Part shown: one piece after another, positions 1 through 64,000 of the stretch
Layout of the letters: each line of letters starts with the position of its first letter
How positions within the stretch are numbered: the stretch's first letter is position 1
Assembly (NCBI GenBank): GCA_965208125.1
Contig: OZ242320.1
Span: 288,001-352,000, forward strand
Origin: Candidatus Latescibacterota bacterium
GTDB taxonomy: Bacteria > Latescibacterota > UBA2968
Length of the DNA: 64,000 bases
Direction: 5' to 3'
The notes under the pieces: generated by a model
What the model was told of the DNA's origin: nothing
The model's input: the letters and a program-made list of their open reading frames with translations, nothing else
Databases searched by the model: none
Translations under genes and position numbers: made by a program

Positions 1-523
1 AACCCATTGCGCCAAACGGACGATTGGCCGGTTGCATCACCACAAAGGGTTTGCGCCCTTCGCGCTCAAATTTTTCGATCAGTGCCTGCTTGGCATCGTC
101 CAACAACTCCTGCGTTTCAACATCGATCAGATCGACATAAGCACCCAATAAATTATCCAATAGCAAATTGCCCTGCGTACTGCCGCTCTTGTGATCCTTC
201 ACCAGAACCAGCGCACAATCCACCCCCAACTTTGCCGCTGCCGCCGCCAACTGCCGGCTGTGATTGGACTGAGACCCCGCCCCACCGATAAGCACATCCG
301 CACCGCGAACCAGACCCTGCGCGATCGTAAACTCCAACTGCCGCGTCTTATTGCCACCAAATGCCAGACCCGTACAATCATCGCGTTTAATATAAATCTT
401 TGGACCGCCAACCGCTTCAGTCAACCGCTCGCAAAACTCAAGCGGCGTGGGCAAATGCCCCAGCGACACACGCGGCACCTTGCCAATGCGTGCTCTCAGT
501 TCGTCACGGGAAATAACAGCCAT
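1..523 (-). CDS. D-cysteine desulfhydrase/ACC deaminase family PLP enzyme (runs off the window start; not in ORF track)
   Basis: Manual translation from ATG 523 (SD AGGAGGT 531-537): MAVISRDELRARIGKVPRVSLGHLPTPLE...KRDDCTGLAFGGNKTRQLEF...GSQSNHSRQLAAAAAKLG. Confidence 0.9.
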   Translation of the reverse strand, partial: MAVISRDELRARIGKVPRVSLGHLPTPLEFCERLTEAVGGPKIYIKRDDCTGLAFGGNKTRQLEFTIAQGLVRGADVLIGGAGSQSNHSRQLAAAAAKLGVDCALVLVKDHKSGSTQGNLLLDNLLGAYVDLIDVETQELLDDAKQALIEKFEREGRKPFVVMQPANRPFGAMG

Positions 524-547
524 TGTCTAAACCTCCTCAGTCAGAAT

Positions 548-612
548 CAGGATGTGCAGGATGGAAGGATGAACAGGATAAAATCAAATACAACCGCCGA
601 TAAACACAGATG
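548..612. repeat. Short ~9-nt periodic repeats (AGGAT units, then CCGCCGAT/ACACAGAT)
   Basis: AGGAT at 549, 558, 566 and 575; AACCGCCGATAAACACAGAT at about 593-612. Confidence 0.5.
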
Positions 613-622
613 GAAAATCAAG

Positions 623-651
623 TGTAGGGGCGGTGCCCCTGTGCCCGCCCG
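623..651 (+). repeat. GTAG-type REP-like palindrome
   Basis: TGTAGGGGCGGTGCCCCTGTGCCCGCCCG; related copies at 30875, 31635 and 62027. Confidence 0.75.
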
Positions 652-816
652 TCATGTGTATATCAGCACAAATGCAAACGCATGGAAAGGAATATACACG
701 CATGAAGCAAGCGAAAATGCCATTGACATTTCTCAAGATAGCGAATTATTTGTTAAGGGCAGTGCATACGGGGTTTACATCACAAAAACCATCAATACAA
801 AGCCATGAGGCTCCCC

Positions 817-1794
817 ATGAAAATACTCATCACCGGCATCACAGGGCGCATCGGCGGCAACCTGGCGGCGCAGCTCGTTGAACAGGGGCATCAGGTACGC
901 GGGCTTGTATGGCCCAAAGATCCGCGCATAGAAAAATTTGAGGGCATCGACCTCGAACTCATCGAAGGCAGCCTCACCGAATACGAAGACGTGGAAAAAG
1001 TCACTGACGGCGTCGATATAATCTATCACCTCGGCGCGGCCTTTCAGGGGGGCGGACCATTTAAGGACAACGACTACTTTGAAATCAACCTGCGCGGCAC
1101 CTTCCACATGCTCAAAGCCGCAACCCAACAGGACAACCTCAAACAATTCATCTTTGCGAGCACAGACGCGCTCTACGCCAAATATCCCCCTGAAGGAATG
1201 GACAAACCCATCCGGGAAGACGAAATGCCCAGAGAACCGCGCGGTTGGTACGCCCTATCCAAATCCGTCGGTGAAGAAATGTGCTACGGATACTGGCGCG
1301 CCCACCAACTCCCCATCACCATCTTGCGCTTTTGCCTGGTCGTCGGAGCGGGCGAAATCCTCGACTTCCGCCAATTTTACCTGAGCAAACTCAAAGGACT
1401 TCCCGAACTCAAAGCACTGTGGCGCGGCGAAGAACGCCTCCTCCTCCTCAAAGACATGAAAGGCCGCTCCTACAAAAAACACATCGCCGACGTGCGCGAC
1501 ATCACGCACGGCTGTATCTGTGCCTTAAACAAAACACAAGCCGCCGGACACGCCATTCAACTCGGGGGACCGCGTCCATTCACATGGGCCGAAGCCATCC
1601 CGTATTTATCCCAACGCCTGAACATCCCCTATCAGGAAGCCATTTTACATGGCGCGCCCACACATTACGAATACGACCTGACCAAAGCGCGCGACCTGAT
1701 CGGCTTTAACCCGCAATACGACATCATCCGCATGATCGAAGACGCCATTGCCTATCGAGAGGGAAAAACCATCAACGTCTTGCCCACGGAATAG
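817..1794 (+). CDS. NAD-dependent epimerase/dehydratase (extended SDR)
   Basis: ILITGITGRIG Rossmann motif; YALSK (YxxxK). Confidence 0.9.
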   Translation: MKILITGITGRIGGNLAAQLVEQGHQVRGLVWPKDPRIEKFEGIDLELIEGSLTEYEDVEKVTDGVDIIYHLGAAFQGGGPFKDNDYFEINLRGTFHMLKAATQQDNLKQFIFASTDALYAKYPPEGMDKPIREDEMPREPRGWYALSKSVGEEMCYGYWRAHQLPITILRFCLVVGAGEILDFRQFYLSKLKGLPELKALWRGEERLLLLKDMKGRSYKKHIADVRDITHGCICALNKTQAAGHAIQLGGPRPFTWAEAIPYLSQRLNIPYQEAILHGAPTHYEYDLTKARDLIGFNPQYDIIRMIEDAIAYREGKTINVLPTE

Positions 1795-1818
1795 GATCAG
1801 GATGGCAGAAGGAAACAC

Positions 1819-3324
1819 ATGGCTCAACCCAACATACTCATGATCATCTCAGACCAGATGACGCCATTTCTCACGGGCGCTTATGGCCATCCCGTCGTCC
1901 AAACACCTGCACTAAACGCGCTGGCAAAAAACGGCATTCGCTTTGATGCGGCCTATACCCCCTTCCCGCTCTGTTCACCTGCACGCGCCTGCTTCATGAC
2001 GGGAAACAACGCCGCAAAAATTGGCGCGTATGACAACGGTGCTGAACTCAGCTCGGACATCCCCACATTTGCCCACCACCTCACCCGCGCCGGATATGAC
2101 ACCGTCCTATCTGGCAAAATGCACTTCATAGGTGCGGATCAACTCCACGGCTTCAGACGCCGCCTCACCACAGACATCTACCCGGAAGATTTCCGGTGGG
2201 TCAAACCCGAATGGATACACATCAAAGAAACCAGAGGAGAAAATTATCAGGCCGTCATGGAACAGCGGGGCAGGTATAACGCCGCAAATTACGACGGACA
2301 CAAGCTCCAAATCGACACCTGGCACGGACCTCTCAGCTACGACGAAGAAACGCACTTTCGATCACTGGAATACCTCCACGCCGTCGGCGCACAAAAAAAT
2401 CCCAAACCCTTCCTCCTGTGCGCCTCTTACCACCATCCCCACGAACCCTTTTGGCCGCCCCAATCCTATTGGGACATGTACGAAAATGCAGACATCGAAA
2501 TCCCTGCCTTGCCAGACAACCTGGACGACACATACTCCATGATGGACAACTGGCTCAACGCCTATCACGGCACGCGCAAACACGACCTGCGCGACCCGGA
2601 CGCACTCTACAAACTCCGCCGAGCCTATTACGGACTCGTCACATACATGGACGACAAAGTCGGAGAACTCCTCGCCTCACTCAAAGAAAATGGCCTGGAC
2701 GACAACACCATTGTAATCTTCTTTTCCGATCACGGCGACATGCTCTGCGAAAAAGAAATGGTTCAGAAACGAACCTTCTACGACTGGTCCAGCCGCGTAC
2801 CCTTCTTTATCCGCTTTCCAGACCATTACAAAGCCGGCAGCACAATCGACCAGCCCGTCTCGCTCATTGACCTGTTGCCCACCTTATGCGACATGGCGGG
2901 TGCAGAAGACCACTACCCCTGCGATGGCATCAGTCTGATGCCCCTCATTGAAGGCGCGGAAACAGAAAACCGAGAAATTTTTGTTGAAGCCCACGAAGCA
3001 GTCGGCACTCCCTGCGTCATGATTCGCAAAAACAATTATAAATACAACCACATCCACGGACACGAACCACAGCTTTTTGACCTCGACGCTGACCCGGGCG
3101 AATGGAATAATCTCAGCGGTCAGCCAGACCATGCAAAAATCGAAACCTATCTTCGCACGCGCATCCTCGACAACTATGACCTCGACGCCATAGCCGAAGC
3201 CAATTTAGACAGCCTGTATCGCAGACAACTCATCCACGAGGCAATGCAAGCCAACGGCACATCCTGGGCGTACAATCCGAGCTTTGACCCGACCAAAAAC
3301 GCACAGGCACAGTATCTTCCATAA
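1819..3324 (+). CDS. Sulfatase, choline-sulfatase-like
   Basis: PNILMIISDQ, CSPAR, GKMHF, DQLHGF..RLTTDIYP, SDHGDM. Confidence 0.9.
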   Translation: MAQPNILMIISDQMTPFLTGAYGHPVVQTPALNALAKNGIRFDAAYTPFPLCSPARACFMTGNNAAKIGAYDNGAELSSDIPTFAHHLTRAGYDTVLSGKMHFIGADQLHGFRRRLTTDIYPEDFRWVKPEWIHIKETRGENYQAVMEQRGRYNAANYDGHKLQIDTWHGPLSYDEETHFRSLEYLHAVGAQKNPKPFLLCASYHHPHEPFWPPQSYWDMYENADIEIPALPDNLDDTYSMMDNWLNAYHGTRKHDLRDPDALYKLRRAYYGLVTYMDDKVGELLASLKENGLDDNTIVIFFSDHGDMLCEKEMVQKRTFYDWSSRVPFFIRFPDHYKAGSTIDQPVSLIDLLPTLCDMAGAEDHYPCDGISLMPLIEGAETENREIFVEAHEAVGTPCVMIRKNNYKYNHIHGHEPQLFDLDADPGEWNNLSGQPDHAKIETYLRTRILDNYDLDAIAEANLDSLYRRQLIHEAMQANGTSWAYNPSFDPTKNAQAQYLP

Positions 3325-3340
3325 CGAACAGGAGCTACCA

Positions 3341-4255
3341 ATGTCCAACAACACACCATTCATCGTCGATAAAAACCTCGGCGTCAACATGACCGTCGAA
3401 CCAGAAGACCTCACGCAAACCAACGCCGATGGAGAAGCCGTCATCGCGCCGACACAAGAGGAAAAATACCTCTTTGATGCGCGCGGTTGGTTGCTCTTCC
3501 CCGGCGTCCTATCCGATGACGACATACGCGACATGCGCGAATTTGCACTACAGGTCAAACACGACCCGCAATCGCTGCCCGAACACGAACAGTCCTACCT
3601 GGCTGGTCCCTTGCAAAAACTCGCCGACCACCCCATAGTCGTCGGCTTTATGAACGAATTTGTCGCACATCCCCATCTCGCCAGCCCCGATGGCTATGGC
3701 TTTCGCATGGAGGCATCCGGTATCCGATTCCGCTCGACGCGCACCGGCGAAGTCGGAGGCTTTCGACCGCACAATGGCAACGGCCTGTTTCGCTTTGCAA
3801 TCGACTCGCACCATTATCAGTGCATCCCCGGCAAAGCGTATAGCGGTCTAACCCGCGTAGTCTGGGAACTTGCCCCCGTACAAAAAGGCAAAGGCGGAAC
3901 ACTGGTGGTCAGCGGCAGCCACAAAGCAGTTTATGCCGCGCCAGAATCCATCCACGACCCAAACTCGCCCATCTGGGACACCTACGAATGCCCGGCTGGC
4001 TCACTGCTCTTCTTCACCGAAGCCATCACCCACAGCGCCACGCCCTGGACAGATGAAACAACCGACCGCGTTGCCATCTTCAACCTCTACAACACCATCG
4101 GCGCCAAATGGAGCAACTGGCATCCACACCCGGACCTGCTCGCCTCCATGCCACCCAAACGCCAGAGCCTGTTTCGAGACGTGCGCTGCGCAGCCAATCG
4201 CATTGGCGGCAACGGACGCTATCACGGCGGAAATCTCAAGGACATAAAGACGTGA
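3341..4255 (+). CDS. PhyH-family Fe(II)/2OG oxygenase with HxG motif
   Basis: YLFDARGWLLFPGVLS, GGTLVVSGSHK, PAGSLLFFTEAITHS; PHNG in place of HxD; AGGAG SD before ATG 3341. Confidence 0.8.
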   Translation: MSNNTPFIVDKNLGVNMTVEPEDLTQTNADGEAVIAPTQEEKYLFDARGWLLFPGVLSDDDIRDMREFALQVKHDPQSLPEHEQSYLAGPLQKLADHPIVVGFMNEFVAHPHLASPDGYGFRMEASGIRFRSTRTGEVGGFRPHNGNGLFRFAIDSHHYQCIPGKAYSGLTRVVWELAPVQKGKGGTLVVSGSHKAVYAAPESIHDPNSPIWDTYECPAGSLLFFTEAITHSATPWTDETTDRVAIFNLYNTIGAKWSNWHPHPDLLASMPPKRQSLFRDVRCAANRIGGNGRYHGGNLKDIKT

Positions 4256-4342
4256 GACGTAAAACGTAAAACGCGAGACAAAGCAACCAGCCTTTGGGTG
4301 GTGATGGGTGGATTTCTCACTTCTCACCTCTTACTTCTTACT
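4250..4342. repeat. Heptamer-armed intergenic element, copy A
   Basis: (ACGYRAR)x4 at 4250-4277, core AAGCAACCAGCCTTTGGGTGGTGATGGGTGG, then (TCTYACY)x4 at 4315-4342. Confidence 0.75.
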
Positions 4343-4359
4343 TTCTTTCGGAGTTTTAT

Positions 4360-5676
4360 ATGCCAAACCTATCTAATCGCCCCAACATCCTCTTCTTCTT
4401 CCCCGACCAACTTCGCTTTGATTGGATCGGCAGCAATCCCGACATAGCGGTACGCACGCCCAATCTGGATCGCCTGCAAAAAAACGGGGCGACATTCTCC
4501 AAAGCCGTCTGCCCCGCACCCGTATGCGCGCCCAGTCGCGCCTGTGTTGCAGCCGGCACAGAATACGACAACTGTCCCGTCAAAGGAAACAGCGACGACT
4601 ATCCCACAGACCGCGCCACTGTTTACAGCATGCTCCGCGACAGCGGGTACCACACACTGGGGTGTGGCAAATTCGACCTCAACAAAGGCACCTGCACATC
4701 CAACCTGCCGGCCTGGGGACTGGATGGCAAACACCATTTGAACGAATGGGGATTCTCGGATGGCATCAACAACGAAGGCAAAATAGACGGCGCCAACAGC
4801 GGGCGCGAAAAACCGCAAGGACCCTATTTGCAATACCTCGAAGAGCGCGGCCTGCGCCAGATACACCTCAACGACTTTGCCAACCGCAAAGGCCAGAGAA
4901 GCACCTTTCCCACGCCACTGCCCGATGACGCCTATTGCGACAACTGGATCGGGCAAAATGGCCGGGACCTCATCCAATCAGTTCCCGAGGGCAAACCCTG
5001 GTTCATACAGGTCAATTTCAACGGGCCTCACCTGCCCCTGGACATCACGGAAAGCATGGCAAAACTCTACGAAAACGTCGATTTTCCGCAGCCGAATCGC
5101 AACGACCAGCTCACGCCTGATGAACTCCTCAGAGCCAGGCGAAATTACTCCGCCATGGTCGAAAACATTGACCATCAGGTCGGCCTCTACTTAGACCTGC
5201 TCGAAGAACGGGGCGAATTGGACAATACCCTCATCGTCTTTTCCTCGGATCACGGTGAAATGCTCGGCGACCACAATTCCTGGGGCAAGGGCAAACCCCT
5301 GCACCCCTCGGCCAGCGTGCCCCTTGTCATCTCGGGACCCGGTGTACAACAGGACATAACCCATGACCTGCCCACAACCAACCTGGACCTCACCGCCACC
5401 TTCCTCGACTATGCAGGCCTGGACATCCCCGACGACATGGACAGCCGATCCTTCCGCAACCTCCTCGAAGGCAATACCAGCACGCATCGGGACATCGTCC
5501 TATCCGGCCTGGGCAACTGGCGCATGGCTTATGATGGCCGCTACAAATACATCGAAGGATTTGGCGACACACCCATGCTCTTTGACCTCGACACCGATCC
5601 CCTCGAAAACAACAACATCATCGACGACTCCGACGTCTCATCGCATATTGCCCGGTTGAAAGCAGAGTTGATATAA
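4360..5676 (+). CDS. Sulfatase
   Basis: RPNILFFFPDQ, CAPSR, SDHGEMLGDH. Confidence 0.9.
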   Translation: MPNLSNRPNILFFFPDQLRFDWIGSNPDIAVRTPNLDRLQKNGATFSKAVCPAPVCAPSRACVAAGTEYDNCPVKGNSDDYPTDRATVYSMLRDSGYHTLGCGKFDLNKGTCTSNLPAWGLDGKHHLNEWGFSDGINNEGKIDGANSGREKPQGPYLQYLEERGLRQIHLNDFANRKGQRSTFPTPLPDDAYCDNWIGQNGRDLIQSVPEGKPWFIQVNFNGPHLPLDITESMAKLYENVDFPQPNRNDQLTPDELLRARRNYSAMVENIDHQVGLYLDLLEERGELDNTLIVFSSDHGEMLGDHNSWGKGKPLHPSASVPLVISGPGVQQDITHDLPTTNLDLTATFLDYAGLDIPDDMDSRSFRNLLEGNTSTHRDIVLSGLGNWRMAYDGRYKYIEGFGDTPMLFDLDTDPLENNNIIDDSDVSSHIARLKAELI

Positions 5677-7016
5677 TGAACAACCATCGTCCCAACATCC
5701 TCTTCTTCTGTTCTGACCAGCACCAGACCGCTGCATCGGGGTGTTATGGTCACGCAGAAGCACAAACCCCAAATATCGACCGCATCGCCGCATCTGGCAT
5801 CCGCTTTAACAGAGCCTACTGCCAGTCTCCCGTCTGTGTACCCGCACGCGGATCAATCATCACCGCACAATACCCCCACACCCACGGCGCGCGCATTTTA
5901 CAAGACGCACTATCCCCCGACACGCGCACCATTGCCCATCACTTTGCCGAACACGGCTATCAAACCGGGGCAATAGGCAAAATGCACTTTGTGGATGAAA
6001 CGCAAAAACACGGATTTGACTACCGCCTGGAAATGGGAGACTTCAGAAAAACACTCACAGATGAAGAATGGCGGGAACTGCGTCGAGACCAGGGCGGTGG
6101 AGGTGGCACATCGGGACGACCATCCAAATTATCAGCGCGGTATTTTCAAGACACGTATTACGCCGACGAAACCGTGCGGTATTTGCGCGAAAAAAGGGAC
6201 CCCGATAAACCCTTTATCCTCTGGTCATCCTACTTCATGCCGCACACGCCCCTCGTCCCCATGCAACAATACTTCGACCTCTACAATCCCGAAACCCTCA
6301 CCCTGCCCCAACGCAGCGACAACGCGCTGGAAACCGGCTTTGAAGGCCACCTCATGCGCGCAAAACAGCGGGGATGGTACGCACAAACAGACGAAGAACT
6401 CGGCCGCGCACTCGCAGGATACTACGGCAACATCAGCCAGATGGATGCGTGCATCGGCAAAGTACTCGACACACTCTACGACCTCAGCCTCGATCAGAAC
6501 ACCATCATCGTCTATACCTCTGATCACGGAGAAATGGCCGGCGCACATCGCATGTGGACCAAACACAACATGTATGAACAATCGGTCTGCGTGCCGCTCA
6601 TCATCCGCCTGCCAGGAGACACCCACGCCAACACCTCGCACAGCCACCTCGTCGAACATGTGGATATCTACCCCACACTCGCCGAATTGTGCAACCTGCC
6701 CATTCCCCAAAATATCCACGGGCGTAGCTTTGCCCCCTTATTTGACAACCGAACCTACCAGCCGCGCGAATACGTTTACTCCGAATACGATTTTTGTCAC
6801 GGCGTCTTCACCCGAGACAATCGGTATGTGGGCAAACCGCCAATCCTCATGATTCGCACGGACCGCTGGAAACTCAATTATCTGAGCTGGGCACGCTCTG
6901 AACTCTTTGATCTGGAGAACGACCCGAATGAATTTCGCAACGTCATTGACGACCCCGCAAATGTTAGTATCGCGCGCGAACTCACCGACATTGCGAAACG
7001 GATGTATGAAAACTGA
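5676..7016 (+). CDS. Sulfatase
   Basis: RPNILFFCSDQH, CVPAR, GKMHF, SDHGEM; TAATG coupling to the upstream gene. Confidence 0.9.
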   Translation: MNNHRPNILFFCSDQHQTAASGCYGHAEAQTPNIDRIAASGIRFNRAYCQSPVCVPARGSIITAQYPHTHGARILQDALSPDTRTIAHHFAEHGYQTGAIGKMHFVDETQKHGFDYRLEMGDFRKTLTDEEWRELRRDQGGGGGTSGRPSKLSARYFQDTYYADETVRYLREKRDPDKPFILWSSYFMPHTPLVPMQQYFDLYNPETLTLPQRSDNALETGFEGHLMRAKQRGWYAQTDEELGRALAGYYGNISQMDACIGKVLDTLYDLSLDQNTIIVYTSDHGEMAGAHRMWTKHNMYEQSVCVPLIIRLPGDTHANTSHSHLVEHVDIYPTLAELCNLPIPQNIHGRSFAPLFDNRTYQPREYVYSEYDFCHGVFTRDNRYVGKPPILMIRTDRWKLNYLSWARSELFDLENDPNEFRNVIDDPANVSIARELTDIAKRMYEN

Positions 7017-7056
7017 CCGCACCGGAATAACCAACCAATGCTATAAGGAGCACATC

Positions 7057-7980
7057 ATGCCTGCCTTTCAAACACCTGACGGCACAAAAGTCAGAATGAG
7101 CGGAAAAGAACTCGTATTTGGGGAAACCATCTTCTCGCCAAGGGAATCCAACGACATCCTCGCAGACACGGAAGCACTGAGACAGCGAATGGAAGAAGAC
7201 GGGTATCTCATCATTCGCAACTTCCACAACCGCGAAGACATCATGAAAGCCCGAAAAGAAATTGTCGATCACATGGAAAGTCAGGGCCTGCTCGCCGAAG
7301 GATCGACACTGGAAGACGCCATCATCGGCGATAGAAAACGCTCCATGCGCTTCAAAGACAGCCTGGTCAAAACCTGGCCCGGCTTTCTCAATATTGTCGA
7401 TGGCAAAAACACAATGGACTTCTTCGGCCGCTTTTTGGGCGGACCCGCGCTCTCGCTCGATCACAAATGGCTGCGCGCCATCAGAACGGGAGGCAATGCG
7501 GGAATGCACTGCGACATTGTATATATGGGCGCGGGCACCAAAAGCCTCTATACCATGTGGACAGCCCTGGGCGATATCTCCCTCGACATGGGACCGCTCG
7601 CCCTCTGCCTGGGATCGCACAAACTCGAACATCTCCGCAATACCTACGGCGCATCGGATGCACACGACGACTTGATCCAGGGCGCGTTCTCCAACGACCC
7701 CTACGATGTCATAGAAACCCTCGGCACCAAATGGGCCGCCACGCCATTTCAAGCCGGTGATGTCGTCATCTTCGGCATGTACTTCATGCACGCCTCTCTC
7801 GAAAACACCACCAACCGCTTTCGCATCAGCAGCGACACGCGCTACCAACTCGCCACAGAAGCCACGGACCAGCGACACATGGGCAAAGACCCCGACGTAA
7901 TACCCAAAGCAGATCTGTCCGAACGCAAGTCCATCGAAGAATACCGCGTGGAATGGGGATTGGCGAAGGAGACCTCTTGA
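7057..7980 (+). CDS. PhyH-family Fe(II)/2OG dioxygenase
   Basis: HCD, WTALGD, GPL...GSH, AGDVVIF...HAS, RISSDTRYQ; AAGGAG SD. Confidence 0.9.
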   Translation: MPAFQTPDGTKVRMSGKELVFGETIFSPRESNDILADTEALRQRMEEDGYLIIRNFHNREDIMKARKEIVDHMESQGLLAEGSTLEDAIIGDRKRSMRFKDSLVKTWPGFLNIVDGKNTMDFFGRFLGGPALSLDHKWLRAIRTGGNAGMHCDIVYMGAGTKSLYTMWTALGDISLDMGPLALCLGSHKLEHLRNTYGASDAHDDLIQGAFSNDPYDVIETLGTKWAATPFQAGDVVIFGMYFMHASLENTTNRFRISSDTRYQLATEATDQRHMGKDPDVIPKADLSERKSIEEYRVEWGLAKETS

Positions 7981-7981
7981 A

Positions 7982-9052
7982 ATGTCAGGCATCACACAGC
8001 ACAAACCCGACAAAGCTTATGAAGGATACACACTCTTTTCAGAAACCTTTGCGGAACCAAACTGGGAAGTCGGCAAAGAAGCCGTGGTGTACCTCATCGA
8101 CATGAACGGAGAACCCGCCCACACCTGGCACCTCACGCAACACACCGTCCAGTCCCACTGCCGATTGCTGCCCAACGGCCATCTACTGGTACCCACCCAC
8201 GACCGCTCGGGCGTCACGCAGTGCAGCAACGTCGGCATTTTTGAATACGATCCCGACAGCACACTCGTCTGGCGCGTGCGCTGTCGCACCGACCACGACT
8301 ATCAGGTGCGCGACAACGGCAATCTGCTCATCCACACGCTCAACGAAACCATGTCCCCACCACTGGGACCTGAACTCAAGCGCCACCCGTATATGATTGA
8401 AATTACGCGAGACAAAGAACTGGTCTGGGAGTGGAAAGGCGAAGAGCATCTACAAGACCTCGAAGCCTGTCTCTCTCCCGAAGCATGGCAACACGTTCTG
8501 GACCGCGCCGCCGGACGCTTTGCATTTGACTGGGCACACAACAACACGCTCCAGCTCATTCCGCCTCATAAAAACGAGAATGACGCGCGCTTCAAACCCG
8601 GCAACATCTTCTTCTCCTACCGCAGCAACGACGTCATCGGCGTGATTGACTACGACACCGGCGACATTGTCTGGGCATGGGGACCCGGCATCATCGACGG
8701 GCAGCACAAACCCCACATACTCGCAAACGGCAATGTACTGATCTTCGACAACGGCACCCTGCGCGGATATTCTCGCGTAATTGAACTCAATCCCCTCACC
8801 GAAACCATCGAATGGGAATACGTCGCAGATCCCAAAGAAGCGTTCTTCAGCGCGGCGATTTCCGGTGCCCAGCGCCTGCCCAATGGCAACACCCTGATAT
8901 GCGAAGGCGGCAAGACCCGACTTTTTGAAGTCACGCCAGATGGGGAAATCGTCTGGGAATTTATCAATCCTTATCGCCACGAAAATGGCCGCCCCGTCAT
9001 CTATCGCTGCTTGAGATATTCACCTGAATACGTAGCCCCTCTTCTATCTTGA
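7982..9052 (+). CDS. Arylsulfotransferase (ASST)-like beta-propeller protein
   Basis: DWAHNN, GQHKPH, NGNVLIFDNG, SRVIELNP, AQRLPNGNTLI; no signal peptide. Confidence 0.8.
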   Translation: MSGITQHKPDKAYEGYTLFSETFAEPNWEVGKEAVVYLIDMNGEPAHTWHLTQHTVQSHCRLLPNGHLLVPTHDRSGVTQCSNVGIFEYDPDSTLVWRVRCRTDHDYQVRDNGNLLIHTLNETMSPPLGPELKRHPYMIEITRDKELVWEWKGEEHLQDLEACLSPEAWQHVLDRAAGRFAFDWAHNNTLQLIPPHKNENDARFKPGNIFFSYRSNDVIGVIDYDTGDIVWAWGPGIIDGQHKPHILANGNVLIFDNGTLRGYSRVIELNPLTETIEWEYVADPKEAFFSAAISGAQRLPNGNTLICEGGKTRLFEVTPDGEIVWEFINPYRHENGRPVIYRCLRYSPEYVAPLLS

Positions 9053-9069
9053 AAGGAGTTTTTATACCT

Positions 9070-10782
9070 ATGTCTTCTCCCAACGTAGTCTTTGTAATTA
9101 CCGATGATCAGGGCTATGGCGACCTTGGATGCCACGGCAATGACATCATCCAGACGCCCAACCTCGACGAGCTTTATACCGAAAGCGTGCGATTTACCAA
9201 TTACCACGTCGGTCCCACCTGCGCGCCCACCCGGGCGGGCATCATGACGGGACGCTATTGCAACTGCACAGGCGTATGGCACACCATTGCTGGACGCTCG
9301 CTATTGCGCAAAGACGAAACCACCATCGCCGACTTCTTCAAAGCAGCGGGATATCGCACCGGCATGTTTGGCAAATGGCATCTGGGCGACAACTATCCAT
9401 TTCACCCGCACAACCGGGGCTTTGACACGGTCGTTTACCACGGCGGCGGCGGCGTACACCAGACCCCTGACTACTGGGGCAATACCTATTTCAACGACAC
9501 GTACTTCCGCAACGGCGTACCTGAAAAATTCAGAGGCTACTGCACGGACATCTGGTTTGACGAAGCCAAAAAATTCATCGAAGACTGCGGCGACACGCCC
9601 TTCTTCTGCTACATCCCCACCAACGCACCGCACGGCCCCTTCAACATAGCCGATCACTACCGCGAACTCTACAACGGCGACGGCTTGCCCGGTCAGCGCG
9701 ACCGCTTTTACGGCATGATCACCAACATCGACGAAAACGTCGGCCTCATGCGCGACTTTCTTCGCGACAAAGGGTTAGAAGAAAACACCATCTTCATTTT
9801 CATGACCGACAACGGCACCGCCAATGGCTGCACCCTCGACGGCAATGGCTATGTCACAGATGGTTTCAACGATGGCATGCGCGGGAAAAAAGGCTCGGAA
9901 TACGAAGGCGGACATCGCGTCCCCTTCTTCTTTCACTGGCCCGCAGGCGGATACACCAGCGGACGCGACATCGACACCCTCATTGCCAACATCGACTTCT
10001 TGCCCACCCTGTGCGACCTCTGTGACGTCCCCATCTCCGACGAAGCCCGCGAACGCATCAACGGTACCAGCGTGAAACCCCTCCTCGGAGGCACGGACAA
10101 CTGGAACGAACGCACAATCGTCACGGACTCTCAGCGCGTGGAAAACCCCATCAAATGGCGCAAATGCGCGACTATGACACAGCGTTGGCGACTCATCAAC
10201 GGCGAAGAACTCTACGACATGGACACCGACCGCGGACAACGCCACAATGTCGCCGAGCAACATCCCGATATCGTCGCCGAACTGCGCCAGCACTACGAAG
10301 ACTGGTGGACACTTGTATCCGAACGCTTTGGCGAAGACGTACCCATCATCGTCGGCTCTGAAAGCGAACCCGTCTCTGTGATTACAACCCACGACTGGCA
10401 CAACGAAAACAGCGAATCGGCCTGGAATCAGGGTGCGATCCGCCGCGGGACGGAATGCAATGGTCGCTGGGCAATCGACGTAGCCGAAGCAGGTGATTAC
10501 ACCTTTGAATTGCGCCGATGGCCCCGCGAAGAAGACCGCGCCATCACCGAGGGCATCCCCGGCAAACTCACGCCCTATTACGGCGGCAACGCAATTTCCG
10601 TCAGCACCGCCCGCATCAAAGTCGCGGGAGAAGAACAATCCCAATCCATCGGTCCCGAAGACAAAGGCATCGCCTTCACCTACACCCTCCAGGCTGGTGA
10701 AACGAGCCTCGAAACCGAACTCACCGATGGGAATGGCATTTCACTGGGGGCGTATTACGTGTATGTGGAAAGGGTAGGGTAG
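9070..10782 (+). CDS. Arylsulfatase
   Basis: PNVVFVITDDQGYGDLG, CAPTR, GKWHLG, TDNG, YEGGHRVP. Confidence 0.92.
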   Translation: MSSPNVVFVITDDQGYGDLGCHGNDIIQTPNLDELYTESVRFTNYHVGPTCAPTRAGIMTGRYCNCTGVWHTIAGRSLLRKDETTIADFFKAAGYRTGMFGKWHLGDNYPFHPHNRGFDTVVYHGGGGVHQTPDYWGNTYFNDTYFRNGVPEKFRGYCTDIWFDEAKKFIEDCGDTPFFCYIPTNAPHGPFNIADHYRELYNGDGLPGQRDRFYGMITNIDENVGLMRDFLRDKGLEENTIFIFMTDNGTANGCTLDGNGYVTDGFNDGMRGKKGSEYEGGHRVPFFFHWPAGGYTSGRDIDTLIANIDFLPTLCDLCDVPISDEARERINGTSVKPLLGGTDNWNERTIVTDSQRVENPIKWRKCATMTQRWRLINGEELYDMDTDRGQRHNVAEQHPDIVAELRQHYEDWWTLVSERFGEDVPIIVGSESEPVSVITTHDWHNENSESAWNQGAIRRGTECNGRWAIDVAEAGDYTFELRRWPREEDRAITEGIPGKLTPYYGGNAISVSTARIKVAGEEQSQSIGPEDKGIAFTYTLQAGETSLETELTDGNGISLGAYYVYVERVG

Positions 10783-10783
10783 A

Positions 10784-10897
10784 AAGTGTGAAGTAGGAAG
10801 TAGGAAGTAGGAAGTAGGAAGTGTGAAGTAGGAAGTAGGAAGAAGCACCAGCTTTAGAGTGGTTGGGGTGGTGTTTTCTCACTTCTTACTTCTTACT
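10784..10897. repeat. Heptamer-armed intergenic element, copy B
   Basis: Eight AAGTAGG/AAGTGTG units at 10784-10839, core AAGCACCAGCTTTAGAGTGGTTGGGGTGG, then (TCTYACT)x3 at 10877-10897. Confidence 0.85.
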
Positions 10898-10945
10898 TAT
10901 GGGCGGCTGGGAGGTTGGGAGAGCTTCACCCATAAGAGAAACACA

Positions 10946-11359
10946 ATGGGCAAAAGATTGTTACTCATCTTCGCGCTTTTTTTCGCGAGTGTCCCTTCCT
11001 GGAGTGCGGAATCTCAGCCTGATTCCCTCTCATCGGACCACCGCGTGCGCGGTGCGGTCTTGCGGTCTATCGCGCTACCGGGGTGGGGACAATTTTACAA
11101 TGGCAAGCGCGTAAAAGGCAGTATAATTGCGACCGCAGAAGTAGCTTCGGCTATCGCCTGGGTAGTGCGTCGCAAACAGATCAAAGATCGGGGAACTCAG
11201 GAGAGAAACCTGTACATCTTCTCAACTATCGGGATTGTACTCTACAGCGTGGGAGATGCTTATGTGGATGCCCATCTCAGCCGGGTAGATTGGGCGGAAG
11301 TGGAGGCAGGTATCGATGAAAATGGCACGGCAAAATTTCGACTAAAATTTAAGTTTTAA
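10946..11359 (+). CDS. DUF5683-like exported/membrane protein
   Basis: Signal peptide, RSIALPGWGQFYN, DAYVDAHL, C-terminal FKF. Confidence 0.75.
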   Translation: MGKRLLLIFALFFASVPSWSAESQPDSLSSDHRVRGAVLRSIALPGWGQFYNGKRVKGSIIATAEVASAIAWVVRRKQIKDRGTQERNLYIFSTIGIVLYSVGDAYVDAHLSRVDWAEVEAGIDENGTAKFRLKFKF

Positions 11360-11366
11360 TGGTGTT

Positions 11367-12350
11367 TCAGATGTACCGAATATTCTTCCCCAGAGTCGCC
11401 ACCATCTCGCCGCTTGATACCATCGGCAGCAAATTCTCCGACCAGAAAATCGACTCCTCTGGCGCGCGCAATGTCTCGAGCACATTGCCAAACGGATCGG
11501 TAATATCTGCAACGGGATCACCCTTTTGCAAATGATCGTAATGCTGCGCGTGAAACTCTATAAACCCACCCCGATTGGCCAACACCGTCAAAAACCCATC
11601 CACCACCACTTGCTTTTTGGGTATAAACGGCTCCCCCGGTATAACCCCGTAATACTTCAACACATTCTCGACACCCGTAATACCCTTCTGAATGCTCTCA
11701 CTATCCCAGCCCATGCATCCACCCAATTCGGGATCAATCGTCGGAATCCCCTCATCGGGAGCAGAACGCGCGAGTTGACCTTCGGGACCGCGCTGATCGA
11801 GAATATAGCCAATACCAAACACCTGAGCCATCTCCATACACACGCGGTGAATGCGCTTGCGCCGATCCACCCGCACGCGCACCTCGTCAATCATCGGCCG
11901 GCGCCCCCCCTGGTGCAAATCAATACAATAATCGGACTGCATCACCGCATTGTGAAATAACCGATAGGCAATGCGCTCGCTCGACGTGCCATCTTTGCGC
12001 CCGGGAAAACACCGATTCATCTTTTTTTCATCAACCGGACTAAATGCCTGATGCGCGTGAAACGCGTGGAAATTGACAATCAACACCGCGATAACCCGCC
12101 CATTCATCACCGTCGGATCCAGCCGCTTCAACACCTGTCGAATCACGCTGATGCCATTTAACTCATCCCCATCGCTAATCGCCTGCAAATAAATCGTCGG
12201 TCCTTCTTCAGCACCATTGATCAGGGATACCGGAACGCGCGCAGGCGACCCATCCTGCATCTCAGCCACCTTCAGATAGCCATCCGTGCGCTGCCCAGAC
12301 TCAGCCCGAAGATGTTCAACGCGAAGCAATTCACCCATAATAATTATCAC
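11367..12350 (-). CDS. Succinylglutamate desuccinylase/aspartoacylase family protein
   Basis: SDGDELNG, MNRCFPG, IDLHQG, C-terminal biotinyl-like segment. Confidence 0.85.
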   Translation of the reverse strand: MIIIMGELLRVEHLRAESGQRTDGYLKVAEMQDGSPARVPVSLINGAEEGPTIYLQAISDGDELNGISVIRQVLKRLDPTVMNGRVIAVLIVNFHAFHAHQAFSPVDEKKMNRCFPGRKDGTSSERIAYRLFHNAVMQSDYCIDLHQGGRRPMIDEVRVRVDRRKRIHRVCMEMAQVFGIGYILDQRGPEGQLARSAPDEGIPTIDPELGGCMGWDSESIQKGITGVENVLKYYGVIPGEPFIPKKQVVVDGFLTVLANRGGFIEFHAQHYDHLQKGDPVADITDPFGNVLETLRAPEESIFWSENLLPMVSSGEMVATLGKNIRYI

Positions 12351-12422
12351 TCCTCAAAAAAGCCAAATACCTCTCAATTCTCAGTGTTAAAAAAACGAGT
12401 GAATCCATGTGCTGTCAACTGA

Positions 12423-12454
12423 AAAGAGCCGATCCATTTCCGGACCGGCTCTTT
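12423..12454 (-). terminator. Intrinsic terminator after the DUF1080 gene
   Basis: AAAGAGCCG...CGGCTCTTT inverted repeat. Confidence 0.7.
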
Positions 12455-12482
12455 CACTGATCACCTCAATAATAGACCCTCT

Positions 12483-13229
12483 CTACCCCTCATCATAATC
12501 GGTCAATGGACGGATCCAGATATTGCGATAACGCACGGGATCGCCGTGATCTTGCAGCATCAACGGCCCGGTAGGCCCGTGCGGCGTATCGTAATTCGAC
12601 ACATTCCTGTGCCCGGTCGGTCCCATAGCCTCTTTGCGATTGTGCAGCACAACACCGTTCAAAAACACCGTCAAATAAGCGGGCTTCACCAGCGTATCGC
12701 CATCGTATTCCGGTGTTTCAAAAACAATATCATAAGCCTGCCACTCACCCGGTGGACGCGTCGCATTCACCAGCGGCGAATACTGACTGTAAATCGCACC
12801 CGTCGTACCATCAGAATACGTCGGATTGTCATATCCATCCAGCACCTGCACCTCGTATTTCCCGATCAAAAACACACCGCTATTTCCCCGCCCCTGACTG
12901 CTGCCGCGCACTTCTGACGGACAGGCAAACTCTATGTGCAACTGCGCGCTCCCAAACTCATCTTTTGTCTGGATATTCCCCGTACGGGGATTCACCTCTA
13001 CATACCCATTCTCCACCGTCCATGTCGGATCTCCACCATCGCGACTCTGCCAACTGGACAAATCTGTACCATCAAATAGCACCACGGCATCCGATGGCGC
13101 ATCACCTGCACTGGCACCTGGCGTCACCACGCGCGGTGCTGGACGATTCTTATCGTGAACGCGCCACGGTTGATTGGGCAACATCGGCGTATCGTCATAC
13201 CCCACAGGCGTGTGTTTTTCTGCTGCCAT
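12483..13229 (-). CDS. DUF1080 (3-keto-disaccharide hydrolase) family protein
   Basis: AVVLFDG, GNSGVF, YEVQVLD, PGEWQAYDI, LQDHGDPVRYRNIWIR. Confidence 0.9.
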   Translation of the reverse strand: MAAEKHTPVGYDDTPMLPNQPWRVHDKNRPAPRVVTPGASAGDAPSDAVVLFDGTDLSSWQSRDGGDPTWTVENGYVEVNPRTGNIQTKDEFGSAQLHIEFACPSEVRGSSQGRGNSGVFLIGKYEVQVLDGYDNPTYSDGTTGAIYSQYSPLVNATRPPGEWQAYDIVFETPEYDGDTLVKPAYLTVFLNGVVLHNRKEAMGPTGHRNVSNYDTPHGPTGPLMLQDHGDPVRYRNIWIRPLTDYDEG

Positions 13230-13321
13230 TTTGTTTCCTTTCTAAAATGAAGTGGATATTTTATTGTGAAACCATGATTATAAAAATAAAAGACCGTGTC
13301 AAGCCCGCAATACACAATACC

Positions 13322-14113
13322 TCAGTAGTAAATCCCACTGATATCCCACCCAAAGACAGACACATCTACCCATCCGTTGTTGCCCTCCCCTCCTGCATTG
13401 ATCTCAACACCCTCGCACGCCAGCAACGCCCGCTGATTATCCACATGCGGCGTCAAATACCCTTTTGAATCCAGAATGCGATGCAAGGGAAACGCCTGTC
13501 CTGTCACGCGCTTCATATAGGTGGGCAACACGCGGTAATACGAATGCGACACCCCCAGAACATCCACAATCTGCTTATACGTCATCACCCTCCCAAAGGG
13601 AATCTGTTTTACAACCCACAAAAATCGATCAGAGGTGCGATCGGGCACGGGATCATAACACCTGGACAAAACCCTGACCGGATCGCCTTCACAAACGACA
13701 CCACCCGTCAGCACCACAGCCAAAAATCCTCGCCGATTCTCCAACAACTGGATCGGTTTGACGCCCAACGTCCCGATATACTTGCACACCTCACAATGAT
13801 ACGTCAGCCGAACTGTGGCAGAATCCCCAATTTGCAACACCGAACCCGACAGCAAATCGTCCAGCGACAACCCGGCGACAACGACATTCTCTCGCAAATC
13901 ACCCGGCTGCAATTTGAACTCGTGCAGAGTCTCCAGAGCAACCAAGAGCACCTGCCGCGGACCAACGCCGTCTGCATTTGCATCGCCTTCAATGCCAAAA
14001 CGAGCGCGCAGCAAAAATTTACCATCGCGCGGTCTGGACAAAGGCAGTCCCTTCTCTAACTTTGTGAATAGGGAAATGACGCGCCCCTGTGTATCCATCT
14101 GCACACTTTCCAT
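13322..14113 (-). CDS. MOSC domain fused to MGMT/alkyltransferase-like (ATL) DNA-binding domain
   Basis: MOSC: GIEGD, RQVLL, PGDLRENV, CEVC, RRGFLAVVLTGG. ATL: VKQIPFGRVMTYKQI, PLHRI, QRALLACEGV. Start is 14113 (TAATG coupling) or 14128. Confidence 0.8.
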   Translation of the reverse strand: MESVQMDTQGRVISLFTKLEKGLPLSRPRDGKFLLRARFGIEGDANADGVGPRQVLLVALETLHEFKLQPGDLRENVVVAGLSLDDLLSGSVLQIGDSATVRLTYHCEVCKYIGTLGVKPIQLLENRRGFLAVVLTGGVVCEGDPVRVLSRCYDPVPDRTSDRFLWVVKQIPFGRVMTYKQIVDVLGVSHSYYRVLPTYMKRVTGQAFPLHRILDSKGYLTPHVDNQRALLACEGVEINAGGEGNNGWVDVSVFGWDISGIYY

Positions 14114-14778
14114 TACTCCGACATCCATCCACCTGCGACCCGGGCCAATTCTTCCATCACGGGTTCATCGGTATTTCGCCGCTTCAAAATTTTAAATCCG
14201 TGATCCGCGGTATCCACCACGTGAAGCGTCGCATTTTTCAGATTATTCACCTCCGGCTGCAACAGTTCTAAACTCGCCATCCTATCCCGCTGACCCGATA
14301 AAAACAACATCGGCACGCGTACATCCTTCAAATGCTCGGCGCGCTCTGTATTAGGCTTGCTCGAATACAGCGGAAAAGCGAAAAACACAATACCCTTCAA
14401 CCCGTCAACAGGTTCTTCGGCACAAGCCATCGAAACCATCCGCCCGCTCATCGAATGTCCACCGGCAAAAACTGGCAATCCGCGCGCCTGCTTCATCCCC
14501 ATCTCTATAGCCGCACGCACCGTTGCCAACCGCACCTTCTCCCCATCCATGCCACCACCGCCCCTCTCGGAATAGGGATAATTAAAGCGCAAAGTCGCAA
14601 TCCCCACATCGTTCAACGCATCGCTCAGTTCCCGCATAAAAAGATGCCGCATATTCGTACCCGACCCGTGACCCAATACCAATAGTGCCTTTGCCCCGCG
14701 CGGTCGTGCGTACAAAGCCGACACCTCCCCCTTTTCCTCAGTCGCAATAAATTTCAACTCTCTGGGTTCAACAGCCAT
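14113..14778 (-). CDS. Alpha/beta hydrolase (KANL3/Tex30-like)
   Basis: LGHGSG, RFNYPY, GGHSMSGR, GQRD, ADHGF. Confidence 0.85.
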   Translation of the reverse strand: MAVEPRELKFIATEEKGEVSALYARPRGAKALLVLGHGSGTNMRHLFMRELSDALNDVGIATLRFNYPYSERGGGGMDGEKVRLATVRAAIEMGMKQARGLPVFAGGHSMSGRMVSMACAEEPVDGLKGIVFFAFPLYSSKPNTERAEHLKDVRVPMLFLSGQRDRMASLELLQPEVNNLKNATLHVVDTADHGFKILKRRNTDEPVMEELARVAGGWMSE

Positions 14779-15255
14779 TTATGTCTCCTCTTCTAACCAG
14801 GTAATATGAGATTCCCGCGGCGTAGCGCAAAGTGGGCCGCCACGATCATCCGTCAACTTTAGCTTTACAACAATGGGATCACCCGACTCAACTGCCCGAT
14901 TAACCTGCGCCCAATCGAGATGCCCCAGACGAATTTTGAGCCGCCGAAACATCTCAAAATCACCCGAATCTCGCACCACCCCCCAAGAAAGATAAAAAAA
15001 GCGATCCGCGGGCCTGCCCTGTGCATAAGGACCCAAAAAATTGGGTGAACCATCGGGTTTCTCACCAACCCTGAACTCGGGATAAAATACGACCTCACGG
15101 CGATCTGCTGGAACCTGCTCAACAACCTCTTTATCACGCTGTATGCCGAGATAAACGGGTTCCTTAACCTCAGGATCATGACCGTACGGATCTTCAAAAC
15201 GCGTACCGGGCAATTCGGTACAAATTACTTTCAGTTTCAGTTGTTCGTCTTTCAT
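14779..15255 (-). CDS. DUF5990-like protein
   Basis: LGIQR, FLGPYAQG.PADRFFYLSWG, MFRRLKI, LTDDRGGPLCA; GAGGTGG SD before ATG 15255. Confidence 0.7.
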   Translation of the reverse strand: MKDEQLKLKVICTELPGTRFEDPYGHDPEVKEPVYLGIQRDKEVVEQVPADRREVVFYPEFRVGEKPDGSPNFLGPYAQGRPADRFFYLSWGVVRDSGDFEMFRRLKIRLGHLDWAQVNRAVESGDPIVVKLKLTDDRGGPLCATPRESHITWLEEET

Positions 15256-15357
15256 GCACCACCTCTTTTCAGAACTTGCACCAAATGATATAACGAAGTA
15301 TAGTATAGAAATACCATTTACGCCGCCCAATTCTTTGAACATCGCGAAAGGAGACGC

Positions 15358-16716
15358 ATGCAACCCAACATCATCTTGATCAACTGCGACGACCTCGGCT
15401 ATGGTGACCTCGGCAGTTACGGCTCTAAAATCAACAAAACGCCAGCACTCGACAAAATGGCTGCGGAAGGCATCAAATTCACCGACTTCTACATGGCATC
15501 TCCCGTGTGTTCGCCCTCGCGAGGGGCCATGCTCACGGGCTGTTATCCTCCCCGCATTGGCTTTGGCTCTTTTGATGGACGTTGGGTCCTCTTTCCCGGT
15601 CAGGGTGTGGGATTAAATTCCAGCGAAATCACCATCGCCAAACTCCTCAAAGACAAAGGCTACGCCACCAAAATAGTCGGCAAATGGCACTGCGGAGACC
15701 AGCCAGAATTTCTACCCACCCGTCACGGATTCGACAGCTACTACGGCATCCCCTATAGCAACGACATGGGGATACAAAAAGAAGACGACAAAAATCCACC
15801 CCTGCCCTTATTGCGCGACGAAGAAGTCATCCAGGCACAACCCGACCAGCGCGGCATCACCGAACGCTACGTCGAAGAATGCGTCCGTTTCATGCGCGAC
15901 AACAAAGACCAGTCCTTCTTCCTCTACCTCGCCCACATGCACGTCCACCTGCCCCACTATCCCCCCGAAGCCTTTGTCCGTGAATCGCAAAACGGCGTGT
16001 ATGGCGCAGCAGTCGCCTGCATTGACTGGGCAGCAGCCGTCATCTTTGACGAACTCAAAACCCTGGGACTCGACGACGACACCCTCGTCATCTTCACCAG
16101 CGACAACGGCTCTCGCGCCCGCGACGAAGGCGGCAGCAACAGCCCTTTGCGCGCCACCAAAGGCACCACCTGGGAAGGCGGTCAGCGCGTACCATGCCTC
16201 ATGCGATGGCCCGGCAAAATTCCCGCAGGCGAAGTATGCAGCGAACTGACATTATCCATGGACTTTTACCCCACGCTTGCAGCCCTCGGCGGTGCAGAAG
16301 TACCCACCGACCGCATCATCGACGGCAAAGACATCCGCCCGTTCATGTTCGCAGAAAAAGGCGCGACATCGCAACACGAATCCTTCTTTTACTACAAACG
16401 CAACAGCATCGAAGCCGTGCGGAGCGGCAAATGGAAACTCCACATCCGCAAAGACGACCAAGAAATCCGGGAACTCTACGACCTCGAAGCCGACATCGGA
16501 GAAACCAATGACATCAGTGATCAACACCCCGATATCGTGCGGGATCTCAGAGCGCAAATTGACACCTGTCGCAAAGACCTCGGAGACGATGCCGCAGGCA
16601 TCACAGGCGAAAACATCCGCCCCGCTGGCCGCGTTGAAAATCCCGATACCCTCACGCATCTCGACCGCGATCACCCCTATATGATCGCCATTTACGATCT
16701 AAAAGAACGGGGGTAA
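15358..16716 (+). CDS. Sulfatase (arylsulfatase A-like)
   Basis: [38 protein letters not shown]. Confidence 0.92.
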
Positions 16717-16717
16717 C

Positions 16718-17470
16718 ATGGCCCTTACACCCGAACAAGTCGCCGAGTTCAAAACATTGGGATATGTCCTCGTACCCAATCTAATCGATCCATCGATGTT
16801 GGACAATTGGCGTGCACAAATTCGCGCCCAATACGGTGATCTCTCTGACCCCGTTCAACAAAACGCTGCAGGACCGCGCCAACAACACCGCGAAGACATC
16901 ACCATATTGCGAAGCTTTCGCTTTTCGCCAGAAGAAACACAACTCGTCAACCAGCCCAAAGTCAAAGCCATAGTCAATCACATGGGGGGCGATGGACAAT
17001 TTTGCGGTGAAGACGGCAACCTGCGTCTGCTCTTGCCCGAACCCAAAAGCGAATGGTGCTTGCCAGAGCGCGGGCACATCGACGGTTATCTCGGCAAGCG
17101 GCGGGGGGCCTCTTTTCTCCTCGGATTGGCGACCTATATCTACGATGTGGAACCGCGCGGCGGAGGCACCGTCTTCTGGCCGCGTAGCCATATCAAATCA
17201 TGGGAATTTCTTCGCAAACATCCCGATCACCTCAGTTGCAGCTTTAAGGACCACCCCGAATATCTCGACATGGTCAAAGATATTCAACCTGTTGAACTGC
17301 ATGCAAAAGCGGGCGACGTCATCTTCTGGCACTGCAACATCCTGCACGAAACCTCTCAAAACACCAGCAACAACATCCGCTATGGCCTTTTCGCCCGCCT
17401 GCCCCACAAAGACCAGGAGACATTCCGAGACGAAATACCCGATGTCCTCTGGAAACGCTGGCGGATTTAA
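16718..17470 (+). CDS. PhyH-family Fe(II)/2OG dioxygenase
   Basis: GHIDG, GGGTVFWPRSH, AGDVIFWH..LH. Confidence 0.85.
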   Translation: MALTPEQVAEFKTLGYVLVPNLIDPSMLDNWRAQIRAQYGDLSDPVQQNAAGPRQQHREDITILRSFRFSPEETQLVNQPKVKAIVNHMGGDGQFCGEDGNLRLLLPEPKSEWCLPERGHIDGYLGKRRGASFLLGLATYIYDVEPRGGGTVFWPRSHIKSWEFLRKHPDHLSCSFKDHPEYLDMVKDIQPVELHAKAGDVIFWHCNILHETSQNTSNNIRYGLFARLPHKDQETFRDEIPDVLWKRWRI

Positions 17471-17487
17471 CAAAAAGGAGATTCGAC

Positions 17488-17838
17488 ATGTCAAAAATCA
17501 CCATCTATCACAACCCCAACTGAAGCAAATCCAATGGCGCAATGGATATATTGCGCGCTGGCAACGTCGAGTTCGACGTCATTGAATACTTAAAAACACC
17601 ACTGAGCGAACAGGACTTGAGAAAATTTTTCGCACTCCTGCCTGGTGAACCCAAAGACATGATTCACCCCAGTTCCTTTGAAAAACTGGGACGCGACATA
17701 GATGACTACAATACCCCCGATGCACTCGTCGGCTTACTTTTGGAACATCCCGAAGTCATGAATCGCCCCGTGTGCATTCGCGGAGACCGTGCAGTCATTG
17801 CCCGTCCCTCAGAAGCCGTACATGAACTTATAGATTAA
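17488..17838 (+). CDS. arsC: ArsC-family (glutaredoxin-type arsenate reductase fold) selenoprotein, 116 aa, Sec at residue 12
   Basis: SD AAGGAG then ATG 17488: MSKITIYHNPN-UGA(17521-17523)-SKSNGAM, in frame with ORF 17542..17838; YLKTP, HPEVMNRP, IARP. Confidence 0.85.
17531..17561 (+). promoter_or_regulatory. Bacterial SECIS-like hairpin
   Basis: CCA-ATG-GCGCAAT-[GGATAT]-ATTGCGC-GC-TGG; loop starts with G, 20 nt after the UGA. Confidence 0.75.
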
Positions 17839-17880
17839 AGAAACAGCCGCCGAGACCTCAACCTCGGCGGCTATTTCTTT
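17837..17880. terminator. Bidirectional terminator between convergent genes
   Basis: AAAGAAAC-AGCCGCCGAG...CTCGGCGGCT-ATTTCTTT. Confidence 0.85.
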
Positions 17881-17895
17881 TTCGATTTAATTAAC

Positions 17896-18684
17896 TCACG
17901 CACCCTCCACCGCTTTTCTAAGCTCATCGCCATTGCTTCGCCACCACGAATGCAGAACTGAGATATCCACCCCGATATTAAAATGTCGCACACCCATATC
18001 GAGATATTCCTTTGCCTCATCGGGCGACATAATCTCTGCGCGGGGGTGAACACCCATACTCAGCGCAGTCTTAAACACCTCATTCCTCGCATCTGCCACT
18101 GCGGGATCACCGCGCTGCCCCGCCTTGCCGACACTCATCGAATAATCTGAAGGTCCCCATTGCACCATATCCACGCCTGGAACCGAAAGAATTGCCTCCA
18201 GATTCTCCACCGCCTCCTTCTTTTCGATCATCAAAACCACAACCGTCTCTCGCATCGCCTTCACATACTCCGGTCCACCGCCATATCCCATATACGTATT
18301 GCGCCGCGTGTACACACTGTACAGACCACCATCTTCCGGCGTATCTGGAAGCGTAACGCGCACACATTCTTTCGCATCTTCTTCTGTGCGACAATCCGTA
18401 AACAAAATACTCCCAAAACCAGACCCGATCGCCCGCTGCGACAAATAGTACTGATGGCTACGATCAATTTTGAACATCATACCCATATTGTACAACTCGG
18501 CTGCGCGGCACAAATTGTCGAGGTCGTAGAGATCAAACGTACCGTATTCGCCAACGTATTCGACATAGTCGTAAAGCCCTGTATGTCCAATCGCCTCAAC
18601 AATCGCCGGCCAACTCGAATGAATGCGCGTACCAATAGTGGGTTCGCCCGCATCCAATTTTTCTCTAATTCTGTTGGGTTTCAA
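17896..18684 (-). CDS. HpcH/HpaI aldolase family protein
   Basis: MIEKKEAVENLEAILSVPGVD..WGPSDYSMS; TTG start with AAGGAG SD. Confidence 0.85.
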   Translation of the reverse strand: MKPNRIREKLDAGEPTIGTRIHSSWPAIVEAIGHTGLYDYVEYVGEYGTFDLYDLDNLCRAAELYNMGMMFKIDRSHQYYLSQRAIGSGFGSILFTDCRTEEDAKECVRVTLPDTPEDGGLYSVYTRRNTYMGYGGGPEYVKAMRETVVVLMIEKKEAVENLEAILSVPGVDMVQWGPSDYSMSVGKAGQRGDPAVADARNEVFKTALSMGVHPRAEIMSPDEAKEYLDMGVRHFNIGVDISVLHSWWRSNGDELRKAVEGA

Positions 18685-18709
18685 AATAAACTCCTTTGTG
18701 AGTGGTTAA

Positions 18710-19600
18710 TCACCCAAACAACGACTTAAAAACTCGCTTTGTCTTCTCCAGCACATCTTCGGGTAATACTTCTCCATCTGAAATTTTCACATTATCAGCG
18801 AGATGCTCCACATTCGTCGATCCTACAATAGCAGTACACACATCTTCGTGAGAAAGCGTAAACCTCAACGCAAATTCAATCAGCGGCATATCGCCCGCCA
18901 ATTCCCGCAACGGCATCTGCTGTGCCCGATCCCATGGATCGCCCATATACGAACCGTCTGGCCGCTCGGATTTGAGATACACCCCATTGGCAATCGGACG
19001 CTTGATAATCGTCCCCATATCCCGGTCGCGCAAAGTCGGCATCAAATTTTCAGCAGACTCCTGGAACAACACATTGTACGTAAACTCCTGCGTATCTAAC
19101 GCCCACTTCTGCGCTGCCTCAGCCGCTGCCGATCCATCAGCCGATACACCGACAAACTTCGTCCATCCCCTATCCTTAGCCTCCAACAGCGCGTCAAACG
19201 CCGCATCCCAATCGTCTGATTCTCCCGGCAGCCCGTGAAATTGCACAATATCGATCACATCCATCTTCAGCCTGGATCGACTCGTATCAATCGTCCTCAA
19301 AATGCCCTCGGGCGAATAATCCTTTACAATCTCGCGCTTGCCGCCATTGATCACCTGATAATCGCCGCACTTTGTCGCCAAAACAAAATCGTCCTGCCGA
19401 TGGGCGATAAACTTCCCGATCCGCTCTTCGCTATCGCCATACATCGCAGCCGTATCGATAAACGCGATACCCAAATCGAGCACCGTGTTCAGCACCGCTT
19501 CGACCTGCGATTCCGGCAGCGATGGATTCCCAATCTGCGCCGCGCCAAAACCGATCTCCGAAACTTGCAAACCCGTCTTTCCCAGCATCCGAAATTTCAT
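18710..19600 (-). CDS. Aldo/keto reductase
   Basis: LGKTGLQVSEIGFG, IDTAAMYG.SE, LATKCG. Confidence 0.9.
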   Translation of the reverse strand: MKFRMLGKTGLQVSEIGFGAAQIGNPSLPESQVEAVLNTVLDLGIAFIDTAAMYGDSEERIGKFIAHRQDDFVLATKCGDYQVINGGKREIVKDYSPEGILRTIDTSRSRLKMDVIDIVQFHGLPGESDDWDAAFDALLEAKDRGWTKFVGVSADGSAAAEAAQKWALDTQEFTYNVLFQESAENLMPTLRDRDMGTIIKRPIANGVYLKSERPDGSYMGDPWDRAQQMPLRELAGDMPLIEFALRFTLSHEDVCTAIVGSTNVEHLADNVKISDGEVLPEDVLEKTKRVFKSLFG

Positions 19601-19735
19601 CTCAATACTCTCACTTTACCTTCACGCATTCCGATATTTGCACAAGTCACCCAAATGTCGTATATAATACAACCAAAATCCACCAAAACCACCAAAAAAT
19701 CTCAACGGATATAGACTCGCTTGAGGAGAATTGAT

Positions 19736-20518
19736 ATGGACCTTGGATTGGAAGGAAAAGTTGCGGTTATTACAGGCGGCAGCGAGGGAATCGGCAGGGG
19801 AATCGCATTGCGGTTCCTGGAAGAGGGAGCGAAGGTCGCGATTTGTGCGCGACGCGATGATGTCTTGCAGCAGGCAGCGGAGGAACTCCGTGCATTGACC
19901 GATGGTGATGTCCTTGCTGTCCCTGCTGACGTGACCAAACCGGAAACACTAACGAGCTTCATCAACAGAACGGTCCAGCATTTCGGACGGATTGACATCC
20001 TGGTCAACAACGCGGGCCGGTCTGCCGCGAGCGCCTTCGATGATCTGGACGACGATGATTGGCATGCCGATTTAGATCTGAAACTGATGGGAGCTGTGCG
20101 TTGTGTGCGTCTGGTCATTCCTCAGATGAAACTCGTCGGAGGAGGACGGATTATCAACGTCACGCATCCGGGGGGCAAACAGCCTGGCGCAGCTTCTTAT
20201 CCAACCTCCGTGAGCCGCGCAGCGGGAATAGCGATGACCAAAGCGCTATCCAAGGAACTATTGCCTTACAACATCCTCGTAAACACCGTGTGCTTGACCT
20301 CTATCAAGAGCGCGCAGGGAGAACGCGCCTGGAAAGCGGAAGGTTCCCCCGGCACTTTAGAGGACTATTGGATTGAGCAGGCTGAGGAGCATCCACTGGG
20401 ACGTTTAGGTGAACCCTCTGATGCTGGCGCGCTCGTCGCCTTCCTCGCTTCGGAATGCGCTTCTTTCATCACCGGCACGGCGATTAACCTCGATGGCGGA
20501 TTGTCCAACGTCGTATAG
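19736..20518 (+). CDS. Short-chain dehydrogenase/reductase
   Basis: TGGSEGIG, LVNNAG, ITGTAINLDGG; catalytic motif atypical (TSVSR). Confidence 0.88.
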   Translation: MDLGLEGKVAVITGGSEGIGRGIALRFLEEGAKVAICARRDDVLQQAAEELRALTDGDVLAVPADVTKPETLTSFINRTVQHFGRIDILVNNAGRSAASAFDDLDDDDWHADLDLKLMGAVRCVRLVIPQMKLVGGGRIINVTHPGGKQPGAASYPTSVSRAAGIAMTKALSKELLPYNILVNTVCLTSIKSAQGERAWKAEGSPGTLEDYWIEQAEEHPLGRLGEPSDAGALVAFLASECASFITGTAINLDGGLSNVV

Positions 20519-20537
20519 CAATAGTGAGGGAAGATAA

Positions 20538-22007
20538 ATGACACAACGCCCAAACATCCTCTTCTGCATTGCCGACGATCAATCCTGGCCCCACGCCAGT
20601 GCTTATGGCTGTCCCTGGGTCAACACCCCGGCATTTGACCGCATCGCACGCGAAGGCATCCTCTTCAACAACGCCTTCACACCCAATGCCAAATGCGCCC
20701 CATCCAGAGCCGCCATCCTCACTGGTCGCTATTCCTGGCAACTTCAAGAAGCCTGCAACCACCTCTGCTTTTTCCCATCGGACTACGTCACCTATCCCGA
20801 ACTTTTCAAAGACGCCGGATACGCCACGGGATTCACCGGCAAAGGCTGGGGACCGGGCGAACCGGGCACATATCCAGATGGCTCACCACGCAAACTCGTC
20901 GGTCCCGAACACAACGACCTCAAACTCAATCCCCCCACAAAAAGCATTGCCAATATAGACTACGCCGCCAATTTCGCTGCTTTTCTCAATGCCAAACCCG
21001 ACGACCAGCCCTTCTGCTTCTGGTATGGCGGCAAAGAACCCCACCGCGGCTACGAATACGGCTCTGGCGTGCGCCTCGGGGGAAAATCCCTCTCTGACAT
21101 CGACGAAGTACCCTCCTGCTGGCCGGCAACCGAAGACGTCAAAAACGACATGCTCGACTACGCCTTTGAAATCGAATGGTTCGACAAACACCTGGGCCAA
21201 ATCCTCGACATCCTCGAAGAACGCGGCGAACTCGACAACACCCTCATCATGGTCACCTCAGACAATGGCATGCCCTTTCCGCGCATGAAAGGCCAACTCT
21301 ACGAAATAGCGTACCACATGCCACTGGCCGCCATGTGGAAAAACGCGATCGAACCGGGCCGAATAGTTGACGACCTCGTCAATTTCGTTGACTTTGCCCC
21401 CACCTTCCTCGAAGCCGCGGGCATTGACATCCATTCCCAAATCACCGGCAAAAGCCTCATGCCCATCTTCAAATCCAGCAAATCGGGCATCATCGACCCG
21501 GAGCGCACCGTCCTCATCTCGGGCAAAGAACGCCACGACATCTGCCGTCCCGGCACCGTGGGCTATCCCATCCGCGGCATCCGCGACCACCGCCACCTCT
21601 ACCTGCGAAATTTTGAACCCGACCGCTGGCCGGCTGGCAACCCCGAAGTCTATTACCGCAACATCGATGACTCACCCACCAAAACGCGCGTCGTCGAAGA
21701 AAAAGAACAGGGCAATGAGACCTACTGGCAACTCTGCATGGGCAAACGCCCCAAAGAAGAACTCTACGATATCCAGGCCGATCCCCACTGCATCACCAAC
21801 CTCGCCGAAAGCACCGACCACCAGACCATCAAAAACGCACTCTGGCAAAAACTTCGCAAAACCCTCAAACAACACGGCGACCCCCGCATGGAAGGTCGCG
21901 GCCACATCTTTGACGAATACCCCGTCACCAACCCAGAACAAGAGCAAAGAGTCAAAGAACGGTTCCGCATCGCCAGAGAAACGGGTACTTTCTTTAAAAG
22001 CAATTAA
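20538..22007 (+). CDS. Sulfatase (N-sulfoglucosamine sulfohydrolase-like)
   Basis: RPNILFCIADD, CAPSR, EPHR, SDNGMPFPR, KERHD, YP.RGIR. Confidence 0.9.
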   Translation: MTQRPNILFCIADDQSWPHASAYGCPWVNTPAFDRIAREGILFNNAFTPNAKCAPSRAAILTGRYSWQLQEACNHLCFFPSDYVTYPELFKDAGYATGFTGKGWGPGEPGTYPDGSPRKLVGPEHNDLKLNPPTKSIANIDYAANFAAFLNAKPDDQPFCFWYGGKEPHRGYEYGSGVRLGGKSLSDIDEVPSCWPATEDVKNDMLDYAFEIEWFDKHLGQILDILEERGELDNTLIMVTSDNGMPFPRMKGQLYEIAYHMPLAAMWKNAIEPGRIVDDLVNFVDFAPTFLEAAGIDIHSQITGKSLMPIFKSSKSGIIDPERTVLISGKERHDICRPGTVGYPIRGIRDHRHLYLRNFEPDRWPAGNPEVYYRNIDDSPTKTRVVEEKEQGNETYWQLCMGKRPKEELYDIQADPHCITNLAESTDHQTIKNALWQKLRKTLKQHGDPRMEGRGHIFDEYPVTNPEQEQRVKERFRIARETGTFFKSN

Positions 22008-22036
22008 CGTAACCGCATATCCTACAACGGCTGCCC

Positions 22037-22306
22037 CTGAAAACAGTCTCCCTACAAATCACATATCGCAAGGGCAAACCATTTGCTGCCTATATTTCTC
22101 TCTCTCATTGGTGTGGACAGAAAAGTGTACGCACCGAAGCGGTAACAGAAGACCTGCTCATAGACTATGCTCAAGACGGTACACCGCTTGGAATTGAGAT
22201 CGTCTCACCCGAAATCGTGAGTATAGATTAGATACAGAGCGTCTTTGATCGTCTGGGACTTGGCAGACCGGATCCCGTAGAGTTGGAGCCGCTCAATGCA
22301 GCGTAA
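22037..22306 (+). pseudogene. DUF2283-like protein pseudogene
   Basis: (L)KTVSLQITYRKGKPFAAYISL...SVRTEAVTEDLLIDYAQDGTPLGIEIVSPEIVSID*IQSVFDRLGL...LNAA*; CTG in place of a start codon, TAG at 22229-22231. Confidence 0.65.
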
Positions 22307-22415
22307 CTGTGCCTGCGGACACATTAATCCAAACGTTTGAATATGCCTTCTTAAAATTTTTCTCGGAGCTACGATGACTTTTTTCTTTTTACAGAAACTT
22401 ATGGACTCTATCGCA

Positions 22416-24035
22416 ATGCGCCTGCTGAAAGTATTGATAAGTATTCTCATGGCCATGATGATGCAGTCCTGCAAAATAGAAATGCCGTCGCTGGTGGAGA
22501 TAATCGCATCATACAAAGTAGGTCTTGATATATACGACAACTTTAAATCCACGGAAAGTGCGTACAGCTTCAGAAACAGTGAGGCACTTAAAGCAAAAAC
22601 AGGATTCAAAGATACCCTGATTATCGGTGATAATCAAGACAATGTGCATGGAATGTCCATGGAAGCCATTATGAAAAGCGCAGACATCCCTGAAAAAAAC
22701 ATGGTGTTTTTCAAAGAGTTTGGCAAAACCCGACCCAGTAGCAGTAATCTAGGATTAGCAATGCTCACTTCAGATGAATGGACGGCGTTACGAAGAAAAA
22801 CAAAAGTAGTGCACGTACCTTACACGCTGCCGCTCTATGCGAATAATGATGCGTCAAAAATAGCGGCAAACGAAATGCTATTCATTGTAGCAGCGGGCAA
22901 TTGGCTAGGTGACCTTGATATATATAACATTAACCATGTGATATGGCACAGCGATGATCCCGGACTAGATCGTCTGTACAAAAGAAACTATAGAAACATT
23001 TTGAATGTATACAGCACCGGCAAAGCCATAGCGGCAACAAGCGCGCTAGTGACAGAAACAGGGAAGATAGAACCGCGCAGAGGAGTGGTGCGGTGCGGGG
23101 ATATCAAAGAGGCGTGTTTTGTCACGCTGCCGGGGCAAACCACATCAAGTGCCTCAGCGCGTCTCGCAGCAATGTCTTTCTACCTCTCACAATTTTGGGA
23201 AACACCGGAAGAAGTGGTGGAGGTATTGAAAGAATGCGCGATTGATATAGGGGAACCCGGAGTTGACAGAATGTACGGGAATGGAGCAGTCAATTTGTTG
23301 TGCCCCAGAGTCTTGAAAAAAGAAATTGAAGTGGTTTCAGAATATCTGGGAGACACAGGAAAGAGAGGAGAAAGAGCAGAGGGAGGAGAAATTGAAGGAA
23401 GGTGGAAAGCGAACAATACAATGCTGCAAGTCCGTATACCTCCTGCGCTCAAAAAAACGCTGCAGGCGAAGTGCTCAGGAAAAACAACGGGCACAATAAA
23501 ATTTAAAGAAGGAAACGTTACGGCGAACTTTACGACAGAAGCAGTCGTGCGCGTTGTGTTTTTGGTGACAGAGCCAATAGAGGCAAAAGCTAAAGACACG
23601 GTGCGGACCGAAGGAACAGCTGCGGCAGTGAGTAATGTTCTCAGCATACAGTCTGAAACGGAATCACTGCGCTACACCTACACCGCAACAGAGGATTCCC
23701 TGCATCTGGTTAAGTCATTAACGTTAAACGAAGTTCTGGCGCTGTTGCCGAATCCTTTGGGGAGCATGGTGGATATGGCATCACCTGATTTCTTTAAAGA
23801 TGATCCCATACAGATACGAATGAGTTTTGCGAAAGAAAAACCGATTCTTCTCGGTGACTTCAATGAAGACGGAACGGTTGATGCCGCTGATTTTCTGTTG
23901 TTTGTGGAAGCGTTCGGATCCTCTCGAGGAGACATACATTTTGAAGAACGCATGGATATTGTTCCAGACGGAATAATTAACATCGCGGACCTTCTGCTCT
24001 TTTTTGAAAACTTCGGAAAAACAAGTGATTCGTAA
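22416..24035 (+). CDS. Lipoprotein: compact subtilase(S8)-like domain plus C-terminal dockerin/EF-hand
   Basis: Lipobox MQSC; IIGD, VHG, VAAGN, TTSSASARLAA, DIGEPGVDRMYGNG; GDFNEDGTVDAADFLLF...DGIINIAD. Confidence 0.7.
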   Translation: MRLLKVLISILMAMMMQSCKIEMPSLVEIIASYKVGLDIYDNFKSTESAYSFRNSEALKAKTGFKDTLIIGDNQDNVHGMSMEAIMKSADIPEKNMVFFKEFGKTRPSSSNLGLAMLTSDEWTALRRKTKVVHVPYTLPLYANNDASKIAANEMLFIVAAGNWLGDLDIYNINHVIWHSDDPGLDRLYKRNYRNILNVYSTGKAIAATSALVTETGKIEPRRGVVRCGDIKEACFVTLPGQTTSSASARLAAMSFYLSQFWETPEEVVEVLKECAIDIGEPGVDRMYGNGAVNLLCPRVLKKEIEVVSEYLGDTGKRGERAEGGEIEGRWKANNTMLQVRIPPALKKTLQAKCSGKTTGTIKFKEGNVTANFTTEAVVRVVFLVTEPIEAKAKDTVRTEGTAAAVSNVLSIQSETESLRYTYTATEDSLHLVKSLTLNEVLALLPNPLGSMVDMASPDFFKDDPIQIRMSFAKEKPILLGDFNEDGTVDAADFLLFVEAFGSSRGDIHFEERMDIVPDGIINIADLLLFFENFGKTSDS

Positions 24036-24058
24036 AAGTTTTCTTCCTTTCTTTTTTT

Positions 24059-24088
24059 CAAACCCCCGCTCGCTGAGCGGGGGTTTTT
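24059..24088 (+). terminator. Intrinsic terminator
   Basis: AAACCCCCGCTC-GCT-GAGCGGGGGTTTTT. Confidence 0.85.
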
Positions 24089-24414
24089 CTTTGTGTGATA
24101 GGGCACATCGCCAACTTTCAGAGCGGACACAAAGATACATATTTTTCACAATATCCCATCGGTCAGGGATCAAAACGTACACCTTTGTATCCCAACCCGT
24201 TCTTTATCCTGTGTGCGATCCTTAAATTCAAGTGGTGATCAAGCGCACAATACAGCGTATTAAAAGCACAATGAGAGATTTGGCCTGTTGCCAGCACAAT
24301 TTGTGGTTCAATTCGGTGAGGTTGGCTTGATATTTGCTGAGGGTCTAAGCAAAAATAACAGCCACCCATCAGACCCGGGCAACTGAAAAAAATAAAAAAA
24401 TGGAGGTGTACACC

Positions 24415-24843
24415 ATGGCGACCATGGCGACAGAAGTCTATCGGGCATTTCGAAAAGCGGGCGTAAGCGAATATATAGCGACAGCAGCGGCTTCGGTGAT
24501 CCCCTACAAAGGTGATATAGCAGACCTGGTGACAAAGCAAGACTTGTCAGACGTGCAGATTGAGGTCGCGGAACTGCGTGCAGAGTTGAAGCGGGACGCA
24601 GCAAAGTTGCGTGCAGAGGTAAAACAAGACAGGGCAGAGTTGAAGCAAGATATAGCGGAAATAAGTGGTGAAGTGGCGGAACTAAAGGGCAAAGTGGCAA
24701 AGTTGTATGCAGAGATAAAACAAGACAGGGCAGAGTTGAAGTCTGGGTTGAGAGTCTTAAAAGTTGTTTATGCACCTATCCTGATATCCCTTTTGGTAGC
24801 ACTTATCGGAATGGTCGCTAAGTTGGCTCTCTTTGCCAATTGA
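24415..24843 (+). CDS. CCDC90/DUF1640-like membrane-anchored coiled-coil protein
   Basis: EVYRAFRKAGVSE head, LVTKQDL neck, heptad/hendecad stalk, C-terminal TM; GGAGG SD. Confidence 0.7.
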   Translation: MATMATEVYRAFRKAGVSEYIATAAASVIPYKGDIADLVTKQDLSDVQIEVAELRAELKRDAAKLRAEVKQDRAELKQDIAEISGEVAELKGKVAKLYAEIKQDRAELKSGLRVLKVVYAPILISLLVALIGMVAKLALFAN

Positions 24844-24881
24844 AGTTCAACATCAAGGTGGATAACAAGAAAGGAGATTAT

Positions 24882-26012
24882 ATGTCATTGAAATGCAAAA
24901 TAGGTATTCTTTTTTTGGCCTGCCACTTCTCTATCCTGGCCTGCAATGGTACACCTACATCACCTCCTGATAGTGATTCCGAAGTGGTTCTGACCAGCCT
25001 GTATTGGGAAATCGCTGGCGGTATCACCGAAGGTGCCAAGCTCAGGATTAAAGTGGGTCAGCAGGCGAAAATGGTGGCTGTATTCAATGCCCGTCCATCA
25101 GGATCGTTTATATTTAACGTTTACGAGACAGATCGGTTAGGTAATCAACTTGTAACAGACACCACAGTTCCTCGTCATTCAAGTCTTTCAGAGATCGTAT
25201 CGGCATCTAATACCAACGTTGAACAAGACAGAGATAGATATAAACTATCGGTATCGTGGACAGCAGTCTTTCAGGTTGGACGAGAGACCCGCACGCCTGA
25301 TTTGGCAGAATATTATTTTATCGTTGAGCAAGATGGACAGGTACTTGGGAACATGTTAGAGAATGCCAATAAACTTACTGAGAATAAGTTGGCTCCTTTG
25401 CTTGAGGTAGAATCTTCGACGACAGTTATCAGGCGTAGCGACAAAAAAGACTGCATCGTAGAAGTGTTGTTCAACCTAAACTCGGGTTTAGCTGATATGC
25501 GGACTCGTCATGACTATAATGATTATGGGAATTGCCCTCCTGTGTTCAATTGTGATAAAATGACTGGCACCGAAGGCTATCGAGGTGGTCATGCAGGATG
25601 GGATGTTAGAACATTTTACGAGCAAGATAAAAAATTGAGAAACGCAACATTTTATTCTTTAACTGCCGGGATCGTTGTGAATGTAAGTGATTTGAACACC
25701 ATCGCTATTTATGATTCTGATAATGACAAAACAACAGTGTATCTTCATGCTTCAGAGGTAGATCGAAGTATTAAAATAAAAGCAAATTCCACGCCGCAAG
25801 GCTTTGTTCATACAGGTGATCTTTTGGGAAAACAAGGAGAAAAAGGCTTTGCTACGGCTCCCCATGTACATATCGAAGTCAGAGAGGGAATGACAAGGTT
25901 GGGATCGCTTGGTGCTGGTGCCACCGATAGTGCTACGACAGCGCACGCAAGCATAGATCCGATTGATTATCTCTATAAAGTAGTGCAGGTAGCGAAAGGC
26001 GGTGAGAGGTGA
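24882..26012 (+). CDS. Lipoprotein with M23 metallopeptidase domain
   Basis: Lipobox ILAC; HAGWD, VYLH, G.LLG.QG..G.ATAPHVHIEVR, IDP; AAGGAG SD. Confidence 0.8.
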   Translation: MSLKCKIGILFLACHFSILACNGTPTSPPDSDSEVVLTSLYWEIAGGITEGAKLRIKVGQQAKMVAVFNARPSGSFIFNVYETDRLGNQLVTDTTVPRHSSLSEIVSASNTNVEQDRDRYKLSVSWTAVFQVGRETRTPDLAEYYFIVEQDGQVLGNMLENANKLTENKLAPLLEVESSTTVIRRSDKKDCIVEVLFNLNSGLADMRTRHDYNDYGNCPPVFNCDKMTGTEGYRGGHAGWDVRTFYEQDKKLRNATFYSLTAGIVVNVSDLNTIAIYDSDNDKTTVYLHASEVDRSIKIKANSTPQGFVHTGDLLGKQGEKGFATAPHVHIEVREGMTRLGSLGAGATDSATTAHASIDPIDYLYKVVQVAKGGER

Positions 26013-26272
26013 GGCGTAAGAAGTGAGTACGCCATCCAACTCACCAGTCCCCAGCCTCCCCCCCCCCATACAGTCCATTGACTTTTTGCTGTGATGGCAT
26101 ATCTTCTTCACAAGAAGCCGCCCCCTCTATCCAGAGAGAAACAAGAGGTCTGTCCTGGCCGAAACACCCGAATCTTAAGCGGCCACAGCCTCGGATAATA
26201 TCTATTAGGACATTGCTTATCTGTGCGAAGACCTACAAGACCTGCGCCTGCTGACAAAATACAGGGGAAACC

Positions 26273-27820
26273 ATGACCAAACGCAGACTGCCCATCGGCA
26301 TTCAGACCTTTCGCAAAATTCGGGAGGAGAACTGCTACTATGTCGATAAGACCGCCTATATCCAGAAGCTGCTCGACGAGGGCACGCACTACTTTTTATC
26401 GCGCCCACGTCGCTTTGGCAAGAGCCTGTTTCTGGACACGGTGAAGGAACTGTTTGAGGGCAATGAACCGCTGTTCGAGGGGCTGGACATCCACGGCCAC
26501 TGGGACTGGTCTGTTCGCTATCCCGTCCTGCGCCTCGACTTTGGCAGGGGCAATTTCAAAGAGGCGGGCTATCTGCAGGCGAATGTGATGGAACAACTTG
26601 CAGCTATAGAACGTCGAGCGAAAATCGTCTCCGAGTACACCACTGCCCCCGGACGCTTCGCGTCTATTATGGAAATCCTTCACGAAAAAGCAGGACAACG
26701 CGTTGTCGTTCTTGTTGACGAATACGACAAGCCGATTCTGGATGCTCTGGAAGAACCGGAGATCGCGCGCGACAACCGCGACTTTCTGCGTGGTCTGTAT
26801 TCGACGATCAAGTCCAATGATGCCCATATCAAATTCACATTCCTCACGGGCGTCAGCAAATTCTCCAAAGTCAGCCTGTTCTCTGGTCTCAACAATCTTA
26901 CAGACATCACCATTGATCCACAATATTCCGCCATCTGCGGCTACACCGAGGAGGACCTCGACACCGTATTCGCGCCAGAACTGCCGGATCTGGATCGGGA
27001 TGAGATCCGCGACTGGTACAATGGCTATAGCTGGCGGGGACAGGAGAAGGTCTATAACCCCTTCGACATCCTCTTGTTGTTCAGAAGGCAGAGCTTCGAA
27101 GCCTACTGGTTCGAGACCGGCACGCCTACATTTCTGATCGAGACACTACTATCGCGCGGGGTCGGTGCGCTGGCTCTGGACAACATGCTGGGCAGTGATG
27201 ATTTGCTGTCGGCTTTTGATGTTGACCACATCGCCACCGAAGCCCTGCTGTTCCAGACCGGCTATCTCACGATTATCCAAACCGAACCGCGCGGTGGCGA
27301 GATGTACTATCGGCTATCCTATCCGAATCGGGAAGTGCGTCAGAGCTTGAACAGAAGCCTGCTAAATCACCTGACTGGCGATCCCTCACAGCGCACGGAG
27401 CATCGCGCCCGTCTGTATGACTTGCTGCTGGTCAATGACTTTGTTGGCCTGGAAAGCCTGTTCAAGGCGTTCTTTGCCAGCATTCCCTACCAGTGGCACA
27501 CAAACAATGAAATAGCGAACTACGAAGGCTACTACGCCAGCGTCTTCTACTCCTACTTCGCATCGGTGGGATTGGACATCGTGGTGGAAGACAGTGGCAG
27601 CGATGGGCGTCTGGACATGGCGGTTCGTTTCAACGACAATGTGTATCTGTTCGAGTTCAAGGTTGTAGAATTGGCACCGGAAGGGGCTGCAATGGCGCAA
27701 TTGAAGGCAAAGGGATATGCGGATAAATATCGGGGTCTGGATCAACCGATCCACCTGATCGGTGTAGAGTTCAGCAAGGACACCCGCAATATCACGGCCT
27801 TTGAGGTCATATCAGCGTGA
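26273..27820 (+). CDS. AAA-ATPase-like protein with C-terminal PD-(D/E)XK nuclease domain
   Basis: LPIGIQTF, YYVDKT, SRPRRFGKS, LVDEYDKP, YWFETGTP, GRLD...FEFK. Confidence 0.92.
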   Translation: MTKRRLPIGIQTFRKIREENCYYVDKTAYIQKLLDEGTHYFLSRPRRFGKSLFLDTVKELFEGNEPLFEGLDIHGHWDWSVRYPVLRLDFGRGNFKEAGYLQANVMEQLAAIERRAKIVSEYTTAPGRFASIMEILHEKAGQRVVVLVDEYDKPILDALEEPEIARDNRDFLRGLYSTIKSNDAHIKFTFLTGVSKFSKVSLFSGLNNLTDITIDPQYSAICGYTEEDLDTVFAPELPDLDRDEIRDWYNGYSWRGQEKVYNPFDILLLFRRQSFEAYWFETGTPTFLIETLLSRGVGALALDNMLGSDDLLSAFDVDHIATEALLFQTGYLTIIQTEPRGGEMYYRLSYPNREVRQSLNRSLLNHLTGDPSQRTEHRARLYDLLLVNDFVGLESLFKAFFASIPYQWHTNNEIANYEGYYASVFYSYFASVGLDIVVEDSGSDGRLDMAVRFNDNVYLFEFKVVELAPEGAAMAQLKAKGYADKYRGLDQPIHLIGVEFSKDTRNITAFEVISA

Positions 27821-27951
27821 GAAATTAGGAAGTCAAAACCTCAGGAACACCTGCTTTCAACCTGCCGGACCAAACCGGGCTTCGGATTGAAGAAGCACTG
27901 AGCATTTACGTTGAGGATATTGTCCTGAGTGCTGGACAGGAGGGCATATAA
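27821..27951 (+). pseudogene. Tyrosine recombinase/integrase fragment
   Basis: EIRKSKPQEHLL / (frameshift near 27856) FNLPDQTGLRIEEALSIYVEDIVL; box I TGxRxxE. Confidence 0.6.
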
Positions 27952-27961
27952 GGAGCAGGCA

Positions 27962-29854
27962 ATGCGCTTGTTGAAAGTGTTAGCGATTATCCTCACGGCA
28001 ATGGTGACGCAGTCCTGCAAAATCACCATGCCGTCGCTAGTGAAATTAATTAGCAGTTACGATGCAAGAGTTGTTGAACCAAGAGAAAACCCTTACCGTT
28101 TCAACGAAAGTGAAGCGATCAAAATGCAAACCGGATTCAAGGATACTTTGGTCATTGGTGACGACCTTGAAACATTTCACGGGGTGGATATGCGAAACAT
28201 AATGACTATAGCAGGAATACCTGAAAAAAACATAGTATTTTTTGAAATGTTCGCAGGTTTTCGACTCGGGCATAACACAGGATTAAACATGTTCGTATCA
28301 GATGAATGGACATGGTTACGTGAAGCAGCCAGAGTAGCGCACCTACCGCTGTTAGGTCCATTTACCGGACATGAAAGTCACTCATTAGTGGCTGGTATCA
28401 CCAATGTACTCTTTGTCACAGCTGCCGGCAATATGAGAACATATTGGCATGGTGACCGTGATTTGTACAATAGCAATCATGTTGGATGGAGCAGTAGTGA
28501 TCCTGAAATGAGACAAGTGAGAAAAGAAGCATACCAAGGTCTGTTGGATGTCCACAGAACCGACAGGGTCATAGCGGCAACCAGTGCAAGAATAACAGAT
28601 TCAGGAGATGTACATCCCAACGAAGGAGTGGTAAAATGCGGAGACATTAAAGAGTCGTGTTACACGATGACACCGCACAGCAACACCTCAAGTGCCTCAG
28701 CCAGGCTCTCTGCCATAGCCTTCTACCTCTCACAGTTCTGGGAGACACCGGAAGAGGTAGTAGACGTGTTAAATGAATGTGTCATAGATGTCGGAGAACC
28801 GGGTGTTGATAGAGAATACGGAAGAGGGGTAGTAAATCTTCTATGTCCTCGGGTGTTGAAAAAGGAAATTGAGGTAGTTGCAGAACATCTGAAAGAGACG
28901 GAAGGCAGGATACTGACACAAGGAGAGAATAGTACCGGTACATGGATAGCAGAGAAGACAGCACTGCAGGTACGATTACCGAAAGCATTACAAAGAACCT
29001 TGCAGGCACAATATACCGGTGAAGTAACTGGTACGGTGGAATTCAAAGAAAATACGGTGACTACAGACTTCACGGCAAAAGCAGATGTTAACGTAACATT
29101 TCTTTTGCCCATTGAAGTAAAAGCGGAAGATTCGGTGCAAATTGAAGGAGAGTACACCGCTGAGACAAACAGACTTAATATACGAAAAAACAACACGGTT
29201 GTAGCGGAGTATACCTACACAGCAACGGAAGACTCTCTGCACATAGTGAAGTCTCTTTCACTCAACGATGTGCTCAGACTGCTGCCGGGAGTTGTCGGAG
29301 ATCTGGCAAAAAAAGATACACGACAGATCCTTGAGAATGACCCGATACAGATCAGAATGAGTTTTGCAAAAGTAACAGTGTCAAGTATTCCGGAGAATCT
29401 CAGAGAGACAGACGTAACAGATAACACAATCACACTGCAGTGGGATGAACCGGAAGAAATCGGAAGCTCACCGATTAGTGCATATAGGATCACCAGATAC
29501 ACTGATGCATCCTGTACTGATATCAGTGAAGTCAAAGAAACAGCGGAACAAAAGATACAATTCACTGATCTCAGAGCAAACACGGAGTATTACTTCAGCG
29601 CAGAAGCGAAAAATAATGTCGGCTGGAGTAAAAAAAGTGATTGCCTGAAAGTAAAAACTGATCCAATTCCTGGTGATTTTGACGGCAACAACATCGTTGA
29701 TCTCGCTGACTTCCTTCTGTTCGCCACGGTATTCGGCACAACAGAAACCGATGCAGCTTTTAACGAACAGATGGATCTTGTGCCGGACGGTATGATCAAC
29801 ATCGCAGACTTCTTAGTCTTTGCCGAAAACTTCGGCAAAACTCGTGATTCGTAA
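27962..29854 (+). CDS. Lipoprotein: compact S8-like domain, FN3 and dockerin/EF-hand (paralog of 22416..24035)
   Basis: Lipobox TQSC; VIGDD, FHG, TAAGN, NTSSASARLSA, DVGEPGVDREYGRG; FN3 (ITLQWDEP, YRI, LRANTEYYFSAEAKN); GDFDGNNIVDLADFLLF. Confidence 0.7.
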   Translation: MRLLKVLAIILTAMVTQSCKITMPSLVKLISSYDARVVEPRENPYRFNESEAIKMQTGFKDTLVIGDDLETFHGVDMRNIMTIAGIPEKNIVFFEMFAGFRLGHNTGLNMFVSDEWTWLREAARVAHLPLLGPFTGHESHSLVAGITNVLFVTAAGNMRTYWHGDRDLYNSNHVGWSSSDPEMRQVRKEAYQGLLDVHRTDRVIAATSARITDSGDVHPNEGVVKCGDIKESCYTMTPHSNTSSASARLSAIAFYLSQFWETPEEVVDVLNECVIDVGEPGVDREYGRGVVNLLCPRVLKKEIEVVAEHLKETEGRILTQGENSTGTWIAEKTALQVRLPKALQRTLQAQYTGEVTGTVEFKENTVTTDFTAKADVNVTFLLPIEVKAEDSVQIEGEYTAETNRLNIRKNNTVVAEYTYTATEDSLHIVKSLSLNDVLRLLPGVVGDLAKKDTRQILENDPIQIRMSFAKVTVSSIPENLRETDVTDNTITLQWDEPEEIGSSPISAYRITRYTDASCTDISEVKETAEQKIQFTDLRANTEYYFSAEAKNNVGWSKKSDCLKVKTDPIPGDFDGNNIVDLADFLLFATVFGTTETDAAFNEQMDLVPDGMINIADFLVFAENFGKTRDS

Positions 29855-29887
29855 AAGAATCATTCCTCCTTTCTTTTTTTAACCCCA

Positions 29888-29916
29888 AACCCCCGCTCAG
29901 TATATGAACGGGGGTT
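29888..29916. terminator. Hairpin homologous to the 24059 terminator
   Basis: AACCCCCGCTCA-GTATA-TGAACGGGGGTT. Confidence 0.65.
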
Positions 29917-30052
29917 ATATTTAAATTTCCTTTAATACAATACTTCGGACAGTCTTTTAAAAAAGGATAAACAAAAAAGTGCCGTTCACGCAGAAGGGCA
30001 TGGAAGGCTTCCAAATAAACTGCGTAATCGGTTGTACTCTGCACTCACCCTA

Positions 30053-30853
30053 TCAATATCCAATCCCACGCAGATACTCACGGTTGGACTTTGCCGCTTC
30101 TGCCGGGGGTTTGGGCGGATACGGGCGGTCGAGCTCTACGGACACCCACCCATCGTAGCCCACTTCTTCCAACTTCTCCAGCGCTGCCCGTGCGTCAAAC
30201 CCCATATTTCCCGCGCCGAGTTCTGCAAATCGCGCTTCCTCATTAAACTGCCCCGTGCGGTGATTCCATGACGCGGGGTCATTGGCATGCACATCCTTCA
30301 AATGCACATGTCCAATCCGATCTCGCAACACATCGCGTTCAAAAACCTGCATCGGATCGCTACCCGCCGCCAGCATGTGCCCCGTATCGTAGAGCAACCA
30401 CAAATCGGGCGCTGCCGTCATCAATCTCTCGGCATCCTCAACCGTCTCGATCAACGTCCGCATATGCGCGTGGTGAAAACCCTTCACATCGTGCGCCTTG
30501 CAATATGCCAGCACATCATCGAGCGAACGAGCCGCATTTTCAACATCTTCATCACTCGGATCATCGCCTCCCCACATCGCGCGACGACACGACGGCACCT
30601 CTGCCGCATCATTGCCCAACGCGATATTGTACCGAACCCGATCAAGCGAACTCGGTCCCCCCACATTGACCAGATGCAAACCATTCTTCCTCGCGAGATT
30701 GGCTTTAGCAACCAGATCATCGCCACTGTCGATCTTCAACCCCTCCACCCCATCCCATCCTGCCTCAGCCACTTCTGCCAGCACCTTCTCGGGATTTTCG
30801 TGCTGCTCGCCCCGAAACTGAATCAAATGACAAGCCAGTCTAAATTTGCCCAT
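30053..30853 (-). CDS. Sugar phosphate isomerase/epimerase (IolE/AP endonuclease 2 TIM barrel)
   Basis: GWDGVE, HHAH, YDTGH, HVHLKD, GYDGWVSVELD. Confidence 0.88.
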   Translation of the reverse strand: MGKFRLACHLIQFRGEQHENPEKVLAEVAEAGWDGVEGLKIDSGDDLVAKANLARKNGLHLVNVGGPSSLDRVRYNIALGNDAAEVPSCRRAMWGGDDPSDEDVENAARSLDDVLAYCKAHDVKGFHHAHMRTLIETVEDAERLMTAAPDLWLLYDTGHMLAAGSDPMQVFERDVLRDRIGHVHLKDVHANDPASWNHRTGQFNEEARFAELGAGNMGFDARAALEKLEEVGYDGWVSVELDRPYPPKPPAEAAKSNREYLRGIGY

Positions 30854-30874
30854 ATCTAAGAGTCCTTTCTGTAA

Positions 30875-30902
30875 GCGGGCGACCACAAGGGTCGCCCCTA
30901 CA
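30875..30902 (-). repeat. GTAG-type REP
   Basis: Reverse complement TGTAGGGGCGACCCTTGTGGTCGCCCGC. Confidence 0.8.
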
Positions 30903-30912
30903 ATTAAATACT

Positions 30913-31551
30913 TCACACTTCATCCACCGTCCGATGCGCGAAAGCATTCCACACACCAGCCAAATCGTGAACGGCCTTAAACATCGGATAAAGCGCGTCC
31001 CACATCGCATCTCGCGCTTTGAATGCGGCTTCCCTATCTCCCTCTGCGAATGCCTTCTTAAAAGCCTCAACCTGCTCGCGCTGCGTCTCTGCTGTCTGTT
31101 CCACACGCGCGACAAAATCCTCCACAGACTGCAAATGTTCATCGGCTCTCGCATCTGCATCAGCGCTCAAATCCGGCGTCTGATCATAAGAAGAAGTGTT
31201 CGCAAACCGCGGCGGCTCCTTCTCCCCCTCTGCCGTCCAATACGTATGCGTCGGCAAAATATGTGGCGTCACCGACAAATACATAATCACCTCGTCATCG
31301 CCCACATTGCGCACCGTATGCGCCTCATCTGTCAGTGCAATACACATCTGACCGGGGCCCAACACCTCCTTGTGTCCTTCGATATCAAACTCTGCCTGCC
31401 CTTGCAAAATCAGAAAAATCTCGTGCCCCAAATCGTGTGTATGGCTCTGATTGAACTGCCCCACCTCCATCTTCAAAAACCGCGAACGAATCTGGGGTGT
31501 CACCAGCATATTGGTAATATCTTTGCGATAGTCAAAAACTTGAAATGGCAT
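30913..31551 (-). CDS. Cupin domain protein with helical C-terminal extension
   Basis: HTHDLGHEIFLILQG...LGPG...EAHTVRN. Confidence 0.85.
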   Translation of the reverse strand: MPFQVFDYRKDITNMLVTPQIRSRFLKMEVGQFNQSHTHDLGHEIFLILQGQAEFDIEGHKEVLGPGQMCIALTDEAHTVRNVGDDEVIMYLSVTPHILPTHTYWTAEGEKEPPRFANTSSYDQTPDLSADADARADEHLQSVEDFVARVEQTAETQREQVEAFKKAFAEGDREAAFKARDAMWDALYPMFKAVHDLAGVWNAFAHRTVDEV

Positions 31552-31634
31552 AACGCCCTCCTCATTAGATCGCGGATTAAAAAAACCAAATGATTCTTGC
31601 TTCAACATCCCAAACACAGCATATTACGCGATGC

Positions 31635-31663
31635 GCGGGCGACCACAGGGGGTCGCCCCTACA
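31635..31663 (-). repeat. GTAG-type REP
   Basis: Reverse complement TGTAGGGGCGACCCCCTGTGGTCGCCCGC. Confidence 0.8.
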
Positions 31664-31686
31664 ATCTCACCAACTGAAAGAAATGC

Positions 31687-33633
31687 ATGAGCCTGCCCAA
31701 TCCCGCGCCACAGCCTGACCCCGCGTCACACATCACCACCCGCGCCATCATCGTTGGCCTGATCCTCACCCTTGTCATCTGCTATTTTGCCACAGACACC
31801 ACCTATCGCCTTCGCGCATCCCGCGTATCTCTCGGCCACATGCCCATGTCATTGTGGCTGCCATTTCTCCTCATCTTCTTGATCAATCCCCTGCTCAAAA
31901 AAATCCGGGAAAATTGGATGCTTCGTCCGCATGAATTGGGCCTCATCCTCTGTATGGGATTTATAGGCAGCGTTTTTCCCACCAAAAACGTCGCCGGGCG
32001 CCTGATCGCCGTACTCGCCAGCCCCTATTACAAAGCCACGCCGGAAAACCGATGGGCGGAATTTACCCACGAACACATCCAACCCTGGGCTGTACCCAGC
32101 AATCGCGCGGGAGACATCACCAATTTGTGGGAAGGATTGCCAGCGCATCTCTCCACGCCCTATCACGTCTGGGCCGTGCCGCTCTTCTGGTGGTTCACAT
32201 TTTTCTTCGCGCTATTCATCGCCTGTTTGTGCATCACCGTCATCTTGCGCAAACAATGGGTCGAACACGAACGCATCACCTTTCCCCTCGCGCAATTGCC
32301 CATCCTGATGATCCGCGATACAGCATCGGGACAAATCGGATTTTTAAAAAACAAATTATTCTGGACGGGATTTGGCATCGGCGCATTCATCTTATCCTGG
32401 AATATCCTGCCCCTCTTCTGGCACAATCTCCCAATCATACCCATTGGTCCCACCTACCGCACCGCCATCTCATTTGGGCACGACTTTCCCCCGCTACAAA
32501 TCAAATTCAACTTTGTCATGGCGGCCTTTGGATATCTCACCAACCTCGAAGTCCTGCTCTCCATCTGGCTATTCCACATCCTCTCGCTCATCGAAATCGG
32601 CGCATTAAACCGCTTTGGCATCACAGTGGGCAGAGACTTTGGCAGTGGCCTATTGCTACAGCAAGTCGGCGGCTTCATCGCATTTGCCCTGTTTGGCCTC
32701 TTCATGGCGCGGCAGCACATTGGAACCGTCATCCGCGCACTCTGGCAACCCGATGCCCAGGACAAAACCGAACTCCTGTCTTACCGCACCGCAGTAATCG
32801 GCCTGATCACCTCGCTCATTTATGCCAGTGCATGGATGTACGCGCTGGGCATTTCCCTATTGGGCATAGCAGTACAACTCGGCCTGCTCTTGATCTACTT
32901 CATTGGCCTGGCCAAAATCGTCGCAGAAACCGGCCTGGTATATGTCGAAACCCCACTGCGAACCCAGGAACTAGCCGCTGCCGCGCTCGGCACAAACGTA
33001 CAAACCCCCGACCACGTCGGCATGGCCTTAGCAGCCAACAGCGTGGAAAGCCACCGCGAATACATCCTCCCATCGCTCACTCACACCGCCAAAATCCACG
33101 ACGTATTTCGCTGGCCGCGCAATCGCATGGTCGCGGCCCTAATGCTCGCCTTTATCATCGGCTTTGCCGTCTCAATTATCTATACCCTCAACCTCTGTTA
33201 CGGCGCGACCGGCGCCGCCAACATCCGCCACGTCTTTGTATTCGGCGGATACAGCCAGCGCATGTTTGACCGCGTCGTCTCCTGGGCATCGGAACCGACC
33301 TCTTTTGGCCGCGTTGAATGGCAATTCCTGACTGCTGGCGCACTCGGCACCCTGTTTTTGAGCCTCATGCGCCTGCGCTTTGCGTGGTGGCCCCTCCATC
33401 CCGTGGGATTTACAGTGGGATATGTCTATCCCGTCAGAGTCACCGCCTTCACCGTCTTTCTCATATGGGCATTCAAATCCATTGTATTGCGCATCGGCGG
33501 CATTCGGCTCTACCGCAATCTACAACCCTTCTTCATCGGCCTCTTAATCGGCTACACCCTCGGTGTCGGCCTTTCCACATTCGTAGATCACATCTACTTC
33601 CCCGGCAACGGCCACATGGTACATTCGTGGTAA
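31687..33633 (+). CDS. DUF6785/DUF6784-type multi-TM putative transporter
   Basis: ITTRAIIVG, LRKQWVEHERITFPL, WWPLHPVGF, PFFIGLLIG; many TM segments. Confidence 0.75.
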   Translation: MSLPNPAPQPDPASHITTRAIIVGLILTLVICYFATDTTYRLRASRVSLGHMPMSLWLPFLLIFLINPLLKKIRENWMLRPHELGLILCMGFIGSVFPTKNVAGRLIAVLASPYYKATPENRWAEFTHEHIQPWAVPSNRAGDITNLWEGLPAHLSTPYHVWAVPLFWWFTFFFALFIACLCITVILRKQWVEHERITFPLAQLPILMIRDTASGQIGFLKNKLFWTGFGIGAFILSWNILPLFWHNLPIIPIGPTYRTAISFGHDFPPLQIKFNFVMAAFGYLTNLEVLLSIWLFHILSLIEIGALNRFGITVGRDFGSGLLLQQVGGFIAFALFGLFMARQHIGTVIRALWQPDAQDKTELLSYRTAVIGLITSLIYASAWMYALGISLLGIAVQLGLLLIYFIGLAKIVAETGLVYVETPLRTQELAAAALGTNVQTPDHVGMALAANSVESHREYILPSLTHTAKIHDVFRWPRNRMVAALMLAFIIGFAVSIIYTLNLCYGATGAANIRHVFVFGGYSQRMFDRVVSWASEPTSFGRVEWQFLTAGALGTLFLSLMRLRFAWWPLHPVGFTVGYVYPVRVTAFTVFLIWAFKSIVLRIGGIRLYRNLQPFFIGLLIGYTLGVGLSTFVDHIYFPGNGHMVHSW

Positions 33634-33636
33634 GTT

Positions 33637-33671
33637 AAAAGGGTCGCCATCGCGCGATGACAACCCCTTTC
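33637..33671. terminator. Bidirectional terminator
   Basis: AAAAGGGTCGCCATCG-CG-CGATGACAACCCCTTTT between convergent genes. Confidence 0.75.
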
Positions 33672-33674
33672 AAT

Positions 33675-35183
33675 TCAAGACGGTTCTCGCAGAGCCTGTT
33701 CCCGGACAGTATTTACATACGGATGCCCCGTCTCCTCCAACCAGCTCAAAATGCGGTCTCGCATCAATGCGGCCTGCGCGCGATCTCGATACGCCAGATT
33801 GTGTTCCTCATGGGGATCAGCCGCCAGATTGTAAAGCTCGTCCAAATCGCGCACGTCACCGCTCAGAGGCTTCCAATTCAGCACAAACTTCCACGATCCC
33901 TGCCTGATCATCACACCGCGATTCATCAAATCCGTAAAAATCTCTTCCCGCGCAACATCGCGCTCGCCCCGCAAAATACCGCCTATACTCTCACCATCCA
34001 CCCCCTCGGGAATATCCACACCCGCCAGATCCAGCAGCGTGGGCATCACATCCACACTGCTATTCAAAGAAGTATTCACAGACCCCGCCTCAATTCGCTC
34101 GGGCCACCGCACCAAACACGGCACCTTCATCAACGTATCATACCCACAATACGTCAACTTATACACCATGCCAAACTGCCCCACCATATCGCCGTGATCC
34201 GACACAAACATCACAATCGTATTCTCCGCCTGCCCATTGGCATCCAGCGCATTGAGCACCCGCTCAACTTGTGCGTCGATATAACTCACATACCCCCAAT
34301 AACGCCGAACATAATCTCGCACTTCATCTCTCGACCAGACATCGCGCACATAAGTACGGGCATTATCCCATTGAAAACGCGGCTTATCCTCCAATGGCGC
34401 ATCGTAATTATCGGGCAGGGCTACATCGTCCAAATCGTACATAGAATCCCAGGGTTCAGGCGGGCAAACGGGCAAATGCGGTCCGTAAAAAGACAGCACC
34501 GCACAAAATGGATTATCCCGATTGGCATTGAGAAACGACACCATCTCATCGGCAAAAAAGTGCGCCATGTGGTGATTCTCCCCCAACAAACTCACACTGT
34601 GCTCCCGGTCCGGGGCACTCGGCGCTGCCTGATGATTGCCCACGCGAGGCGCATTTTTAACCTCATCGGGCAAATCAGTCGTCTGCAAATACGCTTTGAA
34701 ATGCCTCCAGCCTCCAATCCAGTGATCAAATCCACTGCGAGATTCATCCTCGCCCGTACCGCCCTCCACCTGTACAAACTCAAAATCGCGCGCACTATCT
34801 ACCCGTTTTTGCACCCAGCAATCGTCAAACGGACCGCGTCCTGAAAGCCCGCGATACATATTTCCCCCCAAATGCCACTTGCCAACCCACGCGGTTTGAT
34901 AGCCCGCATCGCGAAATGTATTGCCAATTGACGGCAACCCGTCATCCAGTTCCACATTATTGGTCACCACCCCGTGGTTGTGCGTATAGCGCCCGGTCAA
35001 ATACGTCGCCCGAGACGGCGTACACGGAAACGCCGCAATATAAAAATTGTCAAACCGCATGCCCTCGCGTGCCAGGCGGTCTTGTGCGGGTGTTTGAACA
35101 ACCGAATTGCCATAACAACCGATAGTCGATACCGGTTGCTGATCCGTCATAATCAAAAGCACATTTGGACGATCACCGGACAT
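33675..35183 (-). CDS. Sulfatase
   Basis: RPNVLLIMTDQ, CTPSR, GKWHLG, SDHGDM. Confidence 0.9.
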   Translation of the reverse strand: MSGDRPNVLLIMTDQQPVSTIGCYGNSVVQTPAQDRLAREGMRFDNFYIAAFPCTPSRATYLTGRYTHNHGVVTNNVELDDGLPSIGNTFRDAGYQTAWVGKWHLGGNMYRGLSGRGPFDDCWVQKRVDSARDFEFVQVEGGTGEDESRSGFDHWIGGWRHFKAYLQTTDLPDEVKNAPRVGNHQAAPSAPDREHSVSLLGENHHMAHFFADEMVSFLNANRDNPFCAVLSFYGPHLPVCPPEPWDSMYDLDDVALPDNYDAPLEDKPRFQWDNARTYVRDVWSRDEVRDYVRRYWGYVSYIDAQVERVLNALDANGQAENTIVMFVSDHGDMVGQFGMVYKLTYCGYDTLMKVPCLVRWPERIEAGSVNTSLNSSVDVMPTLLDLAGVDIPEGVDGESIGGILRGERDVAREEIFTDLMNRGVMIRQGSWKFVLNWKPLSGDVRDLDELYNLAADPHEEHNLAYRDRAQAALMRDRILSWLEETGHPYVNTVREQALREPS

Positions 35184-35200
35184 TGTATAATCCCCTCCTC

Positions 35201-36271
35201 CTACCCCAAAAACTTCAGGCAAACGGGCATAGGCACTTCCGCGACATGCCCTGTCTCTGTCAATTTCCCGGTCTCGCGGTCGATGGCAAAAGAAACAATC
35301 GTATCGCTGCTTTGATTCTCCGCCAGCAAGAAATTGCCATCGGGCGAAAGCGCGATATTGCGCGGCGTTTCTCCACCAGTGGAGTGAATATCGACCGGCG
35401 TCAAATGACCGCTGGACTCATCAACAGCAAAAATAGCGACACTATCGTGCCCGCGATTTGACCCATACACAAACTTGCCATCGGATGAAACGTGAACATC
35501 CGCCGTATGGCTCGTATCTGAAAAATCGCCTGGCAACGTGGCGATGGATTGCAACTCGGTCAACGCGCCCGTCTCTGCATCATAGGCGTAAGCATTGACA
35601 GTATTACCGATTTCATTGATCAGATAAGCGTATTGTCCCCCCGGGTGAAAAGCAAAATGGCGCGGTCCCTCACCCGGCGCAACAGATACCGATGGCGGAT
35701 CATTAGCAAGGAGTTTGCCGTTCTCGAGATCGAGCTCAAAAATCAACACCTTGTCCAAACCGAGATCGGCAACATAAACCCGTTTGTTATCCGGCGAAAT
35801 ATTCGCAGAATGGGCGTGGGGACCCTGCTGCCGTTGCGGATTGACACTACTGCCCTCGTGCTGAATAAAATCCGACGCTTCGCCCAACGCACCATCTTCC
35901 CCAATAGGCAAAATACAGGTGCTACCCCCACCGTAATTTGCCACCACAGCATAGCGACCCGTCGCATCGATATTCAAATGACAGGGACCAGTGCCTACTG
36001 TCGATTGACGGTTGATAAACGCGAGATCTGCGGCTTCTGCATCAATAGCATAAGTGCTAATCGCCCCCGCGCTCTCGCCATTGTATTCACTGATCTCATT
36101 GACCGCATAGAGAAACCGCCCATTGGGATGAATGGCGAGAAATGTCGGATTCTCACTCTCGATGCTATTCGCCGGGACGAGTTCACCGGTCTCGGTATTG
36201 AATCGGTGAACGTAAATACCCTTGCTCCCAGTGCGGGTATAGGTACCGATAAAAGCGATGATATTGCTCAT
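35201..36271 (-). CDS. pgl: 6-phosphogluconolactonase (lactonase beta-propeller)
   Basis: FIGTYT, NPTFLA, GPCHL, ANYGGG, PHAHS, DLGLD, GPRHFAFHP, SNRGHDS. Confidence 0.88.
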   Translation of the reverse strand: MSNIIAFIGTYTRTGSKGIYVHRFNTETGELVPANSIESENPTFLAIHPNGRFLYAVNEISEYNGESAGAISTYAIDAEAADLAFINRQSTVGTGPCHLNIDATGRYAVVANYGGGSTCILPIGEDGALGEASDFIQHEGSSVNPQRQQGPHAHSANISPDNKRVYVADLGLDKVLIFELDLENGKLLANDPPSVSVAPGEGPRHFAFHPGGQYAYLINEIGNTVNAYAYDAETGALTELQSIATLPGDFSDTSHTADVHVSSDGKFVYGSNRGHDSVAIFAVDESSGHLTPVDIHSTGGETPRNIALSPDGNFLLAENQSSDTIVSFAIDRETGKLTETGHVAEVPMPVCLKFLG

Positions 36272-36283
36272 AGAAAATCTCCT

Positions 36284-37378
36284 TTAGTGACTCAAAATAT
36301 CGACGACCATATCGCCAAAATCACTGGTCGAAAGAACATTCTTCGGATCGGTTATTTCTGAGGCGAGTTCAGAAGTGGCATATCCTCTCTCGAGAATATC
36401 GAACATAGCGTTCCACAAAGCATCGGACTCCTCTTTGAGACCCAGACATTTATCCAGCAAAAATGCAATACTGCCAATCATCGAATAGGGATTGGCGATA
36501 TTTTGACCCGCGATATCGGGTGCCGAACCGTGCGCCGGTTCCACATAGCCCTTTTCTGGCCCCATACACGCCGAAGGCATCAAACCGAGAGAACCGAGCA
36601 AACCACCCGCCTGATCGGTCAAAATATCGCCCTGCATATTTTCCAAAAGCATAACCCCATTGAATTGCGTGGGATCTCTGACGAGTTGAAAAGCTGCGTT
36701 ATCGACGATAATCGACACGTATTCGACATCGTCGTATTCTTTTGCCATATCTTCGATAATCGCATCCCAAAGCCGGGATGTCGCCAGCACATTCGATTTG
36801 TGAACATGGGTCATCCTGGTGCCGAGACGTCGGGCTTCGTCAAACGCAACCGTTCCAATAGCGCGCACCTGCTCTTCGGTATAAACACAATCGTCACGCG
36901 CGTATTTCATACCCGTAGCAGTACCTTCTTCTTTCTCCCCAAAATAAATACCACCCACCAGTTCCCGAATCATGAGAATATCAATACCCTCTCCAACGAC
37001 GCTATCGCGCAGGGGAGAAAATGACGCGAGGGACTTCGGCAGCCTGACCGGACGATAATTGGCATACGTATTGAAACGCTTTCGCAAAGGCAGAATAGCA
37101 CCGAGTTCCGGACGCAACTCCTGGGGAATTTTCTTCGTCTCTTCAATGGAAAGCCCCACTGGACCTTTGATAATCGCGTCTGCCCGATCACACAGGGCTT
37201 TTGTCTCATCGGGAAACGGACTGCCCTCGTCAAAATACGACGCCGCACCAAAAGGCGCGTATTCCAGCACAAACTCGTGATCGAACTTCTTTTCAATCGT
37301 GCGAAGAGCTTTAATCCCTTCGCGCATAATCTCTGGCCCAATGCCATCGCCTTCAAGCACGGCGAGGGTTTTTTTCAT
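36284..37378 (-). CDS. leuB: 3-isopropylmalate dehydrogenase
   Basis: GDGIGPEI, RPE...LRK, NYRPV, RELVGGIYFG, KSNVL, EPAHGSAPDIAG. Confidence 0.85.
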   Translation of the reverse strand: MKKTLAVLEGDGIGPEIMREGIKALRTIEKKFDHEFVLEYAPFGAASYFDEGSPFPDETKALCDRADAIIKGPVGLSIEETKKIPQELRPELGAILPLRKRFNTYANYRPVRLPKSLASFSPLRDSVVGEGIDILMIRELVGGIYFGEKEEGTATGMKYARDDCVYTEEQVRAIGTVAFDEARRLGTRMTHVHKSNVLATSRLWDAIIEDMAKEYDDVEYVSIIVDNAAFQLVRDPTQFNGVMLLENMQGDILTDQAGGLLGSLGLMPSACMGPEKGYVEPAHGSAPDIAGQNIANPYSMIGSIAFLLDKCLGLKEESDALWNAMFDILERGYATSELASEITDPKNVLSTSDFGDMVVDILSH

Positions 37379-37400
37379 AATAAACCTTTCTGTTTAATAA

Positions 37401-38168
37401 TTAAAAATTGGTGGTCTTCACCCTTCTCACTTCACAGGCCGCTTCTCTATCTAAAATAAACGTACAATCCGAATGTGTCTGTAAAAAACTCGCAGGGCAG
37501 GCCGGATGTGGGACACCCTGAACAGCGCGGGCAATCGCTTTCGCCTTATCCTTACCTGTCGCCAAAAGAAGAATCCGCCTCGCCTCACAAATCGTGGCAA
37601 TCCCCGCAGTGAGCGCTTGTTTGGGCACATCTTCAACATGCTCGAAAAAGCGACTATTCGCCGCAATCGTACTCTCGGTCAAATCGACCAGACGGGTGCG
37701 AGAATCGGGCGCACTACCTGGCTCGTTGAAAGCAATATGTCCATTGCGACCAATGCCGAGCAACCACAAATCCACACCGCCACACGCCCGTATCCTGTTC
37801 TCAAAAGCCTCGCACTCGAGATCGGCATCCACTGCCATGCCATTGGGTACATGCGTATTCCACACTTGAATATCGGTACCCGCAAAAAACGTGTGATTCA
37901 TAAAATGGCGATAACTCTGCGGGTGCGTACCATCAAGCCCCCAGTACTCATCGAGATTAAAAGTAGTCAAACGCGAAAAACTCAGACCCTCCCGATTCAT
38001 CCGCACGAGTTCGGCATACGTTCTCACCGGCGTTGACCCCGTTGCCAAACCCAGCACTGCATCTGGCTTCTGGCGAATAAACGCGGCAATTTCCGATGCA
38101 GCGGCGCGGGCCACATCGTCGGGCGTATCGCAAATTTTCACTTGAATAGGCATAGAATCAGAAATCAC
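37401..38168 (-). CDS. nagB: Glucosamine-6-phosphate deaminase
   Basis: LGLATGSTP, TFNLDEY, LGIGRNGHIAFNEP, PASFLQ.H. Confidence 0.93.
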   Translation of the reverse strand: MISDSMPIQVKICDTPDDVARAAASEIAAFIRQKPDAVLGLATGSTPVRTYAELVRMNREGLSFSRLTTFNLDEYWGLDGTHPQSYRHFMNHTFFAGTDIQVWNTHVPNGMAVDADLECEAFENRIRACGGVDLWLLGIGRNGHIAFNEPGSAPDSRTRLVDLTESTIAANSRFFEHVEDVPKQALTAGIATICEARRILLLATGKDKAKAIARAVQGVPHPACPASFLQTHSDCTFILDREAACEVRRVKTTNF

Positions 38169-39709
38169 GCTCGGCGCAGCACCTGGCCGGGCAACGCACC
38201 TGTGGGTTCCCCATTGGCAATGACGGACTGGCCATTGACAAAAACGTGCGAAATACCGACTGGCGGCAGCGTGGGATTTTCAAAAGTAGATCTCGCAGCC
38301 ACCGTATCGGGATCAAAAATAACGAGATCCGCGGCTTTGCCCACAGCGAGTTCGCCCCGATCGGGGATATTGAAACGCTGTGCGGGAAAACCGCTCATCT
38401 TGTAGATCGCTTCCTCAAAAGTCAACAACTCGCGCTCGCGCACAAAATGACCCAGCACGCGCGCAAAACACCCAAAACCCCGCGGATGCGGATGCGGAAT
38501 ATTAAAAATACCATCACTGGCAATCATCATACGCGGATGAATAGCTGTGCGCGTCACAGTCTGCTCAGCGACTTCGGGATCAACCTGCCACGGAAAAATA
38601 ACAGCATGATCTTCGCGCTCCCGAAGCATCAGATCGTAGGCAAAATCTTCGACAGATATATTTGCCTGCGCCGCGAGATCGCACAGGCGTTCTCCCGTGT
38701 ATTTGCCCGAGCCAGTGTAACCCACGATTTGATCGCCGCGCCCGAGCCAGGTCTTGAGTTCGACGACGGACTCGGCGCGAATCCCCGGGTCTTCAAGACG
38801 CGCATTGACCTCATCCGGGCTACCGACCTGAAATTTCATAGGCAACATCATGTACAAATGCGTCATCCCGGCTGGATAGAGATAAGACTCAAAAGTCAGA
38901 TCGATATCTTCGCGCTCGATTCTCTCCAGCAAATCGGCATTCTCGTCGTTGACCCGCTCGTGCGAGATGTGAACCGGGATATTTGCAGCGCGGAAAAGAG
39001 CGATCGTCTCTTCCCATGCGGCAACGCGCCCAATCGTGTGATAGCGCACATGAGCCGCGTAAATACCCCCGTATTCCGCTGCGACTTTGCAAAGCGCAAC
39101 AAGCTCCCGAAAATCCGCATTGGCACTCGGCTGATAATCGAGACCCAGATTGAGCGCGCCGGCCCCCGCCTCCATCCATTGGCGCGTGAGATCCGACATC
39201 TGTGCAATCTCATCATCTGTTGCCGATCGCGCATCCCACCCACATGCAGACAGGCGAACCGCACAATGGGGGACTTGCGGATACACATTTGCCGCGCTGT
39301 TATTGGGAAAGAGACACAGATAATCCTCAGGCGTTTGCCAGCCAATCGGAATATCGACCTCGCCAACGGAAAAGCGCGTATATGTCCACAATTCGCGCGT
39401 GCGCTCGGGCGACAGCCCCGTCCACCCAAACCCATCGGGCGTCAGAAGTTGCGTGGTAATACCCTGCTGCACTTCCGCATAGCGATGAACACCCGTGAGA
39501 AGCGCAATTTCCGAATGAACATGCACATCGATAAAACCGGGACAGACAATATGTCCCGTCGCATCAATAACCGTATCGGCCTCTGCCTGAGACAAATCGC
39601 CAATGGCCTCAATGCGATCTCTGCAAATGCCAACATCCGTCTGAAAACCGGGCGTTCGCCCTGTACCGTCAATTACTGTGCCATTGCAAATGAGCAGATC
39701 AAAAACCAT
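38165..39709 (-). CDS. N-acyl-D-amino-acid deacylase family amidohydrolase
   Basis: CPGFIDVHVHS, YAAHVR, HISH, ASDG, HPRGFGCFARVL. Confidence 0.88.
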   Translation of the reverse strand: MVFDLLICNGTVIDGTGRTPGFQTDVGICRDRIEAIGDLSQAEADTVIDATGHIVCPGFIDVHVHSEIALLTGVHRYAEVQQGITTQLLTPDGFGWTGLSPERTRELWTYTRFSVGEVDIPIGWQTPEDYLCLFPNNSAANVYPQVPHCAVRLSACGWDARSATDDEIAQMSDLTRQWMEAGAGALNLGLDYQPSANADFRELVALCKVAAEYGGIYAAHVRYHTIGRVAAWEETIALFRAANIPVHISHERVNDENADLLERIEREDIDLTFESYLYPAGMTHLYMMLPMKFQVGSPDEVNARLEDPGIRAESVVELKTWLGRGDQIVGYTGSGKYTGERLCDLAAQANISVEDFAYDLMLREREDHAVIFPWQVDPEVAEQTVTRTAIHPRMMIASDGIFNIPHPHPRGFGCFARVLGHFVRERELLTFEEAIYKMSGFPAQRFNIPDRGELAVGKAADLVIFDPDTVAARSTFENPTLPPVGISHVFVNGQSVIANGEPTGALPGQVLRRA

Positions 39710-39712
39710 TTT

Positions 39713-41641
39713 CTACCACCTGTTGAGTTTGTGGCCATTGCCCGGGAAAAAAAGCGCATCTACAACAACGCCCAATGCAATACCGGCAATTTGACCAGCG
39801 AGCATCCCCAGAAACAAAGGCGCAATTTTGCGATAGTATTCAAGACCGCCAAATTTGAGCACGAGCGTTTTGATCGCCCAGCTAAAGAAAATAGAAAAAA
39901 AGCTACTCCGCAAGACACCCGACGATGAAATCGTGAACCCAATCGGATGAATTGGAAAATGGGGAAAGCGATAGCGAATATAGAGCAAAATACCTGTAAA
40001 AACGGCACCAATACCCAAAAAACGCACGCGATTCCAGTCCGTACTCATCGTCCCTGCGTGTACGCGGTTGGCGGTATAAGTCCACGAACCCACGGCACCG
40101 TCACCAGACCCATTAAAACTAACCACCCCAAAATTATAGCTGCCAATACCGTAATAGCCCTGATATAGGGTAAAAGCAATAACAGTGGTCGCGCCGATCA
40201 AGGCACCAGCTGCAATCGCGGGAACAAAAGCGCGGCGGCGTTCGGCGGGCACAACCGCGGCCAGACGCGGGACATGTGCAAGCGTTGTAATCGCAAATGT
40301 CTTGGCATCGCAAAAAAATGTATAAGTCAACCCCAGGGCAACAGCACTCGGCGCCCCCATACCCGCAATACCCAGCACATGCCAGGTAAATGCCTGAGCG
40401 GTAATAGGACCGCGTAAAAAAACCAGACCGCTTTCGGCAATAATATGCGAAAGACCGAGATAGAGAATCAGCGTAGCACCCCAAAAGGTGAGTAAAGTAA
40501 GGGCATTCATACCCGATTGCACGAGAAAAAAGATCGTGTACACACTACACAAGATCAAAATAATAAATGCCGTGCGATAGGACAAAAGTTCTCCCGCATC
40601 ATCTATTTGTGCATTGCGAGACCAGACTTTGCGCCATACATTGCGCAAATGTGCGCGCGCCATCCACAGCCTCCATAGAACGAGAATAATAAAACCGCCA
40701 AAACTCTGCCACCCAATCGCCGGGGCCATAGAACACCACATATCGGAACCGCCAAAATCCAATCCAAAACGATTAAAAATACCAACCTGAAGAATGGCGA
40801 GCAGGTGAAAAAACCAGATGCTGTACAACACATCTGATTTCGTGAAATAGGCAAATGCAATAGTCATCGGCTGAAAGAGAAACCACAGTGGAGGAAAACC
40901 GCGTCCGATGGGGATATTGATCTGCCTCATAACATCCAGACGGGGCAAAGCCGTAATGAACCATGAAGCGACATTCCAGCAAAAAACGCCAAAAATGAGT
41001 GCAAATCCAATCTGAAAAAAGCGCGAGCGAACAAGGTTGGCAAACGCATCTTTTGAATCATCCGTACCAGTCAGTTCGAGAAGTGCCGTGGCAATGGGAA
41101 AAGAGAGCCGTTCGTGCTCCATCCATTGTTTGCGTAAAAGAATAACCACACAGAAATTGGCGAGAAATACAGCACCCAGAAAAAGGACCCAGCCGGGAAA
41201 AAGTGCGATCCACGCATCCCAGGGAAAAGGGGCGCCGGGCGGTAGCCCTTCGTAAAACCCCGTAGCCGCAGCGCGGTCTGTCAGCACATTCCACTCGGTA
41301 AAATGTGGCCACAGCCTTTCATCCCACATATTCTGCGTTGAAGCAAAATAAATAGGCGCAGTAACAACACCGAGAAAATAACCCGAAAGCCACTCGCCTT
41401 GCATATTGGCAGCCACCATGCCAATGCTACATATCGCGATAAGTTCAAAGAATGAGAGACCCCTGAACCTGCGCGAAAAAAAATGGTTGAAAGCAAGCAA
41501 CGCCAAAAAGGGAATGAGAAAAGCCACAGACAAATGGGCAAAATCCGCGCGAGAAGAACGCAGAATCAGGCTACTATACGCAGGCCAAAAATTCACCCAA
41601 ACAGATAGGCAAAGGCCGATAATGATCGCGCGAATGGTCAT
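39713..41641 (-). CDS. DUF6785/DUF6784-type multi-TM putative transporter
   Basis: TIRAIIIG, LRKQWMEHERLSFPI, FPIHPIGF, PLFLGML; ends FFPGNGH like its paralog. Confidence 0.75.
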   Translation of the reverse strand: MTIRAIIIGLCLSVWVNFWPAYSSLILRSSRADFAHLSVAFLIPFLALLAFNHFFSRRFRGLSFFELIAICSIGMVAANMQGEWLSGYFLGVVTAPIYFASTQNMWDERLWPHFTEWNVLTDRAAATGFYEGLPPGAPFPWDAWIALFPGWVLFLGAVFLANFCVVILLRKQWMEHERLSFPIATALLELTGTDDSKDAFANLVRSRFFQIGFALIFGVFCWNVASWFITALPRLDVMRQINIPIGRGFPPLWFLFQPMTIAFAYFTKSDVLYSIWFFHLLAILQVGIFNRFGLDFGGSDMWCSMAPAIGWQSFGGFIILVLWRLWMARAHLRNVWRKVWSRNAQIDDAGELLSYRTAFIILILCSVYTIFFLVQSGMNALTLLTFWGATLILYLGLSHIIAESGLVFLRGPITAQAFTWHVLGIAGMGAPSAVALGLTYTFFCDAKTFAITTLAHVPRLAAVVPAERRRAFVPAIAAGALIGATTVIAFTLYQGYYGIGSYNFGVVSFNGSGDGAVGSWTYTANRVHAGTMSTDWNRVRFLGIGAVFTGILLYIRYRFPHFPIHPIGFTISSSGVLRSSFFSIFFSWAIKTLVLKFGGLEYYRKIAPLFLGMLAGQIAGIALGVVVDALFFPGNGHKLNRW

Positions 41642-41680
41642 GGGGCACCGAAATATGAAAAACAAAAAAAATGGGCGTCT

Positions 41681-41709
41681 ATGATAACACCGAGAACCGT
41701 CTCGGTCAA
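41681..41709 (-). promoter_or_regulatory. Sigma70-type promoter with a palindrome in the spacer
   Basis: TTGACC-17 nt-TATCAT on the minus strand; ACCGAGA-N4-TCTCGGT at 41689-41706. Confidence 0.6.
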
Positions 41710-41742
41710 GCTACGTACTATTATTATTCCCGTTCCGACATC

Positions 41743-41771
41743 TTGACATGGGAGAAATGGCGACTTATCAT
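41743..41771 (+). promoter_or_regulatory. Sigma70-type promoter
   Basis: TTGACA (41743-41748)-17 nt-TATCAT (41766-41771). Confidence 0.7.
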
Positions 41772-41818
41772 GAGCGTCCCATCATTCATAGAGTATTACA
41801 CATAGCCGAGGCTTATTT

Positions 41819-42598
41819 ATGCGACAGAATATTTCGGGCATCCTGGAAGAAATGACCATTGACGATGTGCGATTACTCGCGCCCAATGTGGCGGTCATCC
41901 CCATAGGCTCCACCGAACCGCACGGACCTGCATTGCCCTATGGAACGGACAACTTTCAGGTCGAATACGTCGCTTATGGAAGCACGCGCAAAGCCAATGA
42001 ATTGGGTGGGCGCGTCCTGTGTTTGCCCACACAGCGGGTGAGCTTAAACAACAACTTCCGCGCTTTCCCATTCGCGTGCCGCATGCAAGTCCCCACATTT
42101 ATGACTCTATTGAAAGACCTCGTGGCAATGTGCCGCGCGGAAAATGTACACCGCATAGTATTCATCAATGGTCACGGCGGCAACCCCGACGCCATCCGCG
42201 CAACACAGCGCGATTTAGCCGCGCAAGACGGACTCTTCACATGCTTGATCAGCACGGGATCCTGTGCATCGGAAGACGCAAAAGCCATATGGGAAAATCG
42301 CAGCGATCACGCAGGCGAAGAAGAAACCTCCCAAATCCTGTTCTTGCGCCCCGAACTCGTTCGCGAAAATCTGATAGCCAACAACCCTCCCCAATATCCC
42401 AAATTGAAAACACTACGGGAATTTAGCATAGACTTTGTGCGCCCCTGGCATTTGTATTTGCCCACATCCGCTGGCGGAGATGCGCGAAAAGCCTCAGCGC
42501 AAAAAGGTGAGACCGTCTTAAACTCAGCCATAGAAGGAACCGGTCAATTCCTATCTGAACTATCACAGGCAGAGGACTCAGAGACGTTTCCTTATTGA
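41819..42598 (+). CDS. Creatininase family protein
   Basis: IPIGSTEPHGPALPYGTD, NGHGGN, DHAGEEETS. Confidence 0.92.
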   Translation: MRQNISGILEEMTIDDVRLLAPNVAVIPIGSTEPHGPALPYGTDNFQVEYVAYGSTRKANELGGRVLCLPTQRVSLNNNFRAFPFACRMQVPTFMTLLKDLVAMCRAENVHRIVFINGHGGNPDAIRATQRDLAAQDGLFTCLISTGSCASEDAKAIWENRSDHAGEEETSQILFLRPELVRENLIANNPPQYPKLKTLREFSIDFVRPWHLYLPTSAGGDARKASAQKGETVLNSAIEGTGQFLSELSQAEDSETFPY

Positions 42599-42610
42599 AA
42601 GGACTACAGC

Positions 42611-43699
42611 ATGATCACCTACGACACACTCGGCGTAAAACCATTTATCAATGCGAGTGGCACCATTACCACACTGGGCGGCAGCTTAATGCCAGATGAA
42701 GTGCTGGAAGCGATGTGCATAGCGGGAGGATCATTTGTCGATTTGAATGACCTGCTCGTAAAAGCAGGCGAATATCTGGCAGACCGCATTGGCGTACCTG
42801 CGGCCTTTATCTCTTGTGGCGCAGCCAGCGGTGTACAATTGTCCGCTGCGGCGTGTTTAACGGGACCTGACATAGCAAAAGCGCGCCAATTGCCGCATAC
42901 ACAGGGATGGCAAAACGAATTTGTAATCAGCCTGGTCGATAGCCATACGTACATCCATCAGGGCATTGAAGTCTGTGGAGGCAAACTCGTACGAGTAGGC
43001 AGCAAACAGGCGGTAACCAGCGAAGATCTCATTGGCGGAATCGGCGAAAAAACAGCGGCTGTGGTGCATTTTTTGGGCAAACAGAGCAAAGAACAGCTCG
43101 CAGAAATCATCGCAGGCGCCCAAAAAAAAGGCGTGCCCGTCATGGTAGATGCGGCTGCGCAGTTACCTCCCCGTTCAAACTTAACCGAATTCGTCGAAAT
43201 GGGTGCAAGCCTGGTGACATTCAGCGGAGGCAAAGGATTGTGCGGACCTCAAAACAGCGGTCTGGTCGTGGGAAAAGCGGATTATGTAGAAGCCGTGCGG
43301 ATCAACGCGAGTCCACATTCGGCAATTGGACGCGGCATGAAAGTCGGCAAAGAAGAAATCCTGGGATTAATCGCGGCTGTAGATCTATTTTTGAGCCGAA
43401 GCGATGATGAAGACCGCCAGCGCTGGCACGGACAAGCTCGCATAGTGGTAGATGCAGTCAAAAACATCGCAAACGCCTATGTGATGACCGAAGGACAGGA
43501 CGCCGCGCCCGAATTCGCGCCCCGCGCATACATAGACCTGCCGGAAGAACAGCGCGATGCCGTAATCCACGCATTGAAAGAGGGCGATCCGTCAATTGTC
43601 GTGCGGCGAAGTCCCAGAGGTATTTTGATCGACCCCATGACCATGCAAATGGGTGAAGAAGCCATAGTCGCAGAAAAATTGCTGGAGGTATTGACATGA
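42611..43699 (+). CDS. SelA-like PLP enzyme (DgaE-type, not a bona fide SelA)
   Basis: INASGTITTLGGS, MVDAAAQ, FSGGKGLCGPQ, IGRGMKVGKEE; only 362 aa. Confidence 0.8.
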   Translation: MITYDTLGVKPFINASGTITTLGGSLMPDEVLEAMCIAGGSFVDLNDLLVKAGEYLADRIGVPAAFISCGAASGVQLSAAACLTGPDIAKARQLPHTQGWQNEFVISLVDSHTYIHQGIEVCGGKLVRVGSKQAVTSEDLIGGIGEKTAAVVHFLGKQSKEQLAEIIAGAQKKGVPVMVDAAAQLPPRSNLTEFVEMGASLVTFSGGKGLCGPQNSGLVVGKADYVEAVRINASPHSAIGRGMKVGKEEILGLIAAVDLFLSRSDDEDRQRWHGQARIVVDAVKNIANAYVMTEGQDAAPEFAPRAYIDLPEEQRDAVIHALKEGDPSIVVRRSPRGILIDPMTMQMGEEAIVAEKLLEVLT

Positions 43700-44523
43700 T
43701 CGACGCGCATTTACACCTCACGCACAACGGCAGATCGGTTGAAGAAACCATCACACATATCGAAGCCATCGGCGCGGAAAAAGCCGTAATGCTACCCATT
43801 GAAGATGGCGACGACGAATTTGGCTGGATGACCGAAGACATAGTAAAGGCGCATCGGGATTATCCGGACACCATCATACCCTTCTGCCATGTAGATGTCA
43901 CGCGGAAAGACGCCGTACCCGAACTGGAAAAACGCGCCGCCAGCGGCATATTTAAGGGCTATGGCGAACAAAAACAGCACCTGCGATTGGACGATCCGCG
44001 ATTGGAAAAAGTACTGGCAGTCTGCAATGAATTGAACTGGCCCGTAACCTGGCATTTTCAAGAAGGCGAGCGGGGATATAACCAGGGAATTGAACACCTC
44101 GAAGTACTACTAAAAAAATTTCCCAATATTAAGTTCATCGGCCATGCCCAATCGTGGTGGGCGCATATCAGCGCCGACGTACCCGCTCCCGAAGAGACCC
44201 TGTATCCCAAGGGCGCGGTCAAACCCGGCGGCTTAATAGATCGGCTATTGGCAGACTACCCCAATATGTTTGCCGATTTATCCGCGGGTTCGGGTCTGGG
44301 CGGACTGATGCGAGACGAGGACTTTACCGCGGGATTCCTGGCGCGGCATGGCAAAAAATTGATGTTTGCCACGGACTGCCCGTGCAGAGATGGCAAAGGT
44401 GCGAGCCTCTCCCGCGGCGCGTGTTTCGCGCAATTGAGCCTGCCATTCCTCAAACGCATGCTCGCCCCCGACGCACTGGAGTATATCTTGCACAACAATG
44501 CAGTGATGATTTTAAATCTGTGA
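43696..44523 (+). CDS. Amidohydrolase_2 family protein
   Basis: IDAHLH, GYGEQK, IGHAQ, ADLSAGSG, FATD. Confidence 0.85.
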   Translation: MIDAHLHLTHNGRSVEETITHIEAIGAEKAVMLPIEDGDDEFGWMTEDIVKAHRDYPDTIIPFCHVDVTRKDAVPELEKRAASGIFKGYGEQKQHLRLDDPRLEKVLAVCNELNWPVTWHFQEGERGYNQGIEHLEVLLKKFPNIKFIGHAQSWWAHISADVPAPEETLYPKGAVKPGGLIDRLLADYPNMFADLSAGSGLGGLMRDEDFTAGFLARHGKKLMFATDCPCRDGKGASLSRGACFAQLSLPFLKRMLAPDALEYILHNNAVMILNL

Positions 44524-45458
44524 AGACTATCATACAGGGGCGTGGTTTGAAAAAAGTTTATGTATTGTTGACAATGGACTGCGAGACGGCCAGATTCGAC
44601 GTGACCCCCCATGCCAGGCGAATGTCGGGTAGTGGCCCTGCGGATTATCGGGAGAGTGAACGATCGATCTATTTTTACGTTGAGACAGCAAAGGCTTATG
44701 GGTTTCCGGTCACGCTTTTTGCGCACCCGGAGGTAGCCCTTGAGAACGCAGATCTGCTTCAAACGCTGCAGGATCAGGGCGCGTGTTTGGGGCTGCATTT
44801 GCATCCATACAAGCTCAGAGGGGGGAGATACAAATACGATCTGGGCGCGTATTCTCCACGTACACAGCGCGAGATTATTCAAGAGGCAATGCAGGTATGG
44901 ACGTCTGCGCTGGGCAAGGCCCCCAGTTATTTCAGGGCTGGTTATTTTTCGGCCAATGATTGCACATTCGGCGTGCTGCGCGAACTGGGATTTGTGGGTG
45001 GCAGTCTTTCAAATCCAGGGCGGGTTTTGCCCGCGCACTGCAGTGTTTGGGCCGGTGCAGAACCCTATCCCCACCGGGCGCATCTGGGATTTCGTTTGAT
45101 TCGAGGAAATAGCGACTTTATCAATGTACCGGTATCCGCAGCATTTGGCAGACCGGTTGCACAGGGCCATGCGGGCGAGCAGGGTTATGAGTGGTCCTAT
45201 ATCCCGCACACATACGACCACAGGGCGATTATTCGGGATGTACTGAATCGTTTCCGGACCGAAGGTCCCCTGTTTGGCACCCTTGTGACGGACAGCCATA
45301 ATGATCAGGATTATTCCGACCCCGGACATCCCGCAAGGCAGAACCTGGAATTGATACTCAGAACGATTGGGGATTTCTGCGAGCAAATGGAGATGATCCC
45401 CGTGGGGATTACGCTCGATGCCCTGTGTGAGCTTGTTCTGACGGATGGAGACGCGTAG
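44520..45458 (+). CDS. Polysaccharide deacetylase-like (NodB fold) protein
   Basis: LLTMDCE, VTLFAHP, LGLHLHP, FRAGYFS; start is GTG 44520 (GTGA overlap) or TTG 44547. Confidence 0.7.
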   Translation: MKTIIQGRGLKKVYVLLTMDCETARFDVTPHARRMSGSGPADYRESERSIYFYVETAKAYGFPVTLFAHPEVALENADLLQTLQDQGACLGLHLHPYKLRGGRYKYDLGAYSPRTQREIIQEAMQVWTSALGKAPSYFRAGYFSANDCTFGVLRELGFVGGSLSNPGRVLPAHCSVWAGAEPYPHRAHLGFRLIRGNSDFINVPVSAAFGRPVAQGHAGEQGYEWSYIPHTYDHRAIIRDVLNRFRTEGPLFGTLVTDSHNDQDYSDPGHPARQNLELILRTIGDFCEQMEMIPVGITLDALCELVLTDGDA

Positions 45459-45482
45459 TATGCTATTGAACAGGAGAAACCC

Positions 45483-46301
45483 GTGCGAATCGATTCTCAC
45501 GTACACGTATGGACAATGGGGGCACCGCCGTTTACCCATAACGATGGCATGACCACGCAACGGCCCGATTATCCAGGGCTGGTGGAAAATCTCATCAAGT
45601 ACATGGATCTCAATAAAATCGACCGCACCGTGCTGATCCAGTGCATGTATCACGGATATGACAATCGCTATATGTGCGATTGTTTGAGGCGATTTCCAGA
45701 TCGCCTGCACGGGGTGGCGCTGATCGATCCTCTGGAACCCGACGCGCCCGAAACACTGGCGAGTCTGCACCGGGATCACGGGGTGCAGGGGATGCGATTG
45801 TATCCGATTAAAGACCGGGATGCGTCGTGGTTGTCAGGCCCTGAGCAGCATGCGCTTTGGGAGACGGCACAAAGGCTGAGCGTGCCATTTACATGGTTTG
45901 GACGCTGCCATCAGATTCCACTGCTGGAGCCGATGTTGCAGCAATTCCCCGAGGTAAATGTAATAGTAGATCATCTGGGCGAGCCGATCCTGTCCGAAGG
46001 ACTGAACGGCAGTTTCGGGATCTTGCTGGCAGCGGCAAAATATCCCAATCTTTTTGTTAAAGCGACCCGGATTGATGGGATTTCCGAGCAACCCTGGCCA
46101 CACGAAGATGTGTATCCCTATGTCAGAGCCGTGTACGAGGCTTTTGGGCCTGAACAGATGCTGGGGTGCACGGGATTTCCGGAAAATCCGCAGCGCGGAG
46201 AGGCAGTTGGTTTTCGCGTGCTTGAAGAGATGGACTTTCTGTCAGATGAGGACAGAGCATGGATTTTGGGCAAGACAGCCGATACACTCTACGACACATA
46301 G
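45483..46301 (+). CDS. Amidohydrolase_2 family (lactonase-like)
   Basis: IDSHVHVW, YDNRY, IVDHLG, AFGPEQ. Confidence 0.85.
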   Translation: MRIDSHVHVWTMGAPPFTHNDGMTTQRPDYPGLVENLIKYMDLNKIDRTVLIQCMYHGYDNRYMCDCLRRFPDRLHGVALIDPLEPDAPETLASLHRDHGVQGMRLYPIKDRDASWLSGPEQHALWETAQRLSVPFTWFGRCHQIPLLEPMLQQFPEVNVIVDHLGEPILSEGLNGSFGILLAAAKYPNLFVKATRIDGISEQPWPHEDVYPYVRAVYEAFGPEQMLGCTGFPENPQRGEAVGFRVLEEMDFLSDEDRAWILGKTADTLYDT

Positions 46302-46314
46302 GGAAAAGACCGAC

Positions 46315-49122
46315 ATGAAAAGCGCGTACAAACCTGGGGATATCGAAAACGCCCGGCAAAATCTATCTCGCTATGGTTGGGCACAGGAAATCGTGAATGG
46401 CTGGGCGCAAAGCGTTGCATTTGCCATGCAACAAGATCGAGCGTTTTTCGACACAATGATCTCCGAATTGACCCCCGGCACGCATTATGGTCAAAACTGT
46501 CCGAACTGCGTGGGCAAGCAATCGCTAATGGGCGGCGGACTCTTTGACTGGCACATTGACAGCCCGGATGAAATTACTTGTTGCGCCTGTGGCGCGGTTT
46601 ATCCCAACGCACAGTACCCGGAGACCGGCGTACTGGTATGCCCGCGGATGGGTCAGCAGTTTACCTATTATGAAACGCCTGAAGAAGTGGCCGATCCCGA
46701 AAATTGCGCAAAACACGCGCTCAAATGGCTGGGAGACCGCCCCACAATGACGAGTTTTAGCGGTCATATTCGAGATCGCAAAGCAGGCTGGGCGCGAAGT
46801 CAGGCATCGACACTCGCCAAGCTGTACGCAGTAACTGGTGACATTGGATACGCGGAACGCGCGGTGTGGATCCTCGACCGGATCGCCCGGGTATTCCCGA
46901 ATTATCTCTACCATTCCTACGACGGAAGTATTGCGGACTGGTCACCTGCGGAGGTAGCGGCCAACATGGGCAAAGAAGAGGCTGAGGGTGGCCCTCGCGG
47001 AGGGCGCTTTCCAAAAGATGCGATCTGCCACGCCTACGGTTTGCACCAATTTGAGGACTACTCGACACTAAATAACGGATTCTGGGGCGCGGGCCGCATG
47101 AACGTCCACGGAAAGGGAAGCGATGCCGGAGCGCTATATGTACTGACCGTTGCCTACGACCTGATCCGCGATGCAGAATACGCACCTGGCCGCCGATTGC
47201 TGGACGGAGATACGGAGCGACGGATAACTGAGGACCTGATTCTGGCCGGATGTACGGACATGATGCACTGGAACTCTCTAAGCAACAAGGGCACAGCGGT
47301 TTTTGTATTAAGCGCTGCGGTGGGAATGCTTCTGGATCACCCGCAGAAAGTGCGGCACGCGCTGGATGGCTTCAATCGGATGCTGGCGGATCGGTATCAT
47401 CACGATGGTTTTTACTCGGAATCGCCATCCTATTCGGCTCACAATCTTTTCAACGTGCATGAACTGGCCGACTTGCTACACGGATATAGCGATCCCCCCG
47501 GTTATCAGCCAGAAAAAGGCGAGCGAATCGAGCAGTTAGACATGTTTTCAAGCGGGCGTTACCCTCTCTCCCTGCTATCTCTGACAAAAATGCTCGCACC
47601 CGGCAACCGCATGCCAGTGATTGGCGATACGCAGTACGATACCGAAGCGAACCTCCTTTCCGCTGAAATCCTCGCCGCTCGCCTCGGCGGCGCGTACGCC
47701 GGCTTGCTGGAACTTATTCAAGGAGCACCTTTATCCAAAAAAGGCGGAGAATACGCGCTGTGGTACCGCCCTTATGACCTGCAATCAGAGGCGGCGACTC
47801 TACCCTTGCATTCCGAGTGGTTCCCCGGCTGGCATGTGGGCGTCTTGCGCGGCGGCCGAGATGACACCGCGCTTTATTTAAACGGCAATGAGCACCAGTG
47901 GACCCTGCAAACCAGTCACCGGCAGCAAGATATCTTGAGCCTGAGCTATTACGCTTATGAGGAGGAACTCGCCTCGGACCGCGGTTACTTTTCCGGCAGT
48001 AGCCAGCAACTACCTGACGGGCGCAGCGGGCAGGTTTGGGTAAAAAGCAGTCTATCGCACAATCTGGTAGTAGTCGATGAGGAAGAGCAGAATAACACGG
48101 CTTGCGGTTCCAACCTGGAATTATTTGGCACATCACCCGGTATTGAAGTCGTACAGGCCTCGGGCGTGAATGTGTACCCCCAGTGCGAAGAATATCGACG
48201 CACCTGCGCGATGGTGACAACGCCGGAAGGACAAACCTATAGTGTGGACCTCTTCAGGGTCAAAGGCGGACGGATCCATCAATACAATTTCCACTGCAAT
48301 GGCTCACCAATGGGCATAAACCCGACAACGCCATCGCCACAGGCAGTAGCTCTGGGAGACGCCTGGGATATGTGGCTCGAAAATCCACGGGCAATCGCAC
48401 CCCAAGAACCGACCACATTTACATGGCAATTTCGGGATGTGAATCTGGACCTGATGTTGTTAAATGTACCAAACCGCATTATTCTCGCAGATGCGCCGGG
48501 CTGGCGGGTTGGAACACCTGAGGAATTGGAAAAACCATCGATCAGACAAATTCTGGCGGAAAACTCGACCAGAGATGACAATGACACACTTACAAGCCAG
48601 TACGCCGCTGTAATTGCGCCCTACAAAACCGGAAATACCCCACTACTTAGCGCGCGATTGCTCGCCGATGATCCAGACGCCGGTGTTCTCGCAATTGAAG
48701 TGAAACTATCGGACCGCACCGATTATATTATCTCAACAAAAGACCAACAAGAGCGACAATTTGGCCCCGTGACCGCTGCCGCGCAATTTGCGTTTGTATC
48801 GGTAAATGATCAAGGCATACAGGGCTATTTGCTGAACGGCACAGTATTGTCGTGTGGAGATCTGCAAATTTCACTAACAGAAGCGAGTACCACTCTAAAG
48901 GTACAGTCGGTGGAGGAAAGTGTATTTCATCTCACAGAACTGTTGCAAAACCCACAAACAGTCGTCGGCTCTTATTTACTGGCCGGAGAGTCACCTCAGA
49001 CGGGTTTTGAAATTGCATCGGCCACAGAAAACGCGATTACCGTGCGGGACTATCCCGCGATTACTTGCGACAAAGTCAGAATCTTAAATTCCGCCTGGGC
49101 GCATGTCGCGTCTTACAAATAG
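46315..49122 (+). CDS. Heparinase II/III-like protein with N-terminal Cys clusters
   Basis: DGFYSESPSY, PVIGD, SHRQQDILSL, SDRGY, SHNLVVVD; CPNC and CCAC near the N-terminus; no signal peptide. Confidence 0.75.
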   Translation: MKSAYKPGDIENARQNLSRYGWAQEIVNGWAQSVAFAMQQDRAFFDTMISELTPGTHYGQNCPNCVGKQSLMGGGLFDWHIDSPDEITCCACGAVYPNAQYPETGVLVCPRMGQQFTYYETPEEVADPENCAKHALKWLGDRPTMTSFSGHIRDRKAGWARSQASTLAKLYAVTGDIGYAERAVWILDRIARVFPNYLYHSYDGSIADWSPAEVAANMGKEEAEGGPRGGRFPKDAICHAYGLHQFEDYSTLNNGFWGAGRMNVHGKGSDAGALYVLTVAYDLIRDAEYAPGRRLLDGDTERRITEDLILAGCTDMMHWNSLSNKGTAVFVLSAAVGMLLDHPQKVRHALDGFNRMLADRYHHDGFYSESPSYSAHNLFNVHELADLLHGYSDPPGYQPEKGERIEQLDMFSSGRYPLSLLSLTKMLAPGNRMPVIGDTQYDTEANLLSAEILAARLGGAYAGLLELIQGAPLSKKGGEYALWYRPYDLQSEAATLPLHSEWFPGWHVGVLRGGRDDTALYLNGNEHQWTLQTSHRQQDILSLSYYAYEEELASDRGYFSGSSQQLPDGRSGQVWVKSSLSHNLVVVDEEEQNNTACGSNLELFGTSPGIEVVQASGVNVYPQCEEYRRTCAMVTTPEGQTYSVDLFRVKGGRIHQYNFHCNGSPMGINPTTPSPQAVALGDAWDMWLENPRAIAPQEPTTFTWQFRDVNLDLMLLNVPNRIILADAPGWRVGTPEELEKPSIRQILAENSTRDDNDTLTSQYAAVIAPYKTGNTPLLSARLLADDPDAGVLAIEVKLSDRTDYIISTKDQQERQFGPVTAAAQFAFVSVNDQGIQGYLLNGTVLSCGDLQISLTEASTTLKVQSVEESVFHLTELLQNPQTVVGSYLLAGESPQTGFEIASATENAITVRDYPAITCDKVRILNSAWAHVASYK

Positions 49123-49134
49123 GGAGGGATTCAC

Positions 49135-50172
49135 ATGCAAATCTTCGATCGATATTCAGATCTCCTGCATCAGATTGAACAGAAAGGCTATCCATCCCAG
49201 GTACTCGGACATACGCCGGATGGATCGCCTCTGGTATGTATCAGAACTGGGGGGGATAAAACACCGGCTATTTTTATCAGCGCGGGCAGCCATTCGACAG
49301 AACAGGCCGGGGTCGGAGCGGCAATGGGACTTCTGGACGCGCTCGACACAGAACACCAGGTCTATGTAATCCCCACCCGTGATCCAATGGGAATGAACGG
49401 ATACGCGTACGCGCTGGGCTTGAGCCTCGACGAAGAGCCGGAATTAAACTCCGTAGAGGATGTCGAGAAAATTCTGCGGGCACACGGCGAGATCCTCTAC
49501 GAAGAGGATGAAACAGTCGTCGCAATTATAGGCGAATACGGGTATTCGACTGAGGGAATTTTTGGAAAATTCGAGGTGGGAGTCGATTTTCTAAAACCGC
49601 TCTTCGGCCGGCGCATTTTCTTTCCATCGAGTGCCGAAGGCATTGAAGGCACTGCCATCTGCCAGAGAGCCTATACGTTAATTGTCAGTCCAGAGGGCGA
49701 AATATTGCACATCAATCGCTTTCACGACACGGCCTGGTCGCCCGTGGAACCGCGTTGCACGCGCAATTTGATGGCTGAAATTCAACCCGGACTAACACTG
49801 GACCTGCACGAATACGGAGGAGATGGCTTCTGGTTCTCTGCTCGTCACCAGCGCAATGCAGATAATGAAATGTGGGAAAAGCGGATGGCAAATGCTATAA
49901 TTCGAGCAGTTGCTGATTCCGGAGCCAAACTTGCGCCAGAAGGTTATTCGCCCGGATCGTTTTTTGAGACAGGAGAACGCGGCGTATTCTGGTTGATAGC
50001 CCAGGAGCGAGGAGAAGGCCTGAATCTGGCCGATTACGGAGCGCATCAATACGGTCCGTCGTTCACAATTGAGACGGGAATGACCATGCAGGGCGGTTAT
50101 CAGGAGCGTGTGCAAACATCTATGCTGGCAGCGCAAATCGCGATTTCGATTTTTGAAGAACGCTGGCATTAA
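49135..50172 (+). CDS. M14-like zinc peptidase/deacylase
   Basis: AGSHSTE (HxxE), HINRF, LDLHE, FTIET. Confidence 0.7.
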   Translation: MQIFDRYSDLLHQIEQKGYPSQVLGHTPDGSPLVCIRTGGDKTPAIFISAGSHSTEQAGVGAAMGLLDALDTEHQVYVIPTRDPMGMNGYAYALGLSLDEEPELNSVEDVEKILRAHGEILYEEDETVVAIIGEYGYSTEGIFGKFEVGVDFLKPLFGRRIFFPSSAEGIEGTAICQRAYTLIVSPEGEILHINRFHDTAWSPVEPRCTRNLMAEIQPGLTLDLHEYGGDGFWFSARHQRNADNEMWEKRMANAIIRAVADSGAKLAPEGYSPGSFFETGERGVFWLIAQERGEGLNLADYGAHQYGPSFTIETGMTMQGGYQERVQTSMLAAQIAISIFEERWH

Positions 50173-50201
50173 ATAAGGCGTTTACATGCTCATGCAGAAG
50201 A

Positions 50202-50447
50202 TCACGATTCCGCGATTAATGAACGGAGCGCTTTATTCACAGAATTGGAATCGGGGAAATGTTGTTTTACATCTGGATCTAACATAACAGATCCATCTTC
50301 CTCTGTGAAACAGCGGGTTTCTATTGAGCCATCCTCTTTTCTTATTTTAACCGTATGTCCTTCACGGTAAGCCTTAAAATGTTTTCCCCGAACTCCGTCA
50401 GAGAAATCGTATTCTGATCGCATGTTCTTATCTTTATTGGCCTTCAT
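50202..50447 (-). CDS. brnA: BrnA-like antitoxin
   Basis: MRSEYDFSDGVRGKH...LDPDV...VNKALR; directly downstream of brnT. Confidence 0.7.
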   Translation of the reverse strand: MKANKDKNMRSEYDFSDGVRGKHFKAYREGHTVKIRKEDGSIETRCFTEEDGSVMLDPDVKQHFPDSNSVNKALRSLIAES

Positions 50448-50712
50448 AATTGCGTCGCTCCCTTCGGGTAGCTTCTCTACTGCTGATGAGACGAATTCGT
50501 GAGCCTCTTTCTGTATAGGATACAACCAAGAATCTTCCTTTTGATGAAAGTCCCAAATCAATATACCGGTCTTCATTTATCGAATGATCTGGATCATAAA
50601 CTGTGATAGCAAAAGGATCGTTAAAAATTGTTTTTGCTTCTTCGAAACTGACACCGTGTTTACTCTCATTCTCCCTGGATTTATTCTCATCCCATTCAAA
50701 TATCAGTGACAA
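50434..50712 (-). CDS. brnT: BrnT family toxin
   Basis: FEWDENK..N..KHGVSFEEA..F.DP, IRLISSREAT..ER. Confidence 0.9.
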   Translation of the reverse strand: MSLIFEWDENKSRENESKHGVSFEEAKTIFNDPFAITVYDPDHSINEDRYIDLGLSSKGRFLVVSYTERGSRIRLISSREATRRERRNYEGQ

Positions 50713-50810
50713 TGGTCATCTCCATTTTGCTTGATTTGTTACATCTGTAGCATTTCAATAATAGCCAAATTTCACGCGTACTACAAGAGAAGAAATTTGA
50801 AGGATACATA

Positions 50811-51125
50811 ATGGACAATATCTTCACATGCATACCGCAATCTCTGGAAAATGAATTTTTTGAAGTCTTGCTAACGGATAAAAGCCTGAAAATAGAGCGT
50901 ATTGTTTCACGCGGACACCGCTCACCTGCTTCGGGCTGGTACGACCAGGAGCAAAACGAATGGGTGATGGTCGTACGCGGCAAAGCAATCATCTCGTATA
51001 AAGACGGCTCGTCAGTCCACCTCAAAACAGGAGATCATATTCATATACCCGCCCACACCGAGCACCGAGTGGCGTGGACGGATCCCGACAATGATACAAT
51101 TTGGTTGGCCGTGCATTACCCGTGA
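50811..51125 (+). CDS. Small cupin protein
   Basis: IERIVSRG, WYDQEQNEWV, IPAHTEHRVAWT. Confidence 0.85.
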   Translation: MDNIFTCIPQSLENEFFEVLLTDKSLKIERIVSRGHRSPASGWYDQEQNEWVMVVRGKAIISYKDGSSVHLKTGDHIHIPAHTEHRVAWTDPDNDTIWLAVHYP

Positions 51126-51137
51126 AGGGAACGCGTT

Positions 51138-52457
51138 ATGAATTTAATCCAAAAAATCGCGCTGTGTACATTTGTCGCGCTTATCGCGTGTGGTGGTAAT
51201 AAACCCACAGAACCAGAAAATGGAGATAATCCCACAGATAGCGGTCTGGATGCACACCGCTTTGATATTACGGAAAACCAGACCAGCGATTTCGGTATGA
51301 ATGCACCTGGTGGACGCGGGGGCAGAATCATTCGGGTGACAAATCTGTTGGCGAGTGGACAGGGATCACTGGAGGCGGCGCTATCTGCATCGGGACCGCG
51401 TATTGTGGTATTCGAAGTGGGTGGGGTAATTGACCTGAACAAAACGCGGTTGAACATTCGCGAACCGTTTGTAACTGTGGCTGGACAAACCGCGCCGAGC
51501 CCGGGCATTACGATTATTCGCGGTGCCATTTTCATTCAAACACACGATGTAATTTTACAACATATTCGCGTGCGACCAGGAGATGCAGGGGAACCCAAAA
51601 GAAGTGGATGGGAGCCAGATGGCATCTCCACAGCGGGTGCTGATGCTTACAATGTGTTGATCGACCACTGTTCGATTTCATGGGCAGTAGATGAAAACTT
51701 GAGCGCGTCTGGTCCAAACACCGAGGGACCGGGTGCGACTTCTCGGCGCATCGCATTTGTCAATTGCATTATCGCCGAATGCCTGAATGATGCATCGCAC
51801 AGCAAAGGCCCGCACTCCATGGGATCGCTGATTCACGACTTCTGCCGAGAAATCGCCATCATCGGCAATTTGTATGCCCACAATGCAAATCGCAACCCGT
51901 ATTTCAAGGCATTTACAACCGGGGTGATCGTGAACAATTTGATCTACAACCCGGGATCCCGAGCGATTCAACTGAGTTTTTCAGATGCCGAATTTAGCGA
52001 TACCAATATTACTCCGCAAAACGCGCGCGTGAGTGTAGTGGGCAATGTAATGATTCACGGTGACAATACGCGGTCAGGACTGGCACTGGTGTCCTCAAAG
52101 GGCGATGCATATCTCGAGGATAATATCGCGCTGGATAGAACAGGGGCTAATGTGCCTTTGACTTCGGGCAATATCCGCATTTTGAATGAAAAACCAATCT
52201 GGGGCAACATCACACCATTGCCCGCATCTGCGGTAGTGGAACATGTGGTGGCAAGCGCGGGTGCGCGTCCGAAAGACCGCGATGAAATTGATCAGCGTAT
52301 TATACGCGAGTTTCTCGAACGCAAAGGCAGGATGATAGATAGCCAGCAGGAGGTGGACGGATATCCCCAGATAAATATGGTCAGACGGCCGCTGGATATT
52401 CCCTCGGATGTGGATGCGTGGTTGGCGCAACTCGCGGCAGAACTTGAAGGAAATTAA
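51138..52457 (+). CDS. Pectate lyase (PL1)-like lipoprotein
   Basis: Lipobox LIAC; GGRGG..IRVTNL, AGQTAP, IDHCSISWAVDE, RNP. Confidence 0.85.
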   Translation: MNLIQKIALCTFVALIACGGNKPTEPENGDNPTDSGLDAHRFDITENQTSDFGMNAPGGRGGRIIRVTNLLASGQGSLEAALSASGPRIVVFEVGGVIDLNKTRLNIREPFVTVAGQTAPSPGITIIRGAIFIQTHDVILQHIRVRPGDAGEPKRSGWEPDGISTAGADAYNVLIDHCSISWAVDENLSASGPNTEGPGATSRRIAFVNCIIAECLNDASHSKGPHSMGSLIHDFCREIAIIGNLYAHNANRNPYFKAFTTGVIVNNLIYNPGSRAIQLSFSDAEFSDTNITPQNARVSVVGNVMIHGDNTRSGLALVSSKGDAYLEDNIALDRTGANVPLTSGNIRILNEKPIWGNITPLPASAVVEHVVASAGARPKDRDEIDQRIIREFLERKGRMIDSQQEVDGYPQINMVRRPLDIPSDVDAWLAQLAAELEGN

Positions 52458-52487
52458 CCGTTAAAAAAAAAGGGGCGGAGAACACAA

Positions 52488-53360
52488 ATGCAAAAACGAA
52501 CACTTGGACGTACCGGGCACCAGAGCACTGTAGCGACCTTTGGCGCATTCTCGGTTGGATATGTGGATCAGGATGAAGCAGACCGCGCCATACAACTCGT
52601 CCTTGACCACGGCGTAAACCACATCGACATCGCGCCGAGCTACGGACACGCGATGGAACGCGTAGCCCCGTGGATGCCCGACATACGGGACAGTGTATTC
52701 CTCGGCGCAAAAACAAATTGTCGCACGCGCGACGAAGCGTGGCGGGATGTGGAACAAATGATGAAGCGACTAAACGTCGAAAACTTCGACCTGTTCCAAC
52801 TCCATTCAGTCGGCACCATCCCCGAACTGGACAAAGCCACCGCATCGGGCGGCGCACTCGATACCCTGATAGAAATGCGCGAACAGGCTCTAACCAGATG
52901 GCTGGGCATCACCGGGCATGGACCGCAGGTACCGAGTACCATCCTGGAAAGCCTGAGCCGCTTCGACTTCGACACCGTCATGTTCCCCCTGAACCCGGCA
53001 AGCATGCGAGACGCGAATTATCGCCGGGACGCCAAAGCACTACTCGCCGAGGCAAATGCGCGCGACATCGGCATCCAAACAATCAAAATGATCGCACGCG
53101 GCGGCTGGGGTACAAATTCAAAAGACTGCAACACCTGGTACGACCCACACCGGGAACAAAAAGCCATAGACCGGTCCCTGTGGTGGGTCCTGTCCCAGCC
53201 TGTACACACCGCCCCTACCTGCGGCGAAATCAGCCTGTTGCCAAAAGTCCTCAACTCAGCCGAACGATTCGTCCCCCTCACCCCTGACGAACAGGTCGCC
53301 GCCATCGCCGCACAGCGACCACCCCAGCCACTTCCAGCGCTGGCGATTCCCGAAGAGTGA
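52488..53360 (+). CDS. Aldo/keto reductase
   Basis: RTLGRTG, IDIAPSYG, DLFQLH, LGITGH. Confidence 0.9.
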   Translation: MQKRTLGRTGHQSTVATFGAFSVGYVDQDEADRAIQLVLDHGVNHIDIAPSYGHAMERVAPWMPDIRDSVFLGAKTNCRTRDEAWRDVEQMMKRLNVENFDLFQLHSVGTIPELDKATASGGALDTLIEMREQALTRWLGITGHGPQVPSTILESLSRFDFDTVMFPLNPASMRDANYRRDAKALLAEANARDIGIQTIKMIARGGWGTNSKDCNTWYDPHREQKAIDRSLWWVLSQPVHTAPTCGEISLLPKVLNSAERFVPLTPDEQVAAIAAQRPPQPLPALAIPEE

Positions 53361-53500
53361 ACCACCCCCATAACCTCTTGCCAGACACGCAAAACTTTGG
53401 CATCATGCAAAAAAAAGCGTTGGACTCTGGGCTTTTTTCCTTCTATGGGCCAAGCCAGATCTGACAAACAACCATCCTTAAATCGAAAAGGAGTTTATCC

Positions 53501-53923
53501 ATGCTCAAGCAAATAGTCGGTGCAATTCTACTTATTGTAGGAGTAGCAGTTGCCATCCACACCGTAGTAGAACCGCTCTATCACGCCTCCAGTGACGGGC
53601 AGCCATACAGTCCGTTTTGGGACATCTTGAATCTGTTGATGATACTATCAATTATACTGGGCCTGATATTCGGATACATCCGCAAGAAAGGCGTCGATAG
53701 CGGCGACGCGATTACCCGCGAATACCTCGCCGCCAACATCCAGTTCTACGGCCTATTATTCGTCGGCATCCTGTTTTTTTGGAACTATTTCAATCTTCAC
53801 AGTGAAGCATTTACCGCAATAGGCGAAGAAACCGTATCCCTCGTGTGGATACTCATCGACGCCAGTCTCCCGCTACTTTTAGGCGCAACGGGCCTGTCTC
53901 TGCTACGCAGCAACGACGAGTAA
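53501..53923 (+). CDS. Hypothetical 4-TM membrane protein
   Basis: AAGGAG SD; four hydrophobic segments; 1 nt upstream of crcB. Confidence 0.7.
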   Translation: MLKQIVGAILLIVGVAVAIHTVVEPLYHASSDGQPYSPFWDILNLLMILSIILGLIFGYIRKKGVDSGDAITREYLAANIQFYGLLFVGILFFWNYFNLHSEAFTAIGEETVSLVWILIDASLPLLLGATGLSLLRSNDE

Positions 53924-53924
53924 A

Positions 53925-54293
53925 GTGGCGCAGCTATTATTCATAGCTGGTGGAGGTGCTCTGGGAGCCTTATTGCGCTATGGCATGTCCATGAGCATAC
54001 ACATCCTGTTCGGACGCGGCTTTCCCTATGGCACGCTCACGGTCAACGTCACCGGATCAATCCTCATGGGACTCCTTTACGTATGCCTATCTGAATATAT
54101 GGATATGCCCTGGCGCGATGGCTTGCTAATAGGTCTCCTGGGGGCGTTCACCACTTTTTCGACCTTTTCCATCGAAACCCTGCACCTCCTCGAAACGAGC
54201 CACCCTGTACTCGCATTGCTGAACATCCTCTTAAGTGTCACCCTCTGCATCGCGGGGTGCTGGATCGGCATTGTAATCGGACGGGTACTATAA
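53925..54293 (+). CDS. crcB: Fluoride channel FluC/CrcB
   Basis: GGALGALLRY, FPYGTL.VN..GS, GLLGAFTTFSTF. Confidence 0.95.
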   Translation: MAQLLFIAGGGALGALLRYGMSMSIHILFGRGFPYGTLTVNVTGSILMGLLYVCLSEYMDMPWRDGLLIGLLGAFTTFSTFSIETLHLLETSHPVLALLNILLSVTLCIAGCWIGIVIGRVL

Positions 54294-54403
54294 AGGGGTT
54301 CATCATACTAAAAAAATGAAATCTGAAAGAACACTCTGACCAATGGCGTGTATAAACAGCACAGACAGAAGACAGTTACAGACACCACACAAAGGAGAAT
54401 TTC

Positions 54404-55627
54404 ATGGTCAAACGCATCATCGCCATTGGCATCATCTTTTTCTGCATCGCAGTAGGCTGGATTATTCTGAGTGCCACCGTCCACATACGCACAGAGGAAC
54501 AGGACGACAAGCTCAAAAATGCTGTGGGGCAACTCTGGGGCACAGCGCAGACCCAGCGAGCTCCGCAAATCTACTGGCTGGAGCGCGTCACCCATATCGA
54601 AACTATCGACGGCGAGTCTGTCTCACGCACAGTAGATGAAAAACACTTCCTGAATCTCAAAGCCAGTCGCATTGAAGTTGACCTGTCTCTGGATCACCGG
54701 CGCAAAGGCTTGCTGTGGTATTCCACCTATCAGGTGCAATTCACAGCCTCGTACACCATGATCAACCCCACCGACCAGAACCGGCACCTGTCCTTTGACC
54801 TGGAACTGCCCGCACCTAACGCAGTGTACGACAACTTCACCTTAACCGTTGACGGCCAATCCATTGCCGAACTCCCAATCCGCAACGGCCATTTAATCCA
54901 ACCCATCGATCTATCACCTGGGCAGGAACTCTCCATTGATCTGTCCTATCATTCCCAGGGCCTGGACCAATGGCGGTACAGTTTTGGGGACCACGTCAAT
55001 CAGGTATCGGACTTTGAACTGGTGATGCACACGGACTTCGCCGCCATTGACTTTCCCCAGGATAGCATGTCTCCCACCTCGAGGACCCGCAATGGCGACA
55101 CCTGGACCCTGACGTGGAAATACAACCATCTCCTCACCGGTATTGACCTGGGCATGATCCTTCCAGCCCGTCTCAATCCCGGACCCTGGGTCGGCAAAGT
55201 CGTTGCCGCCGCCCCCATCTCCCTCTTTCTTTTTTTCTTTTTGCTCTTTATCTTTTCCATTGTGCGCGGCCTCGACCTGCACCCGATGCACTATTTCTTC
55301 ATCGGTGCCGCCTTCTTCAGTTTTCATTTGCTACTGGCTTATCTGGTTGACCACCTGATCATCCACTACGCATTTGTCCTATCTTCGGCGGTCTCCATTG
55401 CCCTCGTCATCTCGTACATGAGGCTGGTCCTGGGCACGCGCCTGGCATTTGTCGAAATTGGCCTGGGGCAATTTGTCTATCTCGTACTCTTTTCCTACAC
55501 CTTTTTCTTTCCCGGCTATACCGGACTGGCCGTCACCCTCTTGTGCATTGCGACCCTGTTCGCTGTCATGCAATTCACCGGCCGCATCGACTGGAACGCG
55601 GTATTTAATAAGGAATCATCTCGATGA
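54404..55627 (+). CDS. CreD-like inner membrane protein
   Basis: N-terminal TM, RKGLLWY, LHPMHY, FHLLLAYL, C-terminal TMs ending IDW. Confidence 0.7.
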   Translation: MVKRIIAIGIIFFCIAVGWIILSATVHIRTEEQDDKLKNAVGQLWGTAQTQRAPQIYWLERVTHIETIDGESVSRTVDEKHFLNLKASRIEVDLSLDHRRKGLLWYSTYQVQFTASYTMINPTDQNRHLSFDLELPAPNAVYDNFTLTVDGQSIAELPIRNGHLIQPIDLSPGQELSIDLSYHSQGLDQWRYSFGDHVNQVSDFELVMHTDFAAIDFPQDSMSPTSRTRNGDTWTLTWKYNHLLTGIDLGMILPARLNPGPWVGKVVAAAPISLFLFFFLLFIFSIVRGLDLHPMHYFFIGAAFFSFHLLLAYLVDHLIIHYAFVLSSAVSIALVISYMRLVLGTRLAFVEIGLGQFVYLVLFSYTFFFPGYTGLAVTLLCIATLFAVMQFTGRIDWNAVFNKESSR

Positions 55628-57060
55628 GTATATCAGTAGAGAAAATCGATCTCAACGTTTTGAACATGCATACGCGATTCCCGTTTAAATACGGAATAGC
55701 ATCGCTCGTGGCATTGCCCCATTTATTTGTGCGGGCGCGGGTCAAAGTCGATGGAAAAACAGAAATTGGATTGGCCGCAGAGGGATTGCCGCCAAAGTGG
55801 TTCACCAAAAATCCAGACGCGCCATTTGAGTCCGATCTCGATGAAATGCTCACCGTTATCCAAAATGCCTGTGATATCGCCCTGCACAGCGATGCAGAAA
55901 ATTCGGTATTTGATCTCTGGCAGACCATTTATGCCAAACAGCGCGCGTGGGCAAAAACAACGGCCTATCCGCCGCTCTTATGGTCATTCGGCGTCAGCAT
56001 GGTCGAACGCGCAGTAATCGACGCCTTTTGTCGGGCAAAAGGCGTGACATTTGCACAAGCTGCAAAAGAAAATGCATTGGGCATTCGCCTTGCAGACATC
56101 CACAGCGAATTGCACGGCAATGAACCCGGCGACCTCTTGCCACACGCGGCGCGGCGATCAATCACCGTGCGGCACACCGTGGGCCTCGCCGATCCATTGA
56201 CCGATGAAGACATCGCGGACGAAGATCGCGTAGATGATGGCCTGCCGCAGTCATTGGCCGCAAATATCGAAGCCTATCAGTTGACACACCTGAAAATTAA
56301 ACTGTGCGGCGATGCAGAACAGGACCTTGCTCGTCTTCGGCAAATCGCGGGCCTGATGCCCGATCAATGCGCCTTCACACTCGATGGCAACGAACAATAC
56401 ACAGAGGTCGAACCCTTTAGAAAACTCTGGAACACCATCCAGGGCGATACCGTGCTCTCGTCTTTTATGGAAGGACTGATCTTTGTCGAACAACCACTCC
56501 ATCGCGACATGGCCCTCAGTGCAACCGTCAAAGCCGTACTAACAGATTGGACCGATCGCCCCCCGATGATCATCGACGAATCGGACGGCGCGCTCGACAG
56601 TGCAACGCAGGCATTGGACTGCGGCTACGTGGGCACGAGCCATAAAAATTGTAAAGGCATTTTCAAGGGCATTGCCAATGCGTGCTTAATAGCTCATCGC
56701 CAACAACGCGACCCCTCGGGAACATATATCTTAAGCAGTGAAGACCTCGCCAATGTCGGCCCCGTGGCTCTGTTGCAGGACCTCGCGGTACTCGCTGTAT
56801 TGGGCGTAGATCACTCAGAGCGCAACGGACATCACTATTTTGCGGGATTGCACATGTATCCCGAAACCATCCAAAAACAAGTACTCGCGCATCACAGCAC
56901 CCTTTATCGCCAACACGCGCGGGGTTTTCCGATCCTAAATGTACGCGAAGGCTCGCTCAACGTAGAAAGCGTAGTCGAAGCACCTTTTGGTTATGGCTTT
57001 GAACTGGACACCCTTCAATTTACCCCCCTCGCGCACTGGACTATAGATGAACTCGCCTGA
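55624..57060 (+). CDS. Uncharacterised enolase-superfamily-like protein
   Basis: KIK, LDGNEQY, FVEQP, IIDESD, SHKNCKG. Confidence 0.7.
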   Translation: MSISVEKIDLNVLNMHTRFPFKYGIASLVALPHLFVRARVKVDGKTEIGLAAEGLPPKWFTKNPDAPFESDLDEMLTVIQNACDIALHSDAENSVFDLWQTIYAKQRAWAKTTAYPPLLWSFGVSMVERAVIDAFCRAKGVTFAQAAKENALGIRLADIHSELHGNEPGDLLPHAARRSITVRHTVGLADPLTDEDIADEDRVDDGLPQSLAANIEAYQLTHLKIKLCGDAEQDLARLRQIAGLMPDQCAFTLDGNEQYTEVEPFRKLWNTIQGDTVLSSFMEGLIFVEQPLHRDMALSATVKAVLTDWTDRPPMIIDESDGALDSATQALDCGYVGTSHKNCKGIFKGIANACLIAHRQQRDPSGTYILSSEDLANVGPVALLQDLAVLAVLGVDHSERNGHHYFAGLHMYPETIQKQVLAHHSTLYRQHARGFPILNVREGSLNVESVVEAPFGYGFELDTLQFTPLAHWTIDELA

Positions 57061-57071
57061 GAGTTAAAACA

Positions 57072-58433
57072 ATGACCATAAACTGGCACCACATCGAAAA
57101 AGAAGTAACGAATTTCTTACAGCACCTGATTCGGTGTAACACGACCAATCCCCCGGGCAATGAAATCCTGTGTGCAAATTATATTGCCGATGTATTGAAG
57201 CGCGAGGGCATTGACCCCACGATCACAGAATCAGAACCCGGGCGCGGAAATGTCACGGCGCGCTTAAAAGGTGGAAATGAGCCCGCACTCATGCTATTAG
57301 GACACACCGATGTCGTCGCCGTAGAACCCGATAAATGGTCTCGTGACCCCTTTGGTGGGGAATTGTACAACGGCTATATCTGGGGGCGCGGCGCACTGGA
57401 CATGAAAAACATGGTCGCGGCAGAACTCATGGTCTTCTTACTCTTAAAACGGCAGGGTGTGACCCTGAACCGCGACGTAATCTATGCAGCAACCGCAGAT
57501 GAAGAGGCCGGCAGAGGAAACCACGGCATTGGTTGGCTCATCGACCACCATCCCGAGCAAGTCGATGCAAAACACGTATTGACAGAAGGCGGAGGCGGTG
57601 ATTTTTATGTAAATGGAAAACACTTTTATACGTGCCAAACGGGACAAAAGGGCATTTTTCGCTTTCGACTAAAAGCAAAAGGACGCCCAGGACACGGCTC
57701 CCGTCCACACCGCGATAATGCAGTCGTCAAACTCAGCCGTGCCATTGCTGCTTTGGGACAGGCAAAACTTCCAATGCACCCCTCTAAAACACTGCGCGCA
57801 TTCTTAGAAGGCATTGCAGCGACACAGGACGATGAGACCGCACAACAGTTGCGCCGCGTACTCGATGAGACAGACAGCGAGAACGCATTGCAAAAATTGC
57901 CCCTCGCGCCAGATATGATTGCCTCACTGCGCGCTCTATTGCACAATACGATTTCGCCGACGATTTTGGAAGCGGGCAGTAAAATCAATGTCATACCCGC
58001 CGAAGCAACTGCGAGGATCGATGGCCGGCTCGCGCCCGGTCAGACCGACAAGAGCTTTGAAGCCGAAATCCGATCCTCGATTGGCGACGAGGTTGAGCTT
58101 ATTGTGGACCAGTATAGCCCACCTTTAGAAGCCAGTACAGATTCGCCCCTATATGAAACCATCGTCCAGATAATGGCAGAACGCGATCCAGACGCCACCG
58201 TAATTCCCGCGCTGATGACCGGAGGCACAGACGCCAAGCATATTTGCCCGCGCTGGCCCCATGTACAGGTTTACGGATTTATGCCCCACCGACAAGCGCG
58301 GGAAGAAAAAGAAATGAATCTGATACACGGTCATAACGAACGCATCTCAGTCGAAAATCTCGTCTTTGCAACGCGCATTTTATACGATATTGTAATGCGA
58401 TTTTGCCAATCCTCACCGGGAGATAACGCGTGA
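57072..58433 (+). CDS. M20/M25/M40 metallopeptidase
   Basis: GHTDVV, GRGALDMK, ADEE, GGTD, HGHNERI. Confidence 0.92.
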   Translation: MTINWHHIEKEVTNFLQHLIRCNTTNPPGNEILCANYIADVLKREGIDPTITESEPGRGNVTARLKGGNEPALMLLGHTDVVAVEPDKWSRDPFGGELYNGYIWGRGALDMKNMVAAELMVFLLLKRQGVTLNRDVIYAATADEEAGRGNHGIGWLIDHHPEQVDAKHVLTEGGGGDFYVNGKHFYTCQTGQKGIFRFRLKAKGRPGHGSRPHRDNAVVKLSRAIAALGQAKLPMHPSKTLRAFLEGIAATQDDETAQQLRRVLDETDSENALQKLPLAPDMIASLRALLHNTISPTILEAGSKINVIPAEATARIDGRLAPGQTDKSFEAEIRSSIGDEVELIVDQYSPPLEASTDSPLYETIVQIMAERDPDATVIPALMTGGTDAKHICPRWPHVQVYGFMPHRQAREEKEMNLIHGHNERISVENLVFATRILYDIVMRFCQSSPGDNA

Positions 58434-59398
58434 AAATTCTGGTGACAGATTATGCCTGGGCAAATCTGGACGTAGAAAAAAGTGTCCTGGATGAAATCGG
58501 TGCCGAACTCATTCCCGCACCCGATGGCGAAGAAGAAACACTTGTCCAATTGGCGCAAGGGTGCTGTGGCATCATGACTTGCTGGGCGCAAACAACGCGC
58601 GCGGTTATCGCATCTGCATTGCCCGATTTACAAGTAATCGTGCGATACGGCGTGGGATTGGACAATATCGATGTGGCGTATGCAACAGAACGAGGTATTC
58701 CCGTAGCCAATGTACCCGATTATTGTTTTATCGACGTAGCCGAGCAAACCATGGCCCTGCTATTGGGGCTTTCGCACAAAGTCGCGCAATTTGACCGGCT
58801 AATTCGCAACGGCACCTGGGATATACAGTCTGGCTTGCCCCTGCGGCGTTTAACCGGACAGGTACTCGGCTTGATCGGATTTGGGCAAATCGCGCGCGAG
58901 GTCGTTCCCCGCGCACGGGCTTTTGGGCTGCACGTATTGGCCTACTCGCGGTCTTTGACACCGGAACAAGCGCGCGCCTGTGGCGTCGAATTCGCAGATC
59001 TGGACACCCTGCTTCGCACATCGGATTTCGTATCGCTTCACTGCCCATCTACCGATGAAACGCGAGACCTGATCAATGCCGATAATCTCGCAAAAATGAA
59101 GCCGACAGCGTGTTTGATCAACACATCGCGGGGCGATATTGTCGATGAAGCAGCACTGCTCGGGGCACTGAAAAATAACACCATTGCGGGTGCTGCCCTC
59201 GACGTGCGATGCCAGGAACCGCCTGAAACAGGAGATCGTTTAATCCACACAGATCAGGTAATTCACAGCCCGCATTCGGCTTTTTATTCGGAAGAATCGA
59301 TCATTGAATTGCAAAAAAAAGCCGCCTGGGAAGCGCGGCGAGTCCTGACGGGAAAAGCACCTGTGCATCTGGTCAATTCGGAATACGAGAAACAGTAA
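58430..59398 (+). CDS. D-2-hydroxyacid dehydrogenase (CtBP-like)
   Basis: RYGVGLDNID, NVPDYC, GFGQIA, INTSRG, SPHSAFYS. Confidence 0.92.
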   Translation: MKILVTDYAWANLDVEKSVLDEIGAELIPAPDGEEETLVQLAQGCCGIMTCWAQTTRAVIASALPDLQVIVRYGVGLDNIDVAYATERGIPVANVPDYCFIDVAEQTMALLLGLSHKVAQFDRLIRNGTWDIQSGLPLRRLTGQVLGLIGFGQIAREVVPRARAFGLHVLAYSRSLTPEQARACGVEFADLDTLLRTSDFVSLHCPSTDETRDLINADNLAKMKPTACLINTSRGDIVDEAALLGALKNNTIAGAALDVRCQEPPETGDRLIHTDQVIHSPHSAFYSEESIIELQKKAAWEARRVLTGKAPVHLVNSEYEKQ

Positions 59399-59414
59399 CC
59401 AAAGGAGTATCAGT

Positions 59415-60407
59415 GTGAGCAAACCAAAAGTCGGTATTGTCATTCGGAAATCGCTCAGAGAAAGAATTTTGAGTGATCGAGAATTGGAGACATTGGAAAG
59501 TTTTGCAGAAGTGACCATAAACGATGAAGACCGCGATATCGTAGGTGAAGAAGCGGCTGAATTTCTAAAGGACATGGACGGGGCGATGACGAGTTGGAAC
59601 TCGGGAGATTTGACACCTGCGATTCTGGAAGACGTGCCAACGCTAAAAATTTGGGCTTATGGCGCGGGCACTGTAAAGGGAAAAATCTGCGATGAAGCAT
59701 GGGAAAAAGATATTGTGGTGACAAGTGCCGCACCCGCGATAGCCGATGATGTCGCGGAAATGACCATGGGATTCATGACCATGGGATTGCGCCGGGTATT
59801 TTCCCATTCGCGCGCCATGCGAGAAGGCGAAAAAAAACCGGACAAGACCGAATCCCGCTCTCTATATCGGCGCATAGTCGGCGTCATCAGCGCCAGTCAG
59901 GTCGGGCAGCGCGTAATGCGGTTGTTGCGGCCTTATGAAACGCGCACATTGCTCTACGACCCTTTTGTAACGCCAGAACGCGCACGCGAGGAATTTGGCG
60001 CAGAACTCGCGGATCTGGAGACAATAGCGCGCGAGGCAGAAGTCGTAACCGTTCACGCACCCAAATTGGACGCGACGTATCACCTCTGGAATGAGACGCA
60101 TTTCAAACTCATGCGCGACGACTGCGTATTTATCAACACATCGCGCGGTGCAAATATCGACGAAGCCGCGCTGATCGCAGAATTGCAAAAAGGGCGATTC
60201 TCCGCCTTCTTAGACGTAACCGATCCCGAACCGCCTGCTATGGACAGCCCACTGCGCCGTTTGCCCAACGTGGTCTTAACACCGCATTGTGCCGGGCTGC
60301 AATCCTATCGCATCGGCGCACTGGTAGTCGAAGAATTGCGCCGATTTTTTGCAAACGAAGACCAACTGTTTCAAGTCAAACGAGAAATGCTGGATCGGCT
60401 GGCATAG
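59415..60407 (+). CDS. D-2-hydroxyacid dehydrogenase
   Basis: AGTVK, YDPF, FINTSRG, LDVTDPEP, LTPHCAG. Confidence 0.9.
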   Translation: MSKPKVGIVIRKSLRERILSDRELETLESFAEVTINDEDRDIVGEEAAEFLKDMDGAMTSWNSGDLTPAILEDVPTLKIWAYGAGTVKGKICDEAWEKDIVVTSAAPAIADDVAEMTMGFMTMGLRRVFSHSRAMREGEKKPDKTESRSLYRRIVGVISASQVGQRVMRLLRPYETRTLLYDPFVTPERAREEFGAELADLETIAREAEVVTVHAPKLDATYHLWNETHFKLMRDDCVFINTSRGANIDEAALIAELQKGRFSAFLDVTDPEPPAMDSPLRRLPNVVLTPHCAGLQSYRIGALVVEELRRFFANEDQLFQVKREMLDRLA

Positions 60408-60417
60408 GAAGGATATA

Positions 60418-60906
60418 ATGCAAAAACGCGTAGATTATTTATCGTGGGATGAGTATTTTATGGGTGTGGCCTTGCTATCGGCGCACCGCAGCAAAGACCC
60501 CAATACACAGGTAGGCGCATGTATTATCAATGAAAAAAAGAAAATCGTGGGCATTGGATACAACGGATTGCCCATTGGATGTTCAGACGATGAGTTTCCC
60601 TGGAGCAGAGAAGGCGATTATCTCGATACAAAATATCCCTATATCTGCCATGCAGAATTAAATGCAATTTTGAACAAAATCAGCGCAGACTTGCATGAAT
60701 GCACACTTTACGTCACCTTATTTCCGTGCAATGAATGTGCAAAAGTAATTATTCAGTCGGGCATTCGCGAAGTGATCTATCTGGCGAATAAATATCCAGA
60801 GTCCGATTCTGTAAAAGCCACTTGCCGCATGTTTGACAGTGTGGGTATTCGCTATCGCGTTCTAAAAGAACATCGAGAGCGCGTTGTCCTTGATTTCAGG
60901 GTTTGA
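60418..60906 (+). CDS. dCMP deaminase
   Basis: WDEYFM, RSKDP.TQVGACI, CHAELNA, FPCNECAK. Confidence 0.93.
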   Translation: MQKRVDYLSWDEYFMGVALLSAHRSKDPNTQVGACIINEKKKIVGIGYNGLPIGCSDDEFPWSREGDYLDTKYPYICHAELNAILNKISADLHECTLYVTLFPCNECAKVIIQSGIREVIYLANKYPESDSVKATCRMFDSVGIRYRVLKEHRERVVLDFRV

Positions 60907-60913
60907 GGCAGTC

Positions 60914-61945
60914 ATGGCATCTCCAGTACTTCAAGATAGCATGGGCACTAAGGCATTGCCAGGCGCGACCGATTTGAAACGCGCACTCGTCGATATTTTA
61001 TATCGCAGGCAGTTTGGTGCATTGCTAATTTTTGGCATTGATCCCCTCAATCGGGCACCCGGGGACAATATGGGACAGGTGCTTAAAGTGCTAAATTCCA
61101 TTGTTATTTCCGCCCCCGAAAGCTTTCACATTGCAAAGAACAAAATCGCCGTGCTTTTTGATGCCGATGATGCATGTGTGCATGAAATCCCATCATCTCT
61201 GCCTGCCGTGATTGCCGAGCAAACAGGACACCGCGTATCTTGCGGTGGTATTAAAATCTCGAGCGAAGATTATGGCCTGCATCCCCAAATGTCCGAGATG
61301 ATTTTCTCCACTGCCCAATGCGTACTCGCCCGGGCGCAACAACACACAATCCCGCATGTAGTCTGGTTGACCGAGAAATCCGCAGAGGATATATTATATC
61401 TAACAGATATTTCCCTGAACTTTTTTCGAGAAATTGCGCGTATCAACGCCGCGCGAGTGCAAAGAATGACATTGGAATCGCGCACAGATTTTTTGACTGG
61501 TCTTTACAATCGGCGCGGTTTTGAAGCAGTATTTACACGTATGGTGCGACGCGCAATGCGCAATGGAAAGCCCCTCGCGCTCTACTACATAGATTCCGAT
61601 TCGCTCAAAGCGATTAACGACAGCAAAGGGCACGATGCGGGCGACCGATTTATTGTAGATTTGGCGCAAGTATTGAACGACATGCTGCGCGGATCGGATT
61701 TGTTATCGCGGTGGGCGGGAGATGAATTTGCTGCGGTGGTTGAAAATACGTCGCGAGCGCGTGCTTATGCGATAGCTCGCCGTTTGAACCGGGCCGTTGA
61801 TGAACGCACAGAAGGCACGATATCCATTGGGGTTTATCACGGCGTACCCAAATCAATGGAAGACGCGTTCAGAAAAGCAGATACTGCCCTTTACCGCGTA
61901 AAAAACCGCGGGAAAAATGATATTGAATTAGCCGATCCGGTTTAG
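60914..61945 (+). CDS. GGDEF-domain diguanylate cyclase (AGDEF)
   Basis: TDFLTGLYNRR, INDSKGHDAGD, RGSD I-site, RWAGDEF, ADTALY.VK. Confidence 0.88.
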   Translation: MASPVLQDSMGTKALPGATDLKRALVDILYRRQFGALLIFGIDPLNRAPGDNMGQVLKVLNSIVISAPESFHIAKNKIAVLFDADDACVHEIPSSLPAVIAEQTGHRVSCGGIKISSEDYGLHPQMSEMIFSTAQCVLARAQQHTIPHVVWLTEKSAEDILYLTDISLNFFREIARINAARVQRMTLESRTDFLTGLYNRRGFEAVFTRMVRRAMRNGKPLALYYIDSDSLKAINDSKGHDAGDRFIVDLAQVLNDMLRGSDLLSRWAGDEFAAVVENTSRARAYAIARRLNRAVDERTEGTISIGVYHGVPKSMEDAFRKADTALYRVKNRGKNDIELADPV

Positions 61946-62026
61946 AAACCCGGAATAGGTTTGCGTCGTCGTATTAAAAGCCGACAGGTTGACATTGCAA
62001 TTTTGGGTCATAAGCCCGTACCCATC

Positions 62027-62053
62027 CGTAGGGGCGGGTTTCCTAACCCGCCC
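62027..62053 (+). repeat. GTAG-type REP
   Basis: CGTAGGGGCGGGTTTCCTAACCCGCCC. Confidence 0.75.
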
Positions 62054-62085
62054 ACTCACATTGCGTATTTTTAAGGAGAAGTACG

Positions 62086-62628
62086 ATGCCAAAAAAGAAA
62101 CGCTATGGAATGAATAAATACCAGAAAAGAGCAAAGAAAGTAGGCGAACTTCGGTTGCGGCGGGAAGATATTCCCCATTATCTCGCACTGGCAGAGAGCG
62201 ACGATCCAGCAGACCGACACGAAGCCGCCGCCAACTTGTGTCCGTGCCATGTTCGGCATCCCGTTCCCGAAATACAGACCGCGCTATTCAAGCTCATGGA
62301 AGACCCCGATCCAAACGTGCGCGCCCGCGCCTGGCACACGCTGGAAGATGGTGGAGTACCCGACGACCCGAGAATGGATGAAATTTTTGAACGCACCCGT
62401 CAAAATGAAACCGATAAGACAGTCCTGAACTTTATGCGACAGGTGCAAAACGAAAATTACGCGCACAAAGAACGCACCATGCTCAGAGTCGCAGTTCAAT
62501 CGGAATACGATCAGACTGGCCGATGCGATTTTTGTGGAACAACCGGCAGGGTAAAAACAGATTTTGACACCGAAATACCCGATGGCGGGCAGATGCGCTT
62601 TGCATTGGTATGCGAAGACTGTGGATAA
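62086..62628 (+). CDS. HEAT-repeat protein with CPCH motif and C-terminal CxxC/CxxC
   Basis: LCPCHV, LMEDPDPNVRARA, CDFC...CEDC; AAGGAG SD. Confidence 0.75.
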   Translation: MPKKKRYGMNKYQKRAKKVGELRLRREDIPHYLALAESDDPADRHEAAANLCPCHVRHPVPEIQTALFKLMEDPDPNVRARAWHTLEDGGVPDDPRMDEIFERTRQNETDKTVLNFMRQVQNENYAHKERTMLRVAVQSEYDQTGRCDFCGTTGRVKTDFDTEIPDGGQMRFALVCEDCG

Positions 62629-62655
62629 GATGTGAAATGTGAAAGGGGTTTTTTT

Positions 62656-62910
62656 ATGCTAGAAAGACAACCAGAGATTGAGTATCCGTGTTCATGGAAT
62701 TTTAAGATCATTGGCCGCGAAGAAGAACACATGCGTCGGGCGATTGCCGAAATTGTGGGCGATAGCGATTATACCCTGACCTTTTCAAATCAGAGCAGGC
62801 ATGGGAAGTATCGCAGCTTAAACCTCGATATGGTCGTCCTCGACGAATCCCACCGCCTCAATATCTATGAGGCACTCAGGCATCATCGCAGTATTCAAAT
62901 TGTGCTTTGA
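62656..62910 (+). CDS. YbeD/DUF493 family protein
   Basis: IEYPCSWNFKIIG, S.HGKY.SL. Confidence 0.85.
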   Translation: MLERQPEIEYPCSWNFKIIGREEEHMRRAIAEIVGDSDYTLTFSNQSRHGKYRSLNLDMVVLDESHRLNIYEALRHHRSIQIVL

Positions 62911-62990
62911 ATCCGCCATTCCTTCCTATTTTACCTTGACAATCCACGCCATTTCTTGCACTATTTACGGCTTGCGATCTTGCTTATTAC

Positions 62991-63080
62991 GGCACTATCG
63001 GGGTGTACTTTGGGCAGACTCCAGAATTTTGGATGAACGCTCAGAAAACGTATGAACTATCAGGTGCCGAGGCGAGTTAG
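62991..63080 (+). pseudogene. higA: HigA antitoxin C-terminal remnant
   Basis: GTIGVYFGQTPEFWMNAQKTYELSGAEAS* matches HigA ..YFGTxPEFWxNLQxxYDL; no start codon or HTH. Confidence 0.6.
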
Positions 63081-63186
63081 TCAGTGACCGATTGCCTTGG
63101 GGTATCCAATATCCAAGCGATATTATACTCTTACGATATTTGGTGAATGGTAGTTTGCCCTTAACGCCATCTATAGGGAGAACGAA

Positions 63187-63429
63187 ATGGGCGCATCGAG
63201 AATAACCATAACGCTGGATGAAGGGTTGCTCAAACGCCTTGACCATCTCGTGCAGGCGGTACCTTATTCAAGTCGTAGCCGGGCGATTCAAGAGGCAGTT
63301 GAGGACAAGCTCAGACAGGCGAACAGGGATGACTTTGAAAGGGAACTCGTCAAGTTAGATCCGCAATTTGAGCAGGAGATGGCCGATGAAGGGTTATGCG
63401 AGGATGTGCGGGAATGGCCCGAATACTGA
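63187..63429 (+). CDS. CopG/RHH antitoxin (MazE-type)
   Basis: RITITLDE.LL..LD.LV....SRSRAIQEAV, LDP..EQ.MADEG, WPEY. Confidence 0.85.
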   Translation: MGASRITITLDEGLLKRLDHLVQAVPYSSRSRAIQEAVEDKLRQANRDDFERELVKLDPQFEQEMADEGLCEDVREWPEY

Positions 63430-63494
63430 GAGGCGATATTGTTTGGCTCGATCGTATAGTTGACGGCCTTAACCAATTAATCACGGCGCAATGA
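63414..63494 (+). pseudogene. mazF: MazF/PemK toxin with in-frame internal deletion
   Basis: MARILRGDIVW|LDRIVDGLNQLITAQ* (26 aa): MazF N- and C-termini joined; overlaps the antitoxin stop. Confidence 0.7.
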
Positions 63495-63524
63495 TGAAAA
63501 AGTCCCCGTCTTTTAGGGTTTCCT

Positions 63525-63788
63525 ATGTACAATTTTAACTTTAGTGTGCAGAATATTGAAGATGGTCAGGGCCTGGGCATCGCGCTGACCGGAATGATCA
63601 TTGTATTCAGCGTTTTGACATTGATCAGCGTATTTATTGTATTATTGCCCAAAATATTGGCTGTTGTTGCAAAAAAATTTCCCGAATCTGCGGGCCATCA
63701 TGGTGTACCCGTACAGGCTGAAGACGATAGCACTGCACTGGCCGCAATCGGTTATGTCATGCACATGAGGCGCACGGGTAAAACCTGA
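63525..63788 (+). CDS. oadG: Na+-translocating decarboxylase gamma subunit (OadG family)
   Basis: IALTGMIIVFSVLTLI single TM, ALAAI; adjacent to the beta subunit. Confidence 0.8.
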   Translation: MYNFNFSVQNIEDGQGLGIALTGMIIVFSVLTLISVFIVLLPKILAVVAKKFPESAGHHGVPVQAEDDSTALAAIGYVMHMRRTGKT

Positions 63789-63820
63789 CGCGACTGATCA
63801 CAAGATTTTTCAGGTAACGA

Positions 63821-64000
63821 ATGGATATATTTTACGACTTTTTACATACAACTGGATTTGCCAACTTGAGTTGGGGCAATGTCATTATGATCGCAATCGG
63901 CATTGTGTTTATCCACCTGGCGATCACCAGAGATTACGAACCCCTGTTGTTGCTGCCAATTGGTTTTGGCATGATCGTGGGAAACATCCCCGCTATTCCG
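63821..64000 (+). CDS. oadB: Na+-translocating decarboxylase beta subunit (partial; not in ORF track)
   Basis: MDIFYDFLHTTGF...GNVIMIAIG...LAI..DYEPLLLLPIGFGMIVGNIP. Confidence 0.9.
   Translation, partial: MDIFYDFLHTTGFANLSWGNVIMIAIGIVFIHLAITRDYEPLLLLPIGFGMIVGNIPAIP

Follow-up and report, generated by a model that had tools for sequence, protein, structure and literature searches.

A recurrent bacterial fusion of a MOSC beta-barrel with a cysteine-less alkyltransferase-like fold, and its possible relation to YiiM-type N-reductases

Few bacterial molybdoenzymes are as common, or as poorly understood, as the MOSC proteins. Within this superfamily, mARC and YcbX are described as reducing N-hydroxylated bases and nucleosides (PMC10637980), and YiiM (E. 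coli and Geobacillus; PDB 1o65, 5yhi and 5yhh) is a Moco-dependent 6-hydroxylaminopurine (HAP) resistance protein in which S200 and W201 are described as binding phosphate in the cavity (PMC5818509). Crystals have so far given no view of how small MOSC proteins (YiiM, YuaD) hold Moco and choose their substrates, since the cofactor is missing from all of them: in the accounts given by PMC5818509 and PMC10637980, as far as these were available, no crystal of YiiM or YuaD has shown Moco, and the YiiM site is a docking model. The AGT fold, the second component considered here, is found fused elsewhere (for example, in AGT-EndoV of Ferroplasma and in the histone-like AGT-2; PMC10779285).

Here we describe a protein that joins a MOSC barrel to a cysteine-less alkyltransferase-like (ATL-like) domain, encoded in a window of 64,000 nucleotides from a Candidatus Latescibacterota bacterium (contig OZ242320.1, positions 288,001 to 352,000). 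Our search of the literature found no study of a MOSC and ATL-like fusion, in agreement with an earlier reading of the window made from the sequence alone (hereafter, the sequence-only reading), which knew of no characterised protein with this architecture; the available portions of the reviews PMC10779285 and PMC10637980 likewise contain none, and the combination of MOSC and AGT is absent from the AGT fusions listed in the former. The architecture is auto-annotated in databases. The features of the locus are collected in Table 1.

Table 1. Features of the fusion gene and of the genes upstream of it (positions within the window)
Feature	Position	Strand	Remarks
MOSC-ATL-like fusion CDS	13322..14113	(-)	263 aa plus stop
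MOSC beta-barrel domain, residues 8-152	13658..14092	(-)	Small YuaD/YiiM type without MOSC_N
CExC motif, C107-E-V-C110	13784..13795	(-)	C110 is the conserved MOSC cysteine
ATL-like domain, residues 157-258	13340..13645	(-)	AGT C-terminal fold plus ATL-type F/Y-x-W tail (W256)
Helix-turn-helix, residues 179-202	13508..13579	(-)	Y179, G187, S191-Y192, R194 (codon 13532-13534), P197
Cys-less PCHR site, P209-L210-H211-R212	13478..13489	(-)	Alkyl-acceptor Cys replaced by Leu
Abhydrolase_11-family alpha/beta hydrolase, 221 aa	14113..14778	(-)	Upstream; stop overlaps fusion start
DUF5990 gene	14779..15255	(-)	Directly upstream of hydrolase, ends abutting; PF19452, 118 bits

Recurrence and genomic setting of the fusion

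The fusion is a real, conserved bacterial gene and not an artefact. Intact orthologues (72–92% identity, no internal stops) are present in 17 of the 20 other species of the genus (that is, 18 of 21 with the window's own genome), the fusion recurs in Chloroflexota and Cyanobacteria, 12 ORFs out of 34 examined at other loci in three phyla contained both Pfam domains, and the family as a whole amounts to about 100 metagenomic protein clusters (at 50% identity) from at least three phyla. Among 149 representatives of this family, MOSC was matched in 133 (E ≤ 1e-3) and DNA_binding_1 in 110, with no third Pfam family in any of them, and a weak search for longer fused forms (462–2000 aa) gave no scoring match among 4861 candidates. 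Values of dN/dS between 0.11 and 0.49 (that is, below 0.5 in both halves) indicate purifying selection, and the AlphaFold2 model is compact and two-domained (mean pLDDT 88.1, pTM 0.83). Split-looking copies do exist (two relatives broken by frameshifts, L030 of Herpetosiphon llansteffanensis and G095), but we found nothing in favour of an assembly error or of a stop codon lost between two neighbouring genes; the recurrence of the fusion, with its open frame in the genus and both domains across three phyla, refutes such an origin, against which the selection on both halves and the compact model also speak, and we consider it virtually inconceivable. This wide presence in other genomes also upholds the architecture proposed in the sequence-only reading.

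The start of the gene can be placed at two positions: the first in-frame ATG lies at 14128 and would give an ORF of 268 aa (13322..14128; five residues more), and the ATG at 14113, used in the sequence-only reading, overlaps the stop of the upstream hydrolase gene as TAATG. Because of this stop/start overlap the hydrolase and fusion genes are probably carried on one transcript, of which DUF5990, judging from spacing alone, is possibly the first gene. The pairing of hydrolase and fusion is limited to close relatives (Abhydrolase_11 occurs also at locus L013, and an HpcH aldolase at L016), and in other phyla unrelated genes occupy the hydrolase position. A Pfam survey of 52 neighbouring ORFs at 11 fusion loci revealed no gene partner common across phyla, no conserved DNA-repair or uvr neighbour and no conserved electron-donor partner, an FMN reductase adjoining the fusion at one of the 11. 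Elsewhere, HtpG lies downstream of the fusion at two cyanobacterial loci, and Imm10 together with a metallo-beta-lactamase-fold gene adjoins it at two Herpetosiphon loci.

Folds and conserved residues of the two halves

The N-terminal half had been read as a MOSC domain containing CEVC, and Pfam bears this out: PF03473 matches residues 65–147 with 35.4 bits (curated cut-off 22.7), CEVC being residues 107–110. In the model, residues 4–152 superpose best on B. subtilis YuaD (1oru; Z 18.6, rmsd 2.4, 146 residues aligned), followed by mARC1 (7p41; Z 15.5) and the YiiM structures (Z 13.6–15.3, of which gsYiiM 5yhh gives 15.3). In the family profile alignment with E. coli YiiM (ecYiiM; numbered as chain index minus 6, checked against the residues named in PMC5818509), C110 corresponds to C120, C107 to R117, E108 to S118 and N76 to N87. 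C110 is Cys in 144 of 149 members, the other five having gaps, and C107 (139/149), R53 (135/149) and N76 (132/149) are likewise widely kept. A CxxC motif whose second Cys is the Mo ligand is the mARC pattern as well.

Two cysteines conserved to this degree could also serve a protein that holds no Moco, in which the CExC cysteines would act as a sulfur carrier or thiol catalyst and the ATL-like half would bring in a modified purine or nucleic acid. Such a role (that is, sulfur carriage or thiol catalysis) was the one first proposed for the MOSC family. No small MOSC protein is reported in PMC10637980, as far as available, to have been crystallised with Moco, and YuaD, the closest structural match, is without known function in the corresponding account of PMC5818509; on the other hand, every MOSC protein of known activity that PMC10637980 describes is a Moco enzyme. 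Genes for Moco biosynthesis were found in all six fusion-bearing genomes tested (MoaC, MoeA and MoaE in the host, and MoaC in five of the five others), which counts against thiol chemistry although such genes would be expected anyway in genomes of this kind. Taking both sides together, we judge a Moco-free function to be distinctly improbable.

For the C-terminal half, the proposed MGMT-family domain was tested against profiles and structures and holds: DNA_binding_1 (PF01035) matches residues 163–236 with 40.5 bits (curated cut-off 27), and in the model this half matches ATL and AGT structures. Residues 157–258 superpose on DNA-bound S. pombe Atl1 (3gx4; Z 14.7, rmsd 2.1, 100/108 residues aligned, 27% identity) and on vpAtl (2kif; Z 12.8, 98 aligned), with hAGT (1t38) reaching only Z 9.8, and the 149-member family profile finds Atl1 with E 3.6e-14. 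The half folds like the C-terminal domain of AGT and has no counterpart of the AGT N-terminal domain. Y179 stands at the position of Atl1 Y25 (Tyr114) and R194 at that of Atl1 R39 and hAGT R128 (Atl1 residue numbers being derived from a printed alignment), which we take to be the positions of the Tyr and Arg finger that act in nucleotide flipping. R194 and P197 are each kept in 142 of 149 members and G187 in 139, residue 179 is Tyr in 92 and Phe in 21, and H211 (113/149) and P209 (119/149) are less conserved than R194 and P197. The whole ATL fold is nonetheless kept under selection, including the Arg finger, Tyr179, H211, R212, E234 and the W256 tail.

All of the strings named in the sequence-only reading (CEVC, KQIPFGRVMTYKQI, PLHRI and QRALLACEGV) are present in the translation; its PLHR motif is real, but the range assigned to it, 13475–13489, also takes in an Ile codon. 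Where PxHR could be aligned (104 of 149 members), x is V in 46, I in 16, A in 15, L in 13, T in 4, G in 2 and F in 2, with M, S, K, R, W and E once each, and Cys in none. Lacking an acceptor cysteine, the fusion cannot be a suicide alkyltransferase, and we rejected an active alkyltransferase on this ground and on the scores of the NCBIfam Ogt models (12–18 bits against cut-offs of 46–250). Where the DNA-binding helix canonically reads RxVG, the family has R-[AV]-[LI]-P and the window protein R-V-L-P. Gly is found three places after the Arg-finger position in Atl1, vpAtl, SsOGT and the host's own ATL and Ogt, Ada-C having Ala there, and the model of the fusion breaks the helix at residue 195. 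The ATL-like domain carries a mean net charge of +3.8 (n = 97), against +2.9 (n = 13) in true ATLs, so that polyanion binding is not obviously lost; on whether DNA binding has been given up, net charge was uninformative.

The host carries, besides the fusion, an Ogt with PCHRV and a stand-alone ATL of 106 aa with PWHRV, the Pfam scores being 43 bits for the fusion, 71 for the true ATL and 121 for Ogt. Its ATL has RxVG, and its Ogt xxVG with Gln in the Arg place. In 16 regions of the phylum we found 12 stand-alone PWHRV ATLs (11 with RxVG and one with RVIG), which, with the host's own, agree with the earlier statement that ATLs typically read PWHR. MOSC matches in the host genome number only two.

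Relation to YiiM and candidate functions

When the profile of the 149 family members is compared with E. coli YiiM, the match runs as one stretch (E 3.9e-6) through the 3-alpha domain, with P172, Y179, G187, S191, Y192 and R194 of the fusion aligned to P182, Y188, G196, S200, W201 and R203 of YiiM. Structural superposition likewise continues past the MOSC core, which alone gives 145 residues: gsYiiM aligns over 159 residues, to model residue 198, and ecYiiM to residue 186. On this geometry, which is judged solely by where the alignments start and stop and how long they are, the ATL-like helices, recognition helix included, appear to pack on the MOSC cavity where the helix bundle of YiiM sits. 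Shortened relatives (about 190–240 aa), which occur in Poribacteria, Alphaproteobacteria and others and at 15 separate places in the family tree, retain just these three helices, including G187, R194 and P197, and have lost the PxHR half; when a model of one of them (pLDDT 90, pTM 0.85) is superposed on ecYiiM, 165 residues align and the match reaches as far as helix three ends (residue 183).

Attempts at an independent sequence proof that the YiiM 3-alpha domain equals the ATL helix-turn-helix failed with Pfam, profiles and hhalign alike. YiiM_3-alpha (PF03475) had no match in the fusion protein (E ≤ 0.1), in 16 shortened C-termini (E ≤ 10) or in the host genome; a profile restricted to the C-terminal part, run against the PDB, found Atl1 and vpAtl, with YiiM absent at E up to 10; hhalign of C-terminal sub-alignments with seven YiiM C-termini gave probabilities of at most 1.2%; and full-length hhalign with YiiM ends where the MOSC domain ends. 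Because the C-terminal-only profiles miss YiiM, the link between the C-terminal part of the fusion and the YiiM bundle is suggestive only. Our literature search found nothing on the YiiM 3-alpha domain as a helix-turn-helix.

The distribution of the two proteins was also compared. In the host family, YiiM_3-alpha is found in 0 of 21 for the genus that has the fusion and in 4 of 5 for the sister genera that lack it (two genera), whereas YiiM and the fusion occur together in two of five other fusion-bearing genomes, both Herpetosiphon. A strict either/or relation holds in the host family and fails in Herpetosiphon, and this coexistence means that the two are not simple replacements of each other. 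On a reading that fits the explanation favoured below, the 3-alpha domain of YiiM may be what is left of an ATL domain in an ancestor; if so, the hydroxylaminopurine-resistance enzymes would descend from a MOSC barrel joined to a purine-flipping module.

The explanation that we favour, and to which we give about an even chance, is a YiiM-type Moco N-reductase capped by an entire ATL fold, in whose purine pocket the substrate base may sit. The protein would be a small Moco-dependent reductase from the MOSC branch that includes YiiM and YuaD; its N-terminal beta-barrel would hold Moco on Cys110, and the Cys-less ATL fold would pack onto that barrel in place of the YiiM three-helix bundle. The start of the 'recognition' helix (S191, Y192 and R194) would form part of the cavity wall and contact the phosphate of Moco, in the way that S200/W201 of ecYiiM bind phosphate. 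The purine pocket (P-L-H-R, E234 and the W256 tail) would adjoin the metal and could accommodate a free purine or nucleoside that is N-hydroxylated, or a related N-oxygenated compound, to be reduced with electrons from a donor. Moco binding, domain orientation, substrate class and the part played by the pocket are what we infer here, unlike the domains, folds, conserved residues, selection, recurrence and host Moco genes, which were observed. Support comes from the conserved MOSC catalytic features (C110, R53 and N76) and from the shortened relatives, which keep the three helices without the pocket half. The Moco genes, the compact model, the profile alignment through the YiiM bundle, the conservation of R194 and P197 above that of H211 or P209, the loss of RxVG, the host's separate Ogt and ATL, the lack of conserved repair neighbours and the distribution in the host family point the same way. 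Selection on the whole ATL fold, which is more than a simple cap needs, counts against this explanation, as do the failed sequence proofs, the retained positive charge, the coexistence with YiiM in Herpetosiphon, the absence of Moco from YiiM and YuaD crystals and the lack of a conserved electron-donor neighbour.

The same positional evidence would suit an ATL-like half that is a cofactor module only, with no role towards the substrate, and that binds Moco in the manner of a flipped nucleotide. The N-terminal end of the helix would then receive the phosphate, and the former alkylguanine pocket would receive the guanine-like pterin or, for a dinucleotide form of the cofactor (MGD/MCD), its nucleotide. 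Pterin and guanine have a 2-amino-4-oxo-pyrimidine edge in common, and the helix aligned with the phosphate-binding residues of YiiM is immediately followed by the pocket. Against this, the shortened relatives and YiiM itself manage without the pocket, and HAP resistance in E. coli is not known to need MobA. PMC5818509, in the part available, bears on both sides: YuaD, mARC and YcbX close the Moco site with elements other than the bundle of YiiM, but the docking model of YiiM has the pterin on MOSC residues and not on the helix bundle. We regard a pure cofactor role as unlikely.

The sequence-only reading had instead proposed a base-flipping sensor tethered to a reductase. The ATL-like domain would bind DNA or RNA and flip an N-hydroxylated, N-oxidised or otherwise modified base, which the tethered Moco would reduce in place (that is, by direct reversal); such a molybdoenzyme could return a flipped N6-hydroxyadenine or N4-hydroxycytosine in DNA or RNA to the normal base. 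The C-terminal half is closest to an ATL in its DNA-bound state, the Arg-finger position and Tyr/Phe (113/149) are conserved with H211, R212 and E234 mostly kept, the domain is as positively charged as true ATLs, and an aliphatic residue 210 would give the pocket a roomier floor than Trp. MOSC enzymes do reduce N-hydroxylated bases and nucleosides (PMC10637980), and fusion of ATL or AGT folds to repair catalysts is known for EndoV (PMC10779285). However, the recognition helix seems turned to the MOSC cavity like the last helix of YiiM, so that minor-groove binding would be blocked, and Pro occupies the place where canonical proteins need a small residue, with the helix broken just before it in the model. 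The pocket half has repeatedly been lost while the helices were kept, the 11 loci show no conserved repair neighbours, and the host already has Ogt and a canonical ATL. Helix packing, P197, the shortened relatives and the neighbours thus leave the tethered base-flipper without support, and we look on repair of nucleic acids by this protein as conceivable yet doubtful. Were it true, reductive direct reversal of N-hydroxylated bases, a previously unknown class, would join the chemistries of DNA repair.

Returning to the capped N-reductase, the fusion family seems to put a recognisable purine-binding fold where YiiM has its cavity-forming helices. It offers a testable model of how YiiM-type enzymes bind substrate and cofactor, a candidate source in evolution for the YiiM 3-alpha domain and a clean test of whether the ATL fold can be re-used outside DNA-damage sensing.

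Comparison with known systems

Among proteins that share the C-terminal fold, Atl1 (3gva/3gx4), vpAtl (2kif) and the host's own ATL resemble the fusion in having no alkyl-acceptor Cys, and also in the SYxR helix start, the Arg-finger position, the H-R pair, a conserved Glu and the C-terminal aromatic-x-Trp. They differ from it in the MOSC partner, in the position of Atl1 Trp56, which is aliphatic in the fusion family (V/I/A/L; Trp in 1 of 104), in the position of Atl1 R69, which is His223, and in RxVG, which has become RxLP. The AGTs (hAGT 1t38, SsOGT and Ada-C 1sfe) share the fold of the C-terminal domain (Z 9.0–9.8); they possess the acceptor cysteine that the fusion lacks, and the N-terminal partner in the fusion is a MOSC barrel.

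On the MOSC side, mARC1/2 and YcbX have the MOSC core in common with the fusion, but in these proteins a MOSC_N beta domain closes the Moco site and YcbX has in addition a 2Fe-2S domain, neither of which is found in the fusion. YuaD, the best structural match of the N-terminal half, differs in being MOSC-only, with a long beta3-beta4 loop that is thought to close the cofactor site, according to the available account in PMC5818509. YiiM, like the fusion, has a small MOSC barrel without MOSC_N followed directly by a C-terminal helical module, apparently in a similar position, with the conserved cysteine and Asn (C110 and N76 of the fusion) and the Ser, aromatic and Arg residues of the bundle matched in the family profile. 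It differs in having R117/S118 where the fusion has C107/E108, and in its C-terminal module: YiiM has three helices there, and the fusion a whole ATL fold (about 100 residues) that includes a purine pocket.

The fusion protein and its distribution

The sequence-only reading had proposed that a Cys-less, base-flipping alkyltransferase-like (ATL) domain is tethered to a MOSC reductase. The motifs that it quoted are all present in the translation of the window's fusion protein (P0001), and its two-domain architecture is confirmed by Pfam matches above cut-off to MOSC (residues 65–147; 35.4 bits, cut-off 22.7) and to DNA_binding_1 (residues 163–236; 40.5 bits, cut-off 27), the latter being the C-terminal domain of O6-alkylguanine-DNA alkyltransferases (AGTs); the NCBIfam Ogt and MoaC/MOSC models match far below threshold only. 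The start codon ATG and the stop codon of the gene upstream share bases in the sequence TAATG. The best whole-protein match among PDB sequences is 4zyh (E 2.2e-6), an engineered S. solfataricus OGT with the active site PLHR; as this is a laboratory Cys-to-Leu variant, the natural PLHR of P0001 copies it.

Features of the window and of P0001
Feature	Window position	Strand	P0001 residues	Remark
MOSC–ATL-like fusion ORF	13322–14128	minus		read from ATG at 14113, giving 263 aa (P0001)
CEVC			107–110	
PLHR	13478–13489		209–212	
Promoter-like site, TTGACA-17-AATCAT	13274–13302	minus		10 of 12 consensus positions match
3-keto-disaccharide hydrolase gene	12483–13229			downstream of fusion gene
Sulfatase	15358–16716			read by eye
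PhyH-like dioxygenase	16718–17470			read by eye

A word-indexed search returned 33 relatives at 36–91% identity, 24 of them with both Pfam domains, under source names that include 'MGMT family protein', 'MOSC domain-containing protein' and 'alkylated DNA nucleotide flippase Atl1'. When each species was represented by a single genome, scanning yielded 47 loci: MAGs of Candidatus Latescibacterota account for 15, and the others come from Herpetosiphon, cyanobacteria, a Ktedonobacteraceae MAG, Poribacteria, Alphaproteobacteria and further groups; among 34 ORFs from 34 of these loci, Pfam found both domains in 12 (3 Latescibacterota, 2 Herpetosiphon, 1 Ktedonobacteraceae and 6 cyanobacteria, 2 of these 6 scoring under the DNA_binding_1 cut-off) and MOSC alone in the remaining 22. 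Searched exhaustively with HMMER, a set of 1.84 billion cluster representatives contains 830 matching proteins at E ≤ 1e-3, of which 319 reach ≤ 1e-10 and 71 reach ≤ 1e-30; the ESM Atlas holds two-domain clusters of 95 and 117 members, commonest in Cyanobacteriota. In alignment A2, comprising P0001 and the best 148 representatives, MOSC is matched in 133 of 149 sequences, DNA_binding_1 in 110 and an aligned PxHR is present in 104.

Within the window's phylum, the gene occurs in 20 of 168 genomes (its own counted): in 17 of the genus's 20 other species, always as a single open frame and at 72–92% identity (18 of 21 genomes with its own), in none of 10 genomes from other genera in the host family, in 2 of 76 of one further family (one copy frameshifted, the other matching over the MOSC part only) and in none of the rest of the phylum's searched genomes. 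Pairwise dN/dS against 11 orthologues is 0.10–0.24 for the MOSC part and 0.11–0.49 for the ATL part. Because it recurs across phyla, in single open frames and with low dN/dS, the fusion is a selected, patchily distributed accessory gene. The reading as an artefact is ruled out by this recurrence, the open frames in 17 of 20 congeners and dN/dS below 0.5, and keeps only a vanishing probability. Separately, two broken relatives are either pseudogenes or sequencing errors: that of Herpetosiphon llansteffanensis (locus L030, 8019–8803) has its MOSC and ATL halves in different frames, and that of genome G095 (contig C268, 6536–7270) matches in three pieces with internal TGA and TAG.

Fold, conserved residues and truncated relatives

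An AlphaFold2 model of P0001 built on 15 family sequences has a mean pLDDT of 88.1 and a pTM of 0.83. In VIA comparisons, residues 4–152 superpose on YuaD (1oru; Z 18.6, rmsd 2.4, 146 aligned), the MOSC part also matching human mARC1 (7p41; Z 15.5), and residues 157–258 on DNA-bound S. pombe Atl1 (3gx4; Z 14.7, rmsd 2.1, 100 aligned), the ATL-like domain also matching vpAtl (2kif; Z 12.8) and, more weakly, hAGT (1t38; Z 9.8); YiiM structures match the model at Z 13.6–15.3, and Foldseek was concordant. In A2 (n = 149), C110 is present in 144 sequences with no alternative residue, R194 and P197 in 142 each, R128 in 140, C107, G129 and G187 in 139 each, R163 in 138, R53 and P172 in 135 each and N76 in 132; in the C-terminal half, R212 is present in 129, P209 and W256 in 119 each, E234 in 115 and H211 in 113. 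Among the 104 aligned PxHR motifs, the place of the alkyl-acceptor Cys is held by V (46), I (16), A (15), L (13), T (4) and rarer others, Trp occurring once and Cys never. Aligning the own-genome ATL and the family profile to Atl1 places Y179, R194, L210 and H223 at Y25, R39, W56 and R69, which we take to be the flipping Tyr, Arg finger, pocket Trp and pocket Arg of Atl1.

'MOSC-only' relatives of 190–240 aa carry at their end a three-helix stub, homologous to the ATL domain's first half (for example, 'ERIRWFLSK...GLPPSYARAMPRLLEK', then stop), and the model of one (198 aa; pLDDT 90.0, pTM 0.85) superposes on E. coli YiiM (ecYiiM) along 165 residues, as far as the third helix extends (Z 13.6, rmsd 4.3). 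In a midpoint-rooted FastTree tree of 136 family members (13 fragments with <150 core residues dropped), 25 truncated forms, some possibly contig-end fragments, occupy 15 separate places among 99 full-length forms. Such scattering of forms that end with three helices suggests that the pocket half was lost repeatedly while the helices were kept.

The C-terminal module and the YiiM cavity

The YiiM crystal paper describes a beta-barrel with N-terminal and C-terminal helix bundles around a putative Moco cavity; Q115, S118, S200 and W201 bind a phosphate there, close to the invariant C120. YuaD is without the C-terminal bundle, and mARC and YcbX have another domain there (PMC5818509). By VIA, Geobacillus YiiM superposes on 159 residues of the P0001 model, to residue 198, and ecYiiM extends to residue 186, the MOSC core being 145 residues. 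The A2 profile matches E. coli YiiM (5yhi, E 3.9e-6; 1o65, E 4.5e-6) in one unbroken stretch from the barrel through the C-terminal bundle, pairing YiiM 'MPFDDD-QYHRLLSAAGLSKSWTRTM' with the family consensus 'iPagkvvtykqllkaiGvsssyaRal'. Because subtracting 6 from the chain index recovers all residue numbers given in the paper (N87, Q115, R117, S118, C120, S200 and W201), N76, C107, E108 and C110 can be mapped to N87, R117, S118 and C120, and P172, Y179, G187, S191, Y192 and R194 to P182, Y188, G196, S200, W201 and R203. An ATL-like domain occupying the position of YiiM's C-terminal bundle is suggested by these two results and by the truncated relatives with their ecYiiM superposition, albeit not with independent significance, its orientation being taken from alignment ranges and aligned lengths. 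A profile confined to the C-terminal part (A4, 21 sequences) matched Atl1 (E 4.3e-10) and vpAtl and no YiiM at E ≤ 10; hhalign comparison of the family's C-terminal sub-alignments with the C-terminal parts of seven YiiM-like proteins from the phylum gave probabilities of ≤1.2%, full-length hhalign ended with the barrel, and Pfam YiiM_3-alpha matched neither P0001 nor any of 16 stubs.

In AGTs and ATLs, the core of the DNA interface is made up of the Arg finger and the beginning of the recognition helix, and the lesion pocket has its mouth on that face, as is also stated in a review (PMC10779285). If the recognition-helix face of P0001 lines the Moco cavity, canonical duplex binding would be blocked and the pocket mouth would face the metal site. 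In the fusion family, an invariant Pro (P197) replaces the small residue of RxVG, the modelled helix is broken at residue 195, and R194 and P197 are more conserved in A2 than the pocket residues; Gly stands three places past the Arg-finger position in Atl1, vpAtl, SsOGT and the own-genome ATL and Ogt, and in 12 of 12 PWHRV ATLs of the phylum (11 RxVG, one RVIG). The own genome encodes this Ogt (176 aa, PCHRV), this stand-alone ATL (106 aa, PWHRV) and a second MOSC protein of 186 aa; Ogt, ATL and fusion occur together in 11 of 15 searched genomes of the genus, the window's included, at that search's cut-off. The Ogt (locus L053, 1477–2007, minus strand; about 4434027–4434557 on contig C1 of the own genome, G000) has the recognition helix G-A-S-Q-A-V-G and thus Gln at the Arg-finger place, where AGTs normally carry Arg.

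Proposed function and relation to known proteins

Among 52 adjoining ORFs at 11 loci there was no conserved repair-gene neighbour. By Pfam, window 11367–17470 encodes an AstE/AspA-type deacylase, the 3-keto-disaccharide hydrolase, an Abhydrolase_11 protein and a DUF5990 protein, and the genes of this stretch point to carbohydrate/sulfated-glycan and small-molecule catabolism, not DNA metabolism. The promoter-like site lies in the 92-bp spacer past the fusion gene, ahead of the hydrolase gene, which, judging from this site, probably has its own promoter. In a cyanobacterial MAG (locus L026, 2987–3550, plus strand), the gene next to the fusion on its downstream side encodes an NADPH-dependent FMN reductase, a possible electron donor that occurs at 1 of the 11 loci examined only.

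MoaC, MoeA and MoaE are encoded in the own genome, and all 5 other carriers tested have MoaC; these Moco synthesis genes, though to be expected in such genomes anyway, count against a Cys-based chemistry that does without Moco, for which the near-invariant C110 and C107 speak and which we hold to be very unlikely. YiiM_3-alpha occurs in 0 of 21 genomes of the fusion-bearing genus versus 4 of 5 in two fusion-less sister genera, these genomes being kin and not independent, and together with the fusion in Herpetosiphon (2 of the 5 other carriers); the two distributions are complementary in the host family, and this breaks down in Herpetosiphon.

MOSC enzymes reduce N-hydroxylated bases and nucleosides, according to a mARC/MOSC review (PMC10637980). 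As the most likely reading, we give even chances to P0001 being a YiiM-type Moco N-reductase closed by a complete ATL fold, with a pocket for a purine-like substrate: the complete fold would act as the cavity-closing module, the cofactor phosphate would be bound where the recognition helix begins, and a purine-like substrate, for instance an N-hydroxylated base or nucleoside, would find a site in what was the alkylguanine pocket. A changed function of the helix is consistent with Pro for Gly, the conservation of R194 and P197, the neighbours, the Moco genes and the distribution. Whereas the fusion and the Cys-less ATL fold of the sequence-only reading hold in Pfam, the model and A2, its base-flipping reductase directed at nucleic acid is not favoured and appears rather unlikely, even with a mean net charge of the ATL-like domain (+3.8, 97 members) that compares with +2.9 in 13 ATLs. 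The ATL fold as a whole, with its Arg, Tyr, His-Arg, Glu and Trp tail, is under purifying selection, and this whole-fold selection and ATL-like basicity argue against a mere 'cap'; a pocket that serves cofactor binding alone, for which the mapping of S191 and Y192 to phosphate-holding residues of YiiM may speak, is in our view unlikely.

The MOSC domain was reportedly defined by Anantharaman and Aravind in 2002, and the MOSC–ATL architecture is already visible and auto-named in databases; full-text literature searches found no work on the fusion, and none of the papers listed by a search on the YiiM link contains YiiM. In their passages on domain architecture, the alkyltransferase review names endonuclease and histone-like fusions alone (PMC10779285) and the mARC/MOSC review those of YiiM, YuaD, YcbX, mARC and MOS, the words methylguanine, alkyltransferase and MGMT being absent from the latter (PMC10637980). 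Beside these, the fusion family stands as a MOSC subfamily, so far uncharacterised, whose C-terminal module has the ATL fold and may be the long version of the 3-alpha domain of YiiM.
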